From the NCBI GenBank assembly GCA_964016885.1, contig OZ024755.1, forward strand, positions 1,550,001 through 1,614,000: a stretch of 64,000 nt of DNA. The letters run 5' to 3'. Origin of the DNA: Eledone cirrhosa. Lineage: Eukaryota. The notes below the pieces were generated by a model that ran no database searches, was not told the DNA's origin, and saw nothing but the letters and a program-made list of their open reading frames with translations. Position numbers and translations under genes: made by a program. Positions 1 to 64,000 of this stretch are shown in pieces. How positions within the stretch are numbered: the stretch's first letter is position 1; each line of letters starts with the position of its first letter.

Positions 1-326
1 AATAGAGTCGATGAATGATTCAGTGTTCTGAAGGTTTTAAGGTGTTATTAAATTTGAGGAGAATACATACAGCAGAAATAGTCTAAGGTGGACGTGTACC
101 ATTACGTTTTTTGTTATATTTGTCTTTGATTTGTCAGTTAAGTTTGAAAATAATTGGGAATTTGGAAAGATTTAGTAATAACTTTCTCGTTATTAAGGTG
201 GCGTTTGGAACATAATCTAACAAAGGTTCTTACATAAAATTATGATGGGAGGTCTTTAGTAAATATACTATAGAACTAATGGCCCTGAATTGTAGAACCA
301 GGGGCAGTTAGTATTGAAAGGGTTAA
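1..326. mobile_element. Decayed TTAA-flanked MITE (family 2, piggyBac-like ends); related copies near 17668-18072, 33860-34090, 35971-36191
   Basis: Ends in ...GTATTGAAAGGG-TTAA at 326. A shared internal sequence (TTTGGAACATAA...ATAAAATTATGAT...AGAACCAG) recurs in the other copies, which begin with TAACCC-like ends. Confidence 0.55.
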
Positions 327-425
327 AACAGCTAAATTGATCTACAACCATTACAAGACTCTCTCGAGTCTGTTCTAACATATTTTGTCAGAATTATATC
401 CAGGAATTGTATTTTTGTTATTTAG

Positions 426-655
426 ATGCTCCAGTTGATGATGACGATGATGATGATAATGGCAACAATGATGATTTTGGAGGTGAAATTGGTCAAGAAT
501 TTCTCGGTAATTCATTTCTTTCTTTAAACTCTCTGGGGTTGTTTTTTTACTTGAGCACCTCAACAGTAAAATTGTTTTATGGATATGTGGCTGAGATGTG
601 TTTCAGATATATGTACATACATATATATATGTATATATATATATATATATAGTGA

Positions 656-690
<35 letters not shown>

Positions 691-3600
691 AGGTTCGTGG
701 CTTAGTGGTTAGAGAATTGGATTCGCAAGCGTGAGGCTGCAGGTTTGATTCCGAGACCAGGTGATGCGTTATGTCATTGAGCAAAACACTTTATTTCACG
801 TTCTTTCTGCCAAGAGTTGCAACCAGTTGATAGTATCTGTAATGGAAACATTGCTTCCTTGCTCCAATTTGATGAGCTCCTATCAATGAAACATAATTTA
901 AAAGATTCTTTTGCATAGAATTCTGTTGGAAGGTTTAAATTTAAATAGGAACACTGTAAAGAGGAAGTTAATTGTATCGGACTGTCTCTGGCAGCTTGCT
1001 ATCTAAAGGGTTATCTTAAGTATAGGGGACTGTCTCCGGCAGCTTACTATCTAAAGGATTATCTTAAGTATAAGGGACAGTCTCTGGCAGCTTGCTATCT
1101 AAAGGGTTATCTTAAGTATAGGGCACTGTCTCTGGTAGCTTGCTATCTAAAGGGTTATCTTAAGTATAGGGGACTGTCTTTGGCAGCTTGCTATCTAAAG
1201 GGTTATCTTAAGTATAAGGGACAGTCTCCAGCAGGTTGCTATCTAAAGGGTTATCTTAAGTATAAGGGACAGTCTCCGGCAGGTTGCTATCTAAAGGGTT
1301 ATCTTAAGTATAAGGGACAGTCTCCGGCAGGTTGCTATATAAAGGGTTATCTTAAGTATAGGGGACTGTCTCTGGCAGCTTGCTATCAAGAGGGTTAAAG
1401 ACATTTGCATGAAACGCAGCAAACTTTGGTAGTTAAGTGGTTCATTACAATATTTTTCATTATATTTTAGATGATACATTTATGGAGCCTGGTGGACTAT
1501 TTGAAGATGCTCCTGTAACTGACGTTGGTATGGAACCTGAAGAACCAGTAACTGAGACCGAGAAACCTCAAGGTATTTCATAAAACCTTTTTACGAACCT
1601 TTCCTCAAATTATTGCCAAGTTAGATACATTGTAGAATTTTTCATCATCATAATAAAACACATGAATTATGGTTTGTCAGGTAATTTGATTACGTATATA
1701 CTATATCTTCCTCCCTTACCTCTCTCTCACAGTGTTGACAAGATGGTCAGTGGTAGAACAACAGATATATTTAACAATGTATCTATCTTTGGATAAGAGC
1801 AATAATCCCAATAGCAGTCTGAAGATAGAACAAAACACTGTTCACTTTCCTGACATTTGTACATTATTCTATGTACTATACATGCACCTTTGATGAGTTG
1901 TAGTGCACCTGAGCACTGTACACAATAATTTTCATTATTATTATGATTTAGTGGATATGTTTCATAACGATTAAAGAAAATATGGGAGAAAATTATAGTA
2001 AAATAAATGTGAAATTAAATATGGTGATAACAGGAGGGAGAAAGTCCAGGAAAACTCAAGAAATTATTAAATAAAATATTTTTAAAACTGAATATTTGTA
2101 CTTTTATTTCAGAAGCTGAAGCTGCTCCACAGCCAGCTGAAGCGAAAGCTGCTCCAGTAGTTGAACCAGAAACACCAGCACCTGAAACAACTACTGAAGT
2201 TAATGAAACCACTGGCACCTCTGGAGAACAAACTACACTTGTTCATAATGAAGATGAGGCATTTGCTCTGGAACCTTTAGATGTCTCGAATATACCAGGT
2301 CAGTTTAGTAGGTATTGATTAAGGTTCTTTTAAATGTTGTCCTTGTTTTAGATGTAGCTTGTGCATGGACTGTTCTGTCAATGTGTCCACCAGTATCTGT
2401 ACATTTTTGGGTTGTATACATTTGTTTTTTGTTTTTATTAAATATTTCACTTATGTTAACTTGCCTTTGTAATAAAATATTTTCAGTTATATTCTGCTAG
2501 GTTATATAGTTATTTATATATTAGTTATAGTGTAAAGAATGTGGTTAGACCCTAACCTTGTCCTCAAGTCTCACCTCTAGCAAGTCTCATAGAGCCTCAT
2601 ACTACACGTGATAATACAGTTTATATCTTGCATCCATCTTTGTCATAATTTATGACATCTAAAGTAATATTAATATAGTATATACATAATATGTAGTGTT
2701 AGTTACATCCCTTAATCATTAGGAAAGATGTTTAGAAATTTTCTATTCTCATATATCTCTTTATCCCAGAGATTCTTTAAATAAATATATTACTTAGACT
2801 AACAAGTTTAAGGAAATAAAGTATATATTGAAATTTTAGGGTAGAATAACAAGTTAAGGAAATAAAGTATATATTGAAATTTTAGAGTAGAATAACAAGT
2901 TAAGGAAATAAAGTATATATTGAAATTTTAGGGTAGAATAACAAGTTAAGGAAATAAAGTATATATTGAAATTTTAGGGTAGAATAACAAGTTAAGGAAA
3001 TAAAGTATATATTGAAATTTTAGGGTAGAATAACAAGTTAAGGAAATAAAGTATATATTGAAATTTTAGGGTAGAATAACAAGTTAAGGAAATAAAGTAT
3101 ATATTGAAATTTTAGGGTAGAATAACAAGTTAAGGAAATAAAGTATATATTGAAATTTTAGGGTAGAATAACAAGTTAAGGAAATAAAGTATATATTGAA
3201 ATTTTAGGGTAGAATAACAAGTTAAGGAAATAAAGTATATATTGAAATTTTAGGGTAGAATAACAAGTTAAGGAAATAAAGTATATATTGAAATTTTAGG
3301 GTAGAATAACAAGTTAAGGAAATAAAGTATATATTGAAATTTTAGGGTAGAATAACAAGTTAAGGAAATAAAGTATATATTGAAATTTTAGGGTAGAATA
3401 ACAAGTTAAGGAAATAAAGTATATATTGAAATTTTAGGGTAGAATAACAAGTTAAGGAAATAAAGTATATATTGAAATTTTAGGGTAGAATAAGTTTAAG
3501 GAAATAAAGTATATATTGAAATTTTAGGGTAGAATAAGTTTAAGGAAATAAAGTATATATTGAAATTTTAGGGTAGAATAACAAGTTAAGGAAATAAAGT

Positions 3601-6492
3601 ATATATTGAAATTTTAGAGTAGAATAACAAGTTAAGGAAATAAAGTATATATTGAAATTTTAGGGTAGAATAACAAGTTAAGGAAATAAAGTATATATTG
3701 AAATTTTAGGGTAGAATAACAAGTTAAGGAAATAAAGTATATATTGAAATTTTAGGGTAGAATAACAAGTTAAGGAAATAAAGTATATATTGAAATTTTA
3801 GGGTAGAATAACAAGTTAAGGAAATAAAGTATATATTGAAATTTTAGGGTAGAATAACAAGTTAAGGAAATAAAGTATATATTGAAATTTTAGGGTAGAA
3901 TAACAAGTTAAGGAAATAAAGTATATATTGAAATTTTAGGGTAGAATAACAAGTTAAGGAAATAAAGTATATATTGAAATTTTAGGGTAGAATAACAAGT
4001 TAAGGAAATAAAGTATATATTGAAATTTTAGAGTAGAATAACAAGTTAAGGAAATAAAGTATATATTGAAATTTTAGGGTAGAATAACAAGTTAAGGAAA
4101 TAAAGTATATATTGAAATTTTAGGGTAGAATAAGTTTAAGGAAATAAAGTATATATTGAAATTTTAGGGTAGAATAACAAGTTAAGGAAATAAAGTATAT
4201 ATTGAAATTTTAGGGTAACTGATACAGTTAGTTGAATACTTGTCTTTTTTAGGGCAAGAAAGAAAAGGTAAACGTAAGCGTAAGCTTATTGTGGATGAAC
4301 AAAAGGGTATTCCAAGTGAAACTATGAAACTGCAGTTAGCTGACACTGCAGATATTATTACTACATTAGATTTAGCACCACCAACTAAAAAGTTGATGCA
4401 CTGGAAAGAAACCGGTGGTGTGGAAAAACTATTTGCTCTACCTGGTCGACCCATAATTTCTAAATTTACATGGCGAGTAAGTAAACACCTTTATATTTAC
4501 TTTTTTACCTTTTCCCTTTGTTTTTTATTTTATAAAAAATTGTCCATTTTCATATTTGATGTTTTCTCTAATTTTTATTTTGTTTTTGTTAAAGCTTTTT
4601 GGTAGAAACCTAATTACTAAACCAATGAATACTGAAGAAGAAGAACATGAAGAAGAGAAAATAGAATTGGAATCACCTGAGTTAGCACGTGATGAAGACC
4701 ATCATCTTGTTCAACCACACCAAAATCTTCATCTTCCATTCCCAGCAGGGACGCCACAAATGCAACAGCAGCAAACTCCTTTACATCAAAATGCACAGCT
4801 AAATCATCAGATGACACCACAACAACTGCAGACAACACTTCAGCCTCCAAAGAGAGGTCAGTATTATTATATTGGAGTCATTTAAACTTCTACTTAAATT
4901 CTTTTTGTCTAACTTAGTTGTTCCCAAACTTATCATTAGAACCCTGATGGAATTTTTTAAAAAATTATGGGAGCCATGGCTATATTCTACAGTTTTTATT
5001 AGAACACTATCTTGCAGCATTCTGGGGTCCCAGAATACCCACTTAGGTAAACACACAGCTCTGGAAAATAACTAATCAGGGGTTTTATGACCATTTACTA
5101 TCTGTTTCTCTCATAACTAGATACCTTATATTTTAATTTTCAAAGTAATAGGGATGTATTTTAGGGGGTTAAATATAATATACTTTAAAGTAAAACTTTA
5201 AGACATAAATTGACAAAATTCCTTGTTTTATTTTATAAATATTGTTGCATATAAATAAAATTTGTTTGTCCCCTCTTTAATACAGGTCAAGGGAAAGCAG
5301 AGGCAGCTCCAGCAGCAACAGCAGCAACTCCTGCCCCTCTCCCTGTCGACTCAGAAGTTTTCCCATCATCAGACGTTTTATTTCCATCTGAAAATATCAA
5401 GCCAGCAGCTGAAGAAAACTCGAGTGTTGTTGAGGAACCCTCAACTGAAACTAGTATGCAATCATCACCTAGTAAAGCATTTGATAAAACTCTACCAGAA
5501 CAAACAGCACAAGCTCCTCAAGGAGAGGATCCTTCAAATGCCACAGATCTTTTTTCAGGCACCTTTAATGATACAATGGTTGATATTCCTGGTGACAATG
5601 ATTCAGTCTATCCTAAAGATTTAGATGATGAACCTCCCTCAATTGCACCCCTTTCTGTTCCCCCTCCATCCTGTGACCCTGCCTCTGTTGCTCCTGCTTC
5701 GGTGCCACCACCCTCATGTCAACTGGTAAGTCATATTTCCTTTCATTTTGTTTTATCTTACAAAAATTCTGTTTTAAGTTTATGTTCCAAACAGTTTACC
5801 ATATATATACTAACCCATGCTAGCGTGGAAAGTGGACGTTAAACGAAGATGATGATGATGATACTTGAATATAAGTTGACCCCCACAGTTTTATATTTGA
5901 GAAATGGGCAAAGATACAAACCTTATTTATGTAGGATTTGAAGTTGGTGAAAATCGCCAAAATCTGTTCCCTTAATCACTGATTTATGTCAGATAAATGA
6001 ATAAAAATCCAAACCTAAAGCAGGGCAGCTAATCAACACATTGTTTACATGGTGAATATAAGCCAACCATTTTACCATCAATTTTTGGGGGTCACATATT
6101 CCTCAGCATATATTCAACTATATACAGTAATTCCTCTTGTTTTCTTACTAATTGATTTTTTAAAAAATATTTCTAAATATTTGCAGACATTTGAAGATAT
6201 TGAATCTGGAGAGTTTGAAGGAGTTATAGACTCCAACTTGGATGATGCTGAACAAGAAAAACAATGGAACAAACGATCTCTTCAAATGCAACATTCATTG
6301 GATATAGCTTTCCGATATAATGAAAGACTTAGTTTCAAAGAACTTATCCGAAAACACAACCGTAAACAGGCAGCATCACGGTTTTACACATTGTTAGTTC
6401 TTAAGAAACATCAGTCTGTTGAAGTGGATCAGAATGAGCCTTTTGGCGATATCTTTGTAACAAAAGGACCTCGATTTGGACTTGTTGTTTAA
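426..6492 (+). CDS. RAD21: Cohesin kleisin subunit RAD21/Scc1, 5'-partial (start lies upstream of window); exons 426-506, 1471-1572, 2113-2298, 4253-4476, 4595-4856, 5286-5725, 6187-6492
   Basis: Phase-consistent GT-AG exons. They translate to RAD21 motifs [18 protein letters not shown] and KRKRKLIVD...[28 protein letters not shown] (STAG/SA-binding region) and the C-terminal winged helix [17 protein letters not shown]...[14 protein letters not shown], ending in TAA at 6490-6492. Confidence 0.96.
688..801 (+). mobile_element. tRNA-derived SINE head fragment
   Basis: GTGGCTTAGTGGTTAG (A box) ... GGTTTGATTCC (B box) ... TTGAGCAAAACACTTTATTTCAC; the same head occurs at 17310-17561, 24242-24525, 28079-28190, 31320-31460, 39500-39846 and 50050-50362. 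Confidence 0.8.
979..1396. repeat. 48-bp minisatellite, ~8.5 copies, in RAD21 intron
   Basis: Unit GGACTGTCTCTGGCAGCTTGCTATCTAAAGGGTTATCTTAAGTATAGG repeated with few substitutions; explains the spurious 16-aa-periodic ORF 1180-1398. Confidence 0.95.
2801..4216. repeat. 46-bp tandem satellite, ~30 nearly identical copies, in RAD21 intron
   Basis: Unit AACAAGTTAAGGAAATAAAGTATATATTGAAATTTTAGGGTAGAAT, with occasional G>A and 2-nt-shorter variants. Confidence 0.97.
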
Positions 6493-7625
6493 TGGTTAAC
6501 AAGCCATCATATTCACTGATGGGCTCTTTTAAAAAAACATTTTTTAAGTTGCCATGATTGACTGATTGTAAATGCTTGGGAAATCTTTTTATCTTAAAAT
6601 TCAGACATGTGTGTAATTATAGTCAGGGGTATATATATATGTATGTATATATATATATATGTGTATATATAGATATATATATATATATATATATCCTCTC
6701 TTCAAGGGAGCCTACTTTTAAACAATACTGTGGAAAAAAAGAGAGAGAAGAAAAATCCCAACTACTCTGTGACAAAATTACCTTTCAGGTAATTCAGCAT
6801 GAAGAGTTAGTGGTGGTTTTTTTTTTTGGTTTTTTTCACATGTTGAGCAATTATAGAGGGGAGGGCTTATTTTTCAAGCCTTCTTTTCTCTTATCATTTG
6901 ATTGAATCAATAGATTTCTAGCATTTTACTGCTGCTGCTGTCATTTCTGATGCTTCTAGTCTTCATATAAATGTTTTTCCATTTACTTGAAAGGAAAAAT
7001 GACTATTGCCCTAAACAAGATTTTTTTTAATTAATAGATTTTAATCTCATTTCGTTTTTCCTCATCCGTAAGCTTTCTACTGCTTAGAAATCATTTTAAG
7101 ATTTTCTCTTTTCATAATTACTAAACAATCGCTGAACTCTAGAAATAATGAAGAATTCCTAAATTTTAAATGGCAGCAGCTGTAATTACAATAGCCACAT
7201 TATTTCATTCATCACTAGGTTGTATATTTTATATTGAGGATATTTACAAGTTGTATTGAGTATCTCATGTCAAACTAAACTATCATAACGTGACGACTAC
7301 AAAGTTATATTGATCATCCAACGTCAGCAATTTATTTTTATCAACCAATTGCTAATTCAATCTTTTTATTTTTTAAAGTAATCACATCTAGATTTAACAA
7401 CCCCACCATCGATATCATTCTCCTCTACAAATCTCTTAATGTTTTCATAAGTATATATAAAAAAACCTATAAGATGAAACCTTATAGGGGGCCCATCTAA
7501 ACCTGTAAATGTTTCCCCTATTAAATCAAATCCATTCTAGACCATCCTGTTTAACAATTTTGGCAGAGTCCTTTTGTATGAGGGTTGGTGTTATATTAGA
7601 ATAATTGAGATGTATTAACCAAAGG

Positions 7626-7778
7626 GCAAGTTATATATAGAGGCATATCACCACCACCATACTATGTCTATTTCCCAAGTTATATATAGAGGCATATCAT
7701 CACCACCACCATACTATGTCTATTTCCCAAGTTATATATAGAGGCATATCACCACCACCATACTATGTCTATTTCCCA
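7626..7778. repeat. ~50-bp tandem repeat x3 in putative RAD21 3' UTR
   Basis: CAAGTTATATATAGAGGCATATCACCACCACCATACTATGTCTATTTCC repeated three times. Confidence 0.9.
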
Positions 7779-10700
7779 TGGGATAAGTGAGTTGTCAGAT
7801 GACCACATCTAGATGTCCTTCTTAACACCAACCAACCAACCACATTACCATAAGACAAGTGCTACCACCTTGCAGTGTTAACAGTTGTTCAACTTGTGCC
7901 ATGTTAATTAGCCATTAAAATACACTAGATCTTAATCAATTGATTGATAAAGTCTATGATATAACATGAGACACTCATTACACGATTATTTTAGATATTT
8001 TACAAAATCTAATTGTAAATAAGTATTTTATCTTTTTTGCTTTTATGAGGGGGTTCTGTTATATCTAAATTTTAAACTATTAGCAGTCTGGGGTGACTCC
8101 ATTCGATTTATTCGTTAAAAACATTTGAAATCTATCCATACTGCTTACAACAGGCAGGAATACTTTCTCTAATTCATTAATTTTAAAACGTTTCCAGCAA
8201 TTTCTTTCTTCCCCTATTCCGATAGTTTAGATAGTAAAATATATTTCGATATTCAGTTAATGTTATATTGAAATCTATTTCTTCTAAATTCTTAGTAAAT
8301 TTTCCGAGTTTGTGGGTAAAATGTTTGTGGCTAGTGGAGATGAAGAAGTCAATTGATTTGTTTCCCTTGTTAGAGTGGGTAGAGTAACAACCACCTCTGG
8401 CTTGGCTACATGATGTAGCTAAATTGTAAATAACTTCATTATTTCTATCATTGTAAATACAACAATTCTGGTTAAATATAATAGTGAAACTGAAAAAAAA
8501 AAGATAATTGCTATGAAATGTTTGTTCCATTCCTACACATTTTGTTTCTTAAAAAAAAAAGAAAGAAAAGAAAATAAATGAAGGAAAAAAAATATATTTG
8601 AAAGTTGTCATTTGTGTCAGTTAAAAAAAATCTGTGGAATTCTTGACTGTTATGCTTCATATTTTACTTATTTCATCCTTGCCCTCATCTTGTTTTTGGT
8701 TGCTTTCTCCACCTTCTAGCCAGTTATTTTACATAAAAACCCATCATTTGTTGTATTAAACATGTCAGCCCTGAGATTTTTTAATGTATTAATTCATCTT
8801 TGTCTCATTAATTTGTTATAATGGTTGACTGCTTCACATCTTTAGCTCGTTTCACTTGTTTCAAAGTTTTTAAATCAAAGTATTATTTGCTATTTTTACC
8901 TTTTGTCCGACTCTATTGTTGATCCTTTCTCAGTTTTTGTTTTCCTTTCACATGCACCTTTTTCATTTCTCTACACTCACCTCATCGCCAATTTGTGTCA
9001 ATATCATTTGTCTTTAGGCTTAGCTTTTCTAATTTATTCCTTGTTATATTATCTCCTTTCTATTTTTATATTCAGTTTATCAGGTCTAAGTTGCAATTGT
9101 TGGTGATTTCCCCCCACCCCCTATTGTTATTTTTTTTATTTGTCTCCCTCTCAGTTACCAAAAACTAGTCTTGGCTTCTAGTGAGTGTTGTAGAGGTGTA
9201 GTCCTTGATGAGTCAAGTCTGCAAAGCTAATCTCAAACCTCAGTAGTAGCTACTTCACTTGAGAACAGCATAAATGACACTCATTTCTCTGTATATTTAA
9301 GGCGTTGCTGTTTCGATGAGAAACTATGTTGTATAAATCTGAAAGATATCTTGTGCTTGTCGTTACATATGAAGCATGTTTTCTGTTTTCTATATCATCC
9401 ATTGTTTCAAATCTTGTGTTCACTACATTGCTTCTGAATAGTTCCAGCAATGTCCCCTTTGTTATAACACTTCTGTTATTTTTATTTATTTTATTTTTTA
9501 TTATTTGTGGCAGGTGCAAGGTGTATGTTCTGAGGGTGTAGGGAACATGGCTCAGTTTTGATTCTCATTTCAAAAGGGCTTACTGTTCCTAATGACCCAG
9601 GGGAAAGGTATGAACATAGTAACTTCACATTTTCCATTCTTATAAGACCTTCGTGACTTGATTAGTTCAGTTTTTATATTATTATTATCCCTATTCCCTT
9701 CCATAACATTTCCACTTCAGTAGCATACATTTCCAATTTCTCTGTTCAATATAATTTGGGGATCCAGCCAACACTCATCTATCTTCCTTCTCACTACTTC
9801 TGTTCATATCTTGTAATTGTTAGTGCCTTATAATTAGGAGGAGGAATTTCTTTTTAAGGTCCCTTTTCTTTGGATTCTTTCTCCCCGACCTCCCTCTATA
9901 AAATCTTACATGTAAGGTTTTATTGAAATATTCAAGAGATCTTTACATTAGTTAGATATATATATGTGTATATACATATATATATATATACACTGCTTCA
10001 CCAATATATATATATATATGTGTATATACATATTATATACACCGCTTCACCAATATATATATATATATATATGTGTATATACATATATATATATATACAC
10101 TGCTTCACCAATATAAGTTGATTTTTTTTTGTTTGCTGTTAACATTCTGGGCACATAAATTCTAAAGATAATTAATTCTTCTAGTATTTCTCTCTCTTTT
10201 TCTTTCATACCAAGTCAGAAGTTTTGTTGAAATGTGTGTGTGTGTGAGTGTGAGTGTGCTGTGATACAGCAAATATTTACGGAGAAATACTGTTTTCAGT
10301 CAAGTGTTCCATTGCACTATTCGCTAAACATATTCCACTCAACCTGCCAATCAATGTACCATAGATCATTCTGAAACTGTTGATTTTTTTAAAATAAGGA
10401 AATTTTATTCCTGATCCCGTAGCATTCTATTTTGTACAAATAAAGTCATAATATATCAGTGTTTTGTTTTCTTTCACAATCAGTATTACAACACAGAAAC
10501 CTTTGCTATTCAAATGCTCAAGTGGGTTTGATGGGTCAACAAATATATATTTCCTTTTCCTTTGTTAAAACCAAATGTCTTAATCTTGCCCCCCTCCCCC
10601 TAACTTTTTACTTTAGAATCCAAAATTTATTTGCAGGTTAATTCATTGTTTTATTACAGGAGTTGGGACTGGTCCAAGTTTATATAGCATCCATTGTTCA

Positions 10701-11079
10701 GTTAATAAACTCTTTCTGATTAAGTCTACCATTTATTAGGAGCTTATTGCTCTAGAAAGGAGAGTGTGGCTTCCATTATGATAGCTTGCTCTAAATATAT
10801 AGTTTCATCTGAGAATACAGCCCATCTGTTGCAAGGTTTAACTCTAAGTTATTGATGAAACTCATTTTAGTGCCTTATTCAAAGACAATGTACAGCCTAG
10901 TCCTGAGACAAACATAACTAATACTTGCCATACTTTTGTAAAATATACAAACATTTCAATTGAGATCAAAGAAACTAGCAAATTCAATGTACACGGTTTG
11001 AAAATACATATTTTATTTAATTTTTCATATAAAATGAAATTTTGAATGAAACGTTTTTACAAAATAATCTGTCTACTCA

Positions 11080-14000
11080 TTAACTATTTTTACCAAGAGA
11101 CTGGGAATGTTTAGTGGCTGCTTCGACAGCATCTATTAATGCAGCTCTGAAGCCAGCTTTCTCCAGAGTATGCATAGCAGTAATTGTAGTTCCACCTGGT
11201 GAACATACTTCATCTTTTAACTGACCGGGGTGTTTTCCTGTTTCCAAAACCATTTTCGCTGCACCCTACAAAAAAGGAACATAATATTATTATGTCAGAT
11301 CTTTTGTTTCAAGTACCATATAAGGAAGTTATATTAGAAAAAAATCCCTTTAAATTATTGATTAGAAAATCCAAGATAATGTCTTTCGCTAGAAATACAG
11401 TTAATATTTTATTACTAAGGAAATTCCACATTTTATAAATGTTCTCATTTCTATATGTAAGGAGGGCTGAAACACTTCTCTGAACTGCTGCTCTCCAGCT
11501 CTTCTTTTTATCATTATAGATCTACATATGTTACAAATTGTGTAGAATGTTATACTTGACTTCATTCTATAGTTAATCACCAACATCTTCATCTTCCCAT
11601 GGTCAGAGGGTGGCATTTTCAGCAAGGTTTCTACCACTGGCTACCATTCCTAATGTAAAAGGATGTTTTGTCTACTAAAACATACCTTACAGGTGTCATT
11701 AACAAACCAATGAACTCACCAATAATGTCTGTGCTGCAAGTTTGGTAGAAAGTTGTCTTGGTAAACCCATCTTCACTCCACCATCAGAAAGGGCTTCAAT
11801 AGCAGCAAAAGCCTGCAAATTTAAATTATCTCCTCCAGTAAATTAACAATACATATAAATATTTTATTTCAGATCTTATGTAATAAAATAAGCTATTTTA
11901 ACTAAGCCTCTTCTGTTGTTTAACCCTGGGTCAACTCAGACTAAGTAGATTTATGGTTAAAGGCATTCCAATCCTATATATATCACATTGTATCTAGGAC
12001 TATGTGGTCTTCCCTTTTATTAAAGTGGTTGGGTGTTATATTGCGGAAATTTGTCTGCTATTTCTAGCAAGTTATGTGACCTACAGTAAGCAAACTGGAA
12101 TAGTTGATTTTTTTTTTCCCTTTGAGCTTCAATATTTGAATTAATCAAATTATATTGAAAGATTTTAAGTTGTTACAAATATCTTAATAATTTTGTACAT
12201 CAATTCACATTTTCAATTAACTGAGTGAAGTTTAGTTGATTTAATTAGAAATATGGTAATGAAAGAGATAATTACATATGCTGGACCACTTCCACTGAGC
12301 CCTGTGACAGCATCAAGGTTTTCTTCAATTCCTTCTTCACAAATTCCAACACTTGACAGTAATTCAGCCACCAGGTCATTGTCTCCAGCACGTACAGAGT
12401 TTCCTGGTGCCAACACAGCAGCTCCGGCTTGTACAAGAGCTGGAGTATTTGGCATAACTCTCACAACACGTGTAAACTGAGGCAGACGCTAAAAGTGAAC
12501 AGAATATATTTAAATATTAACAAAATATTGGGATGGTGGAAAAGAATGATATTTTATTTTTCTAAATAATATTCTTTCTACAATAATAAGTACTGTTAGT
12601 GATATTAGTAGTAATGGTGGTGGTGATAGTAGGAGGATGTCAGTAGTCGTGGTGGTATTAGTAACAGTCGTTATTCTACTACAAGAGTCAGCTGAAAAGT
12701 TCATAGGCTTTCCACAGGTGGATGCCCTTCCTAACACCTAAACATATAGAGAACGTAATCCGGCAATGTTCTTACCTCTTCAATAGAAGATATTCGTATT
12801 CCAGCAGCAATAGAGACCAATAATTTATCAGCACTAATAAATCGTCCTATTTCATCCAGTAGACCAGGAACAACTTTAGGTTTTACAGCAATAAAAACTA
12901 CCTGAGTGTTATTAATAACGTCTTCATTCTTTGATGTTGTTGTCACACCTAATGTCTGTAAGAGAAAGAATACGGAATAAAATTGTATTCTAGATTATAT
13001 TGAAAAACTTTGTCCTAACAGCTTCAAAAGATAATTCGGAGACCAAGGATAGCAAAAGACGCATTTGATCACAGGTCTACTTAGTCATGGCTAACCTGTG
13101 GTTAATCACTAAAGAAGATAGACTATTCCTTCTGATCATAGGTCTGGTCAATCCTGGCTGACCTGTGGTTAAACAATAATTATAATTCTGAAAGCAAGTT
13201 ATTTATTTAGAGATAAAGACTGTAAAACTGGAAATATGTTGAAATGCAGCAAGACAAACTATAATAATTAAGGCTGTCGATGGGTTAAATGTCCATCACA
13301 TATATACCAGAAATCGTCTTAAATTCTAGCCATTATATTAACACTAAGCATTTACATTACTCTATATATATATATATACTATTGTAGTTTTTGTGGTAAA
13401 GGCTTTATCTTACATAATATTGAATCTGTGAGATTTTGAGAACAATACCTTAACATTAGTATGAGTGGCCTGTTTGGAGAGAATTTTGGCTGGATGCAGC
13501 CAGTTTAAATGCTAAAGGGTTAAATTATTCCCTGCTTATCTCTCTCCATAACAACCACCTAACTTATTTACATTTATAGATTAAAATGTCTATAATTTCA
13601 GCTAATTATTCTACTTGTCTTAACAGTAAAGTTAGTTGAGATGTTTTTGAATAAAATTTTAACTTAATTTAAAAAAGTGAATACATGCAAGCATGTATTC
13701 ACATGTACTGGGTGTATTCTATCATGGCACCAACACTACCACTTTATAGAGTGAACTATGTACAATATTTTAGATTAAAACAAAAAAAATATTAAATGTG
13801 GCTTAAAACTAACCAAATTGTTAAATTAGATGCAAAAAGTATCAACGTTTACCAAATAAAGTTTCTTAATTTCGACTTAGTTTGGTCTTCACCATAGTGA
13901 AGGTCAGAGATTCTCTGGTGAGATTGTACAGTCTAGAGATATATCATCTGGTGAGATTATATATAGTCTAGAGATATATCATCTGGTGAGATTATATATA

Positions 14001-17000
14001 GTCAGAGATATAATATATCATCTGGTGATAGTCAAGTTCACAGCAATAACATTCGTGTAACAAGGTTATCACATGTTTTCTGAGAGAGAGGAACTAGAAA
14101 CCAGTTATTTGGAAGAATGTTTTAACACTCCCACCCACACCCCAATCAACATTTTAAGTTATCTCTGTTGCTGCCTCCACAAGAAGAGGGGTTCTTATAA
14201 CATAAAATATAGAGTGACAGTTCAGAGGTCAAGTACTGTACTAATATATACAATAGTATTAAACATACTAGTGTCCAGGAAGATAAATAACATTAAAGAT
14301 AAAATGTGGCAGAGGATTAGAAAGTTAGAATTTATGATAGTGTAAAATAAAAGAGTTTATCTAATCAGCTGCTGACATCATTCTTTTCATTGTAATAAAT
14401 AGAATCCCACAAATCTCGTGGAAATTTCCACAAAAGAAAAGTTGTAATACCATCTCTAAGGGACAATGGCCTTACACAGTGATACTATCTAAGGGACAGT
14501 AGCCTCATACACTGGTACCATCTCTAAGGGACAGTAGCCACATACAGTGGTACTATCTAAGGGACAGTAGCCTTACACAGTGATACTATATCTTTAAGGG
14601 ACAATAGCCTTAGACAGTGATACCATCTCTTTAAGGGACAGTAGCCTCACACAGTGGTGCCATCTAAGGGACAATAGCCTCATACAGTGATACTCTCTAA
14701 GGGACAATAGACTTACACAGTGGTACTCTCTAAGTTGTGTATTTGAGGAACAGTAAAGAGTATTGGACGGCAGAACAACAGCTGTAAGATAAGTAGGCTG
14801 GCTGTGAACCAAATAATGAAGTCTGGGACTAATTGACAGCTGTTCTAGAGAGTCTATCTTGGTCAAACATATGTATGGTCCCGTATTGACATACAGCATT
14901 TCTTAAGCTTGGCAGAGCCCATCCCCTCTCCAGGTCTGAATACAGCAAATTTCTTCTAGACAGAGTGTGAGAAAGAGACACACTGGTACTTTATTTATCG
15001 ACTTGGAAAAGATGACCTCGGTGGGATTTGGACTCAGACAACAGAGAGTTGGAATACCACAAAACATTCTATCTGAGGTTTTAATAACTCTGAAAATTCA
15101 CAATTTACATACAAGACATTGATGTATGAGAAACCTTGGAAATGTTATAGATTCTTGTAAACAAACTATAGTTAATATAAATAATGGTGTAAAATAGCTG
15201 ATAATATAGGGGGAAGACAGACATCAGCTGTTGTTTATTGATATATCATACTATCACTGTGTGATTCACAATCATGCTGTGTTAGTGTTATCTCTAATTA
15301 ATACTAATTAGTCAAGCTTGCAATATATGTAAATAAGTTTTCAATAAAAATAGTTTATAAATGCATGAGAGAATTCTAATACATCATGTATTGTGTTAGA
15401 TTTATCTAAATATTGATTTTATTTCTAATTTACCTGAATAAATCTCGTAGGATAGGGGGCAGGGGCAATGCCACATACAGTGGTACTATCTAAGGGACAG
15501 TAGCCTTACACAGTGATACTATATCTTTAAGGGACAATAGCCTTAGACAGTGATACCATCTCTTTAAGGGACAGTAGCCTCACACAGTGGTGCCATCTAA
15601 GGGACAATAGCCTCATACAGTGATACTCTCTAAGGGACAATAGACTTACACAGTGGTACTCTCTAAGTTGTGTATTTGAGGAACAGTAAAGAGTATTGGA
15701 CGGCAGAACAACAGCTGTAAGATAAGTAGGCTGGCTGTGAACCAAATAATGAAGTCTGGGACTAATTGACAGCTGTTCTAGAGAGTCTATCTTGGTCAAA
15801 CATATGTATGGTCCCGTATTGACATACAGCATTTCTTAAGCTTGGCAGAGCCCATCCCCTCTCCAGGTCTGAATACAGCAAATTTCTTCTAGACAGAGTG
15901 TGAGAAAGAGACACACTGGTACTTTATTTATCGACTTGGAAAAGATGACCTCGGTGGGATTTGGACTCAGACAACAGAGAGTTGGAATACCACAAAACAT
16001 TCTATCTGAGGTTTTAATAACTCTGAAAATTCACAATTTACATACAAGACATTGATGTATGAGAAACCTTGGAAATGTTATAGATTCTTGTAAACAAACT
16101 ATAGTTAATATAAATAATGGTGTAAAATAGCTGATAATATAGGGGGAAGACAGACATCAGCTGTTGTTTATTGATATATCATACTATCACTGTGTGATTC
16201 ACAATCATGCTGTGTTAGTGTTATCTCTAATTAATACTAATTAGTCAAGCTTGCAATATATGTAAATAAGTTTTCAATAAAAATAGTTTATAAATGCATG
16301 AGAGAATTCTAATACATCATGTATTGTGTTAGATTTATCTAAATATTGATTTTATTTCTAATTTACCTGAATAAATCTCGTAGGATAGGGGGCAGGGGCA
16401 ATGCCACATACAGTGGTACTATCTAAGGGACAGTAGCCTTACACAGTGATACTATATCTTTAAGGGACAATAGCCTTAGACAGTGATACCATCTCTTTAA
16501 GGGACAGTAGCCTCACACAGTGGTGCCATCTAAGGGACAATAGCCTCATACAGTGATACTCTCTAAGGGACAATAGACTTACACAGTGGTACTCTCTAAG
16601 TTGTGTATTTGAGGAACAGTAAAGAGTATTGGACGGCAGAACAACAGCTGTAAGATAAGTAGGCTGGCTGTGAACCAAATAATGAAGTCTGGGACTAATT
16701 GACAGCTGTTCTAGAGAGTCTATCTTGGTCAAACATATGTATGGTCCCGTATTGACATACAGCATTTCTTAAGCTTGGCAGAGCCCATCCCCTCTCCAGG
16801 TCTGAATACAGCAAATTTCTTCTAGACAGAGTGTGAGAAAGAGACACACTGGTACTTTATTTATCGACTTGGAAAAGATGACCTCGGTGGGATTTGGACT
16901 CAGACAACAGAGAGTTGGAATACCACAAAACATTCTATCTGAGGTTTTAATAACTCTGAAAATTCACAATTTACATACAAGACATTGATGTATGAGAAAC

Positions 17001-20000
17001 CTTGGAAATGTTATAGATTCTTGTAAACAAACTATAGTTAATATAAATAATGGTGTAAAATAGCTGATAATATAGGGGGAAGACAGACATCAGCTGTTGT
17101 TTATTGATATATCATACTATCACTGTGTGATTCACAATCATGCTGTGTTAGTGTTATCTCTAATTAATACTAATTAGTCAAGCTTGCAATATATGTAAAT
17201 AAGTTTTCAATAAAAATAGTTTATAAATACATGAGAGACTTCTAATACATCATGTATTGTGTTAGATTTATCTAAATATTGATTTTATTTCTAATTTACC
17301 TGAATAAATCTCGTAGGATAGGGGGCAGGGGCAATAGACAAGATCCCACATTCACTGACCAAGTGGGGTGAAACTCATCAAATCGGACCAAGGAAACAAT
17401 GTTTCCATTAGTTTTTCCATTGCTGATACTATCGACCGGTCACAACGTGAAAGAAAGTATCTTGCTCATAACATCATAACAGATTGTCCAGTCCAGGAAT
17501 CGAACGCACAACCTCTCAATTGTGAATCCAATTCTTTAACCACTAAGCCACACACCTTCACTTACCTGAATAAATTTCAACATTGATGGATCTGGATCAC
17601 TGGCCCAAATATTTGAAGGTTGTACAATACCTGTTAGGAGTAGAAAATGTCAAAGATATGACAGATGTAACCCTTTTAATACCAACCTACCCGAAACCGC
17701 ACCTGGTTTCTATGATGTAAAACTTCCTATTTTAAAATGTTTAGATTTAAACTAAAATTGTCAATCATAAATTTTATCTCAGAATATTTTGTTAAATGAA
17801 ATTGTGTTCTAAACACCATCTTTGTTCTTCACTGGTTAACGTCCATTTTTCCATGCTAGCATGGGTTACATGAGTTGTCCTGTTATGAGACATACCAGAT
17901 TCGATGACCATGCCTTGCTTATACAGAACTGATTTTGGCTTGGTTTCTATGGCTGGATGCCCTTCCTAATGCCAACCATATTTACATTTATTAAATCCCT
18001 CCAATTTTTTTTTATTAAGTTGAAATCATAGGCAGTATATCTCATCAAAAATAAGGTCAGGGAAGGGTTTAAATTGGAAACCTAAATAAATATTTTCATT
18101 ACAATATTTCATCAAAGTCTATGAAGTCATTATTATCTTAACATCCATTTTACTCATCTATTTTCTAGGAAACAGAAATTGTTCACTAAATACACCCTCC
18201 TGGGTATATTTACAAGCTGTATTAAATCTTCTACATTCAGCGTCAATATTTTACTACAATTGAACATTAAACTTACACAAGCTTCACACAATATATTCTT
18301 TACAGTTAGAGAACTGTTTTGATACCAACAGAGGTAACAGCTTCCTTAATGTCTAAACCATTCTTAGTAAATATAATTTTATTATAACCACTTATAATAT
18401 TATTTACATTAACTAATAATAAGTTATTTAAACTCTTCATGTTTGTCAGTTCATGGCTGCTCATGTACGAACTATCCTTGTAAAACTGACACACAAAATC
18501 AATTTAAATGAAAAACAAATAAATGAGGCCATTTCCACAAGACGTTGCTTCGCATGTTCAGAAGAATTTGACACTAATGGAAATAGAAATACACTATATC
18601 ATAAATAATTTTTGGGGAAGAGTTCCATTAAATTCCTCATTGAATCTGGTGACAAAACCAGTTTTGTATCAGCCACTGGGCGTTAGTTCTTCATCAGAAG
18701 ATAGAAAGAGAAATAGAAAGATAGACGAGTGTATAAAAAGGAAGAAATGAAAAAAAAAAAATGTTATGCAAAGAAAGCATATGTCTGCTTAGTTAGCCAT
18801 ATATATATATTAGGTTAGAAATATGGTGGTGGTGGAGATGATGATAGTGTTGTTGACTGGCTTTAGTGATAGTGGTGATGAAAAAATAATTGAATTGTAT
18901 AACACAGTTAATCTGTGGAGCAACAACAACAATATGGAATAACAATAGTTTTACATTGTAAAGGTTACAAAAAGTAGTTCAATATTAGGTAAAAAGTTTA
19001 AATTTACTTAAAATGTCACAAGGGGGAAGGGAGTGGAGGCCAACTATTTTCTCTGAATTTAACAGGATGTAATGGTGTTTGGATGAAGGACAGAAAATAT
19101 TTTAATGATGCTCAGCTTTATATTCAATACAAACATTTACTAACAACAACTTAAAGAGGTCACTAATTTCATTTTTATTTATTTATTTTGCTAGGTTATT
19201 TTCCCATAAAGACACAAACATATCCTGTAACTTAGCAGTCCGACAAAAGATCAATAAGTACCAGACTTAAAAGTGGTGCCCCAGCATGGCCACAGTCCAA
19301 TGGCTGAAACTAATAAAAGAATACTAAACTAAAATAATAATATAAGAGAGTCTTCTTCCAAAGTAAACAAAACTGTTGGCTTTCATGATGAGTGTTTCAC
19401 TTTTTTGAGCAATGGAACAGTCTGTAAGATATAGGAGAAGAATCAACTCCAGTACATGACTGGTACTTTTGTATTGACTCCGAAATGATGAAAGACAAAG
19501 TTGACCTGGGTGGGATTAGAACATGCTAGTTCTTACTCACGCTGTGTGGAAGATGGACGTTAAACAATGATGAGCTGAAAGCCAGAACAAATACCCCAAA
19601 ATATTCTATCTGATGTTTATAGCTAGTTATAAATGTGGGATTTGAACTGATAGAGCAGAGAGGCAGAACTGACATTCATAGCCAGCTATAAATGTTACAA
19701 CTTGTTTTTGATCCAAATTATTTATTGTTCAACGAGGGAGAGTGTTTCTATAGAAACAGACACTGCCAATATAATGGAAACATTCCACACCTTAAAGTTG
19801 TTTTTCCTCATGTTTTTGTAAACTTAGAAGTTGACATCACAGAACATGGATATTTAGAATAATAATAATCATCATCATCATTGTTGTTTTAATGTCAGCT
19901 TTCCCTGCTAGCAAGGGTTGGACAGGTCCAAATAATAATAAAATCATTAATCACACAGGGAACATAACACTGTTACTAAGTTTACATAAGATAAAATAAA

Positions 20001-22096
20001 AACTGCTTTGTTAATACCTATGACAAAAATTCTAATGATTTGTTTGTGTGGCATTAAACAGATCAAAATATAGGATGAGGTTAACAGGGTTTTATTTAGC
20101 CCAGGTGTGTATTGACAGGGGACCAGTTCCAATAGTATTTCCATAGTATTGTTATTCTCTCTTCTAATGTTATAAACTATGACCTTTGGGTAACTTAGTA
20201 TTCTTTTGTTCTGAATTTGTAATTATCATCATCACCAGTTCCATTGGTCCAATCTGACAAGTTTCACCTTGGTAAGTGAATAAGGTCTGGGATGTTGTTG
20301 ATTCAGATCAATATTGTGTTAGGAAGGGTATCCAGCTGTAGAAATCAAGCCAGAATCAGTTCCCGTATGAGCAAGACAAGGTCAGCCGACTGGACACTGC
20401 CCACAACAGGACAACCCGTCTAACCCATGTTAGCGTGGAAAAACGGACATAAAATGGTGGTGATGACGATATATATATAAGCAAAGGGATATTTAATTTG
20501 TTGTTAATTCAACAAATATATATATTCGAAGCACTCACTCAACAGTTTCCATTTATTAATATCATTGATATATATATATATAGTTATGTAATAAACAACA
20601 TAAGATAATTATTTCATTTACCAGTGGTTTCTTGAAAGCAAACAAAATTTGCTTTCAATCATCAGAATGAAAAAATCCTGGTGTATTCATTGACAGTGGA
20701 TTTTTCATTCTGATGATTGAAAGCAAATTTTGTTTGCTTTCAAGAAACCACTGGTAAATGAAATAATTATCTTATGTTGTTTATTACATAACTATTAAGC
20801 TCTGTAACCTACATAGAGCACTCTTTTTTCCTGAACCTTTCCGACGGAATTACTTCATTCACACACATATATATATACATAATTTCGTCAACATAACCAT
20901 AATCTAAGTGTCTCCGCAAATTTTCATTAAAAAAATATGCATTAATAAAGAAAGTCGCCAATATTCTGGGAGGAGACTGTAATTTGAAATAATTCGAAGA
21001 AACATGGGGGGGGGGGGTAGCATTGAAAAAAGGGAGGAAGGAGACAAGGTGGTGGTGTCATCCAGTACATACACACCCTCCTTCCCTCGGCGACGACCAC
21101 ATCCTAGGAAATTACGAAAAATAAAATAAAACTAAGGCTTGGCAACAGTAACAGTGTCTAGCAGTAACTAAAACATGCAGCCTAAACTAAAATAGAGAAA
21201 AAGAATGAAAGGCAAAGTTAACCTCGGCGGGATTTGAACTCAGACCGTAAAGGGCCGTGACTCTACACTGCATAGCATGTCGTGAAACAATAATGCTGAT
21301 GATTTAAGAGAATTAACTACAAACAATATTTTTATTCCGTTTAACACTCGGACATATTATTTCTGGGATATAATTAGATAAAAATATTTTGGCAACATCT
21401 AATAAAAACAACACAATTTTAAAGGGAACAGAAATTGAAAGAAAATAAAGGAACAACGAAAGATAGGGAGAAGAGACAGACATTCCACCCCAGTCAGAGC
21501 TGTGACACAGCCACAACCACGAGGATAGAATGGCAAAGGTGACACCGTAGAGAATTGACTAAGTGTCGATCTGACAAAAGGAGAAATAGAAGACACCAAG
21601 ACATGGAATTTGTTTCCATATGTACATCACATTTATTAAAGAGGAAAGTGAAAGGAAAACGTCATTTCCTACACATTATATACAGGGTGTCCTCCAAAAA
21701 TGTATACATATATTTATTAGAACACTGTTGAAGTGTGTATACATTTTTGGGACACCTTGTATATATATATTGTCTCCTTTCTTCATTCATAAGTTCCTAT
21801 ATTTGTTTCTACTTTAGGCGCAAGGCCAGCAATTTGAAGGGAAGTGAGGGGAAAGTCGATTAAATCGACCCCAGTACGTTACTGGTACTTTATTTTATCG
21901 ACCCTGTAATGAGGAAAGGCAAAGCTAACATCGACTGGATCTGAGTTCAAAACGTAAAGGGGCGAAACTACATGCCGCAAAACATGTTTTCCGATGTTCT
22001 ACCGACTCTGGCAATTCACCGCAAGATCCTAAATTAAAAAGAATATTAAAGTTTGGATCACTCTATCATCTATCTATCTATCTGTGGGAGAGAGAG

Positions 22097-22177
<81 letters not shown>

Positions 22178-22516
22178 CTGTGTGTGTGTGTGTGTGTGGG
22201 AGAGAGAGACTGTGTGTGAGAGAGAGAGTTAATTATTTTAGTGAGAATATTTTTGATGTTCCAAAGATGGAGAGTTAGAAAACATTAAAATTGATATTCT
22301 ATAATCGAGTCTAAAAAAGACTCGATGGTCATGGCTGGAGCGCCTTGGATCAGCCAAGACAGAACTGGAGGTAAATATTATCATGGTTATTAAAACTATA
22401 TCGGAGATATAACGGTAAAGTGTGTTGAATGTTGAATACAAAAGTAATTTATTCACCGACAGCGTTAATTAAATATGTGACAGGTAGTTGGTAATATTAC
22501 TTTATCTAAGACTACA

Positions 22517-22563
<47 letters not shown>

Positions 22564-22858
22564 AGAATGGTTGCTTGGATGCGTCCATAGGCGGTTTGCC
22601 GGTTGAGCACTCTATGCTCCTTTGGAGCAGAGTATAATAATAATATGGAAAACGAAGAATCGGAACACAATTTATTACGTATTACAATTGTTTCTCCGGC
22701 GAACAGCTCGAGGTACGATCTGGACTCTGGTTCGAACCTGACTCTGGATTCGCAAGTCCCTCAGATCCATTAACAGATCGCACCTCGAGCTGTTCGTCGG
22801 AGAAACAATTGTAATACGTAATAAATTGTGTTCCGATGCATCACTGATTCTTCGTTTT

Positions 22859-22892
<34 letters not shown>

Positions 22893-23638
22893 ATTGTGCT
22901 TCTAACCATTCCAGCTGTGGTTAGAATTGCCTTTCATTTTTACAGATCTATAAAATAAAATACCAGTAACGCACTGGGGAATTTATTTAATCGATTCTCC
23001 CCTCCCCTTTAAATTGCTGGCCTTGTGCCCCAAAGTAGAAACAGTTATAATTCTATTCGTATCTGCGGTGCCTTATAGAGAATCTGCTATTTTTTATTGA
23101 GCCCCTTTCTGGCCAAAAACTCTCTTTAATTGCCAACTTGTCAAATATTTATCAGAGGTCATATATAGGTAGAGGCCAAACGGCTCAGTCGTACATTCGC
23201 ATGTTTTACTTACATATTGTCTTTTAGTTTTGAAATTTTAGAAAACAAACAACTATATTTTAAGAAACTAAAATATAAGACTCGTAGAGAACAAACAGAT
23301 AAAATTCTTGGGGGAAAAACACAAACCCCTCCCAAAACAGATGCGATTAAATTAAAATAAATCGCGAAATTTTGAAGTTATTTACATTTTTACCACAACA
23401 TAAATGTCAAATATAATTCAAAGATTCTCAGTAAATTCTTTGATTTAAATGAAAAAGTAGAATATAATGTTGTATAAATTAAAACAAAGAAGGAAGGAGA
23501 AAAACATAGTTTAGAGATGAATGAGAACCTACCTCCTGTAATAAGGCCTCTAGCCATGGCCTGGGCCATGCGACCAGCACCGAGAAAACCAACCATGATA
23601 TTGGCTGGGATGTCGCATCGCTTTCGTCTATTCGACAT
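11080..23638 (-). CDS. PYCR3: Pyrroline-5-carboxylate reductase (ProC family, PYCR3-like: 6 exons, no C-terminal tail), 280 aa; exons 23533-23638, 17566-17630, 12776-12955, 12276-12488, 11720-11812, 11080-11265
   Basis: Rossmann motif [12 protein letters not shown]; FIAVKP; VSIAAGI; RVMPNTP; [10 protein letters not shown]; [15 protein letters not shown]; [17 protein letters not shown]. All introns are GT-AG with consistent phase, total 843 nt. Family assignment is secure; PYCR3 versus PYCR1/2 orthology is less so. Confidence 0.9.
13338..13523. mobile_element. piggyBac-like MITE family 1 copy
   Basis: TTAA-CACTAAGCATTTA ... TAAATGCTAAAGGG-TTAA; internal sequence shared with five other copies. 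Confidence 0.8.
14448..14732. repeat. ~30-32-bp minisatellite (ATCTAAGGGACARTAGCCTYACACAGTGRTAC), also carried in the 933-bp repeat units
   Basis: About 9 degenerate tandem units. Confidence 0.9.
14537..17335. repeat. 933-bp tandem triplication in PYCR intron 2 (units 14537-15469, 15470-16402, 16403-17335)
   Basis: Identical ORFs at 14594, 15527 and 16460 give a period of 933. The third unit differs at a few positions (e.g. AAATAC/GAGACT versus AAATGC/GAGAAT). Confidence 0.97.
17310..17561 (-). mobile_element. tRNA-derived SINE with 14-bp target-site duplication (TTACCTGAATAAAT, 17296-17309 and 17562-17575)
   Basis: Minus strand starts GTGAAGGTGTGTGGCTTAGTGGTTAAAG...CGTTCGATTCC (A/B boxes) and is flanked by a perfect direct repeat. 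Confidence 0.85.
20612..20672 (-). ncRNA. Type I hammerhead ribozyme motif, minus-strand copy (sense to PYCR pre-mRNA)
   Basis: Exact reverse complement of 20703-20763, lying in the left arm of the palindrome 20580-20795. Confidence 0.75.
20703..20763 (+). ncRNA. Type I hammerhead ribozyme motif (Penelope-like), plus-strand copy
   Basis: Stem I TTTCATT/AATGAAA; core CTGATGA 20710-20716; 11-bp stem II TTGAAAGCAAA/TTTGCTTTCAA; GAAA 20744-20747; short stem III ACC-act-GGT; GUA cleavage triplet ending at 20756. Confidence 0.75.
21683..21759. mobile_element. Tc1/mariner-type mini-MITE
   Basis: TA-CAGGGTGTCCTCCAAAAATGTATACA ... TGTATACATTTTTGGGACACCTTG-TA: ~25-bp imperfect terminal inverted repeats (TIRs) with TA flanks. 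Confidence 0.75.
21815..22025 (-). mobile_element. Second SINE family (core GAGTTCAAATCCCGCCGAGG...GGTCGATAAAATAAAGTACCAG); other copies near 24797-24895, 26415-26508, 33445-33545, 42485-42618, 48850-49075, 56225-56545, 60318-60480
   Basis: Recurrent dispersed sequence with A-box-like TGGCAGAATCGG, B-box-like GAGTTCAAATCC and a shared 3' end CCTTGTGCCAAAAGTAGAAAC. Confidence 0.75.
22643..22864. repeat. Fold-back inverted repeat (arms 22643-22722 and 22774-22864), probable Penelope-like terminal-repeat remnant
   Basis: ~80-bp arms with 2 mismatches and an 11-nt insertion; both arms carry GAAACAATTGTA followed by AATAAA pointing outward. Confidence 0.85.
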
Positions 23639-23724
23639 AGTCAAAATTTAAGGTTAAAGGTTATAAAAACTAAAATCCCCGTCACTTAATTAGCCTTAAA
23701 ATAATGTGAACAGAAGCTGAAAAT

Positions 23725-23883
23725 AGGAGGAGCTCTCTTGTGAATAAGGTAAATAATACCGAGTTATCGATAATTAGAGGAGGAGCTCTCTTGTGAATAA
23801 GGTAAATAATACCGAGTTATCGATAATTAGAGGAGGAGCTCTCTTGTAAATAAGGTAAGTAATGCTGAGTTATCAATAATTAG
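23725..23883. repeat. 53-bp tandem repeat x3 in PYCR promoter/5' UTR region
   Basis: AGGAGGAGCTCTCTTGTGAATAAGGTAAATAATACCGAGTTATCGATAATTAG at 23725, 23778 and 23831. Confidence 0.92.
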
Positions 23884-24241
23884 ATTCCGCCCAACAATCA
23901 ATCAAATATATTATTAAAAGGTTTTATTTTTATAGAAACTTTCTCAATGAAAAACACAATTTCTTGCTGTTTCTTCTAACACTTCCTCCATGAAACAACT
24001 TTTGTTGTTTTTTATTTTATAAACCGATACATTTATATTTTAAACACTTCTATTGTTGCTATCTCTGGCGTGATTATCAATTTACTTTCTATTTTGTATA
24101 TTATTTAATTTAGTGGGGTTTTTTGGTTTGTTATAAAACTAGGTGTTTTAATCTCGTATTTTTCTTTAGTAAATGGGGAATAAGATATTGTGAGGTGTAA
24201 ACTTTCCTCTGGAGTATTAGCAGTATTATTGGACATTTCTA

Positions 24242-24525
24242 AAGTCTGTCTCGAGCCCAGAGACTCATCAGGCCGGTGCTTAGCCCGGTTTCTGTGGGTT
24301 TAAAGCGACTGAGAGTACAAGACTCTTCCACCCCACACTGAACAGGGCACCAGTCCATCGCAGGGTTAAATCCGTCAGCTATTACTGGTACTCATTTTCA
24401 GCTGAGTAAATTGGAGCAACGTGAAATGAAGTGTTTTTCTCAAGAACACAACACACAGCTCAGGAACCGAACCCACGACATTATGACCGTTAAGTCCAAT
24501 ACTCTTACCACTAAGCCATGCGCCT
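24242..24525 (-). mobile_element. Near full-length tRNA-derived SINE with L2-like 3' tail
   Basis: Head TGGCTTAGTGGTAAG...GGTTCGGTTCC, central CAGCTGAAAATGAGTACC, tail GAAACCGGGCTAAGCACCGGCCTGATGAG...GGCTCGAGACAGACTTT. Confidence 0.75.
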
Positions 24526-25194
24526 ATACTGGACATATATCGAAAGGAGATCGCCATTTGGAACTACGGGACGTTTACCTTCTGCTCAACAACAGGCACC
24601 ATATAACTTATTCCATGACGATTTCTAAAGCTGTTCGTGTTCTTGTAGGAGAAATACAGATAGGAAATTGTAGACTTTGATGCAGTCAATTATGATAAAT
24701 CAATGTAAAGCAACAGATGGTCTTTAGAGAAACGGACCTTTCGAAACCGGGAATCAAAATAATTGTGCCGTGGTAAATTACTGGTACAGTGATTTAGTGG
24801 GTTGGTAGAATCGGTAGAGCGTCGGACAATATGCTTTGCAGCAGCGTAGAGTTACATCTCTTTATAAATCCTACTGAGATTAGCTTTACCTTTCAGGAGG
24901 GAGTGAGGAGGAGGGGTGACCGAGACGTCTTGTTCCAATTATACTTCACTTTATTCTCTTCAGAATAGAGGGGGGGGGGGGGGGGCTTTAATTAAGGGAA
25001 ATCAAAAAGAAAAAAGAAGTTAGCTAGAATTCCTAATTATTTTGTTATTTAAATATTGAACGTGTGATGAAGAGTGGAGACCAGTTTAACGGGGTTACTG
25101 GAAGATAATGAGGACATATTAATTGTAAATCAAGATTTTAATCACGTTAATGAAAGAGAAAAATCTACATTTCCCATAGAAAAACAGTGAGGTA

Positions 25195-26095
25195 GTGTGT
25201 GAGAGTGAATGTGTGTGTGAGTGGGTATGTATGTGTGTGTGAGTTTGTGTGTATGTGTGTGTGAGTGGGTTTGTGTGTATGTGTGTGTTAGTGGGTATGT
25301 GTGTGTGAGTTTGTGTGTTAGTGGGAATGTGTGTATGTGTGAGTGGGTTTGTGTGTGTGTGTGTGTGAGTGGGTTTGTGTGTGTTAGTGGGTATGTGTGA
25401 GTGGGTTTGTGTGTATGTGTGTGTGAGTGGGTATGTGTGTGTGAGTTTGTGTGTTAGTGGGTTTGTGTGTATGTGTGTGTTAGTGGGTATGTGTGAGTTT
25501 GTGTGTGTGTGAGTGGGTATGTGAGAGTGAATGAGTGTGTGTTGGACCTCCATCAGTTGTCATGGCAAATGTTCTGGTTGGTTGAACAACAGACCAGCCA
25601 GCTTGTGAAACTGACATATGTAGCCTTAACATAGTTCTCAGGGAGATTCAGTACATCACAATATGTAACAAGGTTGGCCCTTTGAATTACAGGTATGGCT
25701 CACTGGACTGGAGCAACGTGAAATAAAGTGTCCTTCTCGTGGACAGTGTGACCACCACTAAGATTTTAACTCCTGACTTCCTGATCATGAGCCAAACACT
25801 ATAGCTTGTAAGTCACCTGTCTTTATGGCACGTGTACACACATACACACACACAAGTACATACACACAGACAAGTACACACATACACAAGTACATACACA
25901 CATACACACAGACAAGTACACACATACACAAGTACATACACACATACACACAGACAAGTACACACATACACACAGACAAGTACACACATACACAAGTACA
26001 TACACACATACACACAGACAAGTACACACACACACAAGTACATACACACATACAAGTACACACATACACAAGTACATACATACATACACACAGGT
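25195..26095. repeat. GT/CA-rich compound microsatellites (25195-25541 and 25832-26095)
   Basis: Low-complexity GTGTGAGTGGG and ACACAAGTACAT arrays; source of many spurious ORFs. Confidence 0.9.
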
Positions 26096-26507
26096 GTATA
26101 TATTCACAGACAATGAATTCAAGGTCAGACAGAGATAATAAATTAAATATTTAGAGATAGAACTAATAATAATAATACTACTAATAAACAACAACATTTA
26201 ATACTACTAATAAACAACAAGTATAACATTAAGGACAGCACAGGTTTAACGATAATAATGATAGTAGTAGTAGTGATGATATATGTCTGTATATATATAT
26301 ATACAGCCGTTGGGGTCCTGACTCTTTTCCTATTTCCCACTCTACTACCCTAAGTATTGAGTACTCTGGTGCATTATGGTCCACCTGGTTCCTTACCACA
26401 CTTTATTATATATATTAACTTTGCCTTTCATCCTTACAGGGTCGATAAAATAAAGTACCAGTAATATACTGAGTAATTGCTGGCATTGTGCCAAAAGTAG
26501 AAACAAT

Positions 26508-26539
<32 letters not shown>

Positions 26540-26760
26540 TATATCCCACTTCAACTTGACCAAACCTCACAACACAAGTTGAGTGTTGCAAAAGATTATA
26601 TATATATATACACACACACATTATAAACAAAGGATATATATATATACACATTATATACAATGGATATATATATATACACACATTATAAACAAAGGATATA
26701 TATATATATACACACATTATATACAAAGGATATATATATATACACACACATATATACAAA

Positions 26761-26800
<40 letters not shown>

Positions 26801-27371
26801 CAGACATTTGATGATGATGATGATACATGCATAATTAAATATGCACAGAAACAAAAAAAAAAAAGCAGAGAAGGAAAAACAAGTGATCGCTTCATATAAT
26901 GTAGAGCAGCTGATGAAATCACTGCAGACATATTACATCAGCTAGCCCTTTGGTGGGTAGAGTTGGGGGTGGATCTACAGTAGCTGAACATATATTACAT
27001 CAGCTACCCCTTTCTTGGGTAGAGTTGGGTGGATCTCATCATCATCATCGTTTAACGTCTATCTTCCACGCTAGCATGGGTTAGACGGGAGTTGTCCCAC
27101 TTGAGGCAAGATTGATCGGGTGACCGTGTCTCGTTCGTATAGGACTATCTGGCAGGTGTTTTACGGCTGGATGCTCTTCCTAACACCAACCACATTTAGT
27201 GTGGACTGGGAGCCTTTTTACCGTGTTACCTACATGACCACTTTAGTGTGGACTGGATGTTCTGGTACCAATATAACTTACAGCGAAAGGGTGGTGTTGG
27301 TGGGAGTGGGAGGATGATGTAGGAGTGTATATTTGGTTAAGAGATGCCTACTGACTGTTGGTTTAACTTTG

Positions 27372-27793
27372 TATATATACATATATATATATATGGTGGC
27401 TGCCAACTCGTTTTCGAGTACGGCCACTACTTTATATCCATGTAGGAGAACCCCTACCGATGCGTTGAACAAGTGTGACTTTTTAGTCCAGCCGGCGACT
27501 TGAACACTCTGGTACAAACACTACACTTGTGACAATTATTGACACATAGTGCTGGGCCCTTGTGACAAGTGCAGAGAGATCTCCAGATATAAAGCAATTC
27601 CTGTGCCGTGAAGCTTTTATAGTGAGCAAAGGCACTGCACAAAGCCAGTCCCACTCTCTTAACCAAGATGATATTTACCAAAAAGAAGAACAAGTCAACA
27701 TCATTGGATACCATCAGGGTTGCAGGTGTTATATCAGTTTTCCTTCTCCTAGAATTCTGCCTTGACAAAGGCTAAAGGGTCATCTCTCCCGGG
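27372..27793 (-). mobile_element. Internally deleted RTE-type non-LTR element (5'-end-like motif joined to 3' zinc-finger end)
   Basis: Minus strand has CCTTTGTCAAGGCAGAATTCTAGGAGAAGGAAAACT near the start, then the C2H2-like CSVCTRVFKSPAGLKSH typical of RTE ORF C-termini, a short stem-loop CTCG-AAAA-CGAG and a (TA)n tail. Confidence 0.55.
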
Positions 27794-29174
27794 TATATAT
27801 ATATACATACACACATGTACACACACACACATAAAATAAAGTATATATGAATATATACAATAATTAATAGAAATATTGGAACCAGCTTTTCTAAACTCTC
27901 TGAATTTTCTTTTTTTATATATTTATGTTGTTTAGAAGAGGAAATGGTAAAAATGGGAGGAAATGTCTTTGGAATTGTGTCAACTCTTCATCACCATTTG
28001 ACAGCCACTATATGGTGGTGGTGGTGGTGAAGATGGTGATGTGACAATTTTCAACTATTTAATTTAATTAGTTAAATAAGAAGACGTGTGGCTGAGTGGT
28101 TAGAGAATTAGATTCACAATTGTGAGGTTGCGAGTTCAATTCCCGGACCAAGCATTGTGTTATGTCCTTGAGCAAGACACTTTATTTACGAGGGTCAGCT
28201 GAAAAGTTCATAGGCCGACCAAGATACTCATGGAATAACCAAATGAGGTTTACTTTTCAACATAGTCCTTGGAAAGAAACAATGCAGTTGTTAATAAAGA
28301 GTTAAAATTAATACATGCAAGATTTTACAGCTCTAGAACAGGAAATAAGGTAATTATCTCGCTGTATGTCGTGAAGAGAGGTTGTCATGTCTGGAGGGTC
28401 CTACCAACCTTTTTTTTTTCAATATTTCCACAGCTGGATGCCCTGTCCTATTTACAGTGTGACGCTGTGTTTATTGTATAGATAACCAGCATTGGAGAGA
28501 TTTTTGTACCTTAGCACAACTGAAGGGTCCTCTCGACTCAAACCCCCACCCACACTTCATAAAATATATTTAATAATGAAAAGAAAAGAAAAATATTGAA
28601 ATAACTTTTATTGTAAACAATTATATGTACAACAGAAAGAATTCATTCCATTCCGTGTTTGTGATACAAAGAAAAGACAAAAAATCTGCCATCTTTTTTT
28701 TACATGTAATCTTAAAACATGACAAAGATTAACGATAATTACCACCTCACTGATCAATGTTAGATATTGATCTCTGTTAATTCCTTGTTTTACCAAGACT
28801 TTGTAGAAGTTGAAGAATAAACAATGTCAATGGAAAGGATTTTACCAAAAATAATAGAATTGAGACAAAACTGGTCGTCATTCCGGACTTTTCTAGAAGT
28901 TCAATACAGTGGAGGGAAAATTAATTAATTACAGATCTTTGATGAACTGAAACACCATCGTCATCATTTTTATGTCTGTTTTTTTTACATGTTTGCCCAT
29001 GTTGGACAAACGTGTTCTACTTTGAATGTGTGTATGTTAATTCTACCTTGAATGAATGTATGTGTATAGATGTTCTACATTAAATGTATGTAGTAGAATA
29101 CATTTACATGTCAGTCCCTCCAAATTTCTTTCCAGATAAACACGTCAATGGCTCAACTGCCATAGTTTAATATC

Positions 29175-44075
<14,901 letters not shown>

Positions 44076-44164
44076 TGTTGATGATAAAATTTTAGATAAA
44101 TTGAATTTTACTCAGAAATATTACAGACACAATAAAGAATGTCGCCACAAAAATCGTGCTAAAA

Positions 44165-44200
44165 TTTCCCGCCACAATTTGGTCACATGACAGACACGTG
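44165..44200 (-). promoter_or_regulatory. MCM3 proximal promoter: E2F site and two E-boxes
   Basis: TTTCCCGC 44165-44172, GTCACATGAC 44182-44191 and CACGTG 44195-44200, lying 90-125 bp upstream of the MCM3 ATG. MCM genes are classic E2F targets. Confidence 0.65.
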
Positions 44201-45891
44201 ATTAGTTAGAATAAAACATCTAAAACTCGGAGCAGTAAAATATATTCCAGTCAGTCGAAAAGAAATATTAATAATAAACAATTTTGATGTGTTAAATTTG
44301 TGTTTGGTTTTTCAGACGAAAGTTATATTTTATATTTAATACAATATTAAAAATGAAGGAAGAGAATAATTTTATAATATTTTATTAAAATACTTCGGTA
44401 AAAAATAATGTTAAAACGGTGATTATATGTTTTATAAGTTAAAATTTATTTAATTAATTTATGTTTGAAATGTATGGATATACAATCAACAAAGCTAATC
44501 AATAAAGACATTAAAGCTCCGCAATTGCAGGAGAAAAGAGGGGGAAGGCAGGAGTTTCTATCTAAAAAGTCTTGAAGTACCAGTAATACTAACGGCTGTA
44601 CTACAGGCGATTTCAGGACTTCGCGTTGCTCCACTGCCAAATTCACCACCCTGTAAATACCTAGAATCACTGCAGACGATGTAATTTATCTTGTGTCCTA
44701 TATTAGAAATCAATATTACTCCAACATTGAACTGTTCTTGCGGCATTATTACCATATCTTTGACTAGGTAACTTTTTCCTAATGGGAATAATGATAGTAT
44801 TTATTAATATAATAAATAAGACTGTGTAGAAAGATACAATACTGGAAAAATAGATGGAAAAGGGGGGGGGGGCAATAATAACGAAGAAGAAAAAAAGGTA
44901 GAAGACTGGCTGACCAATTACACACCATAACAAGGGGCACTGGAGCTTCTCCTCGTAATGATTTAGGTAAACCAGCACACTAGAGACATTATCACAGGTG
45001 ATAGGTTGTGTAAAGTATTAGAATAACCATGTTCCTTCACAGGCATCACCTGATACCTAGGTAAGGTGAGGCATTAATGATGACAAGAACTTTTTTGTCG
45101 GCAGCCCAGCTCTCCGACGAACGTTTTTGACGCAAAAGGTTGAAAAAAAAAAGTAGTTTATTGTTAATTCTTGGTATTTTAGAATTACATTCTGTCTGGC
45201 TACGGAAGCAATGGCTTTCACATTTACCTCAGCATCCCAGGAAGGAGCAAAGCAGTCGTGACTTGTGGCGTCTAAAGTCATTGGAATTCAATTTTGTTTA
45301 TCATTAAAAATTCACAATTTGTAAAAGTATCTTATTTACAAAATAAACCGATAGTGAAATGGTGTTGTTATTTCGCCAAATTAGAATTTACAAATTCTCG
45401 AAGATACATTTTTTTTTTTAAATTAAAAATAGCAGAGACATAAAGAGTTGTTGTTTTATTGTCTAACATGTTCTAATATTTTAAAATAAATATTAAATAT
45501 AATTATTTAAATATTGCGATTATCGATTAACAAATCCTGAAATATGTGGAAACCATTCATCATTCAGCTACATAAAACAAGAATATATACATATATACAC
45601 TCATATATAGATGCGTCTTTGGACATATAAGCTCGCATATCTGACGAGATGTTGAAAAAGAGTTGAGCCTCGTCATTTTGATTGTACCCTGAATTGATCG
45701 ATATCGGAACAATTGTAATGTGCCAATAAAGTTTGTATATATGCTGCAATACTGACTTCAATTCTACTTAATCTATATCTATCTATATATATATATATAG
45801 GTATGTAAAAGATAAACAGAAATAACAACACAATCGGTACAGTATATGGAAGGGATATATTAGGTTAACGCTTGATATAGCAGAAAGAGGG

Positions 45892-45927
45892 TCTTAACGT
45901 TTCGGATGCTAGTCCTTCATCAGAAGA
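45892..45927 (-). ncRNA. Minimal type I hammerhead motif (Penelope-type, dimer-dependent)
   Basis: Minus strand TCTT-CTGATGA-A-GGA-CTAGCA-TCC-GAA-ACGT-T-AAGA: 4-bp stem I, 3-bp stem II, loopless palindromic stem III ACGT. Confidence 0.65.
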
Positions 45928-46273
45928 AAGAATGAGAAATAAGATAGATTGAGGGGACGGGTGGGTTGGAATTGGAAAAAATGTCTTTAGATAAAAATAA
46001 CAGGTCCATTCATGTTGACATCTCTTGAAAATAATAATATAATATAATTATATAGATATTGCAATCATCAAATCAAACAAAACTACCCATTAGTCAGGTA
46101 CCTAAAACAGGAATATAAATATATATATATGTGTATCAGTTCGCTAGGATTCCATGCCGGAATTTCTATACAACCCACAAGACGTCCTCGTTACTTTGCT
46201 TTAGTAAACACGATGGTAGATTCTTCTCCCATGTGATATCTCTAAATAATACAGACACACAAATACGTTTAAC

Positions 46274-49200
46274 ATGGAAGAAAGTCTAAATGAAAAACAG
46301 ATCAAAATTCACGTTGATGGTGATGTTGGTTTGGTATGGAACAATGAAGGTAAAGATATTTTAATTCCGATATATCTCACTAATAGTTATTGATACACAA
46401 TTTTTATATCGACATATGATTTTATTATGTATGGATTGTTCTGGAAATGTATCGTTCAAGCTGTTTTATATCTTTATTTAGCAATTAAGAAAGGTTTCGT
46501 TGTGATATCTCCATCAATTAATGTATTTGTTTATACAAAAAAAACCCCCCCAAAACAATCCTTTTTTGCCATCGTTGGTAAGAGGCGCCTCAATGTGGTC
46601 ACTGGATCTGCTAGAAATGGCAGTCAGGTCACTCAGATCTCTCACTGGTGTATTTGATAACAAATAGGAAGGAATTTGTTAGACAATGTATTTTAAAATA
46701 AACTATTTAAAGAGTGGGAATGGTTGGGACTAGAACAGAATTATACAAGAAAAAGAAATCCGTTCGTCTGCTCGGAGTTGACCTGGTAAACCTCGCTCTA
46801 AATGTTCTCACAAACCTTATTTCAGAATTGATAACACCTTTTACTTGTAAATATTTGTCTTTGCATTCATTTATATAGCCAACCCTACCCTAGCTCTCCC
46901 CAGAGAATCTTATTAGGAAATATTTCTAAGGATCACTGAAACGAACAAAAGAGAAAATAAACGTTTAAAAAATCTGGGGACATACAAAATAGGAAATACG
47001 TTTAAGAATCAACGAAACGAACAAAAGTGAAAATAAAGGTTTATATTGAATGCTACAAGCTGTAAAATGTAATTTACCAATAAATCACAATATTTCAGTA
47101 ATTTATTCTGTTCGGCTATGGGTGCCATTTTACAGAGTGTACTGGGTGCTTTTTAACTTGGCACCATCACCACAGAGATTGTTATATCCTCAAAAAGATA
47201 AAAGAATCCTTCTCATAAAGTGGCCCTGTTGAGTATCTGGTGACCAGTTTTAGAAACCATTTCAAATATGGAATGTAGACGTAAGCTGAGGTTGCTTTAA
47301 CTTGTCCGGTCTCGGCCGTGGAATCGTGTCCGACCCATGCCAGCATGAGAGACAGACATGATAATGATGATGATGATCTCAAGCTTATCTTGTTTCAGTG
47401 GCTGCCATAATGTGTAAACAATGCTATTATTGTATTGAAGATCTATATATGATTAAGATGAAGGTAAAGAATTTATTGGAAATATTTATCACATTTAATT
47501 TAATTTATTTTCCAGATGTCATGTTGCTAAGGAAACAGCACCGTATTGTTGGAACATTGGTTGGGGCTCTCCCTCGGTCTCCATGCCAAAATAACTTACT
47601 TGGACTTCCACTGCAGTTATCACCAGAAGAAGTATCTGTACTTTTGGACAAAGGTAAAGCTATCAATTTGATTGTTTATTAATGTTCAATGTTATCAATT
47701 CATCTACATGTGCTTCACTTTAGCATTTAAACCGGCCGTAACTGGCTGTTCATACTTATGTTAAGGTATTATTCTCAAAATAAATAATATCAAAATCTCG
47801 TAGAGTCGTTATTCTGAGAGATAAAGTGTTTACCGTGAAAATAAAATAGTAAATATAAAGTAATGTAAATACTAAAGGGTTAATGGTATGAAAAAAATAA
47901 TGTAGAAGTGTTTATCTCAGATTCCTTTCAAGAATATTACCATTATTTTCACATCTATTTACCTGTTCTTGTAGAGATTCAAAGCCCTTCACCATTTGTT
48001 ACATTCCCACCATGACCCTCTGCTGAGATCAGCTCTCAATATTTCAGACTTTCTCCATATTTCTAGGTATTGCTCATATAGTTCAAGAGGTTTATCCTAA
48101 TAAGCCATCAGCAGAAGAAACACAAGCGTATGAAGAACAAAGACATCACAGTTATACACAACAGGTATATCTTCTGTCTATTGAATAAACTAAATTCTAC
48201 ACAACAGGTATAAATACACACACACATATATACATTTGAAAAAAAGAGTGTTTGGCTAAAAACATACAAAATGAATCCAGACATTAGTCCCATCTCATCA
48301 GTTGACTGCTAGAGATGTTGTTTCTGTGCCTTCACCCATATTTTATGTATATATATATTTAAGTTAGTATGTCCCCTATTTAAGGTTACTATATTGTCCC
48401 CTATTTTCAGATTCCTCTTTATCAGCAAGAACGAAGAATGGATACCATACGTAACTTATCCAATATTGTAAAAGGCAAGAAATCCAAACGGAATCAACTC
48501 TTAGAACATCAAAAACAATCAGGAATGGAGATTGATGATACAGAGTTTGAAAAAGAAGTAGAAATTGATGTTGATGAAATAAAAATCCCACCTATCGATG
48601 AAAAGAACTCAGTTGTACAGATCTTCACTGGTTAGTAGCTATTGGTTTATATGACACAGCTTAACTATACTGGCCTCTGCTATCATTTCTCTTTCCTCAT
48701 ACTTGTATATTTTTTAGATTGAAATGTTGCATTGATTCATCAACATTGCAGGTGTAGATTACGTATTGATGAGGGGGAAACAATGTTTTCCATTCTTCAT
48801 AGTTGTAGGAATGGTAATGCATTCCGATGTAAAAAAAAATCTGACATTATTATAATTGTTTCTACTTTAGGTACAAGGCCAGCAATTACCTCAGTGTATT
48901 ACTGGTACTTTATTTTATCGACCCCGTAAGGATGAAAGGCAAAGTTAACCTCGGCGGGATTTGAAGCCATTCTAAGTTCAAATCCTGCCAAGGTTAACTT
49001 TAAAATAAAGTACCAGTAATACACTGGAGTAATTGCTGGCCTTGTGCCAAAAGTACAAACAATTATAATAATGTCAGATTTTTTTTTTTTTTTTACATCG
49101 GAACACATTATTATAATTAATAGTCGTTAACATTAAATTGGGTAATGGTCTGTCTTGAGACTTGTGTTTACCCTGACTGAGAGTACAAGCCTTCCCCCTG

Positions 49201-51000
49201 GACAGGACACCAGCCCATCGCAAAGTTAAAACCCCAACTAGTTAAGTCTTTCTCAAGCCCAGTACTTAACCCAGCTCCCTTGGTGTTAAGTGACTGAGAG
49301 GACAGGACACCAGCCCATCAAAGAGTGAAACCTCTGGCTGCTATTGCTTCTACTCAATTTCAGCTGAGTATATTGAATTGTCATGAAATGAAGTGTTTTT
49401 CTCAAGAACACCTGCCCCAGGAATCCAACCAACATCATAAGTCCGACAGCCTAGATTCTCTTCCAATCACGGAAGTTAAGTCTAGTTAGTATACAGATGA
49501 CAGCATGGTAGGGAGGAAATGCTCCAAGTTTCAACACGAGGAATACAGTAAACTATAGATATATCACATATTTCTCCCTCTTACAACTTCCACATATAAT
49601 TATTAAAATTGATATTGGATATGTTTATAGTAATTTAATTATTGGAATATGTTTTATAGAAGATTCATGGATGAACAGAACTTACAAAGAAGCTGAATGG
49701 TCATTCCCTTCAAATGCAATGCAGAACTTGCGGTATCGAGTGTTCAAGGAATTCTGGGAACAAGGATATTTTTTAACACATGGTTCTAAATTTGGTGGAG
49801 ATTTCCTTGTATATCCTGGTGAGTTATTTCTTTGAATTGTTTTAATTTAAAAAAAAAAAAAAAATGTAATCTAGCTTCCAACAAGTCTGTTTCGATTCTG
49901 GTGGCTCATCAAACCGATGCCTTCCTGGTTTCCATGGTTTTAAGCAATGTGAGTACACGACTTCCATGCCTGGAGAGGGTACCAGTCCACCATAATATTT
50001 ACAATGGTTTTAATGAAAAAAATGATGCAATCTAGCTTCCAACAACTTTAAAAGCTTATCTCGGTCCTTGAGACCAGTGCTTATCCCAGTTTCCATGATG
50101 TTAATTGACTGAGTAGAGGAGACCCCCCCATAATACCAGTGTAGGGTGAACCCTCCAGCTAGTTTGTCTTGATATCTGAGGCTCTTAGTTTCCATGGCAT
50201 GAAGCAACTGAGAGTACAAGACACCAGTCCATGGCAGGATTAACCCCCAGCTATTGCTGGTACCCATTTTCAGCTGAGTATACTGGGGCAACGCGAGATG
50301 AAGTGTTTTGCTCAAGAACACATTATGATTGTAAGTCCAACAACACCCTTACCACTAGGCCAAGCTAGCAGCATAAGTTTAGCTCCCAGTAAGTACACTA
50401 TATAGTTTCAATTCACAGTTAATTGGTACATAGATGATACAGAAAAAGCATGAATGTACTATTACATTTCCTCTAGGCAAGACAATAACTTTGCATAGAT
50501 TGCTGAAACTCACGGAGGACTGTGACAAATGGAGAGATGATACTGAATAGGACCCGTCCTACCCTTGCAAGCAAGGAAAAGTGGACGTAAAATGATGATG
50601 ATGAGGATATCATCCAAATCTTGTTCTATGTAAATTAGGGGCCAAAAGTCTTGTTGGAAAAATCCTGTATAATCATTTCTTGAAATAATTACTGAATTCA
50701 TAATCAACCTCTTTTTAAAAGACAAAACAAATGTAAGTGAATTTACTGTTGTACAAGTTTGATGTCTTCAATTGTTTTATTTTCTGGCTTAAATCAGGTG
50801 ATCCTGCTAGATATCACTCATTTTTCATTGTTCGGTGTGTGAATCAAAGAGAAACTATCCAAATGACTGACATAGCGGCTGTTGAAAGACTGGGGACAAC
50901 AGTGAGGAAAACAGTTGTCATTTGTTCCTTAAATGACGACGATGAAGTGGATTTCATCTCACTACAATGGAGGGGTATGGGGTGGAAAACAACAGGATGA
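46274..51000 (+). CDS. TSEN34: tRNA-splicing endonuclease catalytic subunit Sen34, 297 aa; exons 46274-46349, 47516-47653, 48067-48164, 48411-48630, 49660-49818, 50798-51000
   Basis: LRKQHRIVGTLVGALPRSPCQNNLLGLPLQLSPEE (Sen34 N-terminal motif); [38 protein letters not shown] (catalytic Tyr/His); RLGTTVRK (catalytic Lys). Total 894 nt in frame. Confidence 0.94.
47717..47883. mobile_element. piggyBac-like MITE family 1 copy, internally deleted
   Basis: CTTTAGCATTTAAACCGGCC ... TAAATACTAAAGGG-TTAA. Confidence 0.8.
48822..49103. repeat. ~280-bp imperfect inverted repeat built from two SINE halves plus flank
   Basis: TTCCGATGT(A)nTCTGACATTATTATAATTG... mirrored by ...CAATTATAATAATGTCAGA(T)nACATCGGAA; 11-nt central spacer 48966-48976. 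Confidence 0.88.
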
Positions 51001-52168
51001 TGCAGTGGGGAGGGTCATTAAAAAGTTATATTGTATAGATATACCTTTAGATGATAGCTGAATGTGTGTACATTAAAACCAGTGGTGGTGGTGGTGGTGG
51101 TGCAATAGACTTGCATCCCAACTTGGGAGCAACGAGAAGACGTATTCAGATTTGTTCATTCTTTATTCAAGAAAAAGTTCATTATAAATCAAATCAATAT
51201 GTACCTAAAGCCTAACATTAAATAAATAATTGAAGAAAATAACGAGCCACTTGTAAAATTTTTTTATTATATTTTATGGAAAGTCACAAAAGATAGGAGA
51301 TGACTTTTGGGATTTAGCAGAAGTTAAAAAGATTCACATGTTTAATGCAGATATTTAAAGAATTCATGCACACTTAAAATACATTCCCTTCACAATCCAT
51401 GAAAATTTGATGATTTTAGGGGATACAAAAAAAAAAAACCCTGAAGAATTGCACTCAGATATGGGCACAAGCACAGGCACTAACATACCACACAAACTAG
51501 AGATGATACTGCATTAAAGATGTTTAGCATGTGTTTCTGCTGTGGTGGGTGTAGCCTATATATTAACCAATTTAAATCGTCTAATTTGATAAAATACAAT
51601 ACTAATTAAATTTTAATGATATATTTTCATAACCTGCTTCTCGATGTAGCTTTTCTAGTAACACTACCAGTCAAGTCGACTATAGCATTTGTGATTCATC
51701 TACATCATCAAGTGTGTTTTTATATAAATAGGATAGATGAGAGAAGCAGGAGAGATTTAAAAGTCAGGAAAGTTACATAGAAAAATAATCTTATGTACAT
51801 ATCACAGTCACAGATCACATAAGGTTTTGTTCTTCAAGGAATGTGTGCTGGGACAGAGATCAGTTTGTTTCTTTTTAAAAGATCATTGGAGCATTCCAAA
51901 AGTCTTCTTCCAAAGTTACTACCCAGATGACTTGATCATTTTCCTTTCTCCGAAGACATCCAGATGCTTGAAATAGATTTCAGGGATGGTCAAGGAAAAT
52001 GATCTATTCTAGATGCATTGGGCTGTAATCTCCGAGAGGCCAACAGCAGCTGCGACTCTCACTGGAGGAGTCAAAGCTAGTTACTGTCTTTTGGGACAGC
52101 ACAGTTCACTTCGTTCCATTTGTGAGGTTTTTTGTTTTAGATTTTCTTCTTCAATCTTCAAGTTGTTA

Positions 52169-53531
52169 TCACAGCCGCTTCAAGAATTTTTTGGCTTTCT
52201 TAGTATTGAGAATCTCTTTTGGTAACCGTTTTACACCAATCAGAACACAAGGTGCCGAACCATGATAGTTGGCAAGACATTTGGCACAGAATTGGTAATT
52301 ACAAGAACTGTTTGTACAAACCCCTTTGTCTGATATAGGATAAACCTTAGCTGGGTGTTGACATTTCAAGCATTTCTGAAGATGTTGATCATTTTGTAAA
52401 GATGCAGCACACTAAAAAAGAGTAAACACAAAATTATAAAAAGACACAGTTTCTAAATAGGATTTTAGTATGGAGAAGAAGAGGGAAATAATTTAAAAAG
52501 TTGTCTTGGAGACATTAAAAGTTAGATACAATTGAAGGGAGAGAACTCACTTGATGGAATAAATCACATTTTGTAACTGATTTTTTCACATCTTCATACT
52601 TGGGTTTTACGTTTTCCTGAGGGGGAAAAATAAAATTGATTTTATTCAGAATATAAATAAAATGGCCAATCTTAAATTTCAGAACATAATTTAAAACAAC
52701 TGTCATGGTAATTAACACTTGTAATTTCATTAAAAACTTTCAATTATTGAAAGAAAAAAAAAAATTCACCTTATTTTGAATTTCTTTGAATTTCTTCCTC
52801 TCTTCAAATTTCTTTAACTTAATACGTGCTTGGTTAATTTTACCACAGACTGCTTGCCACTTTTTACTGACAGATTGCATGCTGAGGAAGAGAATGGGGA
52901 AACATGAATAAGACATTTAAATTCATTTCTTAGTATGAATAATAATAATACGAGCAACAACTTCATTCCATTTAGATCGACAGAAATGTGAAGGGATAAC
53001 TTACCTATGTACATCTTCGGGAGAAAGATAGTCGACTAATTGGGCAAGAAATGCTGAAATGTTTTTCTGGTCCAACTCGGAAACGATGTCACAATTTCTT
53101 CGGCCTATTTTTTTGCCAATAATATTCTGACAATCGAACTGTCTCTCCAAAGCTTTGCTGATATTTAAGGTGTTCAAACATTTCACAGAAACTATAACTG
53201 GAAGTGACCTCCGTAGCTGTTTTTTACCGTTCACGTCCTCCTCTTCGGCATATTGCCAGTCAAGTCGGCTTGGAGGAGGTGGAGTGGCTCGGTGGTCATA
53301 ATCAAACGATTTCTCTGTCGAGATAGCTTCTGGGGCGGAGTGTTCGTTCAGAGCCAACGGGGTGAAAGTGTACCCGGGAGAAATATAACCGCTGTCATCA
53401 AGATATTTACTGTTAGCTACATCATGGGGTGTACTGGTCATGATGGGTTTCTTGAAATTGGAAAAATTCTTTCCATTACACATCTTCGTGTTGTGCTGGT
53501 TAAAATACGGGCCTGTAATGTCTAAAGTCAT
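52169..53531 (-). CDS. FBXO5: Emi1/Emi2 (FBXO5/FBXO43/Rca1) family F-box + ZBR APC/C inhibitor, ~315 aa; coding exons 53005-53531, 52770-52881, 52551-52616, 52169-52411
   Basis: DSGYIS beta-TrCP degron; IIGKKIGRRNCDIVSEL...LVDYLSPEDVHSMQSVSKKW (Emi-type F-box); ZBR CLKCQHPA...CTNSSCNYQFCAKCLANYH...C; RL tail TKKAKKFLKRL*. An invertebrate gene would be co-orthologous to FBXO5 and FBXO43. The start codon is inferred. Confidence 0.9.
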
Positions 53532-53605
53532 CGTCTGAAATAAAATAAAATAAATATATATACATACATGTGTGTACATATGAAATATTATACACGATCG
53601 AAATA

Positions 53606-53777
53606 CGAGGGTCGGTTGGTTGAAAAGTTCATAGACCAACTATGAAATCTTGCATGCATTAATTTCTTAAACTCTTATTATTAATAAATAACTGCATTGT
53701 TTCTTTCAAGGGACTATGTTGATAAAAAAAAAAAAAAACTCATCTGGTCAGCCTAAGAACTTTTCAGCCGACCCTCG
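53606..53777. mobile_element. mariner-type MITE
   Basis: TA-CGAGGGTCGG..TGAAAAGTTC ... GAACTTTTCAGCCGACCCTCG-TA; partial copies at 12682 and 28189. Confidence 0.85.
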
Positions 53778-55488
53778 TATATAATTATAACATTTTTAAA
53801 ATAATGACTGATAGAATTAAAAATTGTATAAATTGTATAAATTCTTAAATTTTATAGGCAAATTGAACAATAAATAACAAGCAATAAATAACGAAAATGT
53901 TTAGATAACGTCGGGTTATTGTTTCTTGAAATTCATATTAGAATAATTTAAACTATAATATTTAGTTGTCGAAAACCAATTTATTATTAAGTATAAAACT
54001 AGAATAGAATCAAAATAATTGACATTTGGTGAAAGAAGCGACATTAATTAAAGGGAGACTCGATGACGCGAACCTGGAGGGAAAAAATGGCGCTAGTTTT
54101 TAAAAGACACAACAATTGCCAATATTTCAGCATTGAATTACTTTAACTCCTATTAATATTAAATGGTTTTAAATAAATATAATTTAAAATTAATAATGAT
54201 CATTCGAGCAATATTAATAAATTCACTTTTAAAACTTACTTCGAGCTCGTGAAATGTTAATTGCAACTAATTACTTTTAAAAAAATTAATTTCTGGGTAA
54301 AAATAACTGGGAATTTAGTAAATTATATTTACATTTACAATATTTCTATAGTTAGTTAGCTAATTCTAACTTGATTAAAGACAAAAGCAGAATCGGCGGG
54401 ATTTGAACTTTTACAAAAGAATCACTGAACCAGGATAACACGAAATATTTCTACAATATCACCATCCTTAATTAAGTTTGTTGATTGTTTTTAAATGCAT
54501 TAAATGTTAACATCCATCGGCTTTCAATTAAAATCGAAATATAAATTTTTTAAAATCACAAAACAGCTGGACATTCATTCGTTAAAGAATATATTTCCCT
54601 CGCCATGTCATTATATATACAATTTGCAAGATATAGCATTGCGATATATTTATAATTTGTAAATTACAGCATGGTCATATAATATTTAGACATTTATTTC
54701 TTAGTAAAGAATATTTTAATAAATTGTTAGCAGAGGAAGTTAAATTAATTTTAATTAGAAAGAAAACACAATCGAGCGGGAACAACCAAACATTCTAAAA
54801 TTTATTTCTAATTAAGGTAAACTAGTAAAGCATCTAGAAAGTATTTAAAGATGATAAATACATTTCTGAAATCAATTTTATCAACTTCCTACGAATTATA
54901 GCCACGACATTGACTGCACCCTATTTAAGATTAAAATCTTTAGAAAAAAGCGGGTAACCCTTGGACAAAGTATATTTATAGTTTAACCAGCTACATAAAT
55001 ATTGGTAAACTTATTTGGGGAGAAATTAAAGAGATCGATGAGTAAATCAAATGACATTGATAAAATAATTCGATTATTATTAAGAGATATTTAAATGTTG
55101 AGTAGTAATAAATTAATGAAGAAGACAAACCGAGTATTAACAGAATAATATCTATGTTAATTGGTGCTGACTCAAGTTAAAATATTTATATATATATACT
55201 TCTTTAAATAATTAATTAGCGAACAGATTTTTAATTAATTATTATGAAATAAAATAAAATATTTACCTTTGGTCGAGTACTGTCAATAGATTTGCGCCAA
55301 AAATATTTTTTAATTTCGATATTTTCAACAGGATTGAGGAAAGGTAAACTTCCCAAATAGAAACAAGATTATCCACTGAAGTATTTCAATAATTTTAGTT
55401 GCCTGAAAAGTCCAAGATTTTCAAGATCTCTCTTACGAACACGACATTAAACATGTGTAGATTGCGTTTACTATAAACGACTTTTAAT

Positions 55489-55520
55489 TTCAAATTTGTC
55501 GCGTTTCAATATCAACCAAT
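55489..55520 (-). promoter_or_regulatory. CCAAT + CDE/CHR-like module, candidate Emi1-family promoter
   Basis: Minus strand ATTGG...CGCG-ACAAA-TTTGAA, followed ~220 nt downstream by a donor-like AG|GTAAAT at 55267/55266. Confidence 0.5.
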
Positions 55521-56958
55521 CAGCGAGCTGGATATTATTAACCTCCTACACATCATAACATCTAATCATGACGAAATTATTTCTTCTTTTTATGTGTAAA
55601 TCATTTAAAAATTATATTAGTAAAATATTATAATCAGACATTGAAAATATATCTCAAAAATAAATTAGAATCTTGTTTTAAAAAGAGCAAAAAATAAAAC
55701 TTGTTAAACATGTTGTTTCAATTCTCAGCTGTTGATAATTTCAACCAATGAAATGAAACTTTTTGGCGGCTATGTTTGTTTTGATAATAGAATTAACCCG
55801 GGCAGACGAGAGGGAGATAAACAAAGGCCGGAGTTTGACCGATTGCTTCCTCTTATCTATCAATTACCGTTGAGATCCTCTCCTGTCCTTGGTCTCCACA
55901 CTGCAGATCTCATCCGTATAATCGGAAAGACAGCAGCCCAATTTATAAAGGTGCCGCTGGTACAGCGGGCCTCGCCAGCCATTCTTTCTGTGGGGCGCGG
56001 CCTTTACCATTCTGTCTATGGGGTGTGACGAACCTCCCTGTAGTACACTGACAACGTTGCTGCGAATGTTTCATAATTTCTGACTTTGGTGCACACCAGT
56101 GATGAGAGAAGGAAGTGTCTGTTACTTATCCAGGAGAAGTGAAAACAAAGGCAACTTCGAACTAAATACCACTCCCTCAATTGTATATAATTAAATTTTA
56201 ATATTATCAGTGAGGTAAAGTTAATATGTTTTTCATCCTTACGGGGCCGATAAAATAAAGTACCAGTTATGCACTAGGGGATCGATTTAATCGACTCTCC
56301 CCTCCCCAAATTGCTTACCCTGTGCCGAAAGTAGAAACCATTATTTAGGCCAGTGGATTGGCAGTAACAGTAGAGCGTGGAATGCAGGGGAGTTACCTCC
56401 CATTAATTGCTGAGTTCAAATCTCGCCCAACTTGGCTTTGCCTGAGCGTTAAAATAAAGTACCAGTATCGCTCTGGGATTTATTCAATCGATTTCCCCCC
56501 TCCCCTTTAAATTGCTGGCCTTGTGCCAAAAGTAGAAACAATTATAATTCTATTCTGCCTTATAGGGAATATGCTAGTTTTTATTGACCACAACTTGTCC
56601 TCCCGTCTCCATCACTAAAAATTATCAGAGCGGTGTTGGCTGCTCCCTGCAGGTGCATCAAGCTCTACGATATGGGGTGGCTGTTCCAGCGAGTTGTCTA
56701 CTTGTCGGCCAGGAGCAAGAGGTAAAAGGTAAGTTAGTGAAAGGTAGGGGACACTAACTAGTTTCGACGGCACACTATAGAGCAGTTCCTAAGACAAACG
56801 GAATAATCTATTAAAGGGAGCAGATAATGAAGAAAAAAATACAAGAATTATCAAAGCAACGATGAAAGCTATATCGTGGAGAACGGCCACAATTATATCG
56901 AATGACTGCTGTTTAAAAAAAATAGAAATTTAAATTAAAAAATATAAAACATGGAGGC

Positions 56959-57030
56959 TGCCGTGACCAGGATTCGAACCTGGGTTACCACGGCCACAAC
57001 GTGGGGTCCTAACCACTAGACGATCACGGC
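56959..57030 (-). tRNA. trnH-GTG: tRNA-His (GTG)
   Basis: GCCGTGATCGTCTAGTGGTTAGGACCCCACGTTGTGGCCGTGGTAACCCAGGTTCGAATCCTGGTCACGGCA, 72 nt, intact cloverleaf, anticodon GTG, no intron. G-1 is not encoded; a T4 terminator lies ~10 nt downstream. Confidence 0.97.
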
Positions 57031-58811
57031 TATTAAACCTCACATTGCCAAAAAGACTATTTTTACTATATAAATGAACTTATGTTATATAACACTTTAA
57101 TTTTATTGTAGTATATTTAATATCTTCGATTTTTTTTTTGTTTAACTTGAAATCTTTTGCTTTTGATTCAAGTAAATAAAAATGGCGGTGTTAAAGTGTC
57201 TTCTTATTGCTGTGATTTATATATATTCATCGCTTGTTCTAATTATTACCTAGTCGCATATATTACGAATAAACTCATTCTTTATTATAAATCATTTTTT
57301 TTCTTCTTAATATTTGCAGATATCTGAAATGGTAATAATTTCTTTGTGTAACAATAATTTATTAGTTGGAAGAATATTCTATCCTGCATATACAGTATAT
57401 AAATATATTCAACGAAAGCAGCTTATTATTTCAATGGTGTTTAATTGAATAAGTTAAACAAAATAATAATTTTTTTTTTCAAAGTAAATTATATCATTTC
57501 TAATTGAAAATTGCTATTTGTAATCCTACTTTAAAATCGCCCCAGAAATTGCAGTTAATATTGGTACCAGATCTCTTTGAGCGTTCTAAATAATTTTCGT
57601 TTTTTTTTGTTTCACCATTTCTTCGCTAGTATTTACAGTTATTTTGTTTTTATTTTGCTTAAAATAACGGGGGAGTTCCAACACATTCATTTTGTATCGA
57701 ATATCAGATTTCTAGGAACTTTGGCGGAAATAGATAATCCATCGATGCTGGAATATATCCAATAATATTTTACTCTTCTTTTCCTGGTTTCCAGTCATTG
57801 GACTGCGCCCATGCTGGGGCACTGCTACCTTGCCAGAGTTGATTTGAATCGATCATATCGACTCCAGTACTAATAGTATCAGTCTAGTGGTTGTTTCTTT
57901 CGTTGATCTCTGTTTGTGGAACGGCTAAGTGACGGAACATAATTTGTTTGAACGTACTCAGAAAGAGAAGATACATATAATATAGAATAGAGAAAATGTT
58001 AACACATGGAATGCAATAATTCGTGATTATATAAACGTGATCATTAGCCCACCAATGACTGGGATTCACTGATGAGCTATTCTAAAATCATAAACCAGAA
58101 CTAGAAGTAGGAATTAATTCTACCAATCCTGGAAACAACAACTCCCAAAATATCGCGAAAGGAACTCAACACACGGAAAGGTAAGCAATTCAGAAACTAG
58201 AAATAATTTTTATTTGTGGCTAGTCTGTGTACGCGGCAAAATCAAATCTACTTATATTAATAAATATATTGGCACATTTAATTATCTCAGAATATAAGTA
58301 TGTACGATATAAGAGTGGGAAATGAAATTTCGTTTCATTTTTTCCGTTTATCTCAGAATAACTTTATACATAATTTTAATGTTGTTTTATAAGATTAAAT
58401 AGATGTGCATACATATAATTAATTATTGCTAGGAACCTTATAAATATAATTATAGATATATAATCAAAGCGAGAAAAATAACACCAAAAATAATGTAATG
58501 AGACAAACACATATACCGGATCGATTTAATCTATATTGTATGTATGTCTGATATTTATTTTATTGATACTAAAAGTAAGAATGGTCAACTCTGGTGGAAT
58601 TCGAACTTGGGACATGGTTTGTAATCAAATATTACCCTCTCCTCCACCCACGATATATATTGTATTTAGTTAAGTTCCTTTGCGTTTTTCAAAACTCAAA
58701 TCCTGCTGTATTTTTGTCTTTTGATATAATTCCATCATTCACAGCCTTAGATGCCTTATGATAAGAATATGAAATCGATCCTTATCGATCTTGGAAGGAT
58801 GAATGGCAAAG

Positions 58812-59100
58812 TTGACCCTGAAATGGATCATGGACGCTGCCCCTCCCCTCTTACCAACCATGGAGGTTCTGAAATGGGTCAAGGGTACTGTCCCTCCCTT
58901 CCCACCAGCCATGGACGTCCTGAAATGGGTTATGGACACTGTCTCCCCACCTCCAGTCTTGGAGGTCCTGAAATGGGTCATGAGCAATCCCTTCGCCTTC
59001 TACCAATTTGACAGACCCTGACACGAACCATTGGCACTGCCCCTCTCACCAAGCTCAAAGTCCCTGATACGAGCCACGGGTACTACCCCGCCCTCTCCTC
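58812..59100. repeat. GC-rich ~50-54-bp degenerate tandem repeat x5
   Basis: CCTGAAATGGGTCATGGACACTGTCCCTCCC...CCATGGAGGT units. Confidence 0.8.
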
Positions 59101-59374
59101 GATATGTAATGTTGCAATATTAGTGTACAACACAAGCGATGAAGTACAAATGAGTTGAGAGAATAAGTATGACCCACTGATGTAATCTTGTAGTTCTATA
59201 CAGATGGTTTAATTAGATGTCTAATAGATTTGAATGATTGATTTCTGGAGTAAGACTAAATTAATATATTAATGTAATTATTGATTGTCATAATTGCTGT
59301 GTTCAGTTTTGGCATTTGACCAGCGTTTAAAGATTCTCTACTGGTCTCATTTTAGTAGAGTAACCCACATTCGG

Positions 59375-59583
59375 TTAACCCATTAACATTTAAACCGGCC
59401 ATATCCAGCCAAAATCTCATCTCTTTCTGTTCAAACCGGCTGTACCTGGTCACTCATACTGATGTTAGGATATTGTTCTCAAAACAAATAATATTAAAAT
59501 CTCATAGATTCGATATTATGTGAGATAAAGCTTTTACTACAAAAATACAATAGTTTATATAGAGTAATGTAAATGCTAAAGGG
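59375..59583. mobile_element. piggyBac-like MITE family 1 copy
   Basis: TTAA-CCCATTAACATTTAAACCGGCC ... TAAATGCTAAAGGG. Confidence 0.85.
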
Positions 59584-59782
59584 CTAGGTTTTATATTTAG
59601 GTTATTTATCAGAATGTTAAGGGAACAAGTTGTCAGAGTTGTTAGAATGTTGGATAAAATACTTTGCGGTATTTTTTTTAGGCTTTCTGCTCTCCGAATT
59701 TAAACCTCGCCAACTATCATCCATTGAAGGTCAATAAAAAAAGATATACTTGGTTTCTGTGGCTGGATGCCCTTCCAAAACC

Positions 59783-60062
59783 AACCACCTTACAAGGTGG
59801 ACTGGGTGCTGTTTTGTCTTGTTACCAGCATGACCACCTTACTTACAGGAGGGACTGTGCTGTTTTGTCTTGTCACCAGCATGACCACATTACAGGGTGG
59901 ACTGGGTGCTGGTTTATCTTGACACCAGCATGACCAGCTTACTTACAAGGTGGACTGTGTGCTTTTGTCTTGTCACCAGCATGACCTCCTTACTTGCAAG
60001 GTGGACTGGGTGCTGTTTTGCCTTGTCACCAGCATGACCACATTACATGGTGGACTGGGTGC
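59783..60062. repeat. ~50-bp tandem amplification of a SINE body segment (similar array at 29895-30045)
   Basis: ACCACCTTACAAGGTGGACTGGGTGCTGTTTTGTCTTGTCACCAGCATG x5-6, following GGCTGGATGCCCTTCC. Confidence 0.8.
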
Positions 60063-62827
60063 TTTTTTTCTCATGCCTTTATTAAATGCAGAAAGTGAAT
60101 GATCTTCACTAGCGCTAGATAAAGATGAACCTTAACCACCAGTTACACCGAACACCCTACCAACTTAAGGAAAGGTCACAATGGATAATGTAGTTCTGGA
60201 CATAACACTAAAAAGGCAGGAGGTCCATAGCTGGAATATCTTTGGGCATAGCTTTTCTCAACTAGGTTTAAAGACACCTTTGAAACGAGATAAATACGCT
60301 ATACGTAAGATCGCGACGGCCCTTTACGTATTGAGTTCAAATCCCGCCGAGGTTAGCTTTGCCTTTCATTCTTACAGGGGGGGGGGGGGTAAAATAAAGT
60401 ACCAGTCATGCATTGGGGTTCGATTTATTCGATTTTCCTCTCCCCAAAATTACTGGTCTTGAGCCTAAAGTAGAAACAATATATATATATATATTGTTCC
60501 ACGCTTTCAGCCTAAAACGTCATACTCATAAAGTACACAAGAAAACTAGTAACTTATTTAAGTAGTACATATGCTCTGGCTGAAATGAAATAAAAGCAGG
60601 CAAACTCTTTGCTCTAATAAACATATAATAAGTCTATTGAAATATCGAGAGAAAGAAATATATACACATATATATATATATACATTTCTATATCTTTATA
60701 CGAAATAATGGTGCTGGTGGGTGAATGAATTAAAACATTTTTCTCGCTCGGTTGTCTTCTTGGAGACTCTGCGACAACGCTGGATATTCTTGTAAAGAAG
60801 ACACTGATTGGCTGATTGTTTTGACCAATAATCTGTGGCGAGTCTTGCCAGCATATGGCTACGTTGAGTTCACTTTTATTAAAGTGTAGTAGAAAGGTTT
60901 ATTTCAATCTTTTGTGGGGAAAAGTGGAAGACTTTCGGTCATTAAATGTAAGTAAATAGCTTATTACATAAATCGCACTTGTACGCAGTTTTTGGTGTTA
61001 GTATTAAAAGTTGAAATAAAGAAACAGGTACTCTAGAGTGAGCTTGTTTTAACTTAACAATAAAAAGGTTTGTGTGTGGAGATGTTGCAGAAATATTTAG
61101 ATTTTAAGACAAATGCTTTCAATGTTTCTCTCTCAATGTGTATATAAATATATATATATAGCTTGTATATATATATCTATATATATATCTATTTAATTAT
61201 ATATAGATATAGATAGATAGCTTGTATATATATATATATATAGATAGATTGTCTATACATACATGCATGCATATATATATATATATATATATATTTATAG
61301 CTTGTATGTGTATATAAATATATAGTTTAAATGTATATAATCATATATGTGTGTATATGATTATATATATATAGGTTTATGTGTGTATATATACACACCT
61401 CTATAAATATATATACATACATAGATCTATATATACACACGTACACAGTCCACATGCGACTCATTCTTTATCAGTTCACTTTTGATCAAGAGAAATTTAT
61501 TCAACATTGAAACATTTCTAGTAACAAGATTCCTATTTTTCTTCCGTTTATTCTTCTTGCTGGAATCTCTTTGTTTATATTTATTAAAGACATTTTATTA
61601 TTTATATTTAGAATTCCAGATCTTTCTGTTATGCTGCTTCCGTCTTAGGCGCGCTTTTTCTTTCCCTCTCCGTCTATAAACTTGTTCAGCCATATTGCTG
61701 TTATTTCCCACCTAATGTCTTCCCCCTCTCGCTTTTAACATTTTTATCTCCGCTTATTATTTATTATTTTCAATTAAATTCAACTCGATGTAGTCTGTCT
61801 GTTATTAAACTACATTAAATAACCTCACTAGATCTATATATTTTCATATATATATATTATTAAATTCTCTTCTAAAAATACCCGCACATGATGGGGTTTT
61901 ATTCTCTCGCTTTGATCATATATTTTTCTGTAATTGTTTATATATATATATTATTTGCGTATATATTTTATATTAATAGTATATATATATATGTGTCTGT
62001 GTGTATTTATATGGTTCCTAGCAATAATTAATTGTATATATTTACGATCTGTAAGAATTATGAATTATAAACAATTTATAAGAAAGTCTCCTTATCTTTA
62101 ATTATAAAAACCTTCAATGGTTTGAAGAAGAAACACGGTTGTCTTGTAAAGCAATTCCATTTAATCCACGTGAAAATCTAGATTAATGTTTTTACTTTAT
62201 TTAAATTAAAATAGAATCACGGAGAAAAATAACACAATTTGATGTGACTTAATATTAGATGTTAAATTATTAAAATTGTGTTATTTAAATATATTTTTAT
62301 ATCATATTGTCTCATGTTTTTATTAATTTATTAAATCAACCCTGGCTAAAGAGGAAATAAAGAGGGTTTAAAGATCTTATATATGTATATAAGATCTTAT
62401 ATATATATATAACTTAGCATTATATATATATAGAGAGAGATTATATATTGAAATAATTAATAAAAATAAACACGATCGGAAATTATTCACTTAATTGTGA
62501 GATCTGGGGTTTTTTAAGGATAATATATATATAATAAAAATAATATACAAGAAACCAGTCGAGAGATCGAGGTTTTTCTGATTATATTTAATATATATTA
62601 AATATATATTATATATTTAATATATATGCAAGAAACCAGTTAATTTCGATTGTTTTCTAAATGTATTAGGTGTAAAGGTAAGATATGATATGTACTCTAA
62701 TATAGCTACTCTAATTAATTGATTCATACAATTTGTTTTCGGGATATTTCTAAACATAAATATATTTAGAAACATTAAATATCTCGTCTATTTAATTATC
62801 GCAAGTGCTCGCTAAGATTAAAAACCG

Positions 62828-62878
<51 letters not shown>

Positions 62879-63866
62879 TATATCAAATTACATGTTCGAT
62901 CTTATTTGATTAATTTAATCTTTTTAAAATGGCCTCCAACACAGTTCGATCGTTCTTCGTTTATATTTGATAATTTATATTTAGAGAAGAAAGAAACACC
63001 TTCTCATATTGAAATATTTTCCAATGCACGCCATTAAGAATTTCTGATATGTATATATATATATGGAGAATTCACAACATATATATATATATAATGTGAA
63101 TTCTCCATGAAAACTATTTTTGTTCCTGTTTAAAGGTCGAATTTACGATGTTTTTATTTTTCTATTCAATACATGAAATAGTGACAATGTGATTTTATAT
63201 GAGAACAATATATATTTGTAACACACCTATATTTATTTTAATTGGATAATGATCGCGGTGAATGTTTATTGATTTCGTACAACAGCGGGTTTTCCTCTCT
63301 CACTATATTTGATCTAATAACCAACAGACGTATGATTTTTTATCTATAATTAGTTTTGGTCTGATTTTCATATATTAAATAAACTAATTTAAATATAATG
63401 CTTTCCAAATTAACAGCCAGCTTGGAACTTCGTCTAAACTCTAATCTGCTTTGCAGGTGGTTTGTGGAAGATTTAAGGCATTACTGATTTCATTTTAGAA
63501 ATTATATATCGATTAAAAAAATGTCTTCTTTAATATAAAAGATGTCTTTTGTTTTGTTTTTCGTTTTAAATCTCTTATCAAAATCTATATAACATCTTTC
63601 AACTTTCTTAATGTATAATATTTATAATGAAAATTTACAGAGGTACCACTGTAGGTGTAAATGTGATCAATTTAAATACTTTCATTATTGTATACACCTT
63701 TTCTTCAATGCTTCCATTATTAAATGCTTTTTTGATCAGTATTTGTAGTAGGCTAAACGTAAACTTAAAGAATGTCCATCATGCTTTCCAATTTTATGTT
63801 GATAATAATATCACCCAGGATAATGTCTTCAGTTTAAAATGTTATATATATATATAAATAAAATTC

Positions 63867-64000
63867 ATAGTAGCTGTATACACAATCTGTATAAATATAT
63901 ATACATTCCATAGTAGCTGTATACACAATCTGTATAGATATATATACATTCCATAGTAGCTGTATACACAATCTGTATAGATATATATACATTCCATAGT
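63867..64000. repeat. ~43-bp tandem repeat running off the window end
   Basis: CATAGTAGCTGTATACACAATCTGTATAGATATATATACATTC x3+. Confidence 0.9.

Follow-up and report, generated by a model that had tools for sequence, protein, structure and literature searches.

How does a palindrome with a complete ribozyme motif in each arm come to lie in an intron, and does it serve the host gene there? The question is raised by the window (the whole 64-kb stretch of Eledone cirrhosa DNA analysed here), in which a sequence-only reading had noticed an inverted pair of type I hammerheads within intron 1 of PYCR and had proposed that the fold-back neutralizes a harmful self-cleaving site and could act as a conditional switch. 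We favor a different answer, with a probability of roughly 85%: a Hydra-clade Penelope-like element (PLE) inserted 5′-truncated copies of its 3′ end head-to-head at this site, and the hammerheads, which a predicted 98-bp hairpin would bury, are likely to be neutral passengers. This reading builds on family membership, two ends, a junction and copies with open RT/GIY-YIG frames, all of them read from the assembled sequences. As a single locus the palindrome is transposon debris of a described type and matters little.

Sequence comparison reproduced the inverted repeat with its arms (20580–20678 and 20698–20795), its one indel and its 19-nt spacer; outside the indel the arms are identical in 95 of 95 bases. 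PYCR lies on the minus strand and its exons match Pfam F420_oxidored and P5CR_dimer. With the end of coding exon 1 at 23533, the only candidate for exon 2 that fits is 17630–17566, which bears out the placement in intron 1, numbered by coding exons; the insertion is approximately 2.7–2.9 kb away from either splice site. The extent of the feature has to be corrected (Table 1): the arms stand as described, but the insertion runs on to 20859 through a one-sided tail of 64 nt, which in full-length copies is the segment between the 5′ hammerhead and the open reading frame (ORF). Likewise, the spacer (20679–20697) has the size given, but by nature it is upstream sequence of the element itself, with a variant base of its own, and the indel sits in the junction homology. 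The two copies overlap at the junction by exactly 4 nt, or by approximately 7 nt if a one-base slip in a T run is allowed, and it is this homology that accounts for the single indel. Copies of the family adjoin (AT)n or (CA)n at their ends; a target-site duplication is not discernible within the microsatellite flanks of the insertion.

Table 1. The insertion, its hammerhead motifs and its surroundings (positions in the window).
Feature	Positions	Strand	Basis
PYCR intron 1 (numbered by coding exons), host of the insertion	17631..23532	-	exon boundaries, Pfam
(AT)n target microsatellite at the tail-less left end; last bases common to the element end	20568..20582	.	sequence
Tail-less copy of the element 3′ end (pLTR), read on the PYCR strand; includes the 19-nt spacer	20580..20697	-	matches positions 162-286 of natural copy L010
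Type I hammerhead motif, sense in PYCR pre-mRNA; predicted cut 20619/20618	20612..20672 (read 20672-20612)	-	structural scan
Head-to-head junction	20698..20707	.	4-nt exact overlap vs reference; comparison with family sequence
Right arm, start of the tailed copy of the element 3′ end	20698..20795	+	sequence, family alignment
Type I hammerhead motif, antisense to PYCR; predicted cut 20756/20757	20703..20763	+	structural scan
64-nt tail, right arm only	20796..20859	+	family comparison
(CA)n/(TA)n flank at the tailed end; first few bases may be the element's	20860..20880	.	sequence

Each arm contains TTTCATT, CTGATGA, an 11-bp stem II, GAAA, ACC-ACT-GGT, a GTA triplet and AATGAAA, and thus the CUGANGA and GAA core, the NUH triplet and the three stems, with stem I open, of a type I hammerhead. 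A structural scan of both strands of the 64-kb window returned these two motifs only; the hammerhead motif that had been claimed for each arm is present. The cut at 20756/20757, which had been named as the place to look for 5′-OH ends, is on the antisense strand; the site predicted for the PYCR pre-mRNA is 20619/20618 (minus). The covariance-model scan that had been suggested as a check came out negative, with no hammerhead family of Rfam at E ≤ 10; its miRNA matches are sub-threshold hairpin look-alikes. The G10.1–C11.1 pair beside the core is absent from this motif. The caveat that stem II begins with U-A was right in so far as T/A is present, but this is not a conserved pair of the family: among 201 motif matches the first stem II “pair” is T/A in 91, C/A in 64 and A/A in 31, and it is unpaired in 13 of 31 aligned motifs. 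We regard it as a trait of the clade and a known variant, most Hydra-clade hammerheads listed in the supplement of PMC8557442 having stem II flanked by one additional base on either side.

The 9-nt stem III has a calculated energy of +0.4 kcal/mol as a hairpin and of −8.2 kcal/mol as an intermolecular duplex, and a dimer folds with −38.0 versus 2 × −14.3 kcal/mol for the monomers. In the same folding model the 3-bp stem III of the isolated motif is formed about half the time, and some monomer activity would be possible. Dimeric PLE hammerheads are reportedly the subject of work by Lunse in 2017. The calculated energies would fit selection on the motif in the source elements, and the hammerhead is likely to be kept for processing the RNA of the element itself, probably in dimeric form or aided by a protein, rather than for the host gene.

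The record of the copies was read from an alignment of 31 motifs, namely that of the window, 29 of 42 distinct matches (from L111–L170) and one added by eye; the other 13 matches, which are second arms or broken by the junction, were excluded. Stem covariation, the lack of which had been named as an argument against a ribozyme, is found in stem II, with two-sided changes at 7 of 11 pairs that reflect approximately three subfamilies rather than 31 events. Stem I has one-sided changes only and stem III is invariant. N7 is T, C or G across the copies, and the remaining core bases have scattered changes only. Core mismatches (15/444) and flank mismatches (92/3099) were counted in inserted copies of any genic position: the core decays like its flanks, with nothing to suggest that the host protects or purges it.

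The genome search for a parent element led to a Penelope-like family. An exact 30-mer of the hammerhead has 2165 matches in the genome as compared with none for the reversed control, and a DNA search yielded 1541 candidates; the 40 that were scored have 96–100% identity. The family has two fixed 3′ ends, one directly after the arm (3832 pattern matches) and one 64 nt further on (1874 matches to a pattern that enters the tail), and the insertion in the window has one of each, ending short at 20580 and with the tail at 20859. The tail-less end is also seen among the raw reads of three RAD runs, as loose (AT)n ends. The proposed origin from a Penelope-like pLTR with inverted duplication is supported by longer copies (L031, L032, L055, L060), in which the same pLTR leads through its tail into an RT/endonuclease ORF, broken in these copies. 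All ten stretches fetched around long-ORF matches have an open frame of 714–718 aa beside a sister hammerhead with N7 = G. The 714-aa frames carry YRDD and VVY...YVG motifs, with RT followed by a C-terminal GIY-YIG domain in a single ORF; Atlas neighbours of the 714-aa protein carry GIY-YIG and RVT_1, and the parent ORF gave no significant match to Pfam and PDB sequences.

Judged by its motifs, the parent is a young member of the Hydra clade of EN+ PLEs (Craig et al., 2021; PMC8557442); the reference Hydra proteins were compared as printed text. The protein motif set given in section 11 of that paper recurs here, with RWK, DKT, a CxCx5C linker and CxxC plus CxH around E and N, and there is no CCHH inside GIY-YIG; by eye, the L178 protein has RMRWK, SDKT, CSCRKPDEC and CSLC...CPH. 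Also shared are the C-terminal position of the GIY-YIG-type domain, insertion into (TA)n and a 3′-end hammerhead of the form ctgatga-N ... N-gaa with a palindromic stem III of 1-nt loop. The family differs from the clade as described there in its clear pLTRs, its tail of 64 nt instead of the usual 30–40 bp, and its length: Hydra elements generally have less than 3 kb, but here 3.4–4.7 kb separate hammerhead from hammerhead with an ORF of 2.1 kb, which is due to a microsatellite-rich 3′ UTR. Hydra-1_Obim from Octopus bimaculoides, which is included in the supplement, has another hammerhead sequence and a protein that, compared by eye, is clearly related and not the same, so that our family appears to be distinct from it. 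The pLTRs, the inverted 5′-truncated copy and the one-ended tail are those of an EN+ PLE insertion.

Several other assignments were considered and rejected: the Naiad clade, the endonuclease being C-terminal; a MITE or miRNA precursor, the arms being truncated retroelement ends with unequal termini; and a non-LTR retrozyme, for which direct tandem repeats of 200–400 bp would be expected, the pair here being inverted. Among the first 100 of the 2165 30-mer matches listed, the nearest same-strand matches are 0.7–11 kb apart. Metazoan non-LTR retrozymes (PMC7229834) are similar in having a type I hammerhead with a short palindromic stem III suited to dimers. As described there, however, they are direct tandem repeats that give rise to circular RNA, whereas here the motifs are on opposite strands and cannot form a dimer within one transcript.

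Some observations on the family stand apart. More than 12 copies with 714-aa open frames (contigs C1, C3, C5, C7, C12, C28 and others) have near-identical scores, which suggests that the sister subfamily expanded in a very recent burst. Copies with open frames in ten stretches (L177–L186; for example L178:4136–4232, L179:4049–4146 and L183:4097–4193) contain a third, diverged hammerhead-like motif approximately 460 nt past the stop codon, in which the CTGAAGA/GAAA core is intact and the cleavage triplet is GTG. This motif could be either a relic end or a partner that does not cleave but forms dimers with the terminal ribozyme. L177 (G000:C1:330096200-330106100) is a head-to-head arrangement of whole elements with two 714-aa frames on opposite strands. 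Related subfamilies in L116, L123, L131, L134, L148 and L150 have the element end and stem III in common, and their stem II is longer or GC-richer with compensatory changes.

The formation of inverted pairs was surveyed in 168 stretches (the window, L002–L030 and L033–L170), most of them from one end of contig C1, in which copies lying head-to-head within 700 nt were counted. Of 77 such pairs, 74 combine a tailed with a tail-less copy, one has two short ends, two are unclear and none has two tails. The only pair that is tail-less at both ends (L121) has at its centre a perfect palindrome adjoining both hammerhead cores. In the set anchored on the hammerhead 30-mer alone all 28 pairs are mixed, whereas the end counts predict approximately 44%. 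For the remaining sets one of the ends served as anchor, and the pairs include a few duplicates (two in L093; L129 and L130). The arms of a pair differ at 28 of 615 subfamily-variable sites versus 34% in shuffled pairs (minimum 25% in 2000 shuffles), as determined for 63 of the 74 pairs, 11 having been dropped with less than 85% identity to the reference. Since the arms share subfamily variants, both come from one source, and two separate source templates as the rule were rejected; two RNAs from one source copy are possible. At the inner end, the tail-less arm extends upstream of the tailed one by more than 10 nt in 28/74 pairs and the reverse holds in 10/74; in the other 36/74 the two ends lie within 10 nt of each other. 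An exact overlap of at least 4 nt is present at 23/74 junctions (3–5% by chance) and none at 39/74, and 17/74 have more than 10 extra bases. Tail-less ends also terminate direct, non-inverted full-length copies.

Twin priming is known from L1 elements; in the open-licence literature we found no application of it to PLEs. Tentatively, and at odds somewhat short of even, we propose that inverted Penelope insertions are the product of twin priming at two RT start sites on one source RNA, followed by microhomology joining. In the window, the enzyme of the element would cut both strands of the (AT)n tract in PYCR intron 1, and one cDNA would be primed from each strand, both on RNA of one source element. 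The distal start site would yield the tailed arm and the proximal start site the tail-less arm, and the two short cDNAs would then join through a few complementary bases. Such priming of both target strands at two start sites would fit the one-tail rule and the staggered arms. The closest parallel is the Poseidon element of Anolis, PAc (Frangieh et al., 2024; PMC11167929), whose enzyme cuts and extends both target strands and which likewise has two RT start sites bounding the tail, an AT-rich target and a pLTR hammerhead. PAc belongs to another clade and its hammerhead overlaps the ORF start, whereas here the motif is approximately 270 nt upstream of the ORF; the passages on two-strand extension state no link to inverted copies. 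It should be noted that the 36 pairs with near-equal inner ends are equally well explained by a fold-back and that central deletions could mimic the stagger.

A competing route differs in the formation step alone and would be consistent with a neutral stub: one strand of the same element would prime itself by folding back and would then be trimmed by the endonuclease, sometimes with a central deletion. We consider it conceivable but rather doubtful. Self-priming on an antisense template has been proposed for PLE inversions (PMC3846280), and PMC8557442 lists the formation of inverted PLE ends among the open questions. The common source of the arms is as expected for a fold-back, the near-equal inner ends are often at local palindromes, and the short end coincides with an ATT-like site resembling those that the Anolis enzyme cleaves (PMC11167929). 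A simple fold-back, however, predicts nested arms, the tailed one containing the other; in 28 of the 74 pairs, this one included, it is instead the tail-less arm that extends further upstream, as compared with 10 pairs in which the tailed arm does, and these 28 contradict it unless later deletions intervened, and direct full-length copies also close with tail-less ends. The strict one-tail rule together with the staggered arms is in any case a countable constraint on the integration mechanism of PLEs. If twin priming is true, it replaces the antisense self-priming proposal, and burial of the ribozyme follows from the mode of insertion itself and might favor such copies in introns; an octopus family with open 714-aa frames makes twin priming testable in vitro.

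The caging geometry that had been described was upheld by the fold models. Both copies face outwards, and caging would therefore be automatic: on either strand the antisense arm is ahead of the ribozyme, which is predicted to be buried. The host-strand RNA of the palindrome has −162 kcal/mol (z-score −24; 0/100 shuffles as stable), and in the model of the PYCR strand 60 kcal/mol separate the active fold from the more stable ensemble at the point where the motif has just been completed, a gap that widens to 72 kcal/mol for the whole hairpin. This does not mean that the host has any use for the caging, which is likely to be a side effect of the mode of insertion. Indeed, a neutralizing role is countered by the fact that the inverted geometry is a routine product of the family (77 pairs in 168 stretches), that unpaired complete hammerheads are commoner than paired ones, and that cores mutate like flanks. 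Among the 78 loci found through the 30-mer, 56 complete motifs stand unpaired, as compared with 26 pairs that have at least one complete motif (17 with two, 9 with one); the 56 include some with partners 3–5 kb away, and the counts are not split by genic position.

A host filter, by which lone sense hammerheads are purged from introns and self-caged palindromes of the same origin become enriched there, is in our view unlikely. It could draw on the caging predicted for both strands, on a stem III that is present about half of the time in the model of the motif alone, with some monomer activity possible, and on the under-representation of Xenopus retrozymes in introns noted in a recent preprint (bioRxiv 10.64898/2026.07.22.740005). 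Against it are the 56 unpaired motifs versus 26 pairs, counted at any genic position, and the lack of an excess of core-breaking mutations. In addition, the metazoan PLE hammerheads described as tested are weak or inactive as monomers or depend on protein (PMC4209133; PMC11167929), and cleavage by intronic hammerheads reportedly does not block splicing (PMC2995048, citing Dye 2006 and Fong 2009), so that there may be little to neutralize.

Long AU-rich duplexes are substrates of ADAR, and A-to-I editing is heavy in cephalopods. A conditional switch, in which the intact motif would cut the PYCR pre-mRNA once freed from the duplex by editing or a helicase, nevertheless appears very improbable. 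With every A of the antisense arm edited in simulation (8 draws per level), the active fold would still be less stable by 57 kcal/mol (I as G) or 19 kcal/mol (I as unpaired); at 50% editing the gap would be 66 or 46 kcal/mol. Editing would also strike adenosines of the core (21/61 nt are A), and the copy is young (arms 95/95), one among many and with no sign of locus-specific conservation. Differences seen in contigs and RAD reads are variants between copies rather than edits. An assembly artefact from a fold-back read can hardly be entertained: although none of the reads of three RAD runs and contigs spans the locus, the matches being mostly to other family copies, the asymmetric ends equal the two natural ends of the family, the spacer is element-derived with its own variant base, and 73 other pairs have the same plan.

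The preferred reading, a truncated inverted insertion with buried hammerheads, is in line with what the cited papers describe, opposite-strand hammerheads, inverted truncated copies and a one-sided tail being already in print. For example, minimal hammerheads on opposite strands 100–700 bp apart are described from Schistosoma (PMC4209133), and inverted truncated copies with the tail at one end in PMC8557442. The inverted 5′-truncated pLTR insertions in PMC3846280 and PMC8557442 are likewise head-to-head, with a palindrome or microhomology at the junction and a one-ended tail; the difference is that the one-tail rule is counted here (74/77) and that the staggered arms argue against simple self-priming. 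Among the first 100 of the 2165 30-mer matches listed there are 13 close pairs, from which we extrapolate that the family supplies hundreds of near-perfect RNA hairpins, and these could be substrates for editing or small RNAs where they are transcribed.

The window has some further features. Three identical 933-bp tandem units lie inside PYCR intron 2 (14450–17100), either a young duplication or an assembly issue. Minisatellites with units of 48, 46 and 41 bp are found at 920–1447, 2670–4300 and 36539–36866, respectively. Directly upstream of PYCR and on the same minus strand is an MCM-family gene (29175–40109; Pfam MCM and MCM_lid), which we take to be MCM3-like. Within it a dispersed repeat pair of 269 nt (31670–31938 and 39510–39778) is 95% complementary and could possibly form a long-range RNA duplex.
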